Shown here one piece after another: positions 1-64,000 of a stretch of 64,000 nucleotides of DNA. The stretch covers positions 1,888,001 to 1,952,000 of the forward strand of contig OZ250186.1 in NCBI GenBank assembly GCA_965238275.1. The letters are read 5' to 3'. Numbering within the stretch: position 1 is the first letter of the stretch; each line of letters opens with the position of its first letter. A model generated the notes under the pieces. It was not told the DNA's origin and ran no database searches. It was given only the letters and a program-made list of their open reading frames with translations. This DNA comes from Nitrosopumilus sp. Its GTDB lineage: Archaea > Thermoproteota > Nitrososphaeria > Nitrososphaerales > Nitrosopumilaceae. Made by a program: the position numbers and the translations under genes.

Positions 1-50
1 TCGTCTGCACATAATTCATAAGGCACAGGACCCAATTCCGATTACAATTC

Positions 51-1079
51 ATGACTGCCATTGCAACGCTGGGCTCGCACTGTTCATTACAGGTACTAAA
101 GGGAGCCAGGGACGAGGGATTTAAGACGATACTGGTCTGCGAGAAGAGGCGTCAGAGCCTGTACCGGAGGTTTCCATTCATCGACGAGATGGTGGTGGTG
201 GATTCGTTTAGGGAGGTTCTTGAGCAGAGATGCCAGTCGGTTCTAGATGACAATGATGCGATCCTGATTCCGCACGGAACCCTGATAGCCCAGATGGGCT
301 CCGGGGAGATCGAATCCATAAAGACGCCCGTCTTTGGGAACAAGTGGATTCTTCGATGGGAATCTGACAGGACGATGAAGGAGAGGCTCATGAGGGCAGC
401 AGACCTTCCAATGCCAAGGCCGGTCACGAATCCCGAGGACATTGACAGAATGGTGATAGTAAAAAGACAAGGCGCCGCAGGCGGGAAGGGGTATTTCATT
501 GCAGCCAATCCGCAGGACTATGACTCCAAAAGAAGGCAGCTTGTATCAGGGGGGATCATATCAGAGGATGAGACGCTGTACATTCAAGAGTATGCTGCAG
601 GAGTGCTGGCATACCTGCAGTTCTTCTACTCGCCTGTCAGGGATGAGTTGGAGTTCTTTGGGGCTGATCAAAGGCATGAATCGGACATAGAGGGGCTGGC
701 AAGGATACCGGCATCAGAACAGATGAAGGACAGCAGCAAGGTTCCCTCGTTTAACGTTATTGGGAACAGTCCGCTGGTACTCCGGGAGTCATTATTGGAC
801 GAGGTGTACCGCATGGGCCAGAGGTTCGTTGATGCCTCAAGAAGACTCGTATCGCCTGGAATGAACGGGCCGTTCTGCATCGAGGGGGTCTATGATGAGA
901 ATGCAAGGTTTACCTCCTTTGAGTTCTCGGCCAGAATTGTTGCAGGAACCAACATCTACATGGACGGCTCCCCGTACTATTCCCTTCTGTTTGACCAGCC
1001 CATGAGCATGGGCAGACGCATTGCAAGGGAGATAAGGGATGCTGCAGACTCGGACATGCTGGACAGCGTCACCACATAA
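51..1079 (+). CDS. purP: PurP-family ATP-grasp protein (FAICAR synthase-like)
   Basis: 342 aa; IATLGSHCSLQVLKGARDEGF N-terminus, GGKGYF, and GPFCIE/FEFSARIVAGTN motifs typical of archaeal PurP. Confidence 0.9.
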   Translation: MTAIATLGSHCSLQVLKGARDEGFKTILVCEKRRQSLYRRFPFIDEMVVVDSFREVLEQRCQSVLDDNDAILIPHGTLIAQMGSGEIESIKTPVFGNKWILRWESDRTMKERLMRAADLPMPRPVTNPEDIDRMVIVKRQGAAGGKGYFIAANPQDYDSKRRQLVSGGIISEDETLYIQEYAAGVLAYLQFFYSPVRDELEFFGADQRHESDIEGLARIPASEQMKDSSKVPSFNVIGNSPLVLRESLLDEVYRMGQRFVDASRRLVSPGMNGPFCIEGVYDENARFTSFEFSARIVAGTNIYMDGSPYYSLLFDQPMSMGRRIAREIRDAADSDMLDSVTT

Positions 1080-1203
1080 TTCCAAGGGATGCGGCGGCCA
1101 TCGCGCAACAAAACTCATGAGTGCCGATTTGGCACCCGGGTACGAGACATACAGGATTCCATGCACAGCAGCTCCTGCCACCGCATGCATACATGCATGC
1201 GTA

Positions 1204-2647
1204 GTAATCGGATTAAAGATCCGGAAAAGCCCACTCACGTGATTTAGATCCATGGCAGCCCGGTGCACTCCCATGAGCATGCCGGCACGGGTTGCCGCAC
1301 CACTAATGATAACTTGCCCGATAATTTCCGGCAGGTCCAATCCTTCCCGTAGAATTTTCTGCTCAGGGCATGGCTCTCGGCAGGTTGCGGCGTTCGGATG
1401 CGGAGTGTCTGGGTACGATCACGCATTCAACGACCGGCGGGTCAGGCAGTGCGGTTTGGGGGTTCCACAGGTATGCGCCGCGCCTTCTTCCATGGCCCCC
1501 TCTGGGGGCCGATGGCCTCAAACACATAATGGATCAGTTTTGCTATGGCGACCTCCCCGCTGCGCAGCAGCTGTCTGATTCTCTTCTGCAGCTCGTCGAA
1601 TCCGCCAAAGAAGGTTGCCGACAGTGCCCCCTTGAGCTCCCTCCACTCCACCTCGATGGAATTGTGCTGCGGTGTGCGCGGGGGCAGAAACCGCCGAACC
1701 ACGTCGCCTTTCGTGCTCTCAATGTACCTGTTCATCTCCTGGCTGGTGTGGGCTCCGGCGTTGTCCATTATTGCGTAGACTTTTCCGTACTTCCGCCGAA
1801 GGTGCTCCAAAAGGGCCTTTGCGCTCCCCGTGTTGGCAGACTCGTGGAACTGTATGTCCAGCGTGCCCCTGCCAAGGGCTCCTGCGACCTTGACGGTCTT
1901 CTTGGAGCAGTTGGTCTTGACCGTGTCCCTGCCGCCCCTGCGCCGTATGCCGCGCCTGGAGGCGGGGGAGTCGGCAAATCCGGCAAAATCGATGAATACT
2001 ATCTTGAAGCCGTTCCTGTCATACTCCCTCACCTGCCTGACCGTCTCCTCCACATATTCCGCCAGATCCTTCGCCGTGGCCGAGTTGTACGGCACGGGCC
2101 TAACCCCCCTGACTGAAAAATTCATCCTGCGCGTCAGCTTGAGCGCGCCGCTGTCGCTGTACCTGATCCCAAACGCGTTCAGGATGCGGCGGGCGACGAG
2201 CCTGCCCGTCCACGTATCGCGGAAAAAGCCGCTCTCCGTGGGATCCTTGTCGACATCCCTGTCAAGGGCCGCCCACTGCTCATCGGACAGGCGGCACGGC
2301 CTGCCGGGGCTCTTGCGGTCGTGCCTGTGCTCCAGGCCGCCTTCCTCCAGCCGCAGCAGCCAGTCGTGTACGGTGCTGATCGCCACCCCGATGGCGTTTG
2401 ATATGCTCTCCAGGATCTCGCCTTTCTTTCGGCGCATGGCCGCCTGCAGCATGGTTCTGGTCTTTCCGTGGGGTTCCCCCCTGTGCAGCTGCTCAAGTTC
2501 GGGCAGGCCGATGTCCGGGAGGAACCCGTCCCCGCGTTTTACCCTTTTCGACCGATCCATGAGGGTGCCGGGCACGGCGCCGATCTTAGTGTTTCGGTTT
2601 GACCAATTGTATACGGTCGCTCTTTTCCGGATCTTTAATCCGATTAC
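1204..2647 (-). mobile_element. IS630-family insertion sequence
   Basis: 26-bp TIR GTAATCGGATTAAAGATCCGGAAAAG at both ends; TA duplicated at 1202-1203 and 2648-2649. Confidence 0.92.
1442..2560 (-). CDS. IS630-family transposase
   Basis: HTH and PGRP motif, FIDFAG...IMDNAGAH...LPPRTPQHNSIE DDE core; start placed at MDRSKR inside the element. Confidence 0.88.
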   Translation of the reverse strand: MDRSKRVKRGDGFLPDIGLPELEQLHRGEPHGKTRTMLQAAMRRKKGEILESISNAIGVAISTVHDWLLRLEEGGLEHRHDRKSPGRPCRLSDEQWAALDRDVDKDPTESGFFRDTWTGRLVARRILNAFGIRYSDSGALKLTRRMNFSVRGVRPVPYNSATAKDLAEYVEETVRQVREYDRNGFKIVFIDFAGFADSPASRRGIRRRGGRDTVKTNCSKKTVKVAGALGRGTLDIQFHESANTGSAKALLEHLRRKYGKVYAIMDNAGAHTSQEMNRYIESTKGDVVRRFLPPRTPQHNSIEVEWRELKGALSATFFGGFDELQKRIRQLLRSGEVAIAKLIHYVFEAIGPQRGPWKKARRIPVEPPNRTA

Positions 2648-2742
2648 TATGCATACATGCACGCAAGGCATGGATGTCAGTTGCCATGCAAATTCGGTCG
2701 CGAGGACGGCGAGTCGGCCAATCAGATGTCAGCCGCTTGACT

Positions 2743-3078
2743 TTAGGCCGAACTGTTTGGATACAGGTTAAGGATCGGTGTCAGATTCTCCATGGTAATC
2801 TCCACCCTGCCAACCCGGCTTCTGTACTGCTTGATCTTCTTGCCATCTTCTGAAAAGACGTACCTGCTCACCTCTACAAGTGCAAGATCTTCCAACGTGG
2901 ACAGTGTCTTGTAGACAGTCGAAAGTGAGATTTGCAGCTCGTCGGCAATCTGGGTTGCATCCTTGGAGTGATCCTTGACAGAGAACAGTACCGCCCTTGT
3001 ACACACATTGCTAAGCGATCCTATTATCCTCTGGGTAATGTCCACTTCGGATAGCTGGATGATGCTTGGTTTTGCCAT
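2743..3078 (-). CDS. winged helix-turn-helix (ArsR-like) regulator
   Basis: 111 aa, DATQIADELQISLSTVYKTL HTH. Confidence 0.8.
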   Translation of the reverse strand: MAKPSIIQLSEVDITQRIIGSLSNVCTRAVLFSVKDHSKDATQIADELQISLSTVYKTLSTLEDLALVEVSRYVFSEDGKKIKQYRSRVGRVEITMENLTPILNLYPNSSA

Positions 3079-3083
3079 GACCC

Positions 3084-3431
3084 CTAGTTTGGTATCAGAG
3101 TCAGGACGGGTTCGGATCTCTTAATGAAGATCTCGGCCCTCTGTACCCTGCTTCGATATATCTTGTACTTTCTTCCGCTGTCAGAGAGCATCCATTTTTC
3201 AACCTGGATCAGCGTAAGATCCTCAAGCTCGGTCAGTTTCTTGTATACTGAGCTGAGGGGAATTTTGAGTTTGCCAGACAGGTCAGCAGCCGTGCTTCCC
3301 TCCTTGACAATTGCAAACAGAATGGCGCGGGACTCAGCATTGGCTAGCGCCTCAATAACCTTCTGGGTGATATCATATCGCTTTAACTGCGGAAGCGTAA
3401 GTCGCCTAGACATACAGATAGTAGGGATCAA
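3084..3431 (-). CDS. winged helix-turn-helix (ArsR-like) regulator
   Basis: TAADLSGKLKIPLSSVYKKL HTH; tandem paralog of the adjacent gene. Confidence 0.8.
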   Translation of the reverse strand: MIPTICMSRRLTLPQLKRYDITQKVIEALANAESRAILFAIVKEGSTAADLSGKLKIPLSSVYKKLTELEDLTLIQVEKWMLSDSGRKYKIYRSRVQRAEIFIKRSEPVLTLIPN

Positions 3432-3484
3432 TTCCGCATATTTAAACGAGGCGTTTTCATTCTCATTCTATGTTCTTAGAACAA

Positions 3485-4216
3485 CTATTCATACTGTCGG
3501 GTTCTCTGGACATCTGGTCGGAGCCGGATCCAAAACAGCCCCATAATGACCCCCACAGACGCCCAGAAGGCAGTAACCGTAAGGAATGACGCGGTCTGGA
3601 AGCTGCCGAGTAGATCCGTAGGGGAATCAGTCCCGACAGCATTCCCAGGCATTATAAGAAAGGTCACGGCAATCAGAACCACATAGCCTGCAAGGGATGC
3701 GATCTTTCTGTTTCCCTCAAACCGTCTTGACAGCCGGTAGAAGCCCAGCGCTCCGAATCCAGAGACCCCGATGACAGACAGGTACAGGACAGAACGCACA
3801 AGCAGCGTCTCGCCGTCTCCAGCACCTGGAAGGTCCGGCGGATACTTTAGGAATGGCACCACATACAGCGCGGCCCACATGATGCCTGCCAGGATTACGG
3901 ATCTCATCAGATCGTTTTTCCCGGGAAGGGATCGTCTGGACAGGGCAAACACGATTCCAAACAGTGCGCCTACTGAGATCCCATATATCACCCCTCCAAG
4001 AACCTGGCCGCCCTTCTGCCAGAGCCTGTAACTTTCATACTCTATCTGAAACTGATCCGCATCAGATATCTGGCCGGAAGCAAACAGGGCCTGGTTTTCG
4101 ATCTCGATTGCCTGATCAAGATACGGCACAACCACTGCGAGGTTTGCCACCCCGAATACAAGTCCGGCAAATGCCCCGGACGCTAGGACTATTAGAATAA
4201 AAAGGGATGTTCTCAT
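3485..4216 (-). CDS. cbtA: CbtA-family putative cobalt transporter
   Basis: multi-TM protein with PYLDQAIEIE and VPFLKYPPDLPGAG motifs; downstream of a cbtB-like gene. Confidence 0.82.
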   Translation of the reverse strand: MRTSLFILIVLASGAFAGLVFGVANLAVVVPYLDQAIEIENQALFASGQISDADQFQIEYESYRLWQKGGQVLGGVIYGISVGALFGIVFALSRRSLPGKNDLMRSVILAGIMWAALYVVPFLKYPPDLPGAGDGETLLVRSVLYLSVIGVSGFGALGFYRLSRRFEGNRKIASLAGYVVLIAVTFLIMPGNAVGTDSPTDLLGSFQTASFLTVTAFWASVGVIMGLFWIRLRPDVQRTRQYE

Positions 4217-4228
4217 GGTGGCGTGCTC

Positions 4229-4448
4229 CTAGTGACAGGGAAAGCCGGCTGCGTGTCTCATGTCATGGGTAAGCTCATGTATGTAAAGATCAACAAATGC
4301 CTGCTCACCATACGGAAAAAACCAGACTGAACATGTGTCCCTGATCAAATCCCACAATGAACATTCCTGCAGCAAAGATTACAGCCAGTACGAACACTGC
4401 CAGTTTTGGGATTGGCCCGGATACATGGGTCTGTCTTGTTGTAGACAT
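4229..4448 (-). pseudogene. cbtB: CbtB-like small cobalt transporter subunit, frameshifted
   Basis: hand translation MSTTRQ...GMFIVGFDQGHMFSLV, then YGEQAFVDLYIHELTHDMRHAAGFPCH* in another frame; 220 bp, shift at the T6 run near 4316-4321. Confidence 0.8.
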
Positions 4449-4601
4449 GAAGGTTAACGTTTGGCGAATCTATTTAAGCTCTTGGATAATTTATCCAATT
4501 TATAAGCACAGCCTGCGACATGGCAGGTTCTACAGAATCAGTATCGGCTTGGAATCACCAAATAGGGGACACGCATTCGCAGGCAGGCACGCTGGGGCCA
4601 C

Positions 4602-5819
4602 GGCGTTGTCCAAACTTTGAACTGAAAATCAACGAAAAGCTTAAAGATCGCGGATCGCGCGCCGCTTAATGAACAAAAAACGTGATACAAACACGAAGCA
4701 CGGCAAGAACAAGAAACGATGCAAAAGCAAGAGCACCGACGCCAAGAAATGGGAACGTCCTGCCGGATACTACAAGGAATACGAGACAAGGAGAAGGGGT
4801 GAAGGCCACACAACCAGATTACGGATCAAGGCCCTCACCGCCCTGCTGCTTGAGATCTACCCGCTTGCCACTTCTGGCAATGTGCGTATGATCCCATACA
4901 TGGTATGCCTTGCAGACCGGGAGTTCCGCTGCCATTCATACCGTCAACATGTCTCATACCTGCAGACACATCAGGGAACACTGCACATGTATGGATTAAA
5001 AACCGTTCCATCAAAATCCTGCCTGCACCATGCATCCACCATAATCGCAGATTATGACTGGCTGCACGAAATAATAGAACGGCAGGCAGGATCCTACGCG
5101 CGCGGTTCCCTCCTGGGCGACTCCACGGGGGTCGCCATCAACCAGTACGCAGACTGGGAGGATGCCAAAAGGGGCCTCATCTCCAGACGCGGATTCGTCA
5201 AGCTGCATGTGGTGACTGATGTCAAGGGAAGAAAGATCGTCTCCTGCGCAGTCACCAGGGGACGCGCGCACGACTCTCCCGTATTCAGGGAGATGTTCGG
5301 GAAGGTTCCGGACGGTGCGGGATGCGTGATGCTTGATGCCGGGTATGATGCAGTCAAAAATTACAAGATGATCCGCGACGCAGGCAGGAAGCCGGTCATA
5401 TGCACCCGCAAGAACCACGTCGCAAAAGGATTCGGCCCGAGGGCAGAGATGATCAGGTGGCAAGAAAAGAACCCCGAAGAGTTTGAAACGACGTACCATC
5501 AACGCAGCATAGTGGAGTCGGTGTTCTCGTCATTCAAGTGCAGGTTCACCGCAGTGGTCCAAGCAAAGACGCTGCCGGCCCAAAGGCTGCAGCTGTTACT
5601 CAGGTGCGTCTGTTACAACCTGCTATCGTGATGTCATGGTGCAAGAATGCATGTCATGTGTCTAGCGTGTGCTATGCTTCCAGGCACGGTTCTGGCACCT
5701 GATGTATTCTGCCATGCCCTGGGCACGGAAAATCCCGCCAAATGAACGGAATCATAACCAATAAAACACGTGTAAATGAACAAAAAATGGGTCTGTAGAA
5801 CTAAGATTTGGACAACGCC
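4602..5819 (+). mobile_element. IS5-family (IS903/ISH1-like) insertion sequence
   Basis: TIR GGCGTTGTCCAAA; 9-bp TSD TGGGGCCAC (4593-4601, 5820-5828). Confidence 0.9.
4669..5631 (+). CDS. IS5-family DDE transposase
   Basis: GDSTG, FVKLH, LDAGYD, YHQRSIVESVFS motifs. Confidence 0.88.
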   Translation: MNKKRDTNTKHGKNKKRCKSKSTDAKKWERPAGYYKEYETRRRGEGHTTRLRIKALTALLLEIYPLATSGNVRMIPYMVCLADREFRCHSYRQHVSYLQTHQGTLHMYGLKTVPSKSCLHHASTIIADYDWLHEIIERQAGSYARGSLLGDSTGVAINQYADWEDAKRGLISRRGFVKLHVVTDVKGRKIVSCAVTRGRAHDSPVFREMFGKVPDGAGCVMLDAGYDAVKNYKMIRDAGRKPVICTRKNHVAKGFGPRAEMIRWQEKNPEEFETTYHQRSIVESVFSSFKCRFTAVVQAKTLPAQRLQLLLRCVCYNLLS

Positions 5820-5880
5820 TGGGGCCACAGGTTCTCCTGCATCATCGGTTGGTGACACAAAATCAGGATCTTCTCCAGAT

Positions 5881-6057
5881 TCACTCGTCTGGTCTGCGCA
5901 CCATTATGTCATCGCCGGAAATGACAAACTTTAGTTTGTCGGGATTGCCAAGCATTTCAAGTATCGGTTTTGGTATGTAGCTGTAGTTTGTCAGACGCTT
6001 CTCGTTTTTGATCACAGAAACGGTAAATTCCTTGGCGTCTTTGGCCCACTGGGTCAT
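5881..6057 (-). CDS. small AbrB/MazE-like DNA-binding protein (58 aa) carried by the IS6 element
   Basis: hand translation MTQWAKDAKEFTVSVIKNEKRLTNYSYIPKPILEMLGNPDKLKFVISGDDIMVRRPDE*; divergent from the transposase; below the ORF-track cutoff. Confidence 0.65.
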   Translation of the reverse strand: MTQWAKDAKEFTVSVIKNEKRLTNYSYIPKPILEMLGNPDKLKFVISGDDIMVRRPDE

Positions 6058-6128
6058 GAATTTTTTTTAGCTGCCTGTTATTTAAGACTGGTAGAAAGAT
6101 CTATGTAATAATACCAATTGGTTTATTT

Positions 6129-7274
6129 ATGAACAGGGCAAAACGCGCCAAAACGGCGGCAAGGCAGGGACAGGTGATCAGTGACGACCCAAAGCAGGTG
6201 AGGATGACCAATCTCAGACGATGGAATGTGGCATCGCAGTCTATTCCAGGACTGTGGTATCTGGTGATTCTTGGCTCTGCCGGGTTTGTATGCGCGTGCC
6301 AGCATTACGTCAATTGTGACGGCCTGTGCAAGCACGTGCGGGCAGTGGACGTGTTGCTTGGCCGGATGTGGGACCGGTGCAGGAACCAAAATACAATTGT
6401 CATTAGCATGCCTCAGACTGCATGCCACCATTGCAAGTCGACTGTGTTTGCACGCAACGGGCACCGACACAACGCGTACGGGCCGATCCGGCGGTACCGG
6501 TGTAAGCCGTGCGGCCGGACATTCTCCGGACGGCCGGGCTTCAAGAAGCGCCATGCCGGCCCAGAGGCGATATCCCGGGCACTCAGGGAGGCAGCGTACG
6601 GGCTGTCCTGCGCTGCGGTGCAGGCAGTGATGGCACAGGACGGAACAACCGTGCATTCAAGCACGATATACAGGTGGACTGCGCATTATTCGACGCTGAT
6701 GGATGAATATTCAAGGCGGCTGCAGCCGCGCACGAGCTACAAGTGGCACTGTGACGAGATACATTTCAAGGTTCGCGCGCAGGCGCGGTGGCTTTTTGCC
6801 GTCATGGACGGCGCCAGCAGGTTCATACTGTCCCATGACGTGTCTGAGACAAAACTCAACTACAGACCCGCCCCCCTGTTTGCAGCCGCAAGGAATCTGG
6901 CCGGAACCACCCCGTGGGTGCTGGTAACAGACGGCCTGCAGGCGTTTTGTCCTGCCGCCCGCAGGGCGTTTTGGAGACGCAACGGCTTCAGGCTGATCCA
7001 CGTCCGGGAGATTCACCTGAAGAACCGCTTCAGTCATAACAACAAGCACGAGAGGCTTAACGGTGAATTCAAGGATCGCATCAAGACCGCCCGCGAGTTC
7101 GGGACAGAAAGTCCCGCGCTTGTGCGGCTGATGATCGTCCACCACAACTTTTTCCGCCCCCATGGCGGCATTGGCAAAATTACACCCGCAGAGGCCGCAG
7201 GGATCGTCATATCTGGAACGGACAAGCAGATCATCCTCATCAGTAATGCAGCAGCTGCTGCAGCAGCAGCGTAG
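6129..7274 (+). CDS. IS6-family DDE transposase with SWIM and zinc-ribbon domains
   Basis: CAC..CKH SWIM, CHHC..YRCKPCGRTF ribbon, WHCDE, LVTDG, NNKHERLNGEFKDR. Confidence 0.85.
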   Translation: MNRAKRAKTAARQGQVISDDPKQVRMTNLRRWNVASQSIPGLWYLVILGSAGFVCACQHYVNCDGLCKHVRAVDVLLGRMWDRCRNQNTIVISMPQTACHHCKSTVFARNGHRHNAYGPIRRYRCKPCGRTFSGRPGFKKRHAGPEAISRALREAAYGLSCAAVQAVMAQDGTTVHSSTIYRWTAHYSTLMDEYSRRLQPRTSYKWHCDEIHFKVRAQARWLFAVMDGASRFILSHDVSETKLNYRPAPLFAAARNLAGTTPWVLVTDGLQAFCPAARRAFWRRNGFRLIHVREIHLKNRFSHNNKHERLNGEFKDRIKTAREFGTESPALVRLMIVHHNFFRPHGGIGKITPAEAAGIVISGTDKQIILISNAAAAAAAA

Positions 7275-7320
7275 TCGCAGCAGCAGCAGTAGCAACGGCA
7301 GCTGTAGCAACGGCAGCGAC
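7248..7320 (+). repeat. degenerate (GCA)n tract
   Basis: GCAGCAGCTGCTGCAGCAGCAGCG...; gives the transposase a poly-Ala tail. Confidence 0.8.
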
Positions 7321-7570
7321 ACACGTAGCCCAGACTGGCCTTGGCGTGATGGATGTCCCATCAATGCATGTCATGGCAATGACTGGGATTATCCATCACA
7401 ACTGGCAGATTCTCCCTAGAGGAATTATGATTTAATGGGGAATGGCATAACGGTGCGTAAAACAGCAAGTAAATCTGGAGAAGATCCTGAATTTGTGCCA
7501 CCAACCGATGATGCAGGAGAACCGGGGCCACACAATGTTTAAAAATAAGCCCAGCCCCTATTTTTCGATA

Positions 7571-7855
7571 TTGGCAACTGAAAAAAAACCTACAGGAAAG
7601 AAAGTCGCAAAGAGGGATCAGCCCGAAACTAAGGAAACCGCACCTGGGAACGACTCATCCTCAGCTGCAGAATCCATGCCTAAAGAGGATGGGATGGTAA
7701 AATCCACACCGGAACCAAGGCATGCTACGAGGATGCCAGCTGACGATATGGGGATCGTCATAGTTGAGGACGACATACAGATTGATCAGGAGAGGGTAAA
7801 CGAAGAAAGAAGGGCATATCTCGAAGAGGCAAGATCTCAAGAGGTATTTGATTAG
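7571..7855 (+). CDS. hypothetical protein
   Basis: charged ORF ending EERRAYLEEARSQEVFD; TTG start ~30 nt after a TTTAAAAA TATA-like box. Confidence 0.6.
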   Translation: MATEKKPTGKKVAKRDQPETKETAPGNDSSSAAESMPKEDGMVKSTPEPRHATRMPADDMGIVIVEDDIQIDQERVNEERRAYLEEARSQEVFD

Positions 7856-9124
7856 ACTGGAACTGTTCCATGATCGGGTGGCGTCAGGCAATCACAACCT
7901 GAATGCGTAACGCATAGTAGGGGCCAGAGCAATCCGATCACCGTGGGTCATTAATTCCACAAATTACCATGTCTCATGGGATAATCTACCCGTCATTACT
8001 ACAGTCAGATTGCCGCCGAGATACATTCAGATCACAGGCACACGCCCACGTGCTTATGATGATTGTAGCCGACGGAAAGCAAGGCGTTGCCGAATCAGTC
8101 CATCACGCAAAGGCAAGTTCAGTACCGGATTCCAGGCAAAAGAAGCTCGAGGTTGGATCCCGGTTCATGCCGAACGTGAGCAAAAAGAAGCTGGTGCGGG
8201 CGTGCGCAAAAGAGAAGAACAAGCTGGCCAAGATCAGGCTGCTTGCGTGCATCCTGAGAAAGCAGGGACGCAGCATCCGGAATATATGCAAGGAACTGGT
8301 CATGCCGTATTCCACAGTGCGCGACTGGCTGGTGCGGATGCAGGGACGGGGGTTGAAAGCCCGGTTCAACCGAACGCGCGGGGGCAGGAAAAGCAAGATG
8401 CCCAAATCATTTTCCAGGACGGTTAGGGTGTGGCTTGGCAACAAGCCGAAAAAGTACGGATTCGAGTCAGGCTCCTGGCAGCTCAACTTGATACTGGAGA
8501 TGATCCGGCGGACGTTTGGACTGGATTGCTGCAAGGCGCGCACGTTGCGAAGGATGCTCAAAAAGATCGGGTTCTCTTACAGAAAACCCCGGCCCGTTCC
8601 GCCCAAATCCGCCTCCAAAAGCGAGCAAGAGGAGTTCAAGGCAAGGGCCGGCAGGAAGGCGGGGGATCTGGCCAATGGAGGATATGCCGTGTTCGTAGAA
8701 GACGAGGCTGCAGTCGGCATGTCGCAGGAACCGGGCTACGGGTGGAGGCCCACGGGAGGACGCGACGAGATCCAGACTGGGTTCTCGAAAAAGGCCGTCA
8801 GCCTGCTTGGCATCATGGGCACAGACACCCTCTACGTCCGCATGGCGGATTCTGCAAACTCGGAGACGTTCAAGGAATTCCTCGAGGATGTCCGCAAGAG
8901 CCACCCAAAATTCTACATGGTTCTGGACAACGCGTCGTACCACAAGTCGCACAAGGTCAGAGAATACGTGGCCGGCACGGGCGGTGACGTCGAGCTGGAA
9001 TTTCTCCCGCCCCGCACGCCGCAGCTGAACCAGATCGAAAACGTCTGGAGGGATCTCAAGAGACGGCTGGCAGGCCGGTACTTTGAGTCACCGGAGGAGC
9101 TAAAGGCGGCAATAGCGATAATCC

Positions 9125-11337
9125 GTAAGAGGTCGCCTTTGCGAAGCGATTCCGTGCCTGATCTGTTCCGATTAATTACCAACTGAGCTACGTTTTTGAC
9201 CATAAATACCCGATTAATTGCACGTTATCAACACGGTCCTCAGGCAGGGCGGTTTTCGGATCAAGGCTCTTCCGGTTGGATCTTTTGCGCCGCATTTTCC
9301 GGCAGGCGCTGCGTGCCCAAAAGCTTTATGGATCATGCCTTCCCGTGTTATGGCGTGGTGCCTGTAATCGACTTGGAAAAGATTGACTGGAACTCCGTAA
9401 CCGACACCAAGTCCCTCTTCGAATCTGTCTTGGACATGCTCAAATCCAAGGACGAGGAGAGCATGGCACTGAGAAAAGACATCGAGCAGCTGAAGGAGGA
9501 GGCAGAGGCCTTCTCAGGGGAACATGCGATGCTGACGGAGATGGATGCCAGGATCAAACTGCTGGAAGAAGAGAATGTGCAAAAGGACTCCGAGATAGAA
9601 CAAAAGGACTCCGAGATAGAGAAGCTGAGGGCAGAAAACGCCGCCCTCCTGCAGGGATGCGACGTCTCGCAGGCAGTCATGGACAGGATAGCCCGCCTGG
9701 AACGGCAGGCATCAGAGCATGCCTCTCAGTTAAGGGAGGCGCGCGCGGCCAACTCGGCGCTGGCAGCCGAGAATCTGGGCATCAAAAGCCGCCGCTCCCA
9801 GAAGCGGCTCCGGGAATCACCCGGGCCTGCACCAGACCCGTTCAGGAAGGTCGTCTGCCTGCGCACCGGCCGTGATCCTCCCCCGATATCCGAAAAAAAG
9901 CTAGTCGACATGCCCGCCTGCCCGCACGGCCATGCCCTCTCGAAGGAGCCCACCGAGGTGACCATCCGGGTAGTCGAGGAGATTATCGACGGGAAGCTGA
10001 CCGGCATCCAGTATACCGTCGTCCGCAGGTACTGCAGGGAATGCGGCAGGCAGTTTGCCCCCGAGATCCCAGGGGTCGTCCCCGGTGGACGGTTCGGCGC
10101 CAGCCTGACGTGCCTTGAGACGACGATGAGGATGTACAACATTCCCTACGAACCCATCCGCAAGCTGATCAACATAATCTACCACACGGACCTTGCAAAG
10201 TCGACTGTCATCGGCCACGTGGATGCCGTGACAGGATCCCTCCACCCGCTCTACGAGGAGATGCTCGAGGAGATATTCTTCTCAGAGCATGTCTTCGGGG
10301 ACGAGACCAGCTGGAGGGTAGCCGGTGTGCTGTACTGGCTGTGGATACTAGTCGGTGACAACTCGACTGTCTTTTACGTGGACAAGCGCCGGGGAGGAGA
10401 CGTGCTGGAGACCCTGCTTGGAGGGTACGCAGGCCACGTCACCTCTGATTCACACTCCGCGTGGAACCGCATCGGCAGGACCCACCAAAAGTGCCACTAC
10501 CACTACCTCCGCGAGATCATCCGCACCCTGACCATGAAAAACCCGGGGCCAGAATTCAAAAAGTTTGCCAAGGCCCTAAAGGGGATAATCATCGATTCCT
10601 GGCACGCAGAGAAGGGACTCAACCCGAACGATGATGCGGCCGCGCGAAACCTCAAGGTGCGCAACCTCCTGGCCCGGGTGAGGCGCCTGATGTCTGGCAG
10701 CTACACCGAACCCCACTGCAAGCGGTTTGTCAAGCGGCTGCGGCGCGAGATCACCCACCTGTTCCCATTCATCCGCCTCAACACAAAGTGCCATAACAAC
10801 GATGCCGAGCGCCCCCTGCGGCCCAGCGTCGCATCCCGGAAGGTCTCAGGCGGCAGCAAGAGCCTTGCCGGCGCATACAACCACGCCGTCCTGGCCAGCA
10901 TCCGCGAGACGTGCAGGATGCGCGGCGTCAACCCGCACGACTTTTTGGTCGACTACATGCGAGGCATGGTCGAAAAAATACCGGCAGCAGCAGCAGCGGC
11001 AGCAACGGTATAAATCCTGCAAAATCCATCCATGGCTGCCCTGCATGTCCTGCGCGACCCCCACAGCACCGGTTGCCTGACACATGTCAGGCCGCCGTGC
11101 CGGCCCGCCACCCGATTCGGGCACAACGCACCACACCCGACAGCACCAAAAAAGGCCCACTTCGCAAGTCCGATCACCGGATCGGCCAAAATGCAGCTCA
11201 GCCGAGCCTCATCCCCGCCCGGAAAAAACCCTGAATAATGCCAATTAAATGGGCATTTATGGCCGAAAACGTAGCTCAGTTGGTAATTAATCGGGGCAGA
11301 TCAGGCACGAAATCGCTTCGCAAAGGCGACCTCTTAC
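9125..11337 (+). mobile_element. IS66-family single-ORF element, family A copy 1
   Basis: ends GTAAGAGGTCGCC, ~95-bp imperfect TIRs; 8-bp TSD GATAATCC (9117-9124, 11338-11345). Confidence 0.92.
9355..11013 (+). CDS. IS66-family transposase
   Basis: coiled coil, CPHG/CRECG zinc finger, GDETSW, VTSD, QKCHYH, NNDAERPLR; start approximate. Confidence 0.88.
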   Translation: MVPVIDLEKIDWNSVTDTKSLFESVLDMLKSKDEESMALRKDIEQLKEEAEAFSGEHAMLTEMDARIKLLEEENVQKDSEIEQKDSEIEKLRAENAALLQGCDVSQAVMDRIARLERQASEHASQLREARAANSALAAENLGIKSRRSQKRLRESPGPAPDPFRKVVCLRTGRDPPPISEKKLVDMPACPHGHALSKEPTEVTIRVVEEIIDGKLTGIQYTVVRRYCRECGRQFAPEIPGVVPGGRFGASLTCLETTMRMYNIPYEPIRKLINIIYHTDLAKSTVIGHVDAVTGSLHPLYEEMLEEIFFSEHVFGDETSWRVAGVLYWLWILVGDNSTVFYVDKRRGGDVLETLLGGYAGHVTSDSHSAWNRIGRTHQKCHYHYLREIIRTLTMKNPGPEFKKFAKALKGIIIDSWHAEKGLNPNDDAAARNLKVRNLLARVRRLMSGSYTEPHCKRFVKRLRREITHLFPFIRLNTKCHNNDAERPLRPSVASRKVSGGSKSLAGAYNHAVLASIRETCRMRGVNPHDFLVDYMRGMVEKIPAAAAAAATV

Positions 11338-12083
11338 GATAATCCTTGAAAAAGAGATGGGCAACCGACTTGTGGGTTATCTGGTAAATTAGCCACATTA
11401 TTGTGAAAATTTATTCTGGCGTGTGGAATAATACGAATCTTTGTTTGCCTGTAGCCTGATTTCTGTGCAAGCCGTGGTTTCAACCACGCCAGGTTTGACG
11501 AGATGCAGGATTGTATGAATAATTTAGCCAAAGGTGAGCGGATTGTTCTGGCCAATACTACGCACCCATTATTTTGCAGCCGTTTGGACAAAAAATTACA
11601 CGTATTTTCAAAGATTGGGTTAGTCTGCGTGCCACACAGACAAGGTTCGATTGATTTCTGTGTAATTTCTTATCCACGTGATCACATTGGCTGCATATGG
11701 CGTGGTACGGACTGACATTAGTCCCTGCACCAAATTTGCCAACAGCCTGTCTGACTCTTCTGAGCAGGACACGCGCACCCCCCCCCCTTCCATGAGGCAG
11801 TTGGCCCGACGCCTTGGGTACGCCCTGGTGCACTTGGTGGCCGTCCCGGCAGTCTCCGCAGACTGGAACGATCCTAATTAGCAGGGTTCGTCTCAGGCAG
11901 GAATTATTTCCAGACATCCGCTCTGGTGGTTCCTTGCGGGGAGGTCACATTCCCATCAAGCATGGAATGCCGGTGCAGGGAGATGTCTGTTCGTCTGAGC
12001 AAGAGCGTGAACGGGTCCAGAGGTTGCCTTTTTTGCCACAACTCCCAGGAAATACTTATCCGTCACAGCAGTATATGACATGT

Positions 12084-12323
12084 ATGCGTGCACTATGTTT
12101 GATAACTGTGCAGCCAGGCAAGGTTGATTCTGCCGTGCTGATACTAAGGAAGAAACGAAAGATAATCAAGCAGATAATGATAGTTACCGGCAGGGCGGAC
12201 ATCAGCGTGCTCATGCAGGGCAACATCAATGAGATCAACAGCATGGTCATTGACTTTAAAAAGATCAAGGACATCGTTACTACCGAGACGCTGATCGAAG
12301 TGGAGGTGAACCTGGGATGGTGA
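12084..12323 (+). CDS. Lrp/AsnC ligand-binding-domain protein
   Basis: MRALCLITVQPGK...VTGRADI...IVTTETLI pattern. Confidence 0.78.
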   Translation: MRALCLITVQPGKVDSAVLILRKKRKIIKQIMIVTGRADISVLMQGNINEINSMVIDFKKIKDIVTTETLIEVEVNLGW

Positions 12324-12535
12324 GGGCGATAATTTTGGTAAAATCTCCCAAAAAACTCATAGCAGCACGGCTTCGCAAGGTAGCAACAGTCACGGAGTCA
12401 TTTCCCACCAGCGGGCAGTTTGATGCAGTGGCCGTAATCAACGTCGAGAAGCTAGTCGAGATAAAGGACGCGGCCAACCAGATCCAGAACATCAACGGAG
12501 TGTTGCGAACCGAGACGATGGTCGAGGTTCAATGA
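12317..12535 (+). CDS. Lrp/AsnC ligand-binding-domain protein
   Basis: TSGQFDAVAVI...GVLRTETMV pattern; overlaps the previous gene. Confidence 0.8.
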   Translation: MVRAIILVKSPKKLIAARLRKVATVTESFPTSGQFDAVAVINVEKLVEIKDAANQIQNINGVLRTETMVEVQ

Positions 12536-12569
12536 AAATGGATTTAAGGAGCTTTGAAATAGAAATCCT

Positions 12570-12980
12570 GTGAATATCAAGAAGATCGGAAGCGTAATGC
12601 TTGCAGTGCAGGACATGGATCGATCTCTGCAGTTTTATCATGATTTTATCGGACTCCCGATTAAAGAGCGTGGGGAATCATGGGTTGGTTTGGGTACGTC
12701 CGGGCCTCTGCTGAGCCTGCATCTTGCATCACAGCCACAGCCTACAAACAAATCCATTGAGGAAGGAATTGCAATTGGCTTTCTTGTAGGCGACGTAAAG
12801 TCTGCAATCGAGGAGCTGACGGCAAAAGGAGTTCGGCTTCACAGGGATGTTGCAGACGGCAGCAACAAAAAGGATGCAATCGTCATGGATCCTGACGGCT
12901 ACCTGATATCCCTCTTTGAGCCAACCTTCGAAAACAAGGCCCAGCAGACAGGCGGATATCACGGGTTTACTCCTGCTTGA
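12570..12980 (+). CDS. VOC/glyoxalase-family protein
   Basis: LAVQDMDRSLQFYHDFIG and DPDGYLISL motifs. Confidence 0.85.
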   Translation: MNIKKIGSVMLAVQDMDRSLQFYHDFIGLPIKERGESWVGLGTSGPLLSLHLASQPQPTNKSIEEGIAIGFLVGDVKSAIEELTAKGVRLHRDVADGSNKKDAIVMDPDGYLISLFEPTFENKAQQTGGYHGFTPA

Positions 12981-13170
12981 TCGGCTTCTCAATTAGGGCG
13001 ACAACGCTCCCCAGTTTTTCTAATGTTTGTTTATGGCGATGTAAAGGGCGGCGTCCTTTTGTGGCAGAGCAATAATTATGGCCCCGCCATAACGGGATAC
13101 GGCATGGTTGAGCATTCCGATGCCCCCGGCGGCGTTTCTTCCCAATGCGAAGAGTGTTGAAACTAAATCC
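12975..13170 (-). pseudogene. degenerate partial duplicate of the 3' half of 13226-13627
   Basis: shares ATACGGCATGGTTGAGCATTCCGATGCCCCCGG and is collinear over ~190 bp with indels. Confidence 0.7.
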
Positions 13171-13225
13171 CTGAATCAACCTTCAAAGACACCGCCCAGC
13201 AAACAGGGCCGGCATTATGGGGGGC

Positions 13226-13627
13226 CTACGCCCTCTTAATCTGTTTCTTGACTAGGGCTATGGTATTCTCTAGTTCTTTCTCGTGTTTGTTTATGGTGAT
13301 GTAAAAGGTGACGTCCTTTTGCGGTATGGCGACAATTATGACCTTGCTATGATGGAATACGGCATGGTTGAGCATTCCGATGCCCCCGGTGGTGTTTCTT
13401 CTCAATGCAGAGAATGTTGAAACTAAAAAGAACTCGTCTTTTGCACGGTTCGGTTTGAGCAGTGGTTTTAGATCAGGCTTGATGATTCCAGTCAGGGTTC
13501 TGCCGTACATGTTCATGACTCCGACATATCTGATGCTTTTGGAGAGGCTCAGGATGCTCTTGCATTGTTCCCGGTATCTGGTTATAGTCTCAATCCACTC
13601 TTTATTGTCAGAACGGGTCATATTCAA
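13226..13627 (-). CDS. hypothetical protein (roadblock/profilin-like thaumarchaeal family)
   Basis: CKSILSLSKSIRYVGVMNMYGR pattern. Confidence 0.65.
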   Translation of the reverse strand: MNMTRSDNKEWIETITRYREQCKSILSLSKSIRYVGVMNMYGRTLTGIIKPDLKPLLKPNRAKDEFFLVSTFSALRRNTTGGIGMLNHAVFHHSKVIIVAIPQKDVTFYITINKHEKELENTIALVKKQIKRA

Positions 13628-13672
13628 GAGTCCTATGAGAAATTAATAAGGCTTTTCCAATGCTTAACTCTG

Positions 13673-15106
13673 TGTGGGATCCCGAAAGTAGTTCGCCCCC
13701 CTCCAAGACTTGGAGGTACTTGCATGTTTGATGTTGCCGGTCGTTGCATAATTGTCTTACGTCGGATCCTGCGGCCCGGATCACGAATTTTCTTCATTTC
13801 CACTCCACGCATGAGATCTTTTCAAAAAATTATGCGCAGTATCCCCTGTAGATTGCACGAGGCCTGACCGTGTCGGATCGCTGCTATTCTGCGCGGTACT
13901 CTTGTCCTGTCTGGCCGTCCACTACCGTCTCCCCAGCCGGGGACATCTTTCTTTTAAACGCCTGCGCCGGTGTCTCAAGGTTGTCCCAGTCAAGGGACAT
14001 GTGCGGTCGGTCGTGATTGTACCACTCCATGAAACGCTCCACTGGATCCTTTGATGGTGCGGCGCAAAACGGCCCGCCCACGTGAGAATTCTTTGACGCG
14101 CCGCGTCTGATCTTGGAAGATGATGCTGCTGCCTCGAAGCGGTGCAGCTTGCGTTGCATCTCCCCGTGCAGGCGTTCCAGCTTGCCGTTTGTCTGCGGAT
14201 GCCTCACGCGGGCCAGGATGTGTTTGATGTCAAGCTCAACTAGCCTCTGCTCAAACTTGGAGGCTCCCTTCTTCTTGGCCTCTGACTCGGTGGCATAGAA
14301 CTGGGTGCCGCGGTCCGTCAGGATTGACGCCGGCTTGCCGTGGTTTTTTATGGCCTCGTCAAGCACCTTCAGGGCGTTTTCGGTGGTCGCCTCCTGGAAT
14401 ACCCCAAAGCCAGTCACGAAGCGCGAGGCGTCGTCCTCGTAGCACAAGAACCACCTGCCGTCGTCAAGCTGCTTGTAGTCGGTGTGCCACATCGAGTTGG
14501 AGTGCTCGCGCTCGTAGCGGATCCACTTGCGGCGCTGGCTCTTCTTTGGCTGTGTGTCTGCAAAACCGGCATCCTTCAATATTTTGTGCAGGGTGTTGTG
14601 CGGGATATGTATTCCGGCAAGCGACTTTATGATGCGCTCCAAGGATGCTGCCCCTTGGACCTCGTTTGATGCCGCCGAGAGGACCGCAGAATGATCCCGT
14701 CGTCCGGGCGCGCACTTTTTGGGCCTGCCCATAGGGGCAGGATATGCGATTTTGTCCTCGTCTCTGTACCTCTTCCACAGCTTTTGGACCCAGCGGACCG
14801 ACACCCCCGTGCTTGCAGCAATCTCCTTGTTGCGCGTATTCTTGCGTTTCTCTCGTATGATCCATTCGACCTTGGCCTGATCCAGCTTTTTCATTACTCG
14901 CACTCTCCGTCTTCCTATATGACGCCACACCGCCGAACGTATTCTCTGACGGACCCACACACCACCGTTTCCAGTAATGGTCATGCTGACTGCACTTCCC
15001 ATGGATTTCACGTGGGATGCCACGCCGTGGATGATGTCCTTCATCGGGAATGTCCACCCGGGGCTCGAGTCTCATGTGGGGGGTGAACTACTTTTGGGAC
15101 AATACA
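13673..15106 (-). mobile_element. IS481-family insertion sequence
   Basis: TGT...ACA ends with imperfect TIR (TCCCRAAAGTAGTTCRCCCCCC); 15-bp TSD CAATGCTTAACTCTG (13658-13672, 15107-15121). Confidence 0.88.
13884..14894 (-). CDS. IS481-family transposase (integrase core)
   Basis: MWHTDYK, DDASR, LTDRGTQF, HPQTNGKLERLH, YNHDRPHMSL. Confidence 0.9.
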   Translation of the reverse strand: MKKLDQAKVEWIIREKRKNTRNKEIAASTGVSVRWVQKLWKRYRDEDKIAYPAPMGRPKKCAPGRRDHSAVLSAASNEVQGAASLERIIKSLAGIHIPHNTLHKILKDAGFADTQPKKSQRRKWIRYEREHSNSMWHTDYKQLDDGRWFLCYEDDASRFVTGFGVFQEATTENALKVLDEAIKNHGKPASILTDRGTQFYATESEAKKKGASKFEQRLVELDIKHILARVRHPQTNGKLERLHGEMQRKLHRFEAAASSSKIRRGASKNSHVGGPFCAAPSKDPVERFMEWYNHDRPHMSLDWDNLETPAQAFKRKMSPAGETVVDGQTGQEYRAE

Positions 15107-15114
15107 CAATGCTT

Positions 15115-16468
15115 AACTCTGTTTCCTAATTACGCTCGACACAGATACTCGTCTGTGCAATTCTGCCTACGTCGTCGTCTTGCCCCCTTCCCTTGCAGTC
15201 CTTGGGCCGGGCTTGTAGGCTTGCACGATCCTTGGCGTGCCGTACCCGTTGTCGATTGCAGTATCGATCATCTGGTTGTACAGCTGCACCTTTCCGTATA
15301 TCTCGGCCTTGACGTTCTCCCACTTGCGCGCGCTTATGCACTCGCCCAACACCCGCTTGAACGTGGAAAATACAATCTCGACTGACCACCGGTCGTTGTA
15401 CCCTGACTCCCTGCGCCACGCCTTCTGGAATTCCCTCTTTTGTTCGCGCGTGAGGCCTGCAAACTTGCGTTCTGCCGTCTTGTCCATGCAGTCCAGGTCC
15501 CCCAGCTGCCTGAATCCTGCCTCCTTGCGGGGCATGCACCCGTTCGCCTTTCCGGCAAAGTCGATGCGGACGGGAATCAGCGGCTCGATTCCCTGCTCGT
15601 CGCAGTACCTGCGGATCTTCTGGGTGTCGTACGCGCCGTCGGCTGCCGCCTTGGTGCCTGCAGAAGTGTCTGAGTTTGGTGATTTTTTTGCATTTGCAAG
15701 GGCCTGCCCCACCAGTTCCTCAAACTGCGGAGAGTCCCCGCACTTGTCGTCGGTTATGGCCACGGCGTAGATCTTTTTGGTTTTGGCATCCACCCCGACG
15801 TGCAGCTTTATGAAGCCCCGCCTGGTCCCCCACTTTTCTGTCATCCAGTCGCCGCGGTTTGTGGGCTTGAGTCCAGTGGAGTCGAAGGCAAACAGCTTGA
15901 TCTCGGCCCGGGTGCCGCCGTCTGAGAACCACGCAGAAGCCGTGCCGCTACCATCATCATTGTCTGCAACAGTGCAGCCAAGCTTGGTCATCCTCTTCTG
16001 GAACGCCGAGTACGTGGGCGCGTTTTCCTTGCCGACTATCGTCTCTGCCAGACCCTGGAGCTGCCTGTACCTTATGCCGGTGGCGTTTTTGAACAGGGAT
16101 GCTGCTGCAAAGCACGCGTTTGAAAATACGTACGGGCGGCCTACCTTCCCGCAGTTTAGCTTCTCGACTCCCTGAGTCAGGATCTCCGGGCTTATCTGGA
16201 GCGTCCACAACTGGCCGCGGTCTATGTACCTGCGGTCATCGTACTGGAACCGGCGTTCTTTGGATTTGAAAGATTTTTTAGCCTCATGCGTGCCCGTTTT
16301 GTCTGGAGAGGATGTGTTTTCAGTCATGGCTGTTACCTGACTGCCTGCACACCTCTCTGATCAATACGGTTTTCTATTGAAGATGTTTGATATGATGTTC
16401 AAATTCAACTGATCTGGCCTAATTCTGAACCTGTTGGGTGTGACTGGCGATAATTAGGAAACAAAGTT
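15115..16468 (-). mobile_element. IS5-family element (1354 bp), copy 1
   Basis: TIR AACTYTGTTTCCTAATTA; original TSD CCAATGCTT (13657-13665, 16469-16477); same element as 33982 and 58520. Confidence 0.92.
15167..16327 (-). CDS. IS5-family (IS903-like) transposase
   Basis: FDSTGLK, FIKLH, ADGAYD, GYNDRWSVEIVFS. Confidence 0.9.
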   Translation of the reverse strand: MTENTSSPDKTGTHEAKKSFKSKERRFQYDDRRYIDRGQLWTLQISPEILTQGVEKLNCGKVGRPYVFSNACFAAASLFKNATGIRYRQLQGLAETIVGKENAPTYSAFQKRMTKLGCTVADNDDGSGTASAWFSDGGTRAEIKLFAFDSTGLKPTNRGDWMTEKWGTRRGFIKLHVGVDAKTKKIYAVAITDDKCGDSPQFEELVGQALANAKKSPNSDTSAGTKAAADGAYDTQKIRRYCDEQGIEPLIPVRIDFAGKANGCMPRKEAGFRQLGDLDCMDKTAERKFAGLTREQKREFQKAWRRESGYNDRWSVEIVFSTFKRVLGECISARKWENVKAEIYGKVQLYNQMIDTAIDNGYGTPRIVQAYKPGPRTAREGGKTTT

Positions 16469-16767
16469 CCAATGCTTCGGCGCTGCCAGATTCCAAAAAT
16501 AATATGCCTCTTGGCACCATACGCCATCCTTATTCCTTACCTCCGGCTTGTGGACACGGAACTGAGAACCGGTATGGAGGCGGGCCTGCCATGGATCCTG
16601 ATGGCCGGCCGTACGGCAGGGATGTTTTTTGCGATGATGCATCGTGCGGGCCTTCTTGGCTTTGTCGTCTCGAGATATTTATGCATATTAAATCCCACAA
16701 CATGCACATGGCTGCGTCCGGGCAGCATAATTTCCGGAGAACAGACCCGCACCGGTTGGCAAGGCAA

Positions 16768-17980
16768 GGGTGTGTCCTAGTAATAAAAAATGCCGTCCCA
16801 TGTGCCAAGATGCCAAAGGCATAATTGGTGCCAGAACCCGTCGACGCCAACAGTGTCGCACCGTCAATCCTCCACAACTCATAAAATCCCCCAAATCCAA
16901 GACACGGTGCGGAGGCTCCGCTAGGAAGCGCGTGGTGAAACGCGCCAGCTATGCTGCAAGTGTCGCGATTTGGTCCTGTGTGAGCCTGCCGTCTTTTGCC
17001 TGCAATCTGGCCACGAGCTCGATGTTGTAGCACATGACGCGGATCGCAGTCTCCTTTGCCCGGTTCTTGTGTTTTCGGCACCGGGTGCTGTCCCCGTACA
17101 TCTTCTTGAGGGCGGCAAAGACTGCCTCGATGATGCTGCGCTGGTGGTATTGCGAATCAAACCTGTCCCGATCATCCAGGTACAGGCTTACCATCTCGCG
17201 CCACGACTGGCTTCCCCTGGCGTTGCGTACGGTGTTGGATTTTGGCTTGATGCGGGGCACCATTCCCATCGCAGATATCGTGTTGCACATGAGCCTTGCC
17301 AGGTACGCAGAATCCAGACAAAAGTCGCCGGTGCCCCGGCCTAACCTGCCGAGCATCGCGTACAGCCCGTTTATGTCTGCCACTGCGCTGTCAGTCACCA
17401 TACAGTCGATTATCACCCTTGTGCGGATATCCACGATTGCGTGCAGTTTGACCCATCCCTTTCTGGTACGAAAACTGTCGGTCCTGACGTCAAACCACCT
17501 GACAAACCGCAGGTACGAGTACCCGGTACCGTCTGCTGCCAGGGAGCCTGCTTCCACCTCCCTGATGGCAATCCGGTGTGCCTCTGCCAGGTACCATTCC
17601 GGGATCAGGCCGTAGGCGCGAGCTATCGTGCTCTTGGAGGGAATTTTCTCTAGGCCCATCTTGGCTGCCATGGCGTTATTGCTTCGGAGGATGCCGACCA
17701 TCTTACGGTAGGTCGTGCGCTGTGCCTCAAGCATGATGCAGACAGCTGCCATGGCGCCAGGCGGGTATGCTGTCATGCCGCCCAGGCCTGGCCTGACGGC
17801 GTACGGATCCCCAAGATCCTTGATTATTCCCAGCACGGTATTCAGCATGAGGCCTGACAGGTACTGCTGAACCAAATCGTACTGTCGTTGATCGCGTTTC
17901 TTTGTAGTCATTAGGCGATGCCGTGATCCGCCGATCCACATCTTTTGTCATCCTATGGTATATGTCTCTAGGACACACCT
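16768..17980 (-). mobile_element. IS5-family insertion sequence
   Basis: TIR GGTGTGTCCTAG; 9-bp TSD GCAAGGCAA (16759-16767, 17981-17989). Confidence 0.88.
16949..17941 (-). CDS. IS5-family DDE transposase
   Basis: ADGTG, WVKLH, LDSAY, YHQRSIIEAVF. Confidence 0.88.
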   Translation of the reverse strand: MWIGGSRHRLMTTKKRDQRQYDLVQQYLSGLMLNTVLGIIKDLGDPYAVRPGLGGMTAYPPGAMAAVCIMLEAQRTTYRKMVGILRSNNAMAAKMGLEKIPSKSTIARAYGLIPEWYLAEAHRIAIREVEAGSLAADGTGYSYLRFVRWFDVRTDSFRTRKGWVKLHAIVDIRTRVIIDCMVTDSAVADINGLYAMLGRLGRGTGDFCLDSAYLARLMCNTISAMGMVPRIKPKSNTVRNARGSQSWREMVSLYLDDRDRFDSQYHQRSIIEAVFAALKKMYGDSTRCRKHKNRAKETAIRVMCYNIELVARLQAKDGRLTQDQIATLAA

Positions 17981-18019
17981 GCAAGGCAAGGCACAAATAA
18001 GGCAGACGCCTGAGGAAAA

Positions 18020-18418
18020 TTGTTGGATAATCACATAGATGGCCACCTGAGGAACCTGTATGGATTGAATCCGGACACTCCCCACATAGCTCTGCAGTTT
18101 CCAAGGCTTCCCCCGATGGCTGGCAGACCCATGTTTGGGACGTACGGGGATCCAACCAAGGAACAGTTCACCCAGGATACAGCATCCATCAGCCACAATC
18201 TTTATCGGTTTCATCATATGTTTCAGCAACACGCAGCAGGCCTGTTGACCATGAACTCCTCAATAATTCCTCCCGGTCATCCGTTATACAACAGAAAGAA
18301 TTCAGTCGAGATGCTCCAGACCGAAAATGACAAGCTGCAAAAGGAGAATGCAAGGTTGAAGAAGATTCTCAAAAAGGAATCTACAGCAAACGGTTCCGGT
18401 TTCAACATCCCCTTCTGA
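18020..18418 (+). CDS. hypothetical protein with C-terminal coiled coil
   Basis: 132-aa ORF, IIPPGHPLY followed by LQTENDKLQKENARLK. Confidence 0.6.
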   Translation: MLDNHIDGHLRNLYGLNPDTPHIALQFPRLPPMAGRPMFGTYGDPTKEQFTQDTASISHNLYRFHHMFQQHAAGLLTMNSSIIPPGHPLYNRKNSVEMLQTENDKLQKENARLKKILKKESTANGSGFNIPF

Positions 18419-18573
18419 CAGTCACTCGCAGAAGTGAGTCTTTCTCCCCCCCCCCCGCAACACGCCAGAACCACGCAGTAATCAGTCTACGCACCAACGA
18501 CGTACCGCAACATTCCATGAACGCCGTTTTGCCTCTGCAGATACCCCCACAGTTGGCGGGAAGGTCCTGCGTG

Positions 18574-19380
18574 TTATTGTGATTTGAACCCGTAGACCTG
18601 GTAGATATCGCCGGTCAATCTGGAACGGTACCTCCACTCATCGTTCCTCCAGACAATCCGTTCAAACTGATTCTGGAATGTGGGGTGCAGCCTTTCGTAG
18701 ACGTCGCTGCCGATAAGGATCTGGTTGGGGTGCGCCATGCCTTGAATCTTGGCTGCAATATTCATGGCGGGACCCATCAGATCCACATGGGAGTATTTTG
18801 GATCGGCGCCGTATCGAACCACGATGTTCTGGCCAAAATCTACGCCAATCTTGGCCCGCAGTTCCGGATAGTCATACTGGTTCAGGACGGGGTTGATCCC
18901 GTCACGCATTACAGATACCATGGATTTTGCGCAGTTTGTCGCGTAGTCGTTTGCCAGCAATCCGTTCTGCTCGGCGATAAAGTATCCAATGACGGCATCG
19001 CCGACAAACTTCAGGACGTATCCATGGTGCTGCCTGATGACAGACGCCATCTCCTGGGAGAACGAGCTGACGATGATTGCAATCTTCTCAGCAGGCATCT
19101 CCAGTGCCATGTTGGTAGAACCTACAAGATCCACGTACAATACCACCATGTTCAGCTTTGCAAAGACGTTTTGCCGCAGAAAATCTTCGGACTCGTCAAC
19201 CACGGCAGTGTACTCGTAGCCCTTTTTGAGCGCCGCCCAGACACGCTTTTGCGTCTCCATAATCATGGTAGCAGAGTCAAGTGTTCTTGCCCGGCTCTTG
19301 CCCAGAAGCATGTCCACTACACGGGTGTCCTGTTTTTCGGCACCTGATTCTTTTGTATCTTCGGACCTGTCTTTGCTCAT
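18574..19380 (-). CDS. class III adenylate/guanylate cyclase domain protein
   Basis: VLYVDLVGST, KFVGDAV, KIGVDFG, DLMGPAMNIAAKIQ. Confidence 0.9.
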   Translation of the reverse strand: MSKDRSEDTKESGAEKQDTRVVDMLLGKSRARTLDSATMIMETQKRVWAALKKGYEYTAVVDESEDFLRQNVFAKLNMVVLYVDLVGSTNMALEMPAEKIAIIVSSFSQEMASVIRQHHGYVLKFVGDAVIGYFIAEQNGLLANDYATNCAKSMVSVMRDGINPVLNQYDYPELRAKIGVDFGQNIVVRYGADPKYSHVDLMGPAMNIAAKIQGMAHPNQILIGSDVYERLHPTFQNQFERIVWRNDEWRYRSRLTGDIYQVYGFKSQ

Positions 19381-19524
19381 CTTCTACCCCGATGAGGAAT
19401 CCGTCCTAAAATGCAGGGTCATTCTCCGGACATCATGACAGGCAGTGATCATCCAGATGGGATTCGGGCATGCAGTGTACTCATCCATGCTCATGTTTGT
19501 CGGTGCACTATTTAGACATTAATG

Positions 19525-21737
19525 GTAAGAGGTCGCCTTTGCGAAGCGATTTCGTGCCTGATCTGCCCCGATTAATTACCAACTGAGCTACGTTTTCGGC
19601 CATAAATGCCCATTTAATTGGCATTATTCAGGGTTTTTTCCGGGCGGGGATGAGGCTCGGCTGAGCTGCATTTTGGCCGATCCGGTGATCGGACTTGCGA
19701 AGTGGGCCTTTTTTGGTGCTGCCGGGCGTGGTGCGTTGTGCCCGAATCGGGTGGCGGGCCGGCACGGCGGCCTGACATGTGTCAGGCAACCGGTGCTGTG
19801 GGGGTCGCGCAGGACATGCAGGGCAGCCATGGATGGATTTTGCAGGATTTATACCGTTGCTGCCGCTGCTGCTGCTGCCGGTATTTTTTCGACCATGCCT
19901 CGCATGTAGTCGACCAAAAAGTCGTGCGGGTTGACGCCGCGCATCCTGCACGTCTCGCGGATGCTGGCCAGGACGGCGTGGTTGTATGCGCCGGCAAGGC
20001 TCTTGCTGCCGCCTGAGACCTTCCGGGATGCGACGCTGGGCCGCAGGGGGCGCTCGGCATCGTTGTTATGGCACTTTGTGCTGAGGCGGATGAATGGGAA
20101 CAGGTGGATGATCTCGCGCCGCAGCCGCTTGACAAACCGCTTGCAGTGGGGTTCGGTGTAGCTGCCAGACATCAGGCGCCTCACCCGGGCCAGGAGGTTG
20201 CGCACCTTGAGGTTTCGCGCGGCCGCATCGTCGTTCGGGTTGAGTCCCTTCTCTGCGTGCCAGGAATCGATGATTATCCCCTTTAGGGCCTTGGCAAACT
20301 TTTTGAATTCTGGCCCCGGGTTTTTCATGGTCAGGGTGCGGATGATCTCGCGGAGGTAGTGGTAGTGGCACTTTTGGTGGGTCCTGCCGATGCGGTTCCA
20401 CGCGGAGTGTGAATCAGAGGTGACGTGGCCTGCGTACCCCCCAAGCAGGGTCTCCAGCACGTCTCCTCCCCGGCGCTTGTCCACGTAAAAGACAGTCGAG
20501 CTGTCACCGACTAGTATCCACAGCCAGTACAGCACACCGGCTACCCTCCAGCTGGTCTCGTCCCCGAAGACATGCTCTGAGAAGAATATCTCCTCGAGCA
20601 TCTCCTCGTAGAGCGGGTGGAGGGATCCTGTCACGGCATCCACGTGGCCGATGACAGTCGACTTTGCAAGGTCCGTGTGGTAGATTATGTTGATCAGCTT
20701 GCGGATGGGTTCGTAGGGAATGTTGTACATCCTCATCGTCGTCTCAAGGCACGTCAGGCTGGCGCCGAACCGTCCACCGGGGACGACCCCCGGGATCTCG
20801 GGGGCAAACTGCCTGCCGCATTCCCTGCAGTACCTGCGGACGACGGTATACTGGATGCCGGTCAGCTTCCCGTCGATAATCTCCTCGACTACCCGGATGG
20901 TCACCTCGGTGGGCTCCTTCGAGAGGGCATGGCCGTGCGGGCAGGCGGGCATGTCGACTAGCTTTTTTTCGGATATCGGGGGAGGATCACGGCCGGTGCG
21001 CAGGCAGACGACCTTCCTGAACGGGTCTGGTGCAGGCCCGGGTGATTCCCGGAGCCGCTTCTGGGAGCGGCGGCTTTTGATGCCCAGATTCTCGGCTGCC
21101 AGCGCCGAGTTGGCCGCGCGCGCCTCCCTTAACTGAGAGGCATGCTCTGATGCCTGCCGTTCCAGGCGGGCTATCCTGTCCATGACTGCCTGCGAGACGT
21201 CGCATCCCTGCAGGAGGGCGGCATTCTCTGCCCTCAGTTTCTCTATCTCGGAGTCCTTTTGTTCTATCTCGGAGTCCTTTTGCACGTTCTCTTCTTCCAG
21301 CAGTTTGATCCTGGCATCCATCTCCGTCAGCATCGCGTGTTCCCCTGAGAAGGCCTCTGCCTCCTCCTTCAGCTGCTCGATGTCTTTTCTCAGTGCCATG
21401 CTCTCCTCGTCCTTGGATTTGAGCATGTCCAAGACGGATTCGAAGAGGGACTTGGTGTCGGTTACGGAGTTCCAGTCAATCTTTTCCAGGTCGATTACAG
21501 GCGCCACGCCATAACACGGGAAGGCATGATCCATAAAGCTTTTGGGCACGCAGCGCCTGCCGGAAAATGCGGCGCAAAAGATCCAACCGGAAGAGCCTTG
21601 ATCCGAAAACCGCCCTGCCTGAGGACCGTGTTGATAACGTGCAATTAATCGGGTATTTATGGTCAAAAACGTAGCTCAGTTGGTAATTAATCGGAACAGA
21701 TCAGGCACGGAATCGCTTCGCAAAGGCGACCTCTTGC
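19525..21737 (-). mobile_element. IS66-family single-ORF element, family A copy 2
   Basis: near-identical inverted copy of 9125-11337; 8-bp TSD CATTAATG (19517-19524, 21738-21745); one terminus reads GCAAG instead of GTAAG. Confidence 0.92.
19849..21507 (-). CDS. IS66-family transposase
   Basis: a few substitutions relative to 9355-11013. Confidence 0.88.
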   Translation of the reverse strand: MAPVIDLEKIDWNSVTDTKSLFESVLDMLKSKDEESMALRKDIEQLKEEAEAFSGEHAMLTEMDARIKLLEEENVQKDSEIEQKDSEIEKLRAENAALLQGCDVSQAVMDRIARLERQASEHASQLREARAANSALAAENLGIKSRRSQKRLRESPGPAPDPFRKVVCLRTGRDPPPISEKKLVDMPACPHGHALSKEPTEVTIRVVEEIIDGKLTGIQYTVVRRYCRECGRQFAPEIPGVVPGGRFGASLTCLETTMRMYNIPYEPIRKLINIIYHTDLAKSTVIGHVDAVTGSLHPLYEEMLEEIFFSEHVFGDETSWRVAGVLYWLWILVGDSSTVFYVDKRRGGDVLETLLGGYAGHVTSDSHSAWNRIGRTHQKCHYHYLREIIRTLTMKNPGPEFKKFAKALKGIIIDSWHAEKGLNPNDDAAARNLKVRNLLARVRRLMSGSYTEPHCKRFVKRLRREIIHLFPFIRLSTKCHNNDAERPLRPSVASRKVSGGSKSLAGAYNHAVLASIRETCRMRGVNPHDFLVDYMRGMVEKIPAAAAAAATV

Positions 21738-21778
21738 CATTAATGAAGGTTTAAGGAAGGTAGCATGCAGCGAAATTC

Positions 21779-22618
21779 ATGAGGCTTGGAAACCGCACCT
21801 CCAACGAGTTCATTCTGGGACTAAACCAGAGGAATGACCTCATCCAGAAGGGGTTCCTGGGCAGGATGACGGATCTGACAAGGATGTCAGAGACGACTGT
21901 AATGATGGGGGATTCAACCATAGTCAAGCAGAGCACGTTTGAACCAAAGCAGGTGACAGACTACTTCAAGGGAGTCAATGCCTGTCTTGCCGGGTGGTCC
22001 GTGCAGGACGTATCAGTATCAAACAACGAGGACATCCGTAGAATCTTTACAAAGTCAGGGGTGATGGTGGGAAACTACCTCATATCACTGCACCTGTCGG
22101 TACAGTTCCACGTATTGCTATACTACAAGCCGGTCCAGCGTGTACTTGACTGCCAGAAGGAGCTTGCTGGCATAGTAGATCTGACAAAGAACAGGGAGCA
22201 GCAGATCTCAGACAGCAGCGACCAGCTCGTCCTGAACAAGCTAAGGGAGATGGGATGCAAGGACTTTGATCACCAGGGGCTCTTTGAGGTGCTGTATGAA
22301 AATGACGAACTGCGCGAGAAGGTCTATGCCGAGATCGAGCACAGCACGGATGCGGAGCTAAAGGAGGTTGCGGACAGAAAGTCCATGCTCTTTGAGGAGC
22401 TGGATTCGCTGCTTGTCGAGACATACCAGACTGCCCCGGTATTAATCGACGACACAAGGCTGGTAACAGGCGAGGAGGGGTGCCTGTGCATGATTGATCT
22501 GGAGTTTGTCAAGAACAGGAACAGGGAGGGACTCTTTGATCCAAGAAAGATTCCGGATGCCGTAGGGCATGCCATTACAGAACGCCTGGACGAGCTTGCA
22601 GGCGCCATAGGGGCATGA
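21779..22618 (+). CDS. conserved-looking hypothetical protein
   Basis: 279-aa ORF with host-like codon style after a TTTAAG TATA-like box; no motif recognised. Confidence 0.75.
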   Translation: MRLGNRTSNEFILGLNQRNDLIQKGFLGRMTDLTRMSETTVMMGDSTIVKQSTFEPKQVTDYFKGVNACLAGWSVQDVSVSNNEDIRRIFTKSGVMVGNYLISLHLSVQFHVLLYYKPVQRVLDCQKELAGIVDLTKNREQQISDSSDQLVLNKLREMGCKDFDHQGLFEVLYENDELREKVYAEIEHSTDAELKEVADRKSMLFEELDSLLVETYQTAPVLIDDTRLVTGEEGCLCMIDLEFVKNRNREGLFDPRKIPDAVGHAITERLDELAGAIGA

Positions 22619-22652
22619 CATGCCAGACTGCATGGGATGGCCGCTGTCGCCG

Positions 22653-22695
22653 TCATCATCATCATCATCATCATCATCATCACCACCACCACCAC
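22653..22695 (+). repeat. intergenic microsatellite (TCA)10(CCA)4
   Basis: read directly. Confidence 0.9.
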
Positions 22696-22759
22696 AGCAT
22701 GTACCGGCAGCCGGGCCAAGCATGAACTCAAATAAATAACCTACCAGATAACATCACTT

Positions 22760-23968
22760 GTGAAGCCGTCATATGATGAGATAGTACGGGCATACTCCAT
22801 GAGGGGCAGTGCGATAAAGAGAACCCCGCTTATCCACTCGTCGATACTGAGCAGCATGGTACAGTCCGACGTATATCTAAAGCCAGAATTCCATCAAAAG
22901 ACAGGCTCGTTTAAGATTCGCGGGGCATACTACAAGATAAAAACAATGCAGGATGCAGAGAAGAGGCACGGGGTGGTTGCAGCATCCGCAGGAAACCATG
23001 CGCAGGGCGTGGCCTTTGCCTCGTCCCTTGAAGGCATTCCGTGCACCATTGTAATGCCAAAGAACGCGTCCCCGGCAAAGGTGGCAGCCACAAAGTCGTA
23101 CGGGGCAAGCGTGATTCTGGACGGGGTAAACTATGAGGAGTCCTTTGCAAGGGCCGAGAGGATCTCCAAGGAGACGGGCGCTGCCATGATTCATGCCTTT
23201 GATGATCCCCAGATAATTGCGGGCCAGGGGGTCATAGGGCTTGAGATACTAGAGGACCTGCCAGACGTGGACGAGATTTATCTTCCCGTGGGAGGCGGCG
23301 GGCTTGCAGCAGGCGTGCTGATTGCAGTAAAGGAGAAGAACCCGAAGGTCAGGGTTATCGGGGTACAGACAAGCGCATTTCCATCAATGTATGAATCAGT
23401 AAGGAAGGGAGTCCTGACCTCCAGCCCGGGCTCAAAAACGATTGCAGACGGCATAGCAGTCAAGATTCCCGGGCAGCTTACGTTCTCGGTGATCAACGAG
23501 CTTGTAGACGAGATGGTTCTTGTCGATGATGCAGACATTACAAACACCATGTTTATCCTCATGGAGAGGTCAAAGTTTGTAGTAGAGCCTGCAGGGGCTG
23601 CAAGCCTGGCATACCTCATTGCAAACAAGCCAGCACCCGGAAAGAAGGTGGTGGCCTTGATTGGAGGGGGCAATGTGGACATGTACCTTCTAGGGCAGAT
23701 AGTCGACAAGGGGCTTGCCGCGATGGACCGGCTGCTCAAGATATCCATAATGCTCCCGGACAGGCCAGGCGCACTCAAGGAGATAGTCGATGAGATAACC
23801 ATGGCAAACGCAAACATCGTGGAGGTTGTTCATGACAGGCTAAGCTCAGGCATCACGGTGGGCTCTGCAGGAGTTATCCTGAGCCTTGAGACGCAGGGAA
23901 GGGAACAGACAGACGCACTGATTAAAAGACTGCAAGGAAAGAAGGTCCAGTTCACCATACTCAGCTAG
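22760..23968 (+). CDS. ilvA: threonine ammonia-lyase with ACT domain
   Basis: QKTGSFKIRGA PLP lysine, ASAGNHAQG, PVGGGGL, LPDRPGAL ACT. Confidence 0.95.
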   Translation: MKPSYDEIVRAYSMRGSAIKRTPLIHSSILSSMVQSDVYLKPEFHQKTGSFKIRGAYYKIKTMQDAEKRHGVVAASAGNHAQGVAFASSLEGIPCTIVMPKNASPAKVAATKSYGASVILDGVNYEESFARAERISKETGAAMIHAFDDPQIIAGQGVIGLEILEDLPDVDEIYLPVGGGGLAAGVLIAVKEKNPKVRVIGVQTSAFPSMYESVRKGVLTSSPGSKTIADGIAVKIPGQLTFSVINELVDEMVLVDDADITNTMFILMERSKFVVEPAGAASLAYLIANKPAPGKKVVALIGGGNVDMYLLGQIVDKGLAAMDRLLKISIMLPDRPGALKEIVDEITMANANIVEVVHDRLSSGITVGSAGVILSLETQGREQTDALIKRLQGKKVQFTILS

Positions 23969-24536
23969 ACTGGAGCCGGTCTGCAAACTCGGACAGGCCG
24001 TCGTTTCTTAGCTGCTCGGACTGGCGCACCACGGAGTCATACTGGGCAGACTTGTGCTGCCTTATTGCGTCCTGCAGCGCGGGAAACTCGTTTGCGAGGA
24101 TCTTGGCAGCGTATATCCCGGCATTGCCTGCCTTGTTGATGCCTACTGACACAACGGGGGATCCCGAGGGCATCTCGGTGATTGACAGCAGCGAGTCCAG
24201 CCCCCCAAACGCAGAGAATCCGGAGTTTGGTTTTCCGGGATGCTTGTCGTTGTAGACTAGTATCGGAACCCCGATGACGGGTATGACTGTGTGCGATGCC
24301 ATCATCCCGGGCAGGTGCGCGGCGCCCCCGGCACCGGCAATTATCACCCGGAGGCCGGTCTCCTCGGCATGCCTTGCATACTCGGACAGCCTAGAGGGGG
24401 TTCGGTGTGCAGATACAATCTGATCCTCGTGTCCTACCTTGAATGTGTCCAGAATCTCGGCTGCCCCCTTCATGATCCTGCTGTCAGAGCTTGATCCCAT
24501 GATGATTCCTACCAGGGGCTTGTCAGAGTATCCCAT
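23961..24536 (-). CDS. purE: N5-CAIR mutase
   Basis: VGIIMGSSSD, SAHRTP, AGAGGAAHLPG, MPSGSPV. Confidence 0.95.
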   Translation of the reverse strand: MGYSDKPLVGIIMGSSSDSRIMKGAAEILDTFKVGHEDQIVSAHRTPSRLSEYARHAEETGLRVIIAGAGGAAHLPGMMASHTVIPVIGVPILVYNDKHPGKPNSGFSAFGGLDSLLSITEMPSGSPVVSVGINKAGNAGIYAAKILANEFPALQDAIRQHKSAQYDSVVRQSEQLRNDGLSEFADRLQSS

Positions 24537-24775
24537 GATACTACAACAGGCAGAGGGTATTTAATAACTGCCCGCACGCTGTCCTGGCATGTTCTGCATT
24601 CAGTATGATGGTGCAGGATACTGAGGGGAGGGTGCGTGCAGGCGCACCAGGTCAGAACTTCAAGAGTATGGCATGCTGCGGTACGGTTTCCTTCAAGGAT
24701 GGTTACGGGGGTTTTCCGGTGCTTTAGAGCAGGCATGCAGTATCTATTTTTAGCCGTATGACATCCGGAGTAATG

Positions 24776-25924
24776 ATGGGAAGGGTCCTTGGCATTATTG
24801 GCGGCGGTCAGCTTGGAATGATGATTACGGAGGCTGCAAGGAGGATGATGCCAGAGCACATATCCGGGGTGGTAGTGCTTGATCCCACAAGGGGCTGTCC
24901 GGCATCTCAGGCAGGCGCAGAGCAGATTGTTGCAGACTTTAAGGACAGGAATGCAATCGTCACCCTGGCACAGAGGGCCGACGTCATCACATACGAGATA
25001 GAGTCAGGAGACAGCGACGTGCTCAAATCAGTAGAGGGGGATGTGGAGATAAATCCGTCACCAGACACGCTGAGGATAATCCAGGACAAGCTGCTGCAAA
25101 AGTCGTTTCTGGCAGAGCACGGCATACCGGTTCCGGAGTTTGCCAGGGTAGACGGACTTGACGATCTCAGGGACCACCTGAAGGATTTTGGGTATCCTGC
25201 ACTGCTCAAGGTAAGGAGGGATGCGTACGACGGCCGTGGAAACTTTAAGATTGACTCAGAAGACGAGGTGCAGGAGGCGTTCAGCCATCTTGGGGGAAGC
25301 GGCCTTATGCTGGAGAGGTTTGTGCCGTTCAGGATGGAGGTGTCAGTGATTGCATCAAGGAGCACCAGGGGGCAGATTAAGACGTACCCGCTGGTTGAGA
25401 ACATACACGAACACAACATACTGCAAGAGACGATAGCGCCTGCCAGGGTCTCAGGACAGGTTGCAGAAAAAGCCGAAAAGATTGCAGCAGACACGATGGC
25501 CGTCCTCAAGGGGGCAGGGGTGTTTGGGATAGAGATGTTTCTCACGCAGGACGACCAGATAATAATCAACGAGATTGCCCCCAGGGTGCACAACTCTGGC
25601 CATCACACGCTCCAGTCAAGCCACACCTCGCAGTTTGAACAGCACCTGAGGGCAATCCTTGGCCTCGAACTTGGCGATACGGGGCTTATCCACCCCACCG
25701 TAATGTACAACATCCTGGGATCGCCCTCCTTCGAGGGCAGGTACCGTCCCATCTCGATCTCAGAACCCGGCGCGTACCTGAAGATGTATGGGAAGGAGAT
25801 CTCAAGGCCCATGCGAAAGCTAGGCCATGTCAACCTGGTTGCACAGGACGGAGAGACTGTAGACCAGCTGCTCGAGAGGCTGCCTGCACTCAAAAAGGAT
25901 CTTGCAACCATGCCTGCCGTATGA
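24776..25924 (+). CDS. purK: N5-CAIR synthetase
   Basis: GGGQLGMM, YDGRGN, NEIAPRVHNSGH, RKLGH. Confidence 0.95.
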   Translation: MGRVLGIIGGGQLGMMITEAARRMMPEHISGVVVLDPTRGCPASQAGAEQIVADFKDRNAIVTLAQRADVITYEIESGDSDVLKSVEGDVEINPSPDTLRIIQDKLLQKSFLAEHGIPVPEFARVDGLDDLRDHLKDFGYPALLKVRRDAYDGRGNFKIDSEDEVQEAFSHLGGSGLMLERFVPFRMEVSVIASRSTRGQIKTYPLVENIHEHNILQETIAPARVSGQVAEKAEKIAADTMAVLKGAGVFGIEMFLTQDDQIIINEIAPRVHNSGHHTLQSSHTSQFEQHLRAILGLELGDTGLIHPTVMYNILGSPSFEGRYRPISISEPGAYLKMYGKEISRPMRKLGHVNLVAQDGETVDQLLERLPALKKDLATMPAV

Positions 25925-26123
25925 TTTTGCCGGTTCCATTGAATCTGGGAACTGGGACCGCGTACATGCCTGTAGCCGGAAACGTTGAAAGTAGTCCCAC
26001 CACCACACCACGGAGAACCGCGTCGAGGTCAACAGACTAGTGCGTGAGGTACGCGCGTTCCGGTGCCAATGTTTCACTCGTCATGACTGTTACGCGTTTT
26101 CATCTTGGCACGACTGTTGCCAG

Positions 26124-26339
26124 TTAAGAGAACACGTCCAAGATTTCTTTTGCAACATACATTTTGTTCCGCTTTTTTGAACCAATCTGTTCAAGAATGC
26201 CCACATCAATCAGGCATGTAACGGCCTTCTTTGCAGTAGGATATCCAGTTTTGAGATACTCAGCAGCTCTTGAAATCGTTATCACAGGGTTGGAGAACAG
26301 GTGCCCTGTCAGAACAATGGCGCTGCCAATGGCTTTTTC
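26124..26339 (-). pseudogene. C-terminal HTH remnant of a Fic-like protein, cut by IS66
   Basis: hand translation ...HLFSNPVITISRAAEYLKTGYPTAKKAVTCLIDVGILEQIGSKKRNKMYVAKEILDVFS*; only a few codons continue beyond 28110. Confidence 0.55.
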
Positions 26340-28102
26340 GTAATTGTTTCGCTTTTTGAAGTGGCCTGCCTAACAGTGGAGCGGGTGCAGCCTTTCCCTT
26401 ACCGTGAAATCTTTTTTCCCGTGATGCACCACGCGTGCCGTCGGATGGCGCCTCAACTGTCTCCAGAAGACGAGCGGACCAGATGATCAAAGAAACTGTT
26501 TCCGCTGATCCTGTCAGTTGCCAGCAGCGTGAACAGGATCGAGTTGGCATCCATGCCCTTCTGGGAGCGGTTTCCGCCCCCGTCGCTCCTTATGGCCACG
26601 AACCTCCGGTTGACCCTCTCCACTGCGTTGTTGTCAGGCTCGATGCCGTCCACGTGCAGGCAGGTGGTCATAAAGTATCCCTCCCGGGGGTTCCTCTTCT
26701 TGTGTCTGGCGATGGTGCCGTGCCCATCGTCTGCAAACGGTTCGTTCATCAGCCCGCGCAGCTCCGCGTCTATGCAGTGGGCCGCGACGATCCTCGTGTG
26801 CCCGTCTTTGATCCTGGATGCGCGATAAATCTTATCATGGATTGCCGACAGCCTGTCCAGAAACTTTGGAACGTCACCTTTGGGGTTGGTCAGGACGTCC
26901 TTTTGCACCAGGCGTTCCTGGTGCCACACGCACATCTGGCGGCACGATCCCACGTGGAGCCATCCTGAATACGAGTCCTGCGTTATGGTTCCCTTGTAGT
27001 CCGGGAGTGTGTGGCAAAGCGTCTTGATGTCCCGAGAGCCGGTCACCTCCACGAGGCAGGCGTCTTTTGCCAAGGCCACTATCCCGTAGCCGCGTTTGCC
27101 GCCCAACGGCCAGTGGAATTCGTCTGCGTTCAGGTGTGGCGCCTCTAACACGCGCTTTCTTACAGAATCACGCTCCGGTGCCATGCGCTCTGCCTGCCTG
27201 ATCTTGCCGCGGTATGCAGACGGGCGCGAGATTTTGTGCCCCCACGCGTCGCTGCCAAATTCTGCGGCCCTGGCATGCGACAAACCGTTCATGTTCAGGG
27301 ACGTCATGGCCGCATCAAAGTTTGATGAACGGCGCGCGTGTTTTGCCGCGCCGGGAACCCTTCCAGAGACCTGTTTTTTGCACCCGCGGCACCAGCGCCG
27401 CTTGATGACGTACCTGACGTTTTCCAGTATGACGCGCATGACAGTCACGATGCGATCGTACCTGTCAGTCACGTCCGAAAGATTGTCGTTGCCACAGTCG
27501 GGACATTCCTTGCAGTCGATCTCCTCGACGCGGTCGACGCGTTTTGGCCTGCAGTTGATGGTGGGTTTTTGCCCCTTGGGCCTGCCGGCCTTCCTTGGGC
27601 CTGCCTTTTTCTTGGTCACGGTGGGGATGTTGATCCTGTTGGCCTTGGCGTTAAGCTCCCTGTTGGCCTTGGCGTACCTCTTGTTGTCCTCGGTGAGGGA
27701 TGAGACGAGTGCCTGCAGTCCCTCGATCTCCTTGCAGTCTGCGCCTGGCCTGCCTGCAACTTCGGCGGCAGCCTCCGGAATCTTGCCTGCCAAACCGATC
27801 GTGTCACCAAGCACCCTTGTCCAGAACCGGCAGCACCTGCATCCTGATTTCATGCACGCCCCGGCATCCTGTGGGATTTGCGGCAGGACAGATGAGGATT
27901 CCATGGCCTTAAATTCCACTGCTTCCAACCACGATTGGCGTGCTGGTTCCTTCATTTGGTACTTCGAAGGAACTGGCACCCACTGGTATTTGGATCGCAA
28001 TGATCAATTTTTGTCGTCATTGGCACAAAATTATTGGATTCAGTTCAGGTGCCCTAGCTGCCCGCCGAGTCGTCCGGGCACTTCAAAAAGCGAAACAATT
28101 AC
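26340..28102 (-). mobile_element. IS66-family single-ORF element, family B copy 1
   Basis: TIR GTAATTGTTTCGCTTTTTGAAGTG; 8-bp TSD GCTTTTTC (26332-26339, 28103-28110). Confidence 0.92.
26453..28000 (-). CDS. IS66-family transposase
   Basis: GRPKGQK, CPDCG, NADEF, TQDSY, QMCVWH, DNNAVERVNR. Confidence 0.88.
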   Translation of the reverse strand: MRSKYQWVPVPSKYQMKEPARQSWLEAVEFKAMESSSVLPQIPQDAGACMKSGCRCCRFWTRVLGDTIGLAGKIPEAAAEVAGRPGADCKEIEGLQALVSSLTEDNKRYAKANRELNAKANRINIPTVTKKKAGPRKAGRPKGQKPTINCRPKRVDRVEEIDCKECPDCGNDNLSDVTDRYDRIVTVMRVILENVRYVIKRRWCRGCKKQVSGRVPGAAKHARRSSNFDAAMTSLNMNGLSHARAAEFGSDAWGHKISRPSAYRGKIRQAERMAPERDSVRKRVLEAPHLNADEFHWPLGGKRGYGIVALAKDACLVEVTGSRDIKTLCHTLPDYKGTITQDSYSGWLHVGSCRQMCVWHQERLVQKDVLTNPKGDVPKFLDRLSAIHDKIYRASRIKDGHTRIVAAHCIDAELRGLMNEPFADDGHGTIARHKKRNPREGYFMTTCLHVDGIEPDNNAVERVNRRFVAIRSDGGGNRSQKGMDANSILFTLLATDRISGNSFFDHLVRSSSGDS

Positions 28103-28442
28103 GCTTTTTCCTCCTTTAGTCTCTAGATCCTATGCAGAATGTGCCTGACGTGGCAAATCATAAAATCATGTCAGAACTGCGCTAGACGTGGCCATATTTG
28201 AAAATCTCGTCTGCCGTATATTTTACAAATTTGTCTTGCACGTCCATGTGAAAAATCCAGTTTCCAGTATTGGATAATAAGGCACGTCCTGTGGATGTGC
28301 GGCATCCGTCCCCGGGGCGGCAGGTTGTTTCATGGGGAATGGTGGGGGAATTTGCACAAATATTGGATGCCGTGCGCGACATTCCTGCACTGCCTGATGC
28401 CACCTGTCTTTCACTCCGTCAGGCGGCTCGTGCCGCCCTGTC

Positions 28443-29716
28443 TCAGAGGCGCGCCCTTTTTTCGGCCAGCCTTTTGAGAAGGTCCGCGTCCCTGAGTTTT
28501 ATTTCGTCCCACATCAGATCCTGGTTTACCATTCCCGCAATCGCGTTGAGCTCGTCGTTGTACTCCTCCTCGGTGCCGTCGTACGGGTCAGTCAGCCTCT
28601 TGTACTGTTTCAGGCTTCCGATAACGTGCTCTATGGCCACACGGGAGCTGTTTACCCTCTTGTTGTAGGCGCGCTGCTTCTTTGTCAGGCCGCCGGTCTT
28701 TTTGTCGGCTCCACGCTTTTTCTTGTGCGGGTGCCTGATGTGCCATCCGGGATATTCCTCTCTTGTCCCTTGGTAGCCCTTGTCCATCAGGACGTCAGGC
28801 TTTTCTTTTTCGGGCTCCTTCTGGCCCATCCTTGCCGTAATGATTCCAAGGTTTGGCGGATCCTCGTTGAGCAGGGTCTTGTCGTGGACGCTGCCCGGAA
28901 CGGTCTTGCTTATCGCCACTATCACGCGGCGCTTGTTGATCACGATGTTGGTATTGTACGTGTGCGCCTTCTTCTTGCCAGAGTACGTCTTTTTGCGTCT
29001 CTCCTTGTCCGCGGACCTTCTGACCCGGTTGTGCGTGCCGTCCACCATCAGTTCTCCTCCCCTCCTGCCGGGTATTATCTTCTTGCTCTCCTCGAGTGTC
29101 TTGGCCTTTTGTACAGCCTCGCTGATTTTGCGCGGCGCCGTGCCTGTCTCGCCTAGCAGCCTGGTCATCAACGGGAGATACCTGGAGAGCCTCGCTGATT
29201 TTGCGCGGCGCCGTGCCTGTCTCGCCGCAGCCTGGTCATCAACGGGAGATACCTGGAGACGGTGGCCTGGTCGACGCCAAACATCGCGGCAAGGGCTTCC
29301 TGCGGTATGCTCAGCCTTGTCCGAAGCAGCCACGGCAGGTACGCGTGCCTCAGGGGCAGGATGCGCCTGCTCCCGGAGTTTTTCGATCTGTTCTCGATTT
29401 CCCGGAAGAGCGCAGTCTCCCCGTTCCGCTCCAAAAGCTCCTCGAGGCGGTTCAGCGTGTGGCCAAACTTTTCCGGGGTGCGCAGCGTCATGGCGTGCAG
29501 GAATTCCGGATATTTTATGATGTCGTCGAGAACCCTCGACGTGACGGTCCAGTGATCAGTCAGGCGTTCCTTGAGCGCCTCGCACTTCTGTCGGTCTGTC
29601 CTGCGTGCTTCCCTGAGGGCCCTGATCCTCTGCCGGCAGGATTCATCCGACTCCCTGAGCGCCTCGTTTTCCTGCCGTAATCTCTGCACCGTTGGATCAA
29701 CTAGCATTGCCATCAC
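28443..29716 (-). pseudogene. ISL2-like (IS5/IS4 superfamily) transposase frameshifted by an internal tandem duplication
   Basis: LAAMFGVDQATVSR HTH in one frame; VDGT/YSGKKKAH/HD/DKGYQG/RVAIEH in another; 73+71-bp tandem repeat at 29116-29259. Confidence 0.85.
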
Positions 29717-29838
29717 GGTGTGGCGTAAAAATCACCGATCTTAACGTTTCGGTTATCCTTCTTGGATTGGCATGCTTTACGATTCTGTGGATATTCGGCC
29801 GCATGTGGTGCCGCACGTGGGAATAACCCAATTTAATT

Positions 29839-31608
29839 GTAATTGTTTCGCTTTTTGAAGTACCCCGGATGGCCTAGCGGGCATCCATGGCGCCGGGAAT
29901 GAATCTAATGATTTCGTGCTCGGGACGACAAAGTTAGACCGCCGCGATCCAAATACGAGTGGGTGCCAATCCCTTCGAAGTACCAAATGAAGGAACCGGC
30001 ACACCAGACATGCTTGGAGGTGGAGGAATTTAAGGCAATACACGAGCCCTCCTTACACTTACCACAAATCCTTCCTGATGCCGGGGCGTGCATGAAATCC
30101 GGATGCAGGTGCTGTCGGTTCTGGACAAGGGCACTTGGTGATACGATCGGCTTGACAGGCAAGATCTTGGAGGCTGCTGCCGCCGAAGTTGCAGGCAGGT
30201 CAGGCGCCAACTGCAAGGAGATCGAGGGACTGCAGGCACTCGTCTCATCCCTCACCGAGGACAACAAGAGGTACGCCAAGGCCAACAGGGAGCTTAACGC
30301 CAAGGCCAACAGGATCAACATCCCCACCGTGACCAAGAAAAAGGCAGGCCCAAGGAAGGCCGGCAGGCCCAAGGGGCAAAAACCCACCATCAACTGCAGG
30401 CCAAAACGCGTCGACCGCGTCGAGGAGATCGACTGCAAGGAATGTCCCGACTGTGGCAACGACAATCTTTCGGACGTGACTGACAGGTACGATCGCATCG
30501 TGACTGTCATGCGCGTCATACTGGAAAACGTCAGGTACGTCATCAAGCGGCGCTGGTGCCGCGGGTGCAAAAAACAGGTCTCTGGAAGGGTTCCCGGCGC
30601 GGCAAAACACGCGCGCCGTTCATCAAACTTTGATGCGGCCATGACGTCCCTGAACATGAACGGTTTGTCGCATGCCAGGGCCGCAGAATTTGGCAGCGAC
30701 GCGTGGGGGCACAAAATCTCGCGCCCGTCTGCATACCGCGGCAAGATCAGGCAGGCAGAGCGCATGGCACCGGAGCGTGATTCTGTAAGAAAGCGCGTGT
30801 TAGAGGCGCCACACCTGAACGCAGACGAATTCCACTGGCCGTTGGGCGGCAAACGCGGCTACGGGATAGTGGCCCTGGCAAAAGACGCCTGCCTCGTGGA
30901 GGTGACTGACTCTCGGGACATCAAGACGCTTTGCCACACACTCCCGGACTACGGTGGAACCATAACGCAGGACTCGTATGCAGGATGGCTCCACGTGGGA
31001 TCGTGCCGCCAGATGTGCGTGTGGCATCAGGAACGCCTGGTGCAAAAGGACGTCCTGACCAACCCCAAAGGCGACGTTCCAAAGTTTCTGGACAGGCTGT
31101 CGGCAATCCACGATAAGATTTATCGCGCATCCAGAATCGAGGACGGGCACACGAGGATCGTCGCGGCCCACTGCATAGACGCGGAGCTGCGCGGGCTGAT
31201 GAACGAACCGTTTGCAGACGATGGGCACGGCACCATCGCCAGACACAAGAAGAGGAACCCCCGGGAGGGATACTTTATGACCACCTGCCTGCACGTGGAC
31301 GGCATCGAGCCGGACAACAACGCAGTGGAGAGGGTCAACCGGAGGTTCGTGGCCATAAGGAGCGACGGGGGCGGAAACCGCTCCCAGAAGGGCATGGATG
31401 CCAACTCGATCCTGTTCACGCTGCTGGCAACTGACAGGATCAGCGGAAACAGCTTCTTTAATCACTTGGTCCACTCGTCCTCTGGAGACAGTTGAGGCAT
31501 CGTCTTACGGCACGCGCGGTGCATCACGGGAAAAAAGATTTCACGGTAAGGGAAAGGCTGCACCCGCTCCACTGTTAGGCAGGCCACTTCAAAAAGCGAA
31601 ACTGTTAC
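29839..31608 (+). mobile_element. IS66-family single-ORF element, family B copy 2
   Basis: same TIRs; 8-bp TSD ATTTAATT (29831-29838, 31609-31616). Confidence 0.92.
29963..31495 (+). CDS. IS66-family transposase
   Basis: 510 aa, near-identical to 26453-28000 beyond the N-terminus. Confidence 0.88.
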   Translation: MPIPSKYQMKEPAHQTCLEVEEFKAIHEPSLHLPQILPDAGACMKSGCRCCRFWTRALGDTIGLTGKILEAAAAEVAGRSGANCKEIEGLQALVSSLTEDNKRYAKANRELNAKANRINIPTVTKKKAGPRKAGRPKGQKPTINCRPKRVDRVEEIDCKECPDCGNDNLSDVTDRYDRIVTVMRVILENVRYVIKRRWCRGCKKQVSGRVPGAAKHARRSSNFDAAMTSLNMNGLSHARAAEFGSDAWGHKISRPSAYRGKIRQAERMAPERDSVRKRVLEAPHLNADEFHWPLGGKRGYGIVALAKDACLVEVTDSRDIKTLCHTLPDYGGTITQDSYAGWLHVGSCRQMCVWHQERLVQKDVLTNPKGDVPKFLDRLSAIHDKIYRASRIEDGHTRIVAAHCIDAELRGLMNEPFADDGHGTIARHKKRNPREGYFMTTCLHVDGIEPDNNAVERVNRRFVAIRSDGGGNRSQKGMDANSILFTLLATDRISGNSFFNHLVHSSSGDS

Positions 31609-31781
31609 ATTTAATTCAGTTTTTTAAATCAGGCACATTCTGCATGAGATCTACTGTTTCAAGGAATCAATTATCCCAAAGATAACATCGCCAAAATGTT
31701 TCCAACAAGGGGAGAAATTCAGTGTATGAACTGTAAACTGCACATATGGTTTACCCACAAGGAGTGCCATTTGTAAAAAAC

Positions 31782-32110
31782 TATACTAACGATCAAAAGT
31801 CTGTGCAGTGTCATATTTCCGGCTGGTAAAGTTGAGAAGGTCAAGCTTGAACCGGACGGTTCGATAATACAACGAAACAGCCAGGTGCATGTCTTGGAAT
31901 GTCTTGTAATATTCGGAGACCAGCAGGATGCGCTTTTCCTGGTGCCAGCATTCCTCCATCGCGTTGAGGTACGGCGAACACTTTGGTAAATAGATCATCT
32001 TGACGTCCCTGTTGTTACGCAGAAACTCCTTTACCATTTTTGAGCGGTGCTGCGGTGCCCGGTCTGCTGTCACTGCCACCAGAGATTTGAGGTGGATAGC
32101 CAGCAAGAGC
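31782..32110 (-). pseudogene. IS630 3' remnant including its terminal sequence
   Basis: ADRAPQHRS...YLPKCSPYLNAMEECW; ends at TATACTAACGATCAAAAGTCTGTGCAG. Confidence 0.75.
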
Positions 32111-32120
32111 TGAAACGTGT

Positions 32121-32290
32121 TCAGCAATAATGCTTCTTGAACCCTCCGATGTGTATGAATGAGGAACCGCACTTGGGGCACCTGAACGGCCTGGCAGGAT
32201 CGCCAGAGAGTATGCACGGCGGGACCACGTCGTTGCCGTGTGTTTTGCCGCAGAACCTGCATGCCATGGTGGACGTGGGGCACGGCACGT
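32121..32290 (-). pseudogene. IS6-like zinc-ribbon remnant
   Basis: CRFCG...FRCPKCGSSF..GFKKH resembles the ribbon of 6129-7274. Confidence 0.45.
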
Positions 32291-32308
32291 AAAAAATGAT
32301 GCCGTTAT

Positions 32309-32596
32309 GTGACGGCCGGCACTGGCATGCTTCTGGAAGAATTGCCGTCTGACTACAGGGAGTCTTTAATACATGCAGGACGCAACCGTGCCCATGATTG
32401 GGACAGAACCATGAAAGACTGCGAGGAAGGCCTGCGCATGATAGCCGACCTGCGCCGAGATGCTGACAAGCAGGAAAAGGCCGGCAGGGCAAAATCTGCC
32501 AAACTCATCAGGCATATTGCAGTCAGGTTCGAATGCATCGATTACGGACTGTACCTTTTAGAATACAAGCACGGTATCAAGATGTGCGATGACTAG
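32309..32596 (+). CDS. small hypothetical protein (paralog of 50675-50896)
   Basis: C-terminus ECIDYGLYLLEYKHGIKMCDD vs DCLSYGLYAIEYEHGVKMCED. Confidence 0.6.
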   Translation: MTAGTGMLLEELPSDYRESLIHAGRNRAHDWDRTMKDCEEGLRMIADLRRDADKQEKAGRAKSAKLIRHIAVRFECIDYGLYLLEYKHGIKMCDD

Positions 32597-32600
32597 CGTG

Positions 32601-32772
32601 TCGAACCAGACCAGCGGAAAACTCCCATTCACCGTCAAGGCGGCATTTGGCCATCCGCATACCTTGGGTCAGTCTTTTGCACACCATCACAAGTGGCAAG
32701 TTTTTGTCGACTCTCAGATCCAACAGGGTAAATGCCATGGTCACCGCTATAACGGCAACACATGGCGTCTTT
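32601..32772. repeat. ~170-bp dispersed direct repeat, copy 1
   Basis: collinear with 37936-38106 (e.g. CCATCACAAGTGGCAAGTT, TCACCGCTATAACGGCAACACATGGCGTCTTT). Confidence 0.85.
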
Positions 32773-33064
32773 TGCGCGTCGCTATAGGCACTGAAGGGGG
32801 AATCGCTACCTGCAAAGGACGTCATGGAACTCGAACGCAACTACAGGCAGAAAGAGCCCGAGCAGTTCCTTGAAATGTATGATGCGGTGCGGGAAAGCCG
32901 CAAGCAAAAAGATAGGGAATAGCAGCCATTTTAGAGAGGCATACGGCTCGCAGCCAGCACTTGGTTTTAAGGAATGATTGTGCCTGTTGCAGGCAAGCGC
33001 CTCTGATGCGACTAAACGGCACCTGACATGTAAATGATGAAAACAAAAATGAAAGGAATGACAG

Positions 33065-33898
33065 TCAGTTTCCAGGAGTCGTCGGGATTGCGATGAATGG
33101 CGTTCCGCCCTCACCTACTACAAGTGGTAGTTTTCCATCCCATGCCTTTGTCTTGAGCCATTCAATGTAGTTTGGATTTGTAGCCAGTGCGTCATTGATG
33201 ATGGCTATGGCTTCTGCCTCTCCCTTTGCCTCTGCGATGTTTGCATTTGCAAGACCTACGGCGTTGGCCTCTCTCTGTCTTGCCTCTACCTCGATTCTTC
33301 TAAGGTCGTTTTCTGCCTTGAGGGCCTTTTGCTCTGCCTCCACCTTTGCCTCTATTGCCTGCGAGAACAATGGCGAGAACTCAAAGTCGGTAATTGATAT
33401 GACTTCGGTTACCATTTCGAACTGGTTCAGCCTTTCTCGAATTGATATCTCTATGTCCTGCTTGACTAGGGGACGTTTTGTAATCAGTTCTTCTGCGTTG
33501 TAGTTGGCCGTTACCTGCTTAACTGTCTCCTCAATCGCGGGCTGGATAACCCTGTTTTCATAGTCCAGTCCCAGATTCTTGTATAGGCGGTGTATTGACT
33601 CCTTGTCCGGGTGGTAGTTTACAGTTACAGTAGTCTCTACTGTCTGCAGATCCTTTGATGCGCTTCTGGAGTGCTTTTCATACTTTAACGTACGAACCTC
33701 AATGTTGACTACCTCGTCCTGAAATGGCACTACAAAATGCAGCCCCTCATCAAGCGGAGGAATTGACACATCCACTGCGTTCCAGTGTAGGAGGACGCCC
33801 CTGTGCCCCGAATCTACAATCTTTACTGATGCAAATACTGCAACACCAACTACTATGAGTACTATGATGACTATGGCTACTCCTTTTGCCACATTCAT
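33065..33898 (-). CDS. SPFH/prohibitin (band 7) family protein
   Basis: N-terminal TM, GHRGV, EGLHFVVPF, SKDLQTV, AIEAKVEAEQ, WDGKLP. Confidence 0.92.
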   Translation of the reverse strand: MNVAKGVAIVIIVLIVVGVAVFASVKIVDSGHRGVLLHWNAVDVSIPPLDEGLHFVVPFQDEVVNIEVRTLKYEKHSRSASKDLQTVETTVTVNYHPDKESIHRLYKNLGLDYENRVIQPAIEETVKQVTANYNAEELITKRPLVKQDIEISIRERLNQFEMVTEVISITDFEFSPLFSQAIEAKVEAEQKALKAENDLRRIEVEARQREANAVGLANANIAEAKGEAEAIAIINDALATNPNYIEWLKTKAWDGKLPLVVGEGGTPFIAIPTTPGN

Positions 33899-33981
33899 GT
33901 TTACGTTGGTTCCAGGTGTTCTGTATCTTGACAATTGTACACGTATGAACATGCCCCTCTATTAGACCTTATGCATAGTAC

Positions 33982-35335
33982 AACTCTGTTTCCTAATTAC
34001 GCTCGACACAGATACTCGTCTGTGCAATTCTGCCTACGTCGTCGTCTTGCCCCCTTCCCTTGCAGTCCTTGGGCCGGGCTTGTAGGCTTGCACGATCCTT
34101 GGCGTGCCGTACCCGTTGTCGATTGCAGTATCGATCATCTGGTTGTACAGCTGCACCTTTCCGTATATCTCGGCCTTGACGTTCTCCCACTTGCGCGCGC
34201 TTATGCACTCGCCCAACACCCGCTTGAACGTGGAAAATACAATCTCGACTGACCACCGGTCGTTGTACCCTGACTCCCTGCGCCACGCCTTCTGGAATTC
34301 CCTCTTTTGTTCGCGCGTGAGGCCTGCAAACTTGCGTTCTGCCGTCTTGTCCATGCAGTCCAGGTCCCCCAGCTGCCTGAATCCTGCCTCCTTGCGGGGC
34401 ATGCACCCGTTCGCCTTTCCGGCAAAGTCGATGCGGACGGGAATCAGCGGCTCGATTCCCTGCTCGTCGCAGTACCTGCGGATCTTCTGGGTGTCGTACG
34501 CGCCGTCGGCTGCCGCCTTGGTGCCTGCAGAAGTGTCTGAGTTTGGTGATTTTTTTGCATTTGCAAGGGCCTGCCCCACCAGTTCCTCAAACTGCGGAGA
34601 GTCCCCGCACTTGTCGTCGGTTATGGCCACGGCGTAGATCTTTTTGGTTTTGGCATCCACCCCGACGTGCAGCTTTATGAAGCCCCGCCTGGTCCCCCAC
34701 TTTTCTGTCATCCAGTCGCCGCGGTTTGTGGGCTTGAGTCCAGTGGAGTCGAAGGCAAACAGCTTGATCTCGGCCCGGGTGCCGCCGTCTGAGAACCACG
34801 CAGAAGCCGTGCCGCTACCATCATCATTGTCTGCAACAGTGCAGCCAAGCTTGGTCATCCTCTTCTGGAACGCCGAGTACGTGGGCGCGTTTTCCTTGCC
34901 GACTATCGTCTCTGCCAGACCCTGGAGCTGCCTGTACCTTATGCCGGTGGCGTTTTTGAACAGGGATGCTGCTGCAAAGCACGCGTTTGAAAATACGTAC
35001 GGGCGGCCTACCTTCCCGCAGTTTAGCTTCTCGACTCCCTGAGTCAGGATCTCCGGGCTTATCTGGAGCGTCCACAACTGGCCGCGGTCTATGTACCTGC
35101 GGTCATCGTACTGGAACCGGCGTTCTTTGGATTTGAAAGATTTTTTAGCCTCATGCGTGCCCGTTTTGTCTGGAGAGGATGTGTTTTCAGTCATGGCTGT
35201 TACCTGACTGCCTGCACACCTCTCTGATCAATACGGTTTTCTATTGAAGATGTTTGATATGATGTTCAAATTCAACTGATCTGGCCTAATTCTGAACCTG
35301 TTGGGTGTGACTGGCGATAATTAGGAAACAAAGTT
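33982..35335 (-). mobile_element. IS5-family element (1354 bp), copy 2
   Basis: same TIRs; 8-bp TSD CATAGTAC (33974-33981, 35336-35343). Confidence 0.93.
34034..35194 (-). CDS. IS5-family (IS903-like) transposase
   Basis: identical 386-aa protein to 15167-16327. Confidence 0.9.
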   Translation of the reverse strand: MTENTSSPDKTGTHEAKKSFKSKERRFQYDDRRYIDRGQLWTLQISPEILTQGVEKLNCGKVGRPYVFSNACFAAASLFKNATGIRYRQLQGLAETIVGKENAPTYSAFQKRMTKLGCTVADNDDGSGTASAWFSDGGTRAEIKLFAFDSTGLKPTNRGDWMTEKWGTRRGFIKLHVGVDAKTKKIYAVAITDDKCGDSPQFEELVGQALANAKKSPNSDTSAGTKAAADGAYDTQKIRRYCDEQGIEPLIPVRIDFAGKANGCMPRKEAGFRQLGDLDCMDKTAERKFAGLTREQKREFQKAWRRESGYNDRWSVEIVFSTFKRVLGECISARKWENVKAEIYGKVQLYNQMIDTAIDNGYGTPRIVQAYKPGPRTAREGGKTTT

Positions 35336-35339
35336 CATA

Positions 35340-35505
35340 GTACGAGGTTGGTGAATACATGATAACCCCACCCACCCACCACATGTGGCGGGCTGACCCC
35401 TGATTACGCATGGTCACAAAGACCTCGTTGGTGAATGGGGCTATCCGAGCTGCTGTGTTACTGGACTCCGAGTCCTGATAGATGTATGCAGCTACCGGCC
35501 TGTCA
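35340..35505 (+). ncRNA. putative IS110 bridge RNA
   Basis: stems CGAGGT/ACCTCG, TGACC/GGTCA, AGCTGC/GCAGCT, GGACT/AGTCC; segments matching target and donor junctions; position upstream of an IS110 recombinase. Confidence 0.6.
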
Positions 35506-35520
35506 CACAAAAAAAGGGAG

Positions 35521-36597
35521 GTGAAAGAAATAGAAAAGAGTATTGGAATCGACATAGGAAAGAGAAAGTGCGTAGTGTGTATAATGAAACACAAGGGGAC
35601 AATTCTCGAAGAGTCATCGTACGACAACACGTCCCGGGATGCATTGGATTTTGCAGAATACGTAAAGGCCACATACGGCCAGTGCAAGGCAGTCTGCGAA
35701 TCCACCGGAAACCACTGGATAAAGACTGCAGACGCCTTTGAATCTGTCGGAGTCCCGCTGACTCTTGCCAATCCGTTCAAGGTCAAGGCAATCGCATGGG
35801 CCAAAATAAAAAACGACACCATAGACGCAAGAACGCTTGCCCACCTGCTGCGGGCCGACCTGGTTCCAGGCTGCCACATAGGTTCGGCCGAATCCCGGGG
35901 AATTAAGCAGGTCCTCAGGTACCAGATGACCCTAGTGCAGAACCGAACAAAAGTGATCAACTTTATGCACACGCTGACAGACAAATACGACATAAATCCA
36001 AAGAATGCAGGAGCCAGCGTCTGGAGACCAAAGGTCCTAAAGTACCTTGAAGAGGCAGACATGAAGAATTCCAGGGACAGGTTTGTTCTGGACGGCTGCA
36101 TATCGCAGATACGGTACTACAACGACGAGATAAAAAAGACCGAAGACGAGATCAAGCGCTACGTCCGAGACGCCCACGCCCCGAAGATACTGCTGAGTAT
36201 GACGGGGATGAACGTGTTTTCTGCGGCGCTGCTGGCAGCAGAGATCGACACTATCGAAAGGTTTGAGAACCCAAAAAAACTCGTATCCTGGGCAGGCATG
36301 TGCCCGACGCTTCACCAGTCAGGCGACACGTCATACCACGGCAGGATGAAAAAGGACTCGAATCGGAAGGTCAACTGGATCATGATCCAGTGCGCGCTTG
36401 TGGCAGTGTTCCATGACGCAAGGATGAAGGAATACTACACGCGCCTCCTGAAGAGGCACAAGCACCACATCGCCATAACGCACGTCGCAAACAAGATGCT
36501 GACGATCATCTGGCACATGCTGACAGAAGGCAACCTGTACGAGGACAGAAACGAGAAACTGTACCGCGCCAAGATCAAAGAAGTCATGAAGGCGTAG
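35521..36597 (+). CDS. IS110-family recombinase/transposase
   Basis: IGIDIGK, VCESTG, KNDTIDA (DEDD); SWAGMCPTLHQSG with catalytic Ser; IAITHVANKML. Confidence 0.93.
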   Translation: MKEIEKSIGIDIGKRKCVVCIMKHKGTILEESSYDNTSRDALDFAEYVKATYGQCKAVCESTGNHWIKTADAFESVGVPLTLANPFKVKAIAWAKIKNDTIDARTLAHLLRADLVPGCHIGSAESRGIKQVLRYQMTLVQNRTKVINFMHTLTDKYDINPKNAGASVWRPKVLKYLEEADMKNSRDRFVLDGCISQIRYYNDEIKKTEDEIKRYVRDAHAPKILLSMTGMNVFSAALLAAEIDTIERFENPKKLVSWAGMCPTLHQSGDTSYHGRMKKDSNRKVNWIMIQCALVAVFHDARMKEYYTRLLKRHKHHIAITHVANKMLTIIWHMLTEGNLYEDRNEKLYRAKIKEVMKA

Positions 36598-36978
36598 ACG
36601 CAGAACCGGCAATGTCAGTAGACGATGATGCCGGATCTAGCGGATGCTGTGCACGAATCATGGGAATGGCGGGTGTTTTTACATGAATACGGGGTGTTTT
36701 TACATGAATGCTGGGGGGCCAGCCCCCCAGACCCCCCGAAGGAGGATTATGCATGTCACGCCGCGGGGCAAAAGCCACATTTTCTGCGGATCCGGCAGGA
36801 TTCTACTCGCAGGTAACGCTTAAGAAGGCAAAAAACATACCCAAGGTGACAAGTTGGACGCAAAACCTGGATAAGTCCGGGGATGGGTTAACATAGATGC
36901 GTAATTCCGATATGTCCTAATCTGAATATTTCCCGCCGCATTCTCACGGGCGGGGTCAGATACGGACGGGTTGGATCA

Positions 36979-37900
36979 TCAGGCGCACTCCGTGCAAACC
37001 GGGCCGCCGTAGGACGGTATCGGTATATTTAGCCGGCAGGCACACTCAAACCGGTTGAGGACCCGGATGTTCCATGAGATTGCTCGTCCCTTGGCAAACC
37101 GGCGCCGATTGTCTTCGCGCACGAACCTGCAGTGAAGCTGGTGCCGCCGGCTCTCCTCGGCCCCGAATATGCCTTCCACCAGGGCTCTTGTCTTGTACTC
37201 GTGCGAGTCAAACAGCCCGGCTGCCTTCTTCCTGCTTGGCTTGCCCCTGCTGACGGCGTCCTTTCTCTGCTTGATGTTGGGCGTCATGCCCATCCAGAAC
37301 AGATCCTTGAAGTTGTAGTCGGCGTCATACCCGCGGTCCGCATCAAAGACGTTCCCCGAAAAGTCAAACCCGCGGCGTCTGATCTCTGCCAGCATGACTG
37401 GCAGCATCGTGACGTCGTTGACGTTACCCGGCGTGGCAAACGTGACCAGCACAATCTGTAGTCCCAGGATGGCCGTTATGTGGTATTTCCAGTAGGTTTT
37501 TTGACGCATCTCGACGAAATTACGCTCCTTTTTGTAGGGTTTTTCGATGTCTTCGTACCTGGTAGTCTCCACCCCGCTGCTGTCTGCGGCCAGCGGCCCG
37601 TCCAGAAACCGGACATGAATCCTGAGATCAATGAATTTGGAGCATCGTGCATGGCACAAGCTGTCTGCGTGCGTATCCGTCGTGGTTTGGTGCCTTCTCA
37701 GATGACCAGATACGGAAAATTCTCGACTACCAGATTCGGTTTTTTGTACCTCGTGTACCTGGTAATCGCCTCTCGGAGCATGCGCAGGCTGGTGTACGGC
37801 ACGTCAAGCACTGCCCGCTTGAGATCCCCCGGTACGTCTCTATGGCGCTCAGGTTCGGGGTTGCAGTTAGCAAGAAGACTGTCTCCGGGCCGTCTATTCT
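36979..37900 (-). pseudogene. degenerate IS5-family transposase
   Basis: AADSSG, YWKYH, DADRGYD, YKTRALVEGIFG in 36979-37659; 5' part broken. Confidence 0.75.
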
Positions 37901-37935
37901 AACATAATACGTATTGTCACATCATTTGTAGCACA

Positions 37936-38106
37936 TCAAATCTGGCCAGTGAAAATCCCCATTCACCGTCAAGACGGTATTTGACCATCCGCATACATTG
38001 GGCCACTCTTTCGCACGCCATCACAAGTGGCAAGTTCGTGTCGACTCTCAGGTCCAACAGGGTAAATGCCAAGATCACCGCTATAACGGCAACACATGGC
38101 GTCTTT
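37936..38106. repeat. ~170-bp dispersed direct repeat, copy 2
   Basis: see 32601-32772. Confidence 0.85.
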
Positions 38107-38134
38107 CGTTTTTCACCATAGTAGTGTATGTTGT

Positions 38135-38491
38135 TCAGGACTCAAACGCATCTTTGAATACATCTAACGAGGCAAGGGGACTCTCTCTTCGTACCAAATC
38201 TTTTGCTTCATTTAGTGCCTTACGGCCTTTTTCAGTCATAATGTAATATTCGTATCCATTGACGGTTTCAGGTTGTCTTTTCTCTACCCACACAATCGAC
38301 ACCAACTCGTTCATAAGGTTAGCAAAGTCGCTACCTTCCTGTGCGCGTATGTTTGCATTTTTTGCAATGTTGTTTTTCGTTGCTGCTGGCGGGTTAATCG
38401 ATCCTAAATACACCATGACTGCAAGCTTTTTTCTGTCTTTGGAATGATGGGTCCTCTTCTTGTACGATCTTGGACGTCGATTATGCGGCAC
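38135..38491 (-). CDS. winged-helix domain protein
   Basis: TKNNIAKNANI...YYIMTEKGRKAL wing motif. Confidence 0.7.
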   Translation of the reverse strand: MPHNRRPRSYKKRTHHSKDRKKLAVMVYLGSINPPAATKNNIAKNANIRAQEGSDFANLMNELVSIVWVEKRQPETVNGYEYYIMTEKGRKALNEAKDLVRRESPLASLDVFKDAFES

Positions 38492-38528
38492 AACAACTCA
38501 CTTGATCCTAAATATTTACGAATATCTC

Positions 38529-39461
38529 CTAAGCCTCGACCATGTTTTTGAATCTTGCATCTTGCCAGAACCTGACAAATAACTCTTCTGTCTTTGCCCT
38601 CTTCTTGTTGTCGGGATTTATTGAAACTGCTACGAGAAGAGAATCAAGTGCTTCTTCTTGGTTTTTCTTTGAGAGAATTCTTGCCTTCTGATACCATGTC
38701 TCATCGTCTGCAGGATCTATGTTCTGGGCCTTTAGAATGCACTCCACTGCCTCTTCTGACCTCCCAAGCCCGTACAATGCTTCTGCTTTGTTTCCCCACG
38801 CCATGGGATTGCTTCCGACGAGAGTTATGGCCTTGTCGGCAACTTTCAGCGCTTTTGAAAAATCTTTCACCAGTATATGTTCGCCAGAAAGTGAAACGAG
38901 CATATCAACTGACCATGGATCCAAATCTGAAAGCTCCTCTAGCTGGGCTATGGCCTCATTGTGCTTGCCCATTCCCGAGAAGGTTTCTGCCCTGAGATCC
39001 AGCACGTGTGTATCTTTTGGATTTTCTCTGAGGAGTTTCTCAATCACGCCCATTGCTTCACCATACCTTTCCAACTCCAACAACGATCCAGCCTTTGTTG
39101 TTTGCACCCAAGATTCATCCAAACCGCATTCAACGGCCTTGTTTGCCGCATGAAGGCTGTCTTCAGGACGATCCATCGCAAGAAAGGCGATGCTTTTATT
39201 GACCCATGTTTCTGGAAAATCAGGATTCAATTCTAAAATTTTATCGTATGCAAGGGATGCCTCATCAAATCTCTCCATATCCGAGAGAATCTCTCCCTTC
39301 AAGGTCCATAACTCCAGACTGTCTGGCGTCTTGACCAGTTCCTTGTTTGTCATTAGTAGCGCGTCATCAAGGTCATCTTCATCCATCAGATCTCCGATAT
39401 CATCGATTATCTCTTCTGGTGCAGGATCCACGTATTCAATGGCCTTTCGAATGATCCTCAT
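38529..39461 (-). CDS. tetratricopeptide repeat protein
   Basis: repeated W..KG..L...ERFDEA...YDK.LELNP units. Confidence 0.9.
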   Translation of the reverse strand: MRIIRKAIEYVDPAPEEIIDDIGDLMDEDDLDDALLMTNKELVKTPDSLELWTLKGEILSDMERFDEASLAYDKILELNPDFPETWVNKSIAFLAMDRPEDSLHAANKAVECGLDESWVQTTKAGSLLELERYGEAMGVIEKLLRENPKDTHVLDLRAETFSGMGKHNEAIAQLEELSDLDPWSVDMLVSLSGEHILVKDFSKALKVADKAITLVGSNPMAWGNKAEALYGLGRSEEAVECILKAQNIDPADDETWYQKARILSKKNQEEALDSLLVAVSINPDNKKRAKTEELFVRFWQDARFKNMVEA

Positions 39462-39497
39462 GTGTATAGGATTGGAATTAGAATATTTAAGGAAGGT

Positions 39498-39570
39498 ATC
39501 AGAACTTTTGATGGTTGCATCAGGACTTTTGATGGCAGTGTCAGGACTTCTTTGACGGCATTCAGATTTT
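39498..39570 (+). repeat. imperfect ~21-bp tandem repeat (~3.5 units)
   Basis: ATCAGAACTTTTGATGGTTGC / ATCAGGACTTTTGATGGCAGT / GTCAGGACTTCTTTGACGGCA. Confidence 0.7.
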
Positions 39571-40932
39571 TTGTTTCCTGTTTAAAATAGATCAAACTTA
39601 TCAATCACCACATGAACAAAACAAAAATCTCCTTTGAAGGTGAGGAATCTGCCCTCAAAAAAACTCGGGTTAAAGATTTTCCTGTACCAGCAGATAAAAA
39701 ACCGGTTCAAACTCGTCAACAGAAAATTTCGTAATTGTTTCGCTTTTTGAAGTGCCCCCGATGGCCTAGCGGACATCCATGGTGCCGGGAATGAATCTAA
39801 TGATTTCGTGCTCGGGACGACAAAGTTAGGCCGTCGCGATCCAAATATGAGTGGGTGCCAATCCCTTCGAGAATTGCAAATGAAGGAATCGGCACGCCAG
39901 ACATGCTTGGAGGTGGAAGAATTTAAGGCAACGCACGAGCCCTCCTTGCCCTTACCACAAATCCCACCGGATGCAGGGGCGTGCATGAAATCAGGATGCA
40001 GGTGCTGCCGGTTCTGGGCAAGGGTGCTTGGTGACACGATCGGTTTGGCAGGCAAGATCCCGAAGGCTGCTGCTGCTGCTGCTGCCGAAGTTGCAGGCAG
40101 ACCATGTACCGGCTGCAAGGAGATCGAGGGCCTGCAGGCACTCGTCTCATCCCTCACAGAGGACAACAAGAGGTACGCCAAGGCCAACAGGGAGCTTAAC
40201 GCCAAGGCCAACAGGATCAACATCCCCACCGTGACCAAGAAAAAGGCAGGCCCAAGGAAGGCCGGCAGGCCCAAGGGGCAAAAACCCACCATCAACTGCA
40301 GGCCAAAACGCGTCGACCGCGTCGAGGAGATCGACTGCAAGGAATGTCCCGACTGTGGCAACGACAATCTTTCGGACGTGACTGACAGGTACGATCGCAT
40401 CGTGACTGTCATGCGCGTCATACTGGAAAACGTCAGGTACGTCATCAAGCGGCGCTGGTGCCGCGGGTGCAAAAAACAGGTCTCTGGAAGGGTTCCCGGC
40501 GCGGCAAAACACGCGCGCCGTTCATCAAACTTTGATGCGGCCATGACGTCCCTGAACATGAACGGTTTGTCGCATGCCAGGGCCGCAGAATTTGGCAGTG
40601 ACGCGTGGGGGCACAAAATCTCGCGCCCGTCTGCATACCGCGGCAAGATCAGGCAGGCAGAGCGCATGGCACCGGAGCGTGATTCTGTAAGAAAGCGCGT
40701 GTTAGAGGCGCCACACCTGAACGCAGACGAATTCCACTGGCCGTTGGGCGGCAAACGCGGCTACGGGATAGTGGCCCTGGCAAAAGACGCCTGCCTCGTG
40801 GAGGTGACCGGCTCGCGGGGCATCAAGACGCTTTGCCACACACTCCCGGACTACGGTGGAACCATAACGCAGGACTCGTATGCAGGATGGCTCCACGTGG
40901 GATCGTGCCGCCAGATGTGCGTGTGGCACCAG

Positions 40933-42102
40933 AGACATAATCCGTAATTGGGTATAACCACACGATTGGACGCATTGCAGGACAAATCCGGTTGATTGCA
41001 CGGAATTGCATGTCAATTCGAACTTACCCGATGATCAAAACTATACGTCAGCCGTGTTTTATTCTGATTGCCCATGTCAAAGCATGTCATTATACGACAA
41101 ATTAGCAAAAAAGCCCAAACTGTTCATCCGGTGCACTGGACTGACAGTCTCCGAATTTAATTTGGTGGCAGGGCGGCTGGCAAAAAAATACCCCAGGGCA
41201 GAGCAAAAGCGACTCTCCAAAAGAAGCAGGATGCGCGGCATTGGTGCCGGACGCAGGTGGAAACTGGATCTGAAAAACAGGTTTCTTCTGGTCCTGTTTT
41301 ATTACAGGACATACGCCACACAGGATCTTCTTGCCATGGTGTTTCAGGTGGGCCAGGCTAGCGTGTCCCGCAGCATGGGGGCACTGGAGCCGTCGATCCG
41401 GCAGTGCGTTCCGCTTCCGTCAAAGATCTACGCCAGCATCAAGGCCACCAAGACGCTTGACGATCTTGAGGAGATCATTCCGGGCCTGACTGCCCTGATT
41501 GATGCCTCCGAGCAGCAGATACAACGTCCCGGGCGCAAGGACATGGAACGGTCCCACTACTCGGGCAAGGCACACAGGCACACGTCCAAGGTCCAGTACA
41601 CATCGGCCACGGACGGCCTCATCCTTCACAAGACGGCATTCCCCGGGCAGGATCCACGACTTTGCAGTATTCAAAAAGAAACACCCGACATTCCCTGACA
41701 ACCTTCCACGCAAGGACGGGAGCAAGGACAAGAAAAGGATCAAGGTCAGAGAGATCCTGGATGGCGGATACCAGGGGATCAACAAGGAGTTTCCTGACCG
41801 GGATGCCGTAGTGCCGTACAAGAAGCAAAAAGGTGCAGAATTGTCCCCCGAGCAGAAGGAATTCAACAAAAAACACTCAAAGGTACGGGTGTATGTGGAG
41901 CACGCCATCCGCAGGGTCAAACGGTTTCGCATAATGGGCGGTGTCTACCGAAACCGCCTGAAAAAATATGACACCATCAATGACATCGTTTGCGGATTTG
42001 CCAACCTCAGGGTTCTCCTAGTCCGGGAAGCAATCGGGTAGGAGTCAAAAAACCTACACAATATAGGAAAATATGCATAATTTCTAATTACGGATTATGT
42101 CT
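40933..42102 (+). mobile_element. ISL2-like insertion sequence
   Basis: 17-bp TIR AGACATAATCCGTAATT; 3-bp TSD CAG (40930-40932, 42103-42105). Confidence 0.92.
41084..42041 (+). pseudogene. ISL2-like transposase with a frameshift near 41635
   Basis: IDASEQ/YSGKAHRH in frame 1; PGRIHD/DGGYQG/RVYVEHAI in frame 2. Confidence 0.82.
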
Positions 42103-42683
42103 CAGGAACGCCTGGTGCAAAAGGACGTCCTGACCAACCCCAAAGGTGACGTTCCAAAGTTTCTGGACAGGCTGTCGGCAATCCACGATAAGATTTATCG
42201 CGCATCCAGAATCGAGGACGGGCACACGAGGATCGTCGCGGCCCACTGCATAGACGCGGAGCTGCGCGGGCTGATGAACGAACCGTTTGCAGACGATGGG
42301 CACGGCACCATCGCCAGACACAAGAAGAGGAACCCCCGGGAGGGATACTTTATGACCACCTGCCTGCACGTGGACGGCATCGAGCCGGACAACAACGCAG
42401 TGGAGAGGGTCAACCGGAGGTTTGTGGCCATAAGGAGCGACGGGGGCGGAAACCGCTCCCAGAAGGGCATGGATGCCAACTCGATCCTGTTCACGCTGCT
42501 GGCAACTGACAGGATCAACGCGAACAGTTTCTTTGATCATCTGGTCCGCTCGTCCTCTGGAGACAGTTGAGGCATCATCTGACGGCACGTATGGTGCATC
42601 ACGGGAAAAAAGATTCCACGGCAAGGGAAAGGCTGCACCTGCTCCACTGTTAGGCAGGCCACTTCAAAAAGCGAAACTGTTAC

Positions 42684-43001
42684 CAAAATCCATCCATGGC
42701 TGCCCTGCATGTCCTGCGCGACCCCCACAGCACCGGTTGCCTGACACATGTCAGGCCGCCGTGCCGGCCCGCCACCCGATTCGGGCACAACGCACCACGC
42801 CCGACAGCACCAAAAAAGGCCCACTTCGCAAGTCCGATCACCGGATCGGCCAAAATGCAGCTCAGCCGAGCCTCATCCCCGCCCGGAAAAAACCCTGAAT
42901 AATGCCAATTAAATGGGCATTTATGGCCGAAAACGTAGCTCAGTTGGTAATTAATCGGGGCAGATCAGGCACGAAATCGCTTCGCAAAGGCGACCTCTTA
43001 C
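42684..43001 (+). mobile_element. isolated right end of IS66 family A
   Basis: matches ~11020-11337 including the terminal GGCGACCTCTTAC. Confidence 0.9.
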
Positions 43002-43041
43002 GAAAAAAGGGCCTTTTATGCATGGGAGTGGTGTTGGGTAG

Positions 43042-44166
43042 ATGTTCGGAAGAAAGAGGCAAAAGCAGCAGGAGGTTTCCGACACCAGTGTCCGCACCCA
43101 CGAGTCCGGATATATCATGCGGATCGGCGAGAGCCTGGTGCTGGCTCAGGAAGCCACGTCTCCAGAGGGCAACGGCTGGTTGTTGGCGACCAACAAGTCG
43201 CTTTTCTTCATCCACGGCAGCCGAGGCGTCTACCTGTACTTGGATCACGGCATGATCAAGTCGTTGGGGAACGAGAAGGGTAAGATTACCATCAAGTGGC
43301 TGGAGAAGGGTCGGCAGTTCGAGTTCCAGATGAGGCTGAAAGATGGGTTTTATACACCAAACGAGGCAGTCAACACACTCAACACGCGGTTCCAATACGC
43401 GGGGTCGGCATTCGAGCACATCGAACTGACCGGGAAGGAGATCTGGGAAGCCAGGAAAGACAGGCTTGAACGCATAGGACGGATATTGGGAAACATACGG
43501 AAGGAAGTAACCAGGCTGCAGCAGAAGAAAGAACTGGACCAAGAAGAACAGAAGGACCTAAAACGGGCCTTGTTCCATCAAACCGCGGCCGCCAAAAACG
43601 AGAGGTGTATTACGTCCATGCCGTTCGTGCGTTCTGCCAAGGTTCCAGCGCACGTTCCGCTTACCATGGTCTGGAATGATTGTTACTTTGACAACAAGAG
43701 GAAGTTGTACGTTACGTTCCGTAGGTTCCGCAACGGCTTGGGTCCGGAAACACTGGCCGACCAGAAGAAGTTGAATCCGGACGGTGAAGGCACGGTGTTT
43801 CCCATAGACATGGTGGACTTTCGTCACGGCTACCCCGCTATCGAAGTGAAGACCGAAGACGGGCACTATACTGCCAGCCTGTTGTGCACCATGGCCGAGG
43901 AGATGATTACCGAAGAGCTTGTCACTGCACTGTTGGGCACCCACGTTTCCTGGGACAACAGCGAAGAGGCGTACATGGGGCGGGTCTGGTACGAGACCGA
44001 AGCCACGCGCTGGATAGGGGGAGGCTTCTTCAAGATGACGGACGCCGAACGCGAAAAAGCGATAAAACACATTCCGTGGCTGAAAAACACCAATGATCCG
44101 GGCATTCCCTGGACAAAACCGTACAAGATCATTCCATTGAATGAAGGACAAGCAGCCAAACTGTAG
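43042..44166 (+). CDS. hypothetical protein (possible PH-like N-terminus, coiled coil, unknown C-terminal domain)
   Basis: 374 aa; GWLLATNKSLFF beta-rich motif; clear paralog at 46557-47335. Confidence 0.75.
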   Translation: MFGRKRQKQQEVSDTSVRTHESGYIMRIGESLVLAQEATSPEGNGWLLATNKSLFFIHGSRGVYLYLDHGMIKSLGNEKGKITIKWLEKGRQFEFQMRLKDGFYTPNEAVNTLNTRFQYAGSAFEHIELTGKEIWEARKDRLERIGRILGNIRKEVTRLQQKKELDQEEQKDLKRALFHQTAAAKNERCITSMPFVRSAKVPAHVPLTMVWNDCYFDNKRKLYVTFRRFRNGLGPETLADQKKLNPDGEGTVFPIDMVDFRHGYPAIEVKTEDGHYTASLLCTMAEEMITEELVTALLGTHVSWDNSEEAYMGRVWYETEATRWIGGGFFKMTDAEREKAIKHIPWLKNTNDPGIPWTKPYKIIPLNEGQAAKL

Positions 44167-44468
44167 GGCCATGCAGGCAACATGGCTCGCACCACATTCC
44201 GGCCGCACATAAATACGGATTCCGCAATCACTGATGTGGAAAGATCATGGTTCAGCCGATCCCGACGACGTCGTGGAACGCTGCAAGGTATTTTGGCATC
44301 TCCGGTATTGCCAACCCGTCCCACCTTGCCAGGCCGGTCATGACCCAAAAGAACACGTGGCCGGCGTACCATAATCTGGAGGGCGTTTCAGTCGTCGGTG
44401 TTTGTCCCATGGTTTTACGGCCCGGTGAGCGCAAAAGGCCTTTTTTAACAGATGCCATTCCTGTCTGT

Positions 44469-45137
44469 ATGCTGCAGGAACTGGTATTCTTCAGGAACAC
44501 GTCAACCCTGGACGAGACGCTGTACACAAGTCCGGCCGGAAAGCTGTCGATACGGCAGACGATGATCCTCGGGGCCGGATGCGGCATTGTCATGCTGGCG
44601 GCCATGAACGCGTACAATGCAGACAACGACTTCATGGACGCGGCATACTACCTGCCGTTCCTGGCAATCCCGCTGGTGATCGGCCTGTACAAGCCCAAGA
44701 TACTGACCATGGACGAACTGCTCTATTCTGTCATGCTGTTTCTCATAAACGGCTCTTCGGTCAGGCAGATCCCCAAGCCAAAAAGGACCAGGGGCAAGGC
44801 AAGGGCGGTCAGGAACCCCAGCAGGCGCATTGGATATTACTCGCTGGAGCGGCAGTACGTTCAAAAGGAGAGGATCAGGGTCGTCACGGTGTCAGACCTG
44901 GGCAAGCCGACCAGGCTCAAACTGGTAATACAAAAGCCCGACGGCGGGGCCTTCAGGAACCATTTCGTCTCGATATACCTGGACGGCGTGCGCGTGACTG
45001 CGATGACCACGGACAGTGCAGGAGAAGTCGAGGCGCTCGTGACGCCAGGAACTGAAGGTAATCATTCACTGAAAGTCATGGCGAAAGGATACGACGAACC
45101 CGTCATAGACGGCGACATCAGGTTCAGGCGGGGATGA
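44469..45137 (+). CDS. PrgI-like membrane protein with C-terminal beta-sandwich
   Basis: DETL...GKLSIRQTMILGAG then two TM segments, then KPKILTMDELLYSVMLFL, the layout of PrgI/VirB3-like conjugation proteins. Confidence 0.5.
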   Translation: MLQELVFFRNTSTLDETLYTSPAGKLSIRQTMILGAGCGIVMLAAMNAYNADNDFMDAAYYLPFLAIPLVIGLYKPKILTMDELLYSVMLFLINGSSVRQIPKPKRTRGKARAVRNPSRRIGYYSLERQYVQKERIRVVTVSDLGKPTRLKLVIQKPDGGAFRNHFVSIYLDGVRVTAMTTDSAGEVEALVTPGTEGNHSLKVMAKGYDEPVIDGDIRFRRG

Positions 45138-45149
45138 GGTATTGTTAAC

Positions 45150-46496
45150 TTATCGGGGCCTGCCGGCAGTCCGGCGACTCCGAGCAATTTGAGATATCAC
45201 AAGACAGCCGCGCACTGGCGGTTCCTTCCTTGGAAGCCCGAACAAACGGGCGCCGTCCTCATGCTTGACGACGGCCATACCTGCCGCCGCGCCTCCCCGA
45301 ACCGATATGTTCACGGAGGCGTTTTCGTCCGCGTTCATTACGGACCTGCAACACGTGCAGTGGAAATCTGCCTGGTTTTCCCGGGATCTGGAATCTGTCG
45401 TTCCGCACCGGCAACATGTTTGGGACGTGTATGCTGCGGGCACAGTTTCATGGAGCGTGCCACTTTTTCTACAGCCCCATTCTATCGTATCCAGAAGGGA
45501 GCCGACGCGGGCGTATGCCATGCTGCGGTTCAAACCACGGTTACCCGGTGTGTCGTATTTTCGCTTCGCCATTGCCTGAAGGTTGAGATCCTCCACGACT
45601 ATCTTGCCGGCAAGTCCGGACAAAAAGCTCGCAGCCTGGCGCTCCCAGTTTTGGGCGCGGTTTGCAATCTTTTTGGCCTTGGTCTGGATTCTCCGGGTTA
45701 TTGATTTGTAATCCCGGGAGCCGCGCTTTTTCTTGGCTCGCTTGGAGTACAGTCTGGCAATGTCATCGTCCTTGTACCTTCTTGCATTTTCGGGCGGATC
45801 CATGAACCAGACGTGGTTGGTTCCGTCCTGCTGGAGCGAGACTGCCAGCGCGTGCTTTACGCCTGCGTCTATGCCGATAATCGGCCCGCCCACCTTCTTC
45901 TTCGGGGGATCGGGCTCGCGTATGCTGACGTGCAGTTCAATGTGGCCGTTCTTCCTTGTTAACGAGTACGACCGCATGTCCATGTCAGGCAGTCTGCGCG
46001 CGAGTTGGACTTGGCCAACGCCTGGAAGGTACAGCTTTCCACCATTCCGTGGTTTGGGTGTGGCCTGAGATATTACGGTATGCTGATTCTTGAACAATGT
46101 TTCGGGGTTCTTGCATCGTGGCTTGCGGCCGTCTTTGGCCAGTTTGCTTCTGGACCATCGCTTCTTCATGTTGGAGTATAGAAAACTGGAAACCGTTTCG
46201 CGCGCGCGGCAGCACGCGGCTCTCTGCAGGAGCGCGGGTCCCAGATTTTTGCCGCGCCTGAACTCGGTAAGCTTGTAATACGAATGGTACGTTCCGGGCA
46301 GGCTCGTCCATACCAGTCCGGGTATGGAATCCGGCTCCGCGCCCTGTTCCTCCAAAAACTCCCGCACGGTTTCTGCCTCGTCGTAGTACCACGCGACGGC
46401 GTGCTTGTAGACAATATCGTAATTTTTCCGCGCAGTCTCGAAGGAATCCTCGAACCTGGAATCATAGTATATTGGCACGCGGACGGTCTTGTACAT
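45150..46496 (-). CDS. tnpB: TnpB-family RNA-guided endonuclease
   Basis: RuvC-I IGIDAGV, RuvC-II VVEDL, YTSQTCCRCG..FHCTCC zinc finger, RuvC-III NADENASVNI. Confidence 0.88.
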   Translation of the reverse strand: MYKTVRVPIYYDSRFEDSFETARKNYDIVYKHAVAWYYDEAETVREFLEEQGAEPDSIPGLVWTSLPGTYHSYYKLTEFRRGKNLGPALLQRAACCRARETVSSFLYSNMKKRWSRSKLAKDGRKPRCKNPETLFKNQHTVISQATPKPRNGGKLYLPGVGQVQLARRLPDMDMRSYSLTRKNGHIELHVSIREPDPPKKKVGGPIIGIDAGVKHALAVSLQQDGTNHVWFMDPPENARRYKDDDIARLYSKRAKKKRGSRDYKSITRRIQTKAKKIANRAQNWERQAASFLSGLAGKIVVEDLNLQAMAKRKYDTPGNRGLNRSMAYARVGSLLDTIEWGCRKSGTLHETVPAAYTSQTCCRCGTTDSRSRENQADFHCTCCRSVMNADENASVNISVRGGAAAGMAVVKHEDGARLFGLPRKEPPVRGCLVISQIARSRRTAGRPR

Positions 46497-46556
46497 ACAG
46501 AATTATGGGCCGCATTTCATTTAAGCGCGGCAGAACTCATTACAAGTGATCACGGT

Positions 46557-47335
46557 CTAGGGTTTGGCAGCCTGTTCCTCATTCAATGGGATGATCTTGT
46601 ACGGCTTGATCCATGGAATATCGGGGTTGTTGGTGTATGCAAGCCAGGGCAGGTACTTCAAGCATATCTCCCGTTCTTTTTCCGTCAATTTGAAGAACTT
46701 GCCGCCTATCCGGCGCGGGGTCTCGGTCTCGTAATAGACAGAGCCCATGTTTATCAAGTCCTTTCTGTCAAAATAATGTTGAAGTTTAAACAATGTAATG
46801 ACAAGATCTTCTGTAATCATTTCCTCCGATAGTGTGCAGAGGATGCTGGTGCAATAATGACCATTTTTTGTCTCCCCTTGGAAAAGATCTAATGTTGCAA
46901 GTTTAAACAATGTAAGTGCCACTACCACTACCTGGATCATTTCCTCCGATACCGCTGGATATCCATAACAAAATGTCATTTCGCCCTGTGGGATCACTAC
47001 TCCCTCACAATCGGGATTGAGTTCCTTTTGGTTCGCTAGCATCTTTGGACCCAGGCCGTCGCGGAACTTGCGGAATGTGACGAAGACTTTCCTTTTTTTG
47101 TCATAATAACAATCATTCCAAATGTACTTGAGTGGGATATGGGCAGGGATTTTGGTAGATTTAACAACCGGCATCATTTCAGCATATTTTACATTTTGAC
47201 TGTAGTCTATCGCTAGACGTTGAAGAATCTCAAGTTCTTTTTTAGTCTCCTCGTTAAGTTGATCATTCTTTAGTTTTTCAATATCGTTCTGCAAATCCTC
47301 CAACTCCTTTTTATGAATACTAACCCTGTCCTTCC
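46557..47335 (-). pseudogene. paralog of 43042-44166, 5' part cut off by the tnpB element
   Basis: shared RKDR, WNDCY.D, FR.FR.GLGP, EEMITE.L, YETE, DIPW.KPYKIIPLNE.QAAK. Confidence 0.8.
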
Positions 47336-48783
47336 TATAGCGGCGAGCGAAAGTTCGTGCAAACAGATCTCTCTGTAGCATGTCCTGATGCTCTTTCCGG
47401 CGCTCTGTCAGACCTTCCAATATTGTCGTCGTTGTCGGATCCAAGCCGACCTGTCGAATTGTTCATTCCAGAACTATCCGATCCGTGATCCTCGCGCCTT
47501 GTGACGACCTCGACACCTGCAATGGTGCCTCCACGATTCCCGTGGGCTTGGCCGCCAGTCTCCTCCGTATGGAGACAGTCATTATCCAAAATGTTTTTTG
47601 CCGCGTTCTTGTCGGCATGGTGGCACCATCCGCATGAGACGCAGACAAATGATTCGCCGTTCCTGGATTTCTTGTCCACTACCCCGCAGGCAGCGCATCT
47701 CTGGCTTGTATGTGCGTGTTCCACGCGTCTTGAAATTCCGCCTTTCTTTTTCATCTGCCATTCAAGCTGGATCCTGAACTCGCCCATTCTGGAATAGGCC
47801 ATCTCGCGGTTCAACCCCGTCTTTGAAGCCGCCCCGTTGGATCGCCTCATCTTGGTCAAATCCAGATCTTCCAAGAACAATACGGACAGTCCTTTTGTTA
47901 TCCGCCTGGCAATGTCGATCTCGTTGTGTTTTTGCCTGTTTGATATCTTTTTCAATTCATGCGTTACCTTGCGGCCGATCTCTTTCCATCTTCTGGAGCC
48001 TGCCTGGCATCTTGATCTAAGTGATTTCAGCTGATCAATCCTGTCGCCGTCATGCCTCTTGCAGCCTCCGGGGACATTGTGCAGTTTTTCGTTCCCATGC
48101 TCGTCTGCGACTGCCGCAAGGTGCCTGACTCCAAGATCCAGCCCTGCCTTGCATCCGCCGCCGCCACCACCGCCTGTCGCGGGTTCGGGGTCTGGGACTT
48201 CTATCTGCAAATGCAGTTTGAATTCGCGATCACCATCCTTGGTCTTACGCGTGACCTTGCCTGTGGTGTCAATCATCTGGAATGACACGAGCCTGCCTTC
48301 CGGAGCCTTCGTGCGTGGCCTTGCTTCCCAGAGTCCGGGCAGAAATACGGCTCCACTGTCTCGCAGTTTTGGCTTTCCGCGTGAATTCAGCGAGCGCAGC
48401 CTGGTTGTTTTCCTGCCGCGCCTCATCAGGCTGGACGGCTCGGTCCACCGATTGTGCTTGTACGTCTTCTTGTTCCCCAGCTTGATCTGCTTCTTGCGCC
48501 AGATGCGCTTGTTGTGCTTGAGCCGGTTTGCCTTGCGGAATTTGACTGCCGCCTGGAAAGCCTGTTTTGAGGCGGCCTCATGCATGTGGACGCTGCTGGC
48601 CAGGTTGAATTCCCTGCGCCATCCTGTTATCAGGTTGTTGACATCAAACTGTGTGATCCGTGAGTGTGCAAGTTTCATCATGATTGTCATGTCGTAAATG
48701 ATGTCTGTTTCCCGGGAGCATTTCACGATCTTGCGTGACAGTTCCCGAGATTGTGTTATCTTGATGATTTTACTGACAATCAT
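47335..48783 (-). CDS. tnpB: TnpB-family RNA-guided endonuclease
   Basis: GLDLGV, LFLEDL, HTSQRCAACG..FVCVSCG, HADKNAAKNI; ~85-aa tail running to the element end. Confidence 0.88.
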   Translation of the reverse strand: MIVSKIIKITQSRELSRKIVKCSRETDIIYDMTIMMKLAHSRITQFDVNNLITGWRREFNLASSVHMHEAASKQAFQAAVKFRKANRLKHNKRIWRKKQIKLGNKKTYKHNRWTEPSSLMRRGRKTTRLRSLNSRGKPKLRDSGAVFLPGLWEARPRTKAPEGRLVSFQMIDTTGKVTRKTKDGDREFKLHLQIEVPDPEPATGGGGGGGCKAGLDLGVRHLAAVADEHGNEKLHNVPGGCKRHDGDRIDQLKSLRSRCQAGSRRWKEIGRKVTHELKKISNRQKHNEIDIARRITKGLSVLFLEDLDLTKMRRSNGAASKTGLNREMAYSRMGEFRIQLEWQMKKKGGISRRVEHAHTSQRCAACGVVDKKSRNGESFVCVSCGWCHHADKNAAKNILDNDCLHTEETGGQAHGNRGGTIAGVEVVTRREDHGSDSSGMNNSTGRLGSDNDDNIGRSDRAPERASGHATERSVCTNFRSPL

Positions 48784-48851
48784 ACCTGTAGTTGGGATTT
48801 ATTTTCTTAAAAAGGATCTCAAAAAATTGCACGAACTTTCGCTTTTCACTA
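47338..48851 (-). mobile_element. non-autonomous TIR element with IS630-type ends carrying only tnpB
   Basis: perfect 17-bp inverted core AGCGAAAGTTCGTGCAA (47346-47362, 48827-48843); CCTATAG at both termini; TA at 47336-47337 and 48852-48853. Confidence 0.78.
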
Positions 48852-49244
48852 TAGGATGCTGCCATACATCCCATGCATTTTTTGACACGTAATGCAGATA
48901 AGGGATCATGGACGTCGGGTGCGGGCTCCACGACAGCAACATGGAAGTCAAGGACTAGTGTCCTGCATGCGGTGCGTCTAAGACGGTACTGGTTCGTGTC
49001 CTGTTTGCCTGCAGCGATGGGCGGCCGTGGCAAAGTTGCCATTGGGCGGGAAAAATTTTTCCCATTCAATGGAAATCCGGGCAGCCGTGCAGAATTCGGC
49101 GTCATAAACTGCCGCCTGGCGTGCTGAAGGTGTATCTGGTGTGGATGCAAGGAATGCGTTGGCAACGGACAGAATCTCATAAAAGAAAGTTATAGCGCTC
49201 CCGCTATGCTGCTTAAATGCCGAGCGATTCTTGTCGGTGTGGGA

Positions 49245-49460
49245 ATGCACGTCAAAAAAATAAAGAAAGGACGGTACCTGTATTTTACCGAGATGCAGGG
49301 CGGCAAAAAAGTGGAGACGTACTGCGGCTCCGTTGACAGCCCTGCCTCGAAACTTAAGGTGCTGTCGTTGGAGAAGAAAAGATTGGAAAGGACACAGCAG
49401 GAGGATCTGGCCAACTTGGAGGCAATCCAGCTGCAGTTGGAGCCAATGACGGTCGCCTAG
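49245..49460 (+). CDS. small basic protein of the archaeal plasmid/virus type
   Basis: KKIKKGRYLYF....GKKVETYCG beta-hairpin motif followed by a coiled coil. Confidence 0.55.
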   Translation: MHVKKIKKGRYLYFTEMQGGKKVETYCGSVDSPASKLKVLSLEKKRLERTQQEDLANLEAIQLQLEPMTVA

Positions 49461-49490
49461 CCTCTTTTAAGTAGGACGGCCACGGAATGC

Positions 49491-50303
49491 GTGTCTGAGT
49501 ATTACACCGAGGGGGCAGAGTCCGGTGGCCGAAAAAAGTACATCGTATTGGGCGCGGCTGGAATCGGAATAGTGGTGGTGGTGGTGGTGGTGGCGTTGCT
49601 GGCGTTTTCGGGAATGCTGGACATTACGGTAAATGACGAGCCCGTTGAGGTTCCAAAGATTGATGAAAACAGGCTGTACGTGTTTACGGGCATGCAGGAG
49701 ATAATGGAAGGGTTGGACGTGCCGGAAATAGAGGTCGTCCCAGTCCAGGAAAACGTTGGCGGCGCCAACACCGGGCTGGTTCCAGCAGAGAATGGGGTGA
49801 TTGAGGACGTGCAGGATGGCGACGTCCAAAGCCTTACGGAGCTGGCAATAAACAGGCTCGTCGATGCGCGCGAGGAGTTTGGGCTTGCCGACGAGCCTGC
49901 AGACGACGACGGCGGCCTGACCATGGAGGACATACTTGGGAGTGAACCGCCGGATCCGGAGGACGTGACGCAGCCGGGTGCCGACATACTTGAAAAGGTC
50001 GAAGAGTTCAAGAAGATACCCGCAGAGCCCGTCCCCGACGGCGCGACGTCCGGCACCGTGACGTGGGTGCTTACCGGAAATACCATCAACATAAACGAAG
50101 TCCTGATACATCTGACCGGAGTGCCTGCAGGCGGCGGGGTAGGCGACAGGGACAAGCTGATGCGGGAATGCCCGCGTGACACGCTGGTGCTGTATACTCT
50201 TGACGGAAGGGCGGATTCTGACGGCAGCAAGTACGGAAAGGTGTGGTGTTACGGCTATCCCCCGACTCCGCCAGAGAACAGCGTGAACAGCATCCTCAAA
50301 TGA
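49491..50303 (+). CDS. membrane-anchored acidic protein with degenerate thermonuclease-like OB domain
   Basis: N-terminal TM; GTVTWVLTGNTINI..VLIHLTGV resembles SNase V..VIDGDT...IRL.GI without the catalytic residues. Confidence 0.55.
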   Translation: MSEYYTEGAESGGRKKYIVLGAAGIGIVVVVVVVALLAFSGMLDITVNDEPVEVPKIDENRLYVFTGMQEIMEGLDVPEIEVVPVQENVGGANTGLVPAENGVIEDVQDGDVQSLTELAINRLVDAREEFGLADEPADDDGGLTMEDILGSEPPDPEDVTQPGADILEKVEEFKKIPAEPVPDGATSGTVTWVLTGNTININEVLIHLTGVPAGGGVGDRDKLMRECPRDTLVLYTLDGRADSDGSKYGKVWCYGYPPTPPENSVNSILK

Positions 50304-50448
50304 TTGCCCGCGTGACACGCTGGTGCTGTATACTCTTGACGGAAGGGCGGATTCTGACGGCAGCAAGTACGGAAAGGTGTGGTGTTACGGCTATCCCCCG
50401 ACTCCGCCAGAGAACAGCGTGAACAGCATCCTCAAATGATTGCCCGCG
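50169..50448 (+). repeat. 136-bp tandem duplication
   Basis: 50169-50304 equals 50305-50440; TGCCCGCG microhomology at 50169, 50305 and 50441. Confidence 0.92.
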
Positions 50449-50674
50449 CGGCATGCCTGCTCTTTACGCGCAACAAGGCGGCACTGTGATGTCAAAAGAC
50501 GACAAAAAGAGGCATGATAAAGACAGGCTGACCGAACTGCAAACTGCCAGCCGGCCTGCAAGACAAGATTGACGAGTACAGTAGAGATTCGGCAAAAAAA
50601 AAGAACCCAACCACGCCAAGATGATGGCACAAATGCAGGGACGAGATCAACGAATTACACAAAAAACCGGGATG

Positions 50675-50896
50675 CTAATCTTCGCACATCTTGACCCCGT
50701 GTTCGTACTCGATGGCGTACAAGCCGTATGACAGGCAGTCCAGCATGACGGCTATCCTTTTCCTATGTTCGGCAGTGTCAGGATCGGGATCCTTTTGCCC
50801 GGACAGGCGCATGTATTCGGCACCGCGCAGCAGTTCTTTGCAGTAATTCATGACATGGTGGAGGTGAGGTTTGATAAATGGATTCTGCGTGATCAA
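50675..50896 (-). CDS. small hypothetical protein (paralog of 32309-32596)
   Basis: shared C-terminal YGLY..EY.HG.KMC.D. Confidence 0.6.
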   Translation of the reverse strand: MITQNPFIKPHLHHVMNYCKELLRGAEYMRLSGQKDPDPDTAEHRKRIAVMLDCLSYGLYAIEYEHGVKMCED

Positions 50897-51115
50897 ACCG
50901 GAACGTTCGTTATTCTGGCCTGAACATCTCCTATCTTCCTTATGGTGGTTGGCGGTTCTGCTTCAAATGCGGAAAAAAGTGCTGTTTTGGTTGCGGGAAA
51001 ATCCATTGCACAAAAATTAATTTCGCCTAATTTTCGTATGATCCATAATGTGATACGCTGTTACCCAACATATCAGGTGCGTTTTAAATATGCTGATGAG
51101 GTCGGCTAGCGCCCC

Positions 51116-51313
51116 CTATCCCAGATTGTCCACCCCGAACAGGCGTTCAGTCCGGATGTTGGGTTGGTCGTGTTTTGGCAATTCCCTGTTTTGGGAGACT
51201 TGTAGCGGCAGGCCCACCTGTTCACTCGAATCTTTGAAAGAAATGGCGCCCGAATACAAAATGTGGTTACTGCACTCGACAGCATCGTGGTGTATAGCGT
51301 TAATATACTCCAA
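51116..51313 (-). CDS. small hypothetical protein
   Basis: 65-aa ORF in host-like context; no motif. Confidence 0.4.
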   Translation of the reverse strand: MEYINAIHHDAVECSNHILYSGAISFKDSSEQVGLPLQVSQNRELPKHDQPNIRTERLFGVDNLG

Positions 51314-51330
51314 TCATTTCAACCAACGGG

Positions 51331-51714
51331 TTGACCGTATCGTCCGTATCTAGAATGCAACTGACCCTGGAGGTCCTGGGAAAGGCAAAGGCCACATGCA
51401 GCCTCAAGAGGCACCTGTCTCCAAGAACCGTCGGCATCATAACAAGATCCCTCCCGATGGAAGGCTACGTCCACATGCTGGGCAAAAACATTCTGTATGT
51501 GGAGACCAGCATCGATTCCGGAATCGAGAGGGCAAGATCCGAGTTCAAGAAGGGAGATATTGCATTTCTGCCGTCCACCGGAAGCATGTGCTTCTTCATC
51601 AACGATGTTGTCTCTGCCAAGACCATGACGCCGCTTGGAAGGATTGAGGATGTCGATGCGCTCTCAGGCGTCAGATCCGGCGATACCCTGCACATCTATG
51701 ATGATGCTGCCTGA
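51331..51714 (+). CDS. cyclophilin-like fold protein
   Basis: RHLSPRTV..I.RSLP, KKGDIAFLPSTGSMCFF. Confidence 0.78.
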   Translation: MTVSSVSRMQLTLEVLGKAKATCSLKRHLSPRTVGIITRSLPMEGYVHMLGKNILYVETSIDSGIERARSEFKKGDIAFLPSTGSMCFFINDVVSAKTMTPLGRIEDVDALSGVRSGDTLHIYDDAA

Positions 51715-52001
51715 TACAGGCGGTGTCCTGAATATCCGCCCACCGTCTTCACGGTTCCCTTGTCTGCCTGCTCCCTTAGGAAGGCGTTTGCAGTGGATAT
51801 CTTGATCCCTGTCTGCCTGGCAAGTTCCTGAACCGTGACCACCTTGGCATTTTGGATTATCCTCATGGCCTGCCGTTCGTTGATCCTGACTGTGATCTCG
51901 GCCTTTTTTGGTCCGCCTTCCTTGTCCTTCTTTCCCTTCTTTGTATCCCTGGACGATGATCTGTCCTTGGATGCTGGAGTGGGTTTTTTTGCTCCGCCCA
52001 T
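51696..52001 (-). CDS. rps25e: 30S ribosomal protein S25e
   Basis: MGGAKK Lys-rich N-terminus; KVVTVQELARQTGIKISTANAFLR winged helix. Confidence 0.85.
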   Translation of the reverse strand: MGGAKKPTPASKDRSSSRDTKKGKKDKEGGPKKAEITVRINERQAMRIIQNAKVVTVQELARQTGIKISTANAFLREQADKGTVKTVGGYSGHRLYQAASS

Positions 52002-52422
52002 GCCGATTCGGGCGGATATTCCTCTTATAAACGATGAATCCAGATGAAAATAAGAACCTAGTAATTATTCAAACCTCTCGTATGCATGCGCATCCATTTG
52101 GAGTCAGGCCAGACCGGCCGTCTGGCTTGGATCATGCGGCGTCTTGTATTCCGGATGGGATTGCCGGCCTGTTTGGTATTGCCTGCATGGCATGTGGCAG
52201 GCAACCCCTCCCCTGCCAAAAGGATTGCCGGCGTATTGCTTTTGGGCCCGCAGCATGAAATGCCCAAAATGGGTTTTTTTTGGCGGTACGGCCAATCTTG
52301 GATGGGAACGGCGCAAAAACAGTTCCGAAAAGTACCTGCAAAACCATCCTGCCCAAATCCTGACGGCGCAGACGCATCCCATTTTGCAAAACATACAAAA
52401 ACAAGACACTTGTTTCATTAAT

Positions 52423-54027
52423 GTGCAGACGAGGTTTATTTTTGTCACCGGGGGAGTGATGTCCGGTCTTGGAAAAGGCATAACCACATCGTCCATTGCA
52501 AAACTGCTGCAGCTGGCAGACCAGAAGGTCTCATGCGTCAAGATAGACCCGTACCTGAACTATGACGCAGGCACCATGAACCCTGTGGCCCACGGCGAGG
52601 TCTTTGTTACCGAGGACGGAGGCGAGTGCGACATGGATGTTGGAAACTATGAACGGTTCCTGAACCAGAACATCCCAAAAAGCCACAACATCACAACGGC
52701 CCAGGTGTACTCTGCGGTAATCGAGGCCGAACGGAGGGGCGAGTACCTTGGGGCATGCGTCCAGATAATACCCCATGTGACTGACAGAATCAAGGACAGG
52801 ATCAGGGATATAGCCCGGGATGAGAATCTGGACTTTCTGATTGTAGAGTGCGGCGGAACCGTGGGTGACATAGAGTCGCTGCCTTTTCTAGAGGCCCTCA
52901 GGCAGATGCGAGTCGAGGAGGGCTCCCGCGGGGTAGTCTTTGTACACGTCACACTGGCACCCGAGCTTGACGTGGTGGGGGAGCAGAAGACAAAACCCAC
53001 GCAGCACAGTGTCCAGGAACTGAGAAGGATAGGCATCCAGCCTGACCTCCTGGCGGTAAGATGCACCTCGCCGTTGCAGGAGGGCACGAAGAAAAAGATC
53101 GCGATGTTTACAAACGTGACTGCAGCAGACGTGCTGTCATGCCATGACGTGGACTCGGTCCTCAAGGTGCCCCAGATTCTGTACGACCAGGGAATCATGG
53201 ACTCGCTGTTTACAAAGTTTGGAAGGGTGGGAATGGTGAATGCCTCTGCCAACTGGGACAGATGGAACAGGATAGTGCGTGAGATGGCAGGTCACAGGGA
53301 TCACAAGGTAAGGATAGCAATGGTTGGAAAGTATGTCACACTCTCTGACAGCTACGTAAGCGTAAACCACGCCCTCAGGCACGCAGCCGCACAGATAGAA
53401 AGATCCGCAGACATCCACTGGCTGGACTCTGAATCCGTTACAGACGACTCGCTTTCCGGGTATGACGGCATTCTGGTTCCGGGAGGGTTTGGCCACCGGG
53501 GCTCGAAGGGGATCATCGGCGCTGCAGACTATGCGCGCAGGAACAACGTACCCTACCTTGGAATCTGCTTTGGATTTCAGATGGCCGCAGTGGCGTTTGG
53601 AAGATCCGTCATGAACATGCCTGGCGCGGCCTCCACTGAGATGGATGCCGATGCCGGCGATCCCGTGGTGGACCTGCTTCCGGAGCAGAAGGACGTCACT
53701 GACATGGGAGGATCACTCAGGCTGGGCGCAAACACCATATCGATAAGGGATGGCACCATTGCGCGGGGAATCTACAATGCCGAGGCCATCTGCAGGAGGC
53801 ACCGGCACAGGTACGAGATAAACCCGGGATACATCCCAGAGTTTGCAAAGAACGGCCTGCTGTTCTCTGCTGAAAGCGACGGCGGGAGGAGGATGGAGAT
53901 ACTTGAGATACCAGGCCACAAATTCTATCTGGGGGTCCAGTTCCATCCGGAGTTCAGCAGCAGGCCGGGATTCCCTGAGGAGTCCTTTGCGGCATTTGTC
54001 AGGGCAGCAGCAGCATCCGGGGGCTGA
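52423..54027 (+). CDS. pyrG: CTP synthase
   Basis: FIFVTGGVMSGLGKG, KTKPTQHSV, GICFG, RHRHRYE, QFHPEF; GTG start. Confidence 0.97.
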   Translation: MQTRFIFVTGGVMSGLGKGITTSSIAKLLQLADQKVSCVKIDPYLNYDAGTMNPVAHGEVFVTEDGGECDMDVGNYERFLNQNIPKSHNITTAQVYSAVIEAERRGEYLGACVQIIPHVTDRIKDRIRDIARDENLDFLIVECGGTVGDIESLPFLEALRQMRVEEGSRGVVFVHVTLAPELDVVGEQKTKPTQHSVQELRRIGIQPDLLAVRCTSPLQEGTKKKIAMFTNVTAADVLSCHDVDSVLKVPQILYDQGIMDSLFTKFGRVGMVNASANWDRWNRIVREMAGHRDHKVRIAMVGKYVTLSDSYVSVNHALRHAAAQIERSADIHWLDSESVTDDSLSGYDGILVPGGFGHRGSKGIIGAADYARRNNVPYLGICFGFQMAAVAFGRSVMNMPGAASTEMDADAGDPVVDLLPEQKDVTDMGGSLRLGANTISIRDGTIARGIYNAEAICRRHRHRYEINPGYIPEFAKNGLLFSAESDGGRRMEILEIPGHKFYLGVQFHPEFSSRPGFPEESFAAFVRAAAASGG

Positions 54028-54049
54028 TGAGGCGGCTACCCTGCCTGCC

Positions 54050-55051
54050 CTATCCTATCTTCGATATGACGTAGATCCTCTGTCTTGCATCCCTGGTGGA
54101 TACCTTCTTTTTGACGTATCCCTTCTTGAGCAGATGGCTCAGGGCCAGCCTGATGGTTCTCTCCGGGAGCAGCGTCTTGCTTGCCAGGTTCTTCTGCGTC
54201 AGGGCGCCTTCGTACTCTAGCGTCTTTAGGAGCAGCTTGGAGCTTGGCGGCATGCTGAGCAGATCCTCGGCAAGATGGACCTTCTTTGCCAGGGCAGATA
54301 TTGCAGTGGAGTCTTTTTTGAGCCTGACTATGCTGGCAGGCGGAAAGAACTGGGTGCACTCCACAGTCTTGCCCACCTTGTAGCGGTCCCTGCCGTCAAG
54401 GACAACCTCGCAGTGGTACCTTGCAGAGATGTCGTCTATCTCAATCGAGCTGCTGTTTGATACTATTATCGGCCTCCTAGTCACGTCAATGGAGTTGACA
54501 GAGATTATCCCAAATACTGCAGAGTCCTGAAACAGCACGGGACCGCCTGCAGACATGGAGTATGCAGAAGAGCCTATGGGGGTGGAGACTATCACCCCGT
54601 CGCTGTTGTCGTGCCACACCTCCTCCCCGTTGACGCGCAGCGTATGCTCCATGAGTATGGCGCTCTTTGCAGAGAACACTGCAACGTCGTTGAGCACGGG
54701 ATATACGCTCCTGCCGTCTATCTTTACTCCGAGACGGGGAACCTTGTCGACTACGTACGTTTGCGTCTTTAGGATGCCTGCGTAGGATGCAAACTCCCGC
54801 AGATCAACCTGTGCAAGGATTCCGTCTGCCTCGCCTTCGTTGATTCCCAGTACGGGCAGGGTCACATCAAATGTTTGATGAAAGTAGCTTCTGACTCCCC
54901 TGTCTCCGCCCAGGACTATTATGCAGTCTGCGTTCTGTATCTTGGATTTTGTAATTACAAACGACTTGATTCCAAGATCATCTAAAATCTGCTTGATGGT
55001 CCTTGCCGCCTGTTCGGTGTTGCCAGATCCGTAGATTCCTATCTGCACCAA
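54050..55051 (-). CDS. nadK: NAD(+) kinase with C-terminal HTH
   Basis: LGGDRG, VLNDV, DGVIVSTPIGSSAYSMSAGG; MarR-like tail. Confidence 0.88.
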   Translation of the reverse strand: MVQIGIYGSGNTEQAARTIKQILDDLGIKSFVITKSKIQNADCIIVLGGDRGVRSYFHQTFDVTLPVLGINEGEADGILAQVDLREFASYAGILKTQTYVVDKVPRLGVKIDGRSVYPVLNDVAVFSAKSAILMEHTLRVNGEEVWHDNSDGVIVSTPIGSSAYSMSAGGPVLFQDSAVFGIISVNSIDVTRRPIIVSNSSSIEIDDISARYHCEVVLDGRDRYKVGKTVECTQFFPPASIVRLKKDSTAISALAKKVHLAEDLLSMPPSSKLLLKTLEYEGALTQKNLASKTLLPERTIRLALSHLLKKGYVKKKVSTRDARQRIYVISKIG

Positions 55052-55123
55052 GAGAATGGGCCGTCAGGGTAATAAATCCATTCGTGGTGGTTTTTGCGGC
55101 CCTTTTATACAAACTGGGGCATT

Positions 55124-55315
55124 GGGGCATGACATCGCACTACGGGGTGCTGCGCCCGGTAACGCCAGGCGATCGAGAGTGGGTTGTGGTTAGTCCGGCA
55201 TCTGGAATCGGAGGGGCTGACCGAACGTGACATGGAAGGCTCTCGGTGTGCATAAGGGAGACGGAGTGCCGGGTGGAGAGACGGTAGCACTAGGCCAGAG
55301 TGAGCGGACGGCAGG
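55124..55315 (+). ncRNA. candidate structured non-coding RNA (unassigned)
   Basis: TATA-like TTTTATAC at 55103-55110; several nested stems with G-U pairs on the + strand; no convincing ORF. Confidence 0.45.
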
Positions 55316-55456
55316 CATGTGATAGCATTCAGTGTTTGCCCAAGAATGAAAATGTGCACATCATTACAAAACCGTGCCAAGATGAACGGAACATGATTTT
55401 ATGCAGCCACGCATGCGCAACGACATATTAGCACATGCAGCATCCACCAAAAGAGA

Positions 55457-56797
55457 TTGACAATTTTCACAGTAACGTGGCAGGACGTACAAGACTACCT
55501 AAGATGTCCCAAGATTGTGGCAGTCAAGACACGCAACAGTCTGCGCACCCGGACACCCATACGGGCTGCCACGCCCAAACGATCTGGTATCAGTACCCAT
55601 GAAATCGGTGTTGCCGGTGAAATAACCACAAAGCACATGCTCACGGGGGTTGAATCCGGATACGCATCGCCAGAACTGGGAGGCGGGCATCTTGGCAGTT
55701 CTGACTCCAGAGACGACCGCGCGGAGAGAATATCCCGCATGAAGATAGATCTGGAAAAGCACGGCGTGGCGCTGAACGGTGCCATTAGGGACATACTGAA
55801 AGACACCATAGAAGGCATGGACGAGATCAAGAGACAGATTGGTGACCAGTATGGGGATGTCAGCATCATAGGACGCGGCGAATCCCGCAATGGGTGGTTG
55901 CTGAGCACATCCAAGCCAGACTTTATCGCACTTGCAGGAGATCAGAAAAAGCTTGTTCTGGTAGAGGTCAAGAATACCGAGGCGGTAAACTCCACCGCGC
56001 ACAGGTTCCAAGCCCAGTTTTACAACACGGTGGGTGCAAAATTCGGCATAACCGTAATGGAGACGTACGGTCAGCCCAACTTGATGAAGATAGCGCCCAT
56101 GACCACGCACCACAAAACGTCAGAAACCATACTGGTCTATCCGAGACACGGCAAGTTCGAAGTGATCAAGGACAAGGTAAGTGTAGACAAGAAGATAGTG
56201 CAGGGAATCTGGATGGCAAAACAGCTTGGAATGAAGGGCAAGGCTCCAAAGACGGATTGCGACAGCAGCTGTCCGCACCACCGCTATTGCCGGCTTCCAG
56301 AGGGAAATATCGAGGTTGCAGTTCCGTTGCCTTTGGCATATTCAAAGGGCAAGGTGGAACACGGTGTTGACCTTGACTCCGTATACTGGAAACGGTTTCT
56401 CTCCAACAGCGGCATTACTGGTATCCGGTCCAGATTCAGGCTGGACTCGTGGTATGAAAAAATCGAAATTGGCAAGATCACCGATCCCGCAGAGCGCAAG
56501 TCCAGACTCGGGAGCCTAGAAAAATCAAAACGTGATTTTGAAGACGCCATTGTAGAGAGGACCGGGATCGAGAAAAAGTGGTTCGACGGCAAGGCGTACT
56601 TGAAAAGCGGTGGCACCGAGACAGACAAAGATGTCGAAAGGGACATGCCAAACGAGTTAGAGGCGTGGAAAAAAATCCTGGGTGCAAGGAGGCTCAAGAG
56701 TAGCAAGGTTAACGCAAAAAAGCAGGCAACGCGCATATACACGCTCCCGCAAGACAGCACAAGTTTTGTAAAAAAATCTTGGGGGAAGTGGATTTGA
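55457..56797 (+). CDS. Cas4-like PD-(D/E)XK nuclease
   Basis: YLRCP, KPDFI..LVEVK, FQAQFY, CDSSCPHHRYC (1+3 Cys Fe-S layout). Confidence 0.72.
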   Translation: MTIFTVTWQDVQDYLRCPKIVAVKTRNSLRTRTPIRAATPKRSGISTHEIGVAGEITTKHMLTGVESGYASPELGGGHLGSSDSRDDRAERISRMKIDLEKHGVALNGAIRDILKDTIEGMDEIKRQIGDQYGDVSIIGRGESRNGWLLSTSKPDFIALAGDQKKLVLVEVKNTEAVNSTAHRFQAQFYNTVGAKFGITVMETYGQPNLMKIAPMTTHHKTSETILVYPRHGKFEVIKDKVSVDKKIVQGIWMAKQLGMKGKAPKTDCDSSCPHHRYCRLPEGNIEVAVPLPLAYSKGKVEHGVDLDSVYWKRFLSNSGITGIRSRFRLDSWYEKIEIGKITDPAERKSRLGSLEKSKRDFEDAIVERTGIEKKWFDGKAYLKSGGTETDKDVERDMPNELEAWKKILGARRLKSSKVNAKKQATRIYTLPQDSTSFVKKSWGKWI

Positions 56798-56959
56798 TCT
56801 TGCTTCTGCTCCACTCCACATGCGCCCGCATCGGATATTCCTTTTATCCAAACATACATCTCATCTCACGCCGTCCGTGCTGATGCTGGTAAAGATCTGA
56901 ATTGCAGGCATTCACTGTTCTGCGGCCGCGGCGAGTTTGACAGTACGGTCAAGGACGGC

Positions 56960-57335
56960 AGAACTGGGAATAGAAGAACTGCTTCCAGCAATGCCGGCGC
57001 CAGTCAGCCGAACCTGCCAGCATCACGGCGCTGACTGCAGGTGTCAAATGATCGGATCCCCTTTTATCTGATTCAAATCTGCCTTGCATGCCAGAGACGA
57101 ACCTATTCCAAAAGAGAGGCGGCACGATTGTACTGCAGAGAAACGTGCACCACAAACTGTCCGTGGCCGAGGGAATGCATGTCTTTTCGATGCTTGCCTC
57201 AGTTGCCCACAAATGTCACAAGCAGGAGATATTGCCACGCACCGCTGGAATCACTCATCAGGGATCCAGACGGGACAATATTCAAACCGCCCCCGTGTGA
57301 AGAAGAAATACCCGCAATAGCAATCACGGCTTAAA
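56960..57335 (+). pseudogene. eroded IS66 transposase C-terminus
   Basis: IVLQRNVHHKLSVAEGMHVFSMLASVAHKCHKQ resembles the IS66 C-terminal motif. Confidence 0.4.
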
Positions 57336-57353
57336 TTATTGAGGAACCTGAGG

Positions 57354-57420
57354 ATATACAATTTATATACATTACAAGTTTATATACATACAAATATATA
57401 CACATACAAGTTTGTATAAT
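57354..57420. promoter_or_regulatory. AT-rich repeated boxes (TATATACA/TACAA), likely promoter and operator
   Basis: four TATACA-containing units directly upstream of 57412. Confidence 0.5.
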
Positions 57421-57699
57421 ACTGTGAATACGGGGCAGGGAACAAGACGTCATAGCCCCAATCTGGACACCGTCCTCATGGTCGAAAGGCTGGTCGCCAA
57501 AGAGCACGAGTTTGCCTCAAGACACCAGCTCTGGCGGGCGCTACCAAAGCAGGTCCAGTACCAGACGTTTAAGGGAATTCTGGAGTATCTGGAAGACTCT
57601 AACAAGATCATGGTAGACAAGAAAGGCAGCGTGACGTGGATTTTCACGGACAACCCAAAGCTGGAAAATCTGCACAGGGTTTCCAAAAGGCTGCGTTAG
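57412..57699 (+). CDS. winged-helix protein, putative antitoxin
   Basis: HSPNLDTVLMVE..LWRALPKQVQYQTF..ILEYLEDSNKI; convergent with a RelE-like gene. Confidence 0.6.
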   Translation: MYNTVNTGQGTRRHSPNLDTVLMVERLVAKEHEFASRHQLWRALPKQVQYQTFKGILEYLEDSNKIMVDKKGSVTWIFTDNPKLENLHRVSKRLR

Positions 57700-57709
57700 C
57701 AGCGTCACT

Positions 57710-58027
57710 TCAGTACCCAAACCTGTTTTCGTATTCCCCGTGATCCAGAACTTCCAGTATTGTGACTACTTTGGAATCGCTAGTTCCTGAAACCGTATAC
57801 GTCATCCTATGCCCTTTGCCTAGCCTTATCCTGAAGAGGGTGTGGATCCCGTATCTTCTCACATACAGTTTAGGCCAAAGGCTGCGTTTGATCCTGTCCC
57901 CAAGCTCAGGGTTCCTTTTCAGCAAGTCCAGAACATGGTCAATCTCCCTGTATTGATCCGATGAGTCGTCAAGCGACGAAAAAAACTTGAGAAATATCGG
58001 TCCACCCTCAACCATAATTTCAGTCAC
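57710..58027 (-). CDS. RelE/HigB-like toxin-fold protein
   Basis: LLKRNPELG..LFRIRLGKGHRMTYTV..ILEVLDHGEY. Confidence 0.62.
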   Translation of the reverse strand: MTEIMVEGGPIFLKFFSSLDDSSDQYREIDHVLDLLKRNPELGDRIKRSLWPKLYVRRYGIHTLFRIRLGKGHRMTYTVSGTSDSKVVTILEVLDHGEYENRFGY

Positions 58028-58163
58028 AGGTTTTCCAGATCTTTCAAGTCCAGTTAAGCATTTAGACTCTGTTCAAATAAGGTGATCTGACACATACTGG
58101 CTGGATGTTGGTTGGGATCCACAATTTTGAAGAGCCGGAATTTTGGAACGGAGCCTTGAGGAT

Positions 58164-58481
58164 CTAAAACGAATTTTTGGTGTGGTACCTATAGATAGTT
58201 GGCTTGCCCGCGGTGCTGTGGCCCGTATAGATACCTTGTTTACTACTCATGCTTGCCCCCACTCGATCTATTTTTCCCTGATCGAAATACTGATTCAGGG
58301 CCACTTGGATTTCCTTTTCTTCAAATTTGTTCAAGCGTCTGATGTTCGCAGCAATATCAGACGATGATTCGACACTCATGATCGTTGATTGTAATTCATA
58401 CAGTTCCTCTCGGGTATGACGAGTGTCTTGAAAATATCTGTCATCATAATCAAAGAAATGTGTGGTTGCCATGGTGGACAA
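58164..58481 (-). CDS. hypothetical protein, possible winged helix
   Basis: 105 aa; SSDIA...EIQVALNQYFDQGKIDRV. Confidence 0.45.
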   Translation of the reverse strand: MSTMATTHFFDYDDRYFQDTRHTREELYELQSTIMSVESSSDIAANIRRLNKFEEKEIQVALNQYFDQGKIDRVGASMSSKQGIYTGHSTAGKPTIYRYHTKNSF

Positions 58482-58519
58482 AAAAAGAGCCAGATTGTAT
58501 TTAGGTTTTACGTCATTGC

Positions 58520-59873
58520 AACTTTGTTTCCTAATTATCGCCAGTCACACCCAACAGGTTCAGAATTAGGCCAGATCAGTTGAATTTGAACATCATATCA
58601 AACATCTTCAATAGAAAACCGTATTGATCAGAGAGGTGTGCAGGCAGTCAGGTAACAGCCATGACTGAAAACACATCCTCTCCAGACAAAACGGGCACGC
58701 ATGAGGCTAAAAAATCTTTCAAATCCAAAGAACGCCGGTTCCAGTACGATGACCGCAGGTACATAGACCGCGGCCAGTTGTGGACGCTCCAGATAAGCCC
58801 GGAGATCCTGACTCAGGGAGTCGAGAAGCTAAACTGCGGGAAGGTAGGCCGCCCGTACGTATTTTCAAACGCGTGCTTTGCAGCAGCATCCCTGTTCAAA
58901 AACGCCACCGGCATAAGGTACAGGCAGCTCCAGGGTCTGGCAGAGACGATAGTCGGCAAGGAAAACGCGCCCACGTACTCGGCGTTCCAGAAGAGGATGA
59001 CCAAGCTTGGCTGCACTGTTGCAGACAATGATGATGGTAGCGGCACGGCTTCTGCGTGGTTCTCAGACGGCGGCACCCGGGCCGAGATCAAGCTGTTTGC
59101 CTTCGACTCCACTGGACTCAAGCCCACAAACCGCGGCGACTGGATGACAGAAAAGTGGGGGACCAGGCGGGGCTTCATAAAGCTGCATGTCGGGGTGGAT
59201 GCCAAAACCAAAAAGATCTACGCCGTGGCCATAACCGACGACAAGTGCGGGGACTCTCCGCAGTTTGAGGAACTGGTGGGGCAGGCCCTTGCAAATGCAA
59301 AAAAATCACCAAACTCAGACACTTCTGCAGGCACCAAGGCGGCAGCCGACGGCGCGTACGACACCCAGAAGATCCGCAGGTACTGCGACGAGCAGGGAAT
59401 CGAGCCGCTGATTCCCGTCCGCATCGACTTTGCCGGAAAGGCGAACGGGTGCATGCCCCGCAAGGAGGCAGGATTCAGGCAGCTGGGGGACCTGGACTGC
59501 ATGGACAAGACGGCAGAACGCAAGTTTGCAGGCCTCACGCGCGAACAAAAGAGGGAATTCCAGAAGGCGTGGCGCAGGGAGTCAGGGTACAACGACCGGT
59601 GGTCAGTCGAGATTGTATTTTCCACGTTCAAGCGGGTGTTGGGCGAGTGCATAAGCGCGCGCAAGTGGGAGAACGTCAAGGCCGAGATATACGGAAAGGT
59701 GCAGCTGTACAACCAGATGATCGATACTGCAATCGACAACGGGTACGGCACGCCAAGGATCGTGCAAGCCTACAAGCCCGGCCCAAGGACTGCAAGGGAA
59801 GGGGGCAAGACGACGACGTAGGCAGAATTGCACAGACGAGTATCTGTGTCGAGCGTAATTAGGAAACAGAGTT
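58520..59873 (+). mobile_element. IS5-family element (1354 bp), copy 3
   Basis: same TIRs; 8-bp TSD GTCATTGC (58512-58519, 59874-59881). Confidence 0.93.
58661..59821 (+). CDS. IS5-family (IS903-like) transposase
   Basis: identical 386-aa protein. Confidence 0.9.
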   Translation: MTENTSSPDKTGTHEAKKSFKSKERRFQYDDRRYIDRGQLWTLQISPEILTQGVEKLNCGKVGRPYVFSNACFAAASLFKNATGIRYRQLQGLAETIVGKENAPTYSAFQKRMTKLGCTVADNDDGSGTASAWFSDGGTRAEIKLFAFDSTGLKPTNRGDWMTEKWGTRRGFIKLHVGVDAKTKKIYAVAITDDKCGDSPQFEELVGQALANAKKSPNSDTSAGTKAAADGAYDTQKIRRYCDEQGIEPLIPVRIDFAGKANGCMPRKEAGFRQLGDLDCMDKTAERKFAGLTREQKREFQKAWRRESGYNDRWSVEIVFSTFKRVLGECISARKWENVKAEIYGKVQLYNQMIDTAIDNGYGTPRIVQAYKPGPRTAREGGKTTT

Positions 59874-60113
59874 GTCATTGCAAAAACATTGACTGTGGAT
59901 TGTATGACATCACCTACTGCCGTTTGTGAAAATCTGGATTCATTGAACTCAGCGGGAGATAGCAAACCTATTGCTGTCACGAATTCATCATGGTCATTGT
60001 AGAGTTTTAGCAAGCCACCTTGCGCATTAACAATTTTCATTTCAATGTTAATGTCAGCCCATGTGCCAGAATTTACAAAAGCCAACGTAAACGGTTCATA
60101 ATACTCTGGAACG
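59874..60113 (-). pseudogene. 3' fragment of an unknown gene between the MITE and IS5
   Basis: open frame LVPEYYEPFTLAFVNSG...VFAMT running from the MITE edge to the IS5 TSD. Confidence 0.4.
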
Positions 60114-60315
60114 AGCTCTGGTAAGTTCTAGTGATCTGATCACCAAAATCTACCACCAAGGTGCAGATGTGACCAAGCTCGTTTTTGAACAGACCCGTGG
60201 AAAACACCACACTTTTGAACACCGTAACGAAAGGCGGCGGGATTGAATCTGGAGAAGATCCTAAAACACACTTTTGAACAGCGAATGGCAGAGATCATTA
60301 GAATTTAACAGAGCC
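60114..60315 (+). mobile_element. ~200-bp MITE-like repeat, copy 1
   Basis: ends AGCTCTGGTAAGTTCTAGTGATC / GATCATTAGAATTTAACAGAGCC; three TTTTGAACA motifs; inner AATCTGGAGAAGATCC. Confidence 0.82.
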
Positions 60316-60324
60316 TTGATTTGG

Positions 60325-60523
60325 GGCTCTGTTAAATTTTGGTGATCTCGAATGTTTACTGTTCAAAAGTGCGTTTTTGGTTCTTCTCCAGATTTGATTT
60401 CACTATATTTCATCATGGTGTTCAGGTGTGGTGCATTCCAAAAGTCTGTTCAAAAGTGAGATGAACGGCATCTGAACCTTGGTGTTAAATTTTGGTGATC
60501 AGATCACTAAAAATTCCAGAGCC
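60325..60523 (-). mobile_element. ~200-bp MITE-like repeat, copy 2 (inverted)
   Basis: diverged reverse complement of copy 1, 9 bp away. Confidence 0.8.
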
Positions 60524-60531
60524 CCCAAGGA

Positions 60532-60595
60532 GGCTCTGTTAAATTCTAGTGATCTCTGCTGTTCACTGTTGAAAAGTGTGTTTTTGGATCTTCTC
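60532..60595 (-). mobile_element. MITE-like repeat, partial copy 3
   Basis: GGCTCTGTTAAATTCTAGTGATCTC...GGATCTTCTC, then unrelated sequence. Confidence 0.8.
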
Positions 60596-60941
60596 GACGA
60601 AGGCAAATTCGATTTTGTATCGACTAGCAACCTGCACCATTTAGAAATACATGCCGGCAAGTTCCTCACGCACATGCACAATCAGCTCAAGGAAGAACTG
60701 CACCAGGAACACAACAAAGACACGGACGGTTAACGTTCTATTCAGCCATAGCGATATTCGATTCTTTTTGTTTGATAGTATAATAGAAGATATGCGTAAT
60801 CCGCCCATTTCGCCAACTCGGTCATAAAAAACCGGAAAAATACGGCCTAAAACTACTCGTGTCTGGCATGTGGCAAGTCCGTTCACCCCAAAATCCAAAA
60901 TGACGTGCGCAGCCTTGCAGCACTTCATCGTGCCCTGAATT

Positions 60942-62312
60942 CTACTTGACCGGAGCTTGGGAGCAGGCCCTGTCCCAGTCTACTGACGTCTTCCACTGCC
61001 CCGGTGGTGGCGGGCCCTTTTCCATGCAGTCCCACAAAAGATTCAGGTTTACCAGCCCTGTGATCACGTTGAACTCCCTGTTGAACCCGGCTGCGTTGCC
61101 GTCGTACGGGTCGGTGAGGCGCGCGTAGCGCTTGAGCCTGCCTATCGTGTGCTCCACCAACACCCGGGTGGAGTTGATCCTGTGGTTGTGCTTTTTTTGC
61201 TCCGGCGTCAGCGGCGTGTCCCTGGTCTTCTTGTGCGGGATCTCCGGCGTGGTGCCGGGCAGGTGGTCTGCGATTCCCTGGTAGCCGCGGTCGACGAATG
61301 GGTGGCACCTGTCTGATTCTGGCAGGTCCGGATCGTGCATCGCCTTCTCCCACTTTCCAAACGGCATGGGGCGTTCCTTGAGCAGCGTGATGTCGCCGAC
61401 TGACCCGACGGTGCTTTTTGATATGCCGATCACCACCCCGTTCCGGTTGGTGTACACGTTGGTATTGTTGGTAAACTTTTTCTTCTTGCCGGAGTATTTC
61501 ATGCGCCGGACTGACTTTACGGACGGGCGCTGTATGGGGCAGTGCGTGCCGTCTATGAAGATCTCGCCCCCATCCGATCCGGGCACGATCTTCTTGAAAT
61601 CTTCCCTGGTCGGGGCAGCAGCTACCTCCTCGGATATGTTGTCTGCCGTCGGAAGTATTCCTGCCAGCATCGCGTCCATCACAGGAAAGTACCGGGACAC
61701 GGTGGACTGGTCTATCCCGAAGAACGCGGCAAGCGTTCCCTGCGTGATGTTTTCCTTTTTGTGCATCAGCGCCATGAGCAGCGCGTGCCTCAGGTGCAGC
61801 TTGCACCGGTTTCCGGGATCGGAGGCCCGGGATGCGTTATCGCAGAACAGCGGCATCTGGCCCGAATGCGTCAGAAACACCTTGGCCCGCTCCAGCATGT
61901 ACCGGAACTGTTCCCCGTCTGCCAGCGTGGCATGGCGGAGCTTGTCCCCGTCGCGTATTATGTCGTCTAGCACCTCTAGCAGATGCAGCGCGGGCCCCTT
62001 GCCGGGGTTCCAGCCATCGTCCCTGCTCTTCCACAGGCCGCGCTCAAGGCCCAGCTCCCTGTCTTTCTGCTCCAGCTTTTTGTCTTTCTGCTTTAGAATA
62101 TTTTTTAGGCTTTTGTTTTCCTGCTCCAGCTTTTTGTCTTTCTGCTCCAGCTTTTTGTCTTTCTGCTTTAGAATATTTTTTAGGCTTTTGTTTTCCTGCT
62201 CCAGCTTTTTGTCTTTCTGCTCCAGCTTTTTGTCTTTCTGCTTTAGAATATTTTTTAGTCTTTTGTTTTCCTGCTGCAACTTGTATATGATCTGATCAGG
62301 CGAGTCTGGCAT
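60942..62312 (-). CDS. ISL2-like transposase with expanded N-terminal coiled coil
   Basis: FFGIDQSTVSR, IDGT, YSGKKKK, DRGYQG, RVLVEHTIG. Confidence 0.88.
   Translation of the reverse strand: MPDSPDQIIYKLQQENKRLKNILKQKDKKLEQKDKKLEQENKSLKNILKQKDKKLEQKDKKLEQENKSLKNILKQKDKKLEQKDRELGLERGLWKSRDDGWNPGKGPALHLLEVLDDIIRDGDKLRHATLADGEQFRYMLERAKVFLTHSGQMPLFCDNASRASDPGNRCKLHLRHALLMALMHKKENITQGTLAAFFGIDQSTVSRYFPVMDAMLAGILPTADNISEEVAAAPTREDFKKIVPGSDGGEIFIDGTHCPIQRPSVKSVRRMKYSGKKKKFTNNTNVYTNRNGVVIGISKSTVGSVGDITLLKERPMPFGKWEKAMHDPDLPESDRCHPFVDRGYQGIADHLPGTTPEIPHKKTRDTPLTPEQKKHNHRINSTRVLVEHTIGRLKRYARLTDPYDGNAAGFNREFNVITGLVNLNLLWDCMEKGPPPPGQWKTSVDWDRACSQAPVK
62060..62275 (-). repeat. in-frame 75-bp tandem repeat with nested 21-bp repeat
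   Basis: (ENKSLKNILKQKDKKLEQKDKKLEQ) x ~3. Confidence 0.9.
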
Positions 62313-62402
62313 TTGATGTGAGACACGATCGTGCCTGATCTAAATTTATCGATGTGGACAGGGGGATTACGCATATTCTCTAATGGGTGCTTGGAGCATG
62401 TT

Positions 62403-62624
62403 TCATTTGTGGCTGTCTCGCTGCTGCACTAAACTGACTATCTTCGTCGTATAGCCTAACCACTCGTCATAACACGCTTCTTCTTCTGATTTTGCGCGCA
62501 CCATGCCGCCTGCGTGGCCGGCAATTTCGCATTTTTCGCGGCGGTTGGTTGCGTTTCCGAGCCTCTTGTCTGCGTCCCTCACTTTTTCTTCAAGCGATGC
62601 AAGCATGGAATCATACGATGTCAT
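62403..62624 (-). CDS. small hypothetical protein
   Basis: MTSYDSMLASLEEK...; start overlaps the stop of the ABC ATPase (ATGA). Confidence 0.5.
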   Translation of the reverse strand: MTSYDSMLASLEEKVRDADKRLGNATNRREKCEIAGHAGGMVRAKSEEEACYDEWLGYTTKIVSLVQQRDSHK

Positions 62625-63373
62625 CTTCCAGCCCCGTCGCGGACTTTCCGCGCCAACTCCAGCACTTTCTCGTCTTCCGGGTGGCGGGGGTGCGGCAGGT
62701 CGTTTTTGATATCGGATGAAATCTCCCCGGGCCGCTTGGTGAACCGTATTATCCTCGTGCCAAGCACAGCGGCCTCCACAGGATCGTGCGTCACGAATAT
62801 TATGGTCTTGTTCGTGCGCTGCCAGATCAGCTGCAACTCCATCATCAGGTCGGTCTTGGTGGAATGATCCAACGCGGAGAACGGCTCGTCCATGAGCAGC
62901 ATGTCCGGATCCATCGCCAGTGCCCTGGCGATCGACACGCGCTGCTTCATGCCCGTGGACAACTGCTTGACGTACGTGTCGGCAAACGTGCTCAGGCTCA
63001 TCATGTCGAGGAACCTGGCCGATATCTTGGCGCGCTTTTCTTTTGGGATCTTTGCCATCCTCAGCCCGAACTCCACGTTGTCGCGCACGTCCAGCCACGG
63101 GAACAGCGTGTCCTCCTGGAACACCATTATTCGCTCCGGCGACGGGTCACCTATCTGTTTGCCGTACGACAGTATGCGGCCGCCGTCCGGTTCCATGAAG
63201 CCGCTAATCATGCGCAGCAGCGTGGACTTGCCACACCCGCTGGGCCCGGTAAGGCAGACGAACTCCCCCTCGCGGATCTTCAGGCTCACGTCCTTTAGCG
63301 CCAGCAGATCCCCGGCGACATGGTATGTCTTGCAAACGCTTACGCTTTCAATGGCATGCATGATGAACATCAT
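62621..63373 (-). CDS. ABC transporter ATP-binding protein (nitrate/sulfonate/taurine type)
   Basis: GPSGCGKST, VFQE..LFPW, LSTGMKQR, LLMDEPFSALD, FVTHD. Confidence 0.92.
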   Translation of the reverse strand: MMFIMHAIESVSVCKTYHVAGDLLALKDVSLKIREGEFVCLTGPSGCGKSTLLRMISGFMEPDGGRILSYGKQIGDPSPERIMVFQEDTLFPWLDVRDNVEFGLRMAKIPKEKRAKISARFLDMMSLSTFADTYVKQLSTGMKQRVSIARALAMDPDMLLMDEPFSALDHSTKTDLMMELQLIWQRTNKTIIFVTHDPVEAAVLGTRIIRFTKRPGEISSDIKNDLPHPRHPEDEKVLELARKVRDGAGR

Positions 63374-63743
63374 GGCATGGTTTGTTAAAAACGCTCGCTT
63401 GATCCGACCATATATTAAATTTATATGATGTTTCGATGATAAAACAAGCATGGGAATCGGTCAGTGCGAGTCATGCTCTGGAAAAACACATACTGCATTG
63501 CGTCTATGTGAAACGTGCGCAAATACACAGGACAGGTGTGCACAATGCGGGGAACACAGACCCAAAGTCGAAGGGCTTATGGTGTGTGAAAATTGCGACA
63601 ATCGCTAGCCCTAGATGAGACTTTTGTAAATTGGCCGTGTCATTTCTTGCGCCGGCGCCTGTCCCTCACGCCGCCTAACAAGTCGGCGTAGTCGCGATTC
63701 TGCCACACCGTGTATCATTTCTTTCCCCGTATAGGGGTAAGTC

Positions 63744-63945
63744 AGCTCTGGTAAATTCTAGTGATTTGATCACCGAAATCTACCACCAAGGCGCGTGTGT
63801 GGTCCAGCTCACTTTTGAACAGCATTATTGGGGGCATGACACTTTTGAACACCCTGACGACATGCGGTGGGGACGAATCTGGAGAAGATCCTAAAATGCA
63901 CTTTTGAACAGCGAACATTAGAGATCACTAGAATTTAACAGAGCC
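63744..63945 (+). mobile_element. ~200-bp MITE-like repeat, copy 4
   Basis: collinear with copy 1 (202 bp); followed by CCCAAGGA. Confidence 0.85.
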
Positions 63946-64000
63946 CCCAAGGACATGTTGTTGCAGTTGATCGTATTTGACTACAAAAGGTTGCCAGAAC

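Follow-up and report, generated by a model that had tools for sequence, protein, structure and literature searches.

Organization of the locus

The window, a stretch of 64,000 nucleotides from Nitrosopumilus sp., contains an element of the IS110 superfamily inserted in the end of an IS5-type transposon, which we call IS-B (Table 1). A second IS5-family element, IS-A, precedes it.

The long reading frame of the IS110-type element codes for an IS110-family transposase according to both Pfam and NCBIfam, as initially annotated. Pfam finds the RuvC-like domain DEDD_Tnp_IS110 and Transposase_20 (E 9e-23 and 1.8e-22), and the NCBIfam model NF033542 (cut-off 140 bits) is matched at 225.8 bits over model positions 2-341 of 343. 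The protein also hits the transposases of ISCro4 and IS621, both with solved structures, at E values of about 1e-11 (2e-11 for IS621). Residues identical to ISCro4 include the D of IGID, the E of ES, the D..D of NDtiDA ((N/T)D..DAR) and the S-G; the conserved D, E, D and D and the Ser of the SG motif are the catalytic residues (PMC11208158). The true start is probably near 35521-35532, after an SD-like GGAGGTG at 35517-23. In the non-coding region downstream of the gene, a sequence of 20 nt is repeated in tandem (36671-36711) and followed by a G/C hairpin (36712-36729); the last ~80 nt of the region are conserved in relatives.

IS-A matches Pfam DDE_Tnp_1 and the NCBIfam IS5 model NF033579 (193 bits, cut-off 140), and is flanked by an 8-bp target duplication, CATAGTAC, at 33974-81 and 35336-43. 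One metagenome contig is without IS-A and joins 33973 to 35336, with 8 nt in common. The initial annotation had IS-A nested within the IS110-type element; it lies outside, 8 nt to the left.

IS-B is an IS5-type element with an 18-bp TIR (G[A/G]GGTTGGTGCGTAATTC), which the insertion splits into GAGGTTGG-TG / CGTAATTC.... Its remainder is 98% identical over 701 nt to 387087-387787 of the same genome (G000) and ends in the window at about 37600, cut by other repeats. The IS-B transposase frame is truncated (36979-37659, minus strand; Pfam DDE_Tnp_1); a full IS-B copy codes for a 333-aa protein with weak IS5 matches. An inverted-repeat search to the right of the IS110-type element gave nothing useful, because IS-B is truncated here.

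Table 1. Features of the IS110-superfamily element and its surroundings (positions in the window)
Feature	Position	Strand	Remarks
IS5-family element IS-A	33982..35335	-	1354 bp; transposase ORF 34034-35194
Left target half GAGGTTGG	35344..35351	+	Outer 8 nt of IS-B left TIR; compare uninterrupted IS-B copies, GAGGTTGGTGCGTAATTCC
IS110-superfamily (IS1111-like) element	35352..36899	+	1546 bp plus one extra TG; alignment of relatives and empty sites
Core dinucleotide TG	35352-35353 (left), 36898-36899 (right)	+	Single in empty sites, at both junctions in relatives
Left subterminal inverted repeat ATGATAACCC	35359..35368	+	7 nt from left end, TG included
Bridge/seek RNA core	35387..35504	+	RNAalifold and pair counts; covariance model
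Target loop 5' strand UGAUUACGCAU (right target guide)	35401..35411	+	Complement of top strand A-TG-CGTAATCA; contains ATTACGCAT
Target loop 3' strand UCGUUGG-UG-AAU (left target guide)	35425..35436	+	Same sense as left flank and core
Donor loop 5' strand UGUGUUAC (right donor guide)	35454..35461	+	Complement, with G:U, of left-end AATACA after core
Donor loop 3' strand UGAUAGA-UG-UAU (left donor guide)	35476..35487	+	Same sense as right end ATAGA-TG
DEDD transposase gene	35482..36597	+	Longest ORF; start inside donor loop
Downstream non-coding region	36598..36884	+	~300 nt
Right subterminal inverted repeat GGGTTAACAT	36885..36894	+	Followed by AGA (3 nt), then core TG
Remainder of IS-B	36900..37600	+	Right target half CGTAAT... 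from 36900

Element boundaries and target site

The ends of the element were set with about 100 relatives and two uninterrupted target copies from the same genome. In the alignment, all of the relatives terminate on the right at ...CATAG(A/G)TG, and conservation on the left starts at TGAA(T/C)ACATG. The repeat that forms the right flank occurs uninterrupted at 387077 and 760990 as GAGGTTGGTGCGTAATTCC and GAGGTTGGTGCATAATTC, respectively; the insertion therefore has the structure GAGGTTGG-TG-[element]-CGTAATTCC. A core shared by both junctions, with no target duplication, is characteristic of the IS110 superfamily.

The subterminal repeats pair at nine of ten positions and covary between the two ends of the element among 35 distinct end pairs, with L100, L086 and L170 having different yet matching repeats. 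The terminal extensions are asymmetric, with TGAATAC (7 nt) before the left repeat and AGA (3 nt) after the right one, counting TG once.

Elsewhere in the 2.2-Mb genome there are exactly two perfect copies of the 13-nt target, and these are the two TIRs of an intact IS-B at 387077-388246. Both sites (387080 and 388242) are unoccupied, and the genome has one full copy of the IS110-type element.

Fold of the guide RNA

The RNA encoded in the left end consists of five helices, with a 9-bp closing helix around two internal loops, one for the target and one for the donor. Across 23 sequences, 92.2% of the cells are paired and compensatory changes occur in 15 of the 28 pairs (RNAalifold, pair counts); none of 500 shuffles was as good, and slid controls reached 29-50%. 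The MFE z-score of the RNA core is -3.0, and the centroid fold reproduces the helices. Those with covariation support include CCCC/GGGG and GGTC/GACC; a TGACC/GGTCA stem that had been proposed around the target match is without such support. A 5' hairpin, CCCAC...GUGG-CGGG, was dropped in favor of the long-range helix P1, which shows compensatory changes in eight of its nine pairs. The initial annotation is supported in assigning the element to the IS110 superfamily and in placing a guide RNA in its left, non-coding end.

The covariance model located the RNA in 28 of the 151 Nitrosopumilaceae genomes sampled, with more than 150 hits. Rfam offers no family for the region, every hit being under the gathering score, and covariance model R1 had no significant hit (E 0.16) with the best haloarchaeal protein relative (Haloarcula plasmid, 34% identity).

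Guide strands and their DNA partners

The target loop matches GTTGG-TG-CGTAAT at 13 of 13 positions: the left guide agrees with flank positions -5 to -1 (5/5; GTTGG is the last part of the left target half), and the right guide with +1 to +6 (6/6). Within it, ATTACGCAT (35403-35411) has its exact reverse complement in ATGCGTAAT (36897-36905), as first noticed; by a rough estimate, about 0.007 such 9-nt matches would be expected by chance between the 166-nt end and a 20-nt flank. The loop thus matches the end of the surrounding IS5-type transposon, and so the earlier idea of an RNA directed at another transposon's TIR holds.

The initial annotation was to be refuted if the matches did not covary with targets across homologues; such covariation is found. 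We used 101 model hits in a 101-row alignment fitted to the model. The left-flank test took in 91 of the 101 rows and the right-flank test 63, right ends having been found through each element's own donor 7-mer. The left target guide matched its cognate flank at 58-89% and non-cognate flanks at 24-37% (mean 4.30 of 7 against 1.79; 50 unique guides); for the right target guide the corresponding values were 57-77% and 25-28% (4.49 of 8 against 2.05; 29 unique guides). Neither result was equalled in 10,000 permutations, figures that overstate the number of separate events since the relatives are not independent. Metagenome contigs have many loose ends at 35432, which represent other guide-loop variants.

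In the donor loop, the right guide varies together with positions 3-8 of the left end (133 of 174 matches; 0/10,000 permutations). It has no simple pairing register with the core, positions 1-2 matching at 8% and 26%. The left donor guide was followed through the right ends: the own donor 7-mer is present there in 11/18, 11/16, 20/26, 8/9 and 12/13 elements of five classes and in 0/6 of a sixth, and non-cognate 7-mers are seldom present. All four guide strands thus covary with their DNA partners, three by permutation and the fourth by this right-end check. A "handshake" between the 3 nt after the core in the donor loop 3' strand and the first 3 nt of the right flank gave no clear signal (identity 1.07 of 3 cognate, 0.81 non-cognate). 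The donor match first reported, ATAGATGTAT at 35478-35487, is present and its ATAGATG matches the right end; its last three letters show no covariation.

Relatives and target variants

L031 and L038, from a related MAG, are in the other IS-B-type TIR with different outer flanks, and are independent insertions. In other Nitrosopumilaceae, relatives lie in the TIRs of other IS5-type elements and of MITEs, with some clades in unique DNA. Genome G437 has eight copies at ..CTGT-TG-CATAAC, in the ends of at least three repeat classes; for these repeats, 21 and 35 matches were found in the genome, and in one class ..TGT-TG-CATAAC was present in all six uninterrupted copies fetched. The right flank of a G235 copy is unique in its own genome (one match), and the flanks of the G092 copies are mutually unrelated. 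Target variants within the clade include GTTGG-TG-CGTAAT, CCTGT-TG-CATAA(T/C) and TCTGT-TG-CACAAC. The suggestion that the element parasitizes an expanding IS family is plausible as a family-wide habit; this genome, though, has a single full copy and two perfect sites left empty.

Comparison with known systems

Partridge & Hall reportedly described in 2003 that IS4321 and IS5075, of the IS1111 group, enter the 38-bp TIRs of Tn21-family transposons, always at the same position. The likeness to these elements drawn in the initial annotation is borne out, the target being another transposon's TIR. Our element shares with them a DEDD transposase, subterminal inverted repeats and an oriented insertion within such a TIR. 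It differs in its archaeal host, in targeting the TIRs of IS5-type elements and MITEs rather than those of Tn3-family transposons, and in having its guide RNA upstream of the transposase gene, where theirs is downstream. The proteins align over residues 9-347 (94% coverage) with only 21.6% identity to IS5075.

In the IS1111-type elements ISEc11, ISKpn4 and ISPa11, the seekRNA comes from non-coding sequence that follows the transposase gene (Siddiquee et al. 2024, PMC11187229). As in those elements, 7 nt extend beyond the left subterminal repeat and 3 nt beyond the right one, and the 10-bp repeat is within the ~7-17 bp of IS1111 elements. The order of the guides is also that given for IS1111 in PMC11187229, with the top-strand complement (35401-11) located 5' of the bottom-strand match (35425-36). 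Both guide loops are upstream, unlike the downstream IS1111 position, and a ~300-nt non-coding region is present downstream as well. Exceptions in the position of the non-coding region are mentioned in the excerpted text of PMC11187229, by position only: upstream in ISMtsp17 and on both sides in ISHvo10 and ISAcp5.

With the IS621 bridge RNA (Durrant et al. 2024, PMC11208160; Hiraizumi et al. 2024, PMC11208158), the element shares a left-end RNA with two internal loops, a core dinucleotide and the lack of a target duplication. The IS621 order is stem, left guide, stem-loop, right guide (PMC11208158), whereas in our element the right guide precedes the left one. The core is TG instead of CT, both loops are enclosed by a 9-bp helix, a subterminal repeat of 10 bp replaces one of 2-3 bp, and the IS621 protein is only a distant relative of our transposase. 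With its guide order reversed and its long repeat, the element falls outside the strict, IS621-like IS110 group; its two protein domains, catalytic residues, and RNA with loops to the target and to the joined ends place it in the superfamily.

We put at roughly 85% the probability that 35352-36899 represents an IS110-superfamily insertion sequence that is guided by RNA and has ends of the IS1111 type, with an upstream bridge/seek RNA programmed against the IS-B TIR. Judged from its sequence, it is a real RNA-guided element of a kind already known, in a variant layout. The initial observation was partly confirmed and its interpretation partly supported: the idea holds, and the boundaries and the targeted element were wrong.

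Proposed reaction and alternative explanations

The circularized element would insert by DEDD/Ser recombinase strand exchange at the TG core, producing no target duplication. The target-loop strands are predicted to program a 13-nt site, positions 4-16 of the 18-bp IS-B TIR, where the element has inserted and split the repeat, presumably disabling IS-B. The donor-loop strands would recognize the element's own joined ends, ...ATAGA-TG-AATACA..., the predicted circle junction being ...ACATAGA-TG-AATACATG..., that is, ...GGGTTAACATAGA-TG-AATACATGATAACC.... In the IS110 superfamily the circular intermediate creates a promoter, and here circle formation could place a TATA-like TTAACATA in the right end upstream of the RNA, whose transcription may start there; assembly of an RNA-protein complex and the recombination chemistry would follow. 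Metagenome contigs showed neither the circle junction nor an excision joint for the IS110-type element, but this absence is weak evidence, since rare forms are lost from contigs.

The anatomy initially proposed, an IS110 element from 33975 to 36896 with a nested IS5, an ATGC core, and AGACCTT-ATGC-GTAATTCC and ISL2-like TIRs as targets, now appears very improbable. It drew on the presence of ATGC at both of its junctions and of ATGCGTAAT within the ISL2-like TIRs, and ATATGCGTAATCC does occur at both ends of the element at ~60785-62381. The empty sites, GAGGTTGG-TG-CGTAATTCC, already refute it; they and the junctions of relatives make TG the core and the shared ATGC a coincidence. The left boundary was misplaced, as relatives have nothing in common to the left of TGAA(T/C)ACATG, and the match to a metagenome unitig with a related left end begins exactly at 35352. 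The ISL2-like TIR, ..AGATA-TG-CGTAATCC, fits only the right half of the guide, the left guide GTTGG being mismatched to AGATA, and among the many genomic sites in ISL2-like TIR context that were listed, all unoccupied, none is preceded by the right end of the element.

The structured left end could instead be a mere 5' leader that regulates translation of the transposase, with the site chosen by the protein. The RNA does abut the GGAGGTG that resembles an SD sequence, and the donor loop overlaps with the longest ORF. A leader would not be expected to covary with flanking host DNA (5 + 6 positions) and with both ends of the element, and homologous systems have been shown experimentally to be RNA-guided (PMC11208160, PMC11187229), so this explanation is hardly credible. 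That the locus is a dead relic, its RNA fold and guide matches being fossils of a past insertion from which nothing is made or active now, is unlikely without being far-fetched: beside the one full copy the genome has four solo left ends and truncated copies, and the two perfect target sites stand empty. Against this, the transposase reading frame is uninterrupted and its match spans almost the entire NCBIfam model; the two ends, the subterminal repeats and the five helices have all been preserved, with the guide still matching its site in full, and a 95%-identical copy exists in another genome. An RNA-guided element remains our preferred reading, and the copy in the window may be inactive or rarely active.

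Significance for transposons of the Nitrosopumilaceae

The principle is not new: RNA guidance has been described for IS110/IS1111 elements, as has TIR targeting for IS4321/IS5075. Among the results of a literature search on IS110 or bridge RNA with Nitrosopumilus, Thaumarchaeota or Nitrososphaerota, no title or abstract opening describes such an element; the supplementary bridge-RNA lists (Durrant et al. Supplementary Data, Table 5; Siddiquee et al. Supplementary Fig. 2) might include relatives. The family provides a natural archaeal data set in which each of the four guide strands of a bridge/seek RNA can be compared with its DNA partner, and a compact 13-nt target rule (5 + TG + 6) that is directly testable. 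Its mixed layout, with IS1111-type ends and guide order and an upstream RNA, is relevant to how the RNA shifted from one end to the other as the family evolved, and its sites point to transposon and MITE ends as "safe harbor" targets in ammonia-oxidizing archaea.

As a tentative and still somewhat doubtful extension, a Nitrosopumilaceae-wide IS1111-like clade may consist of RNA-guided hyperparasites of IS5-type transposons and MITEs, with a 5+2+6-nt guide repeatedly retuned to diverging TIRs and each insertion splitting the repeat and disabling that end of the transposon. If this is true, the clade would shape, and perhaps restrain, IS5 expansions in ammonia-oxidizing archaea, and its combination of an upstream RNA with ends of the IS1111 type would represent an evolutionary stage between the two known architectures.

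Boundaries of the element and its neighbours

The IS110-type element splits a terminal inverted repeat (TIR) of IS-B, an IS5-type element. Its boundaries were compared at nine loci of the element family in one Nitrosopumilus MAG and in further relatives elsewhere. The right ends of all relatives compared finish at ...CATAG(A/G)TG and diverge beyond it, and similarity among left ends starts at TGAA(T/C)ACATGATAACC. Positions 36900-37600, on the right side of the element, belong to a repeat, uninterrupted copies of which lie at 387087 (98% over 701 nt) and 761002 (93%) in the window's own genome, a single contig of 2.217 Mb, and read ...GAGGTTGGTGCGTAATTCCGATATGTCC and ...GAGGTTGGTGCATAATTC. By comparison with these copies, the window reads GAGGTTGG-TG-[element]-CGTAATTCC. 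TG is found at both junctions (35352-53 and 36898-99) but only once in the empty site, indicating that there was no target duplication. The initial annotation had proposed an ATGC core and a left boundary at 33975; the ends of the relatives and the empty sites give TG instead, and the start of left-end similarity contradicts that boundary. No circle joint or excision joint of the IS110-type element was seen in the metagenome contigs searched.

The IS5 copy previously described as nested, IS-A, lies outside the element, adjoining the outer end of the IS-B repeat, and is flanked by an 8-bp duplication, CATAGTAC. One metagenome contig lacks IS-A and has the joint 33973>35336 with 8 nt shared, which is the IS-A empty site. 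IS-A (33974-35343 with its duplication) appears polymorphic and is probably the most recent insertion of the nest. To the right of the truncated IS-B, 37596-38123 is a mosaic of other repeats, including a family of approximately 258 bp (37638-37895) with about 15 copies in the genome and a segment (37891-38123) with 84-87% identity to DNA beside four distant IS110-family transposase genes (at 2149651, 827296, 504144, and 1289005). A related element in MAG OZ244651.1 (L034, 83% identity) has the orthologous Band-7/SPFH gene next to it, like the window element, but occupies a different, TIR-like site, TAGCCTGT-TG-CATAATTACGCC. An IS hot spot or an old insertion nest common to both genomes could account for this.

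Features of the IS110-type element and of IS-A (window positions)
Feature	Position	Strand	Description
IS110-family DEDD transposase ORF	35482-36597	+	Pfam DEDD_Tnp_IS110 and Transposase_20
IS-A, IS5-family element	33982-35335		NF033579, 193 bits
Helix P1	35387-95 with 35496-504
Helix P2	35397-400 with 35437-40
Helix P3	35412-15 with 35421-24
Helix P4	35448-53 with 35488-93
Helix P5	35463-67 with 35471-75
Left target guide			Target loop 3' strand, UCGUUGG-UG-AAU; same sense as left flank
Right target guide			Target loop 5' strand, UGAUUACG-CA-U; complement of right flank
Right donor guide			Donor loop 5' strand, UGUGUUAC; covaries with left-end positions 3-8
Left donor guide			Donor loop 3' strand 7-mer, AUAGAUG and variants

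Transposase and genomic copies

Against NCBIfam NF033542, "IS110 family RNA-guided transposase", the protein scores 225.8 bits (cut-off 140). It is distantly related to the transposases of ISCro4 and IS621, both structurally solved (E values of 9e-12 and 2e-11), and the IGID, ES, D..DAR, and SG motifs are kept in the ISCro4 alignment. IS5075 aligns over 94% of the length with 21.6% identity. At the start of the gene (35482-35532), the ATG of the longest ORF falls within the donor loop. An SD-like GGAGGTG at 35517-23, together with the aligned ATG of relatives near 35530, suggests that the window copy uses a non-ATG start, either GTG at 35521 or ATA at 35530.

The window copy is the only full-length one in its genome, alongside one truncated copy that includes a right end (287163-288238), one fragment, and four solo left ends. 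These left ends (1974615, 1090160, 1092042, and 1201921) each have a copy of the bridge RNA with its own differing guide loops and have no transposase gene. Those at 1090 and 1092 kb have a common upstream flank, which suggests a local duplication.

The predicted bridge RNA and its guides

A consensus fold was derived from an alignment of 23 left ends and then extended to five helices. Paired cells make up 92.2% of this structure and both sides change in 15 of 28 pairs, a fit equalled by none of 500 shuffles; sliding the partners by 1-3 columns reduced pairing to 29-50%. The window sequence folded alone gives the same fold (z = -3.0), and its G:U pairs assign the RNA to the + strand. With a covariance model, the RNA was detected in 28 of the 151 genomes sampled from the family, a tally that counts the genome of the window itself as well as G268, which is unpublished and whose sequence was not used; searching at the level of plain DNA gave 15 of 401 genomes in the order. 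After circularisation of the element, a TATA-like TTAACATA located in its right end may drive the RNA.

For the guide tests, 96 regions were fetched and 101 model hits aligned. The relatives are non-independent and this alignment was made by fitting to the model; the figures for all guides show matching and do not count separate events. The left target guide has 58-89% identity to its cognate flank at positions -5 to -1, versus 24-37% for non-cognate flanks (91 of 101 rows usable, 50 unique guides), and the right has 57-77% at positions +1 to +6, versus 25-28% (63 of 101 rows, in which the right end was locatable by the element's own donor 7-mer; 29 unique guides). For each guide, 0 of 10,000 permutations was as high as observed. 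The window element matches its own site at 5/5 left positions, the TG, and 6/6 right positions. The right donor guide matches left-end positions 3-8 in 133 of 174 comparisons (0 of 10,000 permutations), and the right end of an element contains that element's left donor 7-mer in 11/18, 11/16, 20/26, 0/6, 8/9, and 12/13 elements by class, non-cognate 7-mers being rarely found there.

The target in IS-B

A full IS-B copy at 387077-388246 encodes a DDE protein of 333 aa, which matches the IS5 family weakly, and has an 18-bp TIR, G(A/G)GGTTGGTGCGTAATTC. Besides the split site, the genome contains the 13-mer GTTGGTGCGTAAT at exactly two places, the two ends of this copy. In the window, splitting of the TIR may have disabled IS-B. 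In the related MAG, two elements (L031 and L038) sit in the other IS-B-type end, with right flank CGTAATTCTTCTGACCGCCTAG, left flank ..GAGGTTGG, and unlike outer flanks.

The initial annotation had named the ISL2-like IS5 family (60785-62381) as the target. Ends of that family read ..AGA(A/T)ATA-TG-CGTAATCC, which the right guide matches and the left guide does not; among the TGCGTAAT sites listed in the genome, the one in the window alone is preceded by the right end of the element. The ISL2-like family, with ends TAGAA(G/A)ATATGCGTAATCC, is very abundant across the genome, and the listed TGCGTAAT sites include dozens of its end sequences. The TIR core of this family, TGCGTAAT(C/T)C, is similar to the IS-B one.

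Relation to known types

As described in PMC11208158, each IS621 loop is ordered left guide, stem-loop, right guide, whereas in the window element the top-strand complement stands first. Siddiquee et al. (PMC11187229) report for IS1111-type elements this top-strand-first order, subterminal inverted repeats, and terminal extensions of 7 and 3 nt. Similarly, ATGATAACCC (35359-68) of the window element pairs with GGGTTAACAT (36885-94), TGAATAC precedes the left repeat, and AGA follows the right one. The repeat varies among relatives, yet within any one element the left and right copies agree (35 distinct end pairs). Unlike the IS1111-type arrangement, in which the RNA is downstream of the gene, the RNA of the window element is upstream; a downstream non-coding region of about 300 nt is also present. 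The same source includes ISMtsp17, ISHvo10, and ISAcp5 as exceptions in the position of the non-coding region. [quoted passage not shown]

Transposon ends as targets among relatives

Eight copies in one other genome (G437) lie at ..CTGT-TG-CATAAC(C/T), with unrelated left outer flanks and right flanks in at least three repeat classes, one being a MITE of approximately 90 bp that shows both ends. For two of these right-flank repeats, G437 gives 21 and 35 matches, and in one class all six uninterrupted copies fetched read (T)AGnnTGT-TG-CATAACTCC, with unrelated DNA before TAG. At one locus (L107, G437:C2:2949831-2951861), two elements of the family, in opposite orientation, seem to occupy both TIRs of a MITE of approximately 90 bp, the second element being visible as the reverse complement of ...GTAACATAGATG. 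Copies in G310 lie at TAGTCTGT-TG-CACAACT, and three MAG copies (L034, L035, and L040) at TAGCC(T/C)GT-TG-CATAATT.

At another locus (L140, G235:C1:242277-244307), the right flank of one element begins with AAAGCCTGTAAA, a sequence that forms the left end in another subfamily, so that two elements stand head to tail. Copies in G235 (AATTG-TG-CAAC) have unrelated flanks, one right flank being unique in its genome, and the flanks of G092 copies are likewise unrelated. Targeting of transposon ends is therefore a habit of some clades of the family, not of all.

Follow-up and report, generated by a model that had tools for sequence, protein, structure and literature searches.

IS630-associated TnpBs are described in passages of Altae-Tran et al. 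(2023, PNAS; PMC10691335) as the 'DDE-6' branch, with symmetric inverted ends, together with solo TnpBs whose ends are like those of transposase-bearing copies and which were taken as mobilised in trans. According to the same passages, the element of a DDE-6 TnpB also encodes an IS630 DDE transposase and, separately, an HTH protein, and some members are found in giant viruses. In the light of these passages, the view that TnpBs in prokaryotes occur only with IS605 and IS607 elements is out of date. TnpB with IS630-type ends and presumed trans mobilisation has already been described for other prokaryotes, and the novelty of the present locus was overstated in an initial annotation. TnpB has been reported in prokaryotic DDE cut-and-paste transposons, though rarely, and a 2026 review (PMC13565253) asks why such pairs are so few and what benefit the nuclease brings them; in the passages of literature searched, we found no dissection of the mechanism of TnpB in such transposons. 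Fanzor1 and Fanzor2* are placed in TIR/TSD transposons by passages of Yoon et al. 2023 (PMC10711439) and Jiang et al. 2023 (PMC10530073), and a passage of the review reads the 5' duplication of Fanzor elements as part of the TAM (PMC13565253).

The element described here occupies positions 47336-48853 of the window (the whole 64,000-nucleotide stretch of Nitrosopumilus sp. DNA that was analysed). It is 1.5 kb in length, has inverted ends of 25 nt, duplicates TA and contains a single gene, which encodes an intact TnpB. Like the DDE-6 systems of the cited passages, it holds TnpB within IS630-type symmetric ends, and at most 250 bp separate the tnpB 3' end from the end of the transposon. Unlike them, it has no transposase of its own (0 of 17 elements), its partner IS has a single fused HTH-DDE protein, and the hosts here are archaea of one genus. 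As far as the cited passages on Fanzor1 and Fanzor2* go, the shared features are a non-autonomous, TIR-bounded element with the nuclease as only cargo, a guide-RNA scaffold that includes repeat bases, and an RNA that runs past the duplication, where the RNA features are predictions in our case. However, Fanzors are eukaryotic or viral according to these passages and have a derived active site, whereas the TnpB here has a canonical D/E/D. Its match to a mimivirus TnpB-like protein (E 4.7e-8) is not better than that to ISDra2 TnpB (E 4e-8).

Resemblance to ISDra2 (IS200/IS605) lies in the TnpB fold and catalytic residues, in a predicted RNA overlapping the tnpB 3' end, and in a conserved motif at the left end combined with a variable flank at the right end. 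Unlike IS200/IS605 elements, there is no Y1 TnpA, the ends are inverted, TA is duplicated and the left end has no subterminal hairpin; unlike IS607 elements, there is no serine recombinase TnpA in the genome and the IS607_TnpB score is under its cut-off. TA duplication and 25-30-nt inverted ends are shared with IS630 and its MITE-like derivatives, and as in the latter, many non-autonomous copies are found against one intact transposase gene. The difference from these derivatives is that the element is not empty, and its cargo is a predicted RNA-guided nuclease under purifying selection.

Structure of the element and its insertion site

The inverted arms at 47333-47362 and 48827-48856 are 30 nt long and 87% complementary, and the inverted ends with a 17-bp perfect core reported initially were recovered as two exact occurrences of the core in the window (0 mismatches; expected 0.16 at up to 3 mismatches). 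The RE terminal inverted repeat (TAGCGGCGAGCGAAAGTTCGTGCAA; 47338-47362, + strand) is kept at 24 RE-type ends genome-wide, and the LE terminal inverted repeat (TAGTGAAAAGCGAAAGTTCGTGCAA read inward) is located at 48827-48851 on the - strand. TA is present on both sides of the element, as had been seen before, at 47336-47337 on the tnpB-3' (RE) side and at 48852-48853 on the tnpB-5' (LE) side. Both are assigned as target-site duplication from the family ends and a paralogous empty site. Of the 44 family ends genome-wide, 43 have TA in front of TAG, and copy 708710-710215 has the order flank-TA-element-TA-flank, while two paralogous sites contain the same flanks exactly 2 bp apart, which backs a 2-bp duplication. 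In one family copy, the direct repeat that flanks the element is TG. Because the 44 family ends start at TA plus TAG, the outer C (47335) and G (48854) belong to the flank and not to the repeat, in which the initial annotation had included them. No IS605-type hairpin was seen at the left end, where folding does not go beyond shuffles (z 0.90 and -0.24).

On the RE side, the element abuts a C-terminal 258-aa fragment (46557-47337, - strand) from a paralogous gene family, which has no Pfam family and is 42-45% identical to three paralogs, and the alignment begins at the element junction. In silico excision yields WQHPRKDRV and the paralog reads EIWEARKDRL, so the junction peptides are as claimed for a gene split by the element. 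The claimed restoration of this gene is weak, however, since all three excision models leave open frames and no homology to any paralog could be detected for the upstream frame, and it was rejected as proof of duplication on these grounds. Moreover, the N-terminal 137 aa of the paralog have no counterpart upstream of the element. The initial annotation had called for the empty CTAG site in relatives, but the flank 46557-47333 found no match among 30 related genomes, and no orthologous empty site was obtained.

TnpB and the RNA predicted at its 3' end

The tnpB gene (47335-48783, - strand; 482 aa) is the only long ORF between the inverted ends. Its reading frame runs through the RE repeat and ends at a TAG stop codon formed by the duplicated TA and the flank G, which agrees with the earlier reading of an ORF passing through the TIR and stopping on TA. 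Pfam OrfB_IS605 (44.7 bits, cut-off 30.5), Cas12f1-like_TNB (59.9 bits, cut-off 26.3) and NCBIfam guided_TnpB (NF040570; 115.9 bits, cut-off 100) all score above cut-off, while NCBIfam IS607_TnpB reaches 90 bits against a cut-off of 350 and IS200_TnpB is likewise far under its cut-off. The protein aligns to the ISDra2 TnpB structures 8bf8/8exa, and its residues D216, E305, D391 and C363/C366/C381/C384 show no variation among 11 relatives at 45-90% identity. ORF count, Pfam/NCBIfam scores and invariant residues thus agree on a sole 482-aa TnpB with the full D/E/D triad and zinc finger, as first described. The dN/dS is 0.14-0.21 over aa 1-400, and TnpB is under purifying selection. Inside the other end, the A/T-rich box noted before was found as CCTTTTTAAG at 48816-48807 on the - strand, about 28 nt upstream of ATG. 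Similar boxes are located upstream of ATG in related elements, and this one is a candidate archaeal TATA box for a leaderless tnpB mRNA.

Over aa 400-482 of TnpB, synonymous divergence (dS) is depressed. The predicted omegaRNA scaffold (47338-47576, - strand) overlaps this C-terminal tail and extends into the RE repeat. In an alignment of 17 sequences, 51 pairs were found, 21 of which show compensatory changes; paired cells make up 96.9% in the scaffold model and 32-46% in slid controls, and the covariation score is 0.388 compared with at most 0.127 in the controls. On this comparative evidence, the last ~240 nt of the element appear to encode a structured RNA, which fits an omegaRNA, and the covariation-supported structure runs into the RE repeat, in line with the proposal that the RNA overlaps the 3' tail and the TIR. 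TA and the RE flank directly 3' of the scaffold (47316-47337, - strand) are the predicted guide template, whose position is taken by analogy with the TnpB and Fanzor RNAs in passages of Yoon et al. (PMC10711439). No Rfam family was detected over 47200-49000, with only a chance SECIS match (E 0.4). Column scans for a pseudoknot partner of the last repeat bases yielded lineage-confounded matches only, and none was accepted. Contigs from 4 RNA-library runs of a single study extend over the element with 95-99% identity and depart from the window at 47334-47336 and 48854; they possibly come from other copies and cannot show transcription, strand or RNA ends.

Copies, relatives and the partner transposase

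The source genome is closed (2.2 Mb, one contig, 99.9% complete) and contains at least 17 two-ended copies of the element. Searching the element against it by blastn gave 33 pieces at 66-100% identity. Ends of the LE type number 20 and those of the RE type 24, and the 17 two-ended elements all have different flanks. The further tnpB-filled copies that the initial annotation called for are therefore present. These two-ended copies are 1.5-1.7 kb each, except for one of 3.4 kb with a nested insertion, and none of the 17 carries a DDE gene. As tnpB is the only long ORF and the two-ended copies lack a DDE gene, the element is non-autonomous. TnpB residues 1-482 are open without a stop at 11 places in the source genome, several other copies are truncated or have stops or insertions, and copies with 97-99% identity occupy different sites. 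With 10-mer seeds, no inverted ends were found for the genome's other tnpB genes at 10 places, among them the neighbour at 45150-46496.

In a second genome, elements with the same type of ends contain TnpBs of 45-57% identity. A word-indexed search returned 24 clusters at 45-97% identity, after which identity falls to 34% or less, and a profile search returned 69 representatives at E 1e-30 or better. Among genome contigs, loci were found in two records only, and the search of viral contigs found no loci of this TnpB family. Judged by these searches, the family is narrow. A locus scan for distant relatives gave 80 loci at 24-61% identity, and an IS630-D-like gene was found within 3 kb at none of the 80.

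Neither Y1_Tnp (PF01797) nor Resolvase / serine TnpA (PF00239) has a match in the closed genome, while DDE_3 has 34. The right end of one resident IS630 subgroup, IS630-D, agrees with the RE of the tnpB element in 24 of 28 positions (copy D1873372). IS630-D is a compact 1.1-kb IS with one fused HTH-DDE protein, and one intact transposase of this subgroup exists in the source genome (354 aa; NCBIfam IS630 equivalog 175 bits, cut-off 100). Copy D1873372 lies within a (TAC)n run, which is restored by keeping one TA. In the window itself, an IS630-D remnant (31782-32196, - strand) includes a DDE_3 remnant at 31888-32196 together with an R-type end at 31784, which is real; our own count of matches between this end and the tnpB end is 18 of 27 positions, the same as initially reported. 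Transposase-filled copies had been called for as well, and the resident IS630-D, with its intact transposase and homologous ends, answers to them. At least three other IS630 subgroups have many copies each in the source genome, with ends unrelated to those of the tnpB element. In the second genome, IS630-D transposases of 59-63% identity are found beside the tnpB elements. At 58% identity or more, IS630-D is found in only 2 of the 101 genomes of the genus that were searched, both of which contain the tnpB element.

A constrained base beside the left end

The flank base adjoining the LE-side TA (48854, - strand) is C on the tnpB strand and is a candidate TAM position. C is located beside TA in 35 of 35 LE flanks and in 17 of 42 RE flanks (Fisher 2e-9; copies of one genome, and copies from related hosts, are in part interdependent). 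The corresponding frequency is 9 of 21 at transposase-bearing IS630-D ends (5e-7 against the 35/35 of LE) and 5 of 10 at autonomous L-type ends (2e-4). Because paralogous empty sites carry C too, this base is derived from the target. At position -5, both types of end are enriched in T in the source genome (16 of 20 and 13 of 24), which means that this base is not specific to LE. The invariant C on the LE side may reflect a TAM-like filter.

Discussion

From the above, the feature is probably a non-autonomous member of the IS630 family (Tc1/mariner-like, TA-duplicating, cut-and-paste), whose only cargo is TnpB and a predicted omegaRNA. The mechanism proposed in the initial annotation is supported at the sequence level, as each step that could be tested by computation came out in its favour. 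In our model, the IS630-D transposase would mobilise the element in trans, and an RNA would be transcribed past TA into the flank, where the guide would come from. Once the element has been excised, or on a sister chromosome, TnpB would cleave the empty site (flank-C-TA-flank), and recombination after cleavage would restore the element. The geometry would be as in IS605 and Fanzor elements, with the TAM at the left end and the guide at the right end; the invariant C on the tnpB-5' side would be part of the TAM, and only insertions with C would be retained. That retention depends on the nuclease in this way, with the 5' TA copy and the preceding C as TAM, is a tentative suggestion: if only insertions making a cleavable empty site survive, the C at 35 of 35 copies would be explained. 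A passage of the 2026 review (PMC13565253) points out that cut-and-paste excision already leaves a break, and treats the benefit of TnpB homing as debated.

Mobilisation by IS630-D is weakened by the 4 of 28 positions at which the tnpB end differs from the best transposase-bearing IS630-D end and by the presence of just one intact IS630-D transposase in the source genome, and the further IS630 subgroups in the genome would be other candidate movers. A transposase other than IS630-D, from another resident subgroup or one now absent, is nevertheless an improbable mover, given that the ends of the other subgroups are unrelated and that the IS630-D type of end accompanies the tnpB elements in the second genome as well. 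TnpB is typically of IS605 or IS607 type, and the conserved motif beside the left end recalls IS605, which would suit an IS200/IS605- or IS607-type element with incidental inverted ends, or a tnpB that landed once in a pre-existing MITE. We consider this extremely unlikely in view of the 2-bp duplication, the left end without hairpin, the genome without Y1 or serine recombinase and the IS607_TnpB and IS200_TnpB scores far under cut-off; in addition, pairing in the predicted RNA scaffold extends into the inverted repeat, a layout kept at only 45% TnpB identity and in two genomes. The truncated and interrupted copies could also suggest that TnpB is decayed or domesticated and that the copies are inert relics, but 11 full open frames, invariant catalytic residues and zinc finger, the low dN/dS and near-identical copies at different sites make this very unlikely.

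The invariant LE-side C can be read in another way, which leaves the rest of the IS630 model the same. IS630 favours CTAG, and C is enriched also at ends other than LE (26 of 63, background 0.26). Furthermore, C clusters at one end in autonomous subgroups: one subgroup of the second genome has it at 3 of 4 L ends, and one of the source genome at 4 of 4 R-type ends. The C could therefore stem from a target preference that the transposase or transpososome shows for one end, instead of from a TnpB TAM, although we regard this as somewhat doubtful. Among elements with a TACTGACGCGC-type left end, the autonomous ones carry C at 0 of 3 L ends, whereas the tnpB elements carry it at 7 of 7. The difference between all tnpB LE ends (35/35) and autonomous L ends (5/10) also argues against such a preference, and the constrained side is the one expected for a TAM.

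In summary, the element is a clean new archaeal example of an already known IS630-linked TnpB. The source genome and its sister genome form a compact natural system, with dozens of copies and a single candidate transposase, and they also offer a covariation-supported RNA model and a flank signature that predicts the TAM. With copies, transposase, RNA model and flank signature together, the question of homing versus excision can be tested with ordinary assays. In addition, the TnpB of this system is archaeal and small, and its predicted TAM is short. If retention does depend on the nuclease, this archaeal lineage would parallel in prokaryotes the Fanzor arrangement, where guide RNA and TAM incorporate the duplication and the repeat, and it could serve as a model for how that arrangement arose.

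The tnpB element and its ends

The sole long ORF between the inverted ends (482 aa; window 47335–48783, minus strand) matches the Pfam models OrfB_IS605 and Cas12f1-like_TNB, both over cut-off, and the NCBIfam model guided_TnpB at 115.9 bits (cut-off 100); the IS607- and IS200-specific TnpB models of NCBIfam score far under their cut-offs. The ORF can be aligned to ISDra2 TnpB structures, and D216, E305, D391 and four zinc-finger cysteines are invariant across 11 relatives (45–90% identity). Judged from its sequence, it is a TnpB, and the RuvC D/E/D triad and zinc finger read in it by the initial annotation hold, as does its place as the only gene inside the element. A second tnpB (45150–46496, minus strand; 448 aa) lies 840 bp away from the element; its product has both Pfam domains and shares 30% identity (E 1e-39) with the TnpB of the element, and no inverted ends were found around this gene with 10-mer seeds.

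The inverted repeat arms, at 47333–47362 and 48827–48856, are 30 nt long and 87% complementary. Their 17-nt core, described earlier as perfect, occurs twice in the window with 0 mismatches, against 0.16 expected occurrences even when up to three mismatches are allowed. Among the family ends in the genome, conservation begins at TA plus TAG at both ends; thus, of the end motif CCTATAG proposed earlier, the TATAG part stands, and the outer C (and the G at the other end) belongs to the flank.

Copies and target site duplication

The genome (G000) is closed (2,216,668 bp; G+C 52.7%) and contains a full-length match to the archaeal SSU model. The genome-wide BLAST search that had been proposed returned 33 pieces (blastn, 66–100% identity), and a mismatch scan found 20 ends of the tnpB-5' type (LE) and 24 of the tnpB-3' type (RE), which pair as 17 two-ended elements, every one in different flanks. 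TnpB residues 1–482 are covered without a stop at 11 places. At the copy at 708710–710215, both flanks recur twice elsewhere as paralogous sequence, exactly 2 bp apart; one diverged copy has TG, a direct repeat, at either side; and a transposase-bearing relative lies in a run of (TAC)n, the period of which is regained if one TA is kept. These three cases place the TA outside the repeat, as the target duplication it had been taken for.

Two copies, at 614931–616532 and 642579–645958 of the genome, have a common 91-bp insertion at element position 540, which suggests a variant that transposed after gaining it; the latter also has a nested insertion of about 1.8 kb within its left repeat. In the mosaic copy at 951043–952543 (L027), the last ~250 nt, with the RNA and RE, are nearly the same as in the window copy (dS 0) and the remainder of tnpB has diverged strongly (dS 0.88), suggesting that the RNA module passed between subfamilies through recombination or conversion. 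The mismatch scan also revealed by chance a separate dispersed repeat, unrelated to the tnpB element, at about 15221, 34088 and 59751 of the window (1903221, 1922088 and 1947751 of the genome) and about 10 other genome sites, with the same 57-nt stretch in all copies.

The initial annotation also held that the element splits a gene; this argument proved weak. A 258-aa fragment downstream has 42–45% identity to three paralogs from the junction on, homology to them is not detectable upstream of the element, and all three excision models have open frames; at the element, the locus may have undergone truncation or rearrangement. The paralogous family lies at 43042–44163 (plus) and 46557–47337 (minus) in the window and at 1123276–1124346 and 1735527–1736186 in the genome, a full copy being 374 aa. 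The copy beside the element (46557–47337) is without the N-terminal 137 aa, has an internal duplication of about 117–120 bp at 46779–46951, and has no match in Pfam.

IS630-D as candidate mobiliser

Y1_Tnp and Resolvase have no matches in the closed genome. DDE_3 has 34, spread over several IS630 subgroups, in what is an IS630-rich genome; those at 1589–2002 (minus) and 8695–9105 (plus) of the window represent two other subgroups with different ends. In one subgroup of about 1.1 kb, IS630-D, the end type is that of the tnpB element (TA TAGTGGCGATCAAAAGTTCTTGCAAAA vs TA TAGCGGCGAGCGAAAGTTCGTGCAAAC; 24 of 28 positions), and the ends of the remaining subgroups are unrelated to the element's. The IS630 remnant at window 31784, to which the element's ends had been likened, is a member of IS630-D. 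One IS630-D copy, D1873372, has an open frame for a 354-aa HTH-DDE_3 protein (NCBIfam IS630 equivalog, 175 bits; cut-off 100); three other copies in the genome are broken or partial. In IS630-D transposases and TnpB (L030:765–1829, minus strand; L062; window 47335–47362), the right inverted repeat is read through in one shared frame, giving C-termini ...CKNF, ...CTNF and ...CTNFRSPL.

The observation of a TnpB inside IS630-type inverted ends is confirmed, and the proposed mechanism, mobilisation in trans by IS630, is supported at the sequence level. A second genome of the genus contains about 15–18 tnpB elements in two subfamilies of only 45–57% protein identity, whose ends, next to TA, are of the TACTGACGCGCAAAAGTT or TAGTGACGAGCAAAAGTT type, together with IS630-D elements with such ends (transposases 59–63% identical to that of G000), and a third record contains one copy (73% identity). 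Of the 101 genomes of the genus searched, 3 have TnpB matches at E 1e-30 or better, and 2 of those 3 also have IS630-D at 58% identity or more. The pairing is old, and its co-occurrence in the genus is only supportive since kin are not independent. In the sister genome G017, many tnpB copies (loci L008, L011, L017, L019, L021, L023 and L025) are open save for one or two in-frame TAG codons.

An invariant C beside the tnpB-5' end

On the LE side, the position just outside the TA (sequence read inward) is occupied by C in 20/20 copies of G000, 14/14 of the second genome (loci found twice are the same places, counted once) and 1/1 of the third record, 35/35 in total. On the RE side, C is found in 17/42 (10/24, 7/17 and 0/1; Fisher, 2e-9). 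Since the paralogous empty sites carry this C as well, it is target-derived. At transposase-bearing IS630-D ends its frequency is 9/21 (L 5/10, R 4/11), and tnpB LE differs from all these ends at 5e-7 (Fisher). The T at -5, enriched in G000 at LE and RE alike, has no LE specificity.

There are two layers: C is enriched generally, and it is invariant solely on the side where the TnpB TAM would lie. IS630 favours CTAG, which fits the general enrichment. An end-specific preference of the transposase could also fix a C at LE, and C is indeed clustered at one end in two autonomous subgroups; the autonomous IS630-D L ends, however, differ from tnpB LE (Fisher, 2e-4). We infer that the TAM includes the flank C and the 5' TA. 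Cleavage would then spare the occupied RE junction, because A rather than C stands at that position (…CTA-TA).

Predicted omegaRNA

Over the final 261 nt up to RE, aligned for 17 copies from three genomes, DNA conservation is well above what the protein would need. RNAalifold gave 51 pairs, 21 with compensatory changes; paired cells reach 96.9% against 32–46% with slid partners, pairs with double changes 21 against 2–5, and the covariation score 0.388 against a maximum of 0.127. This control is tilted towards the structure, as the same alignment was used to derive it, but the number of compensatory pairs is still large. The dN/dS is 0.14–0.21 across TnpB residues 1–400; in residues 400–482 synonymous divergence falls and dN/dS rises to 0.34–0.73, as expected of a tail constrained as RNA. 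From the compensatory pairs and this lowered synonymous divergence, we place a predicted omegaRNA scaffold at about 47338–47576 (minus strand), in which one modelled helix pairs scaffold bases with bases within the inverted repeat. The region matches no Rfam family. Four RNA-library runs, all of one study, gave contigs that span the element and diverge from the window sequence where the element ends; such contigs are no proof of transcription.

Comparison with known systems

In Altae-Tran et al. 2023 (PMC10691335), TnpBs with IS630 DDE transposases form branch DDE-6; the ends of these systems are symmetric, and a separate HTH protein accompanies them. All six DDE-associated TnpB groups have inverted repeats there, with no more than 250 bp between the 3' end of tnpB and the end of the transposon, and solo TnpBs that have almost the same ends as systems with a transposase are taken to be moved by the transposases of those systems. 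A 2026 review (PMC13565253) restates the IS630-TnpB findings and notes that Fanzors read the 5' duplication as part of their TAM; in Yoon et al. 2023 (PMC10711439), Fanzor guide RNAs take in the repeat and duplication and run about 15 nt further. Since the first two sources describe such systems, the TnpB-in-IS630 arrangement is already known. The present case is an archaeal lineage, which the published tree may already include, with a strictly non-autonomous family and a compact autonomous partner beside it; the flank signature and RNA model are the additions. For the question of what an RNA-guided nuclease does for a cut-and-paste transposon, this locus offers a good natural test.
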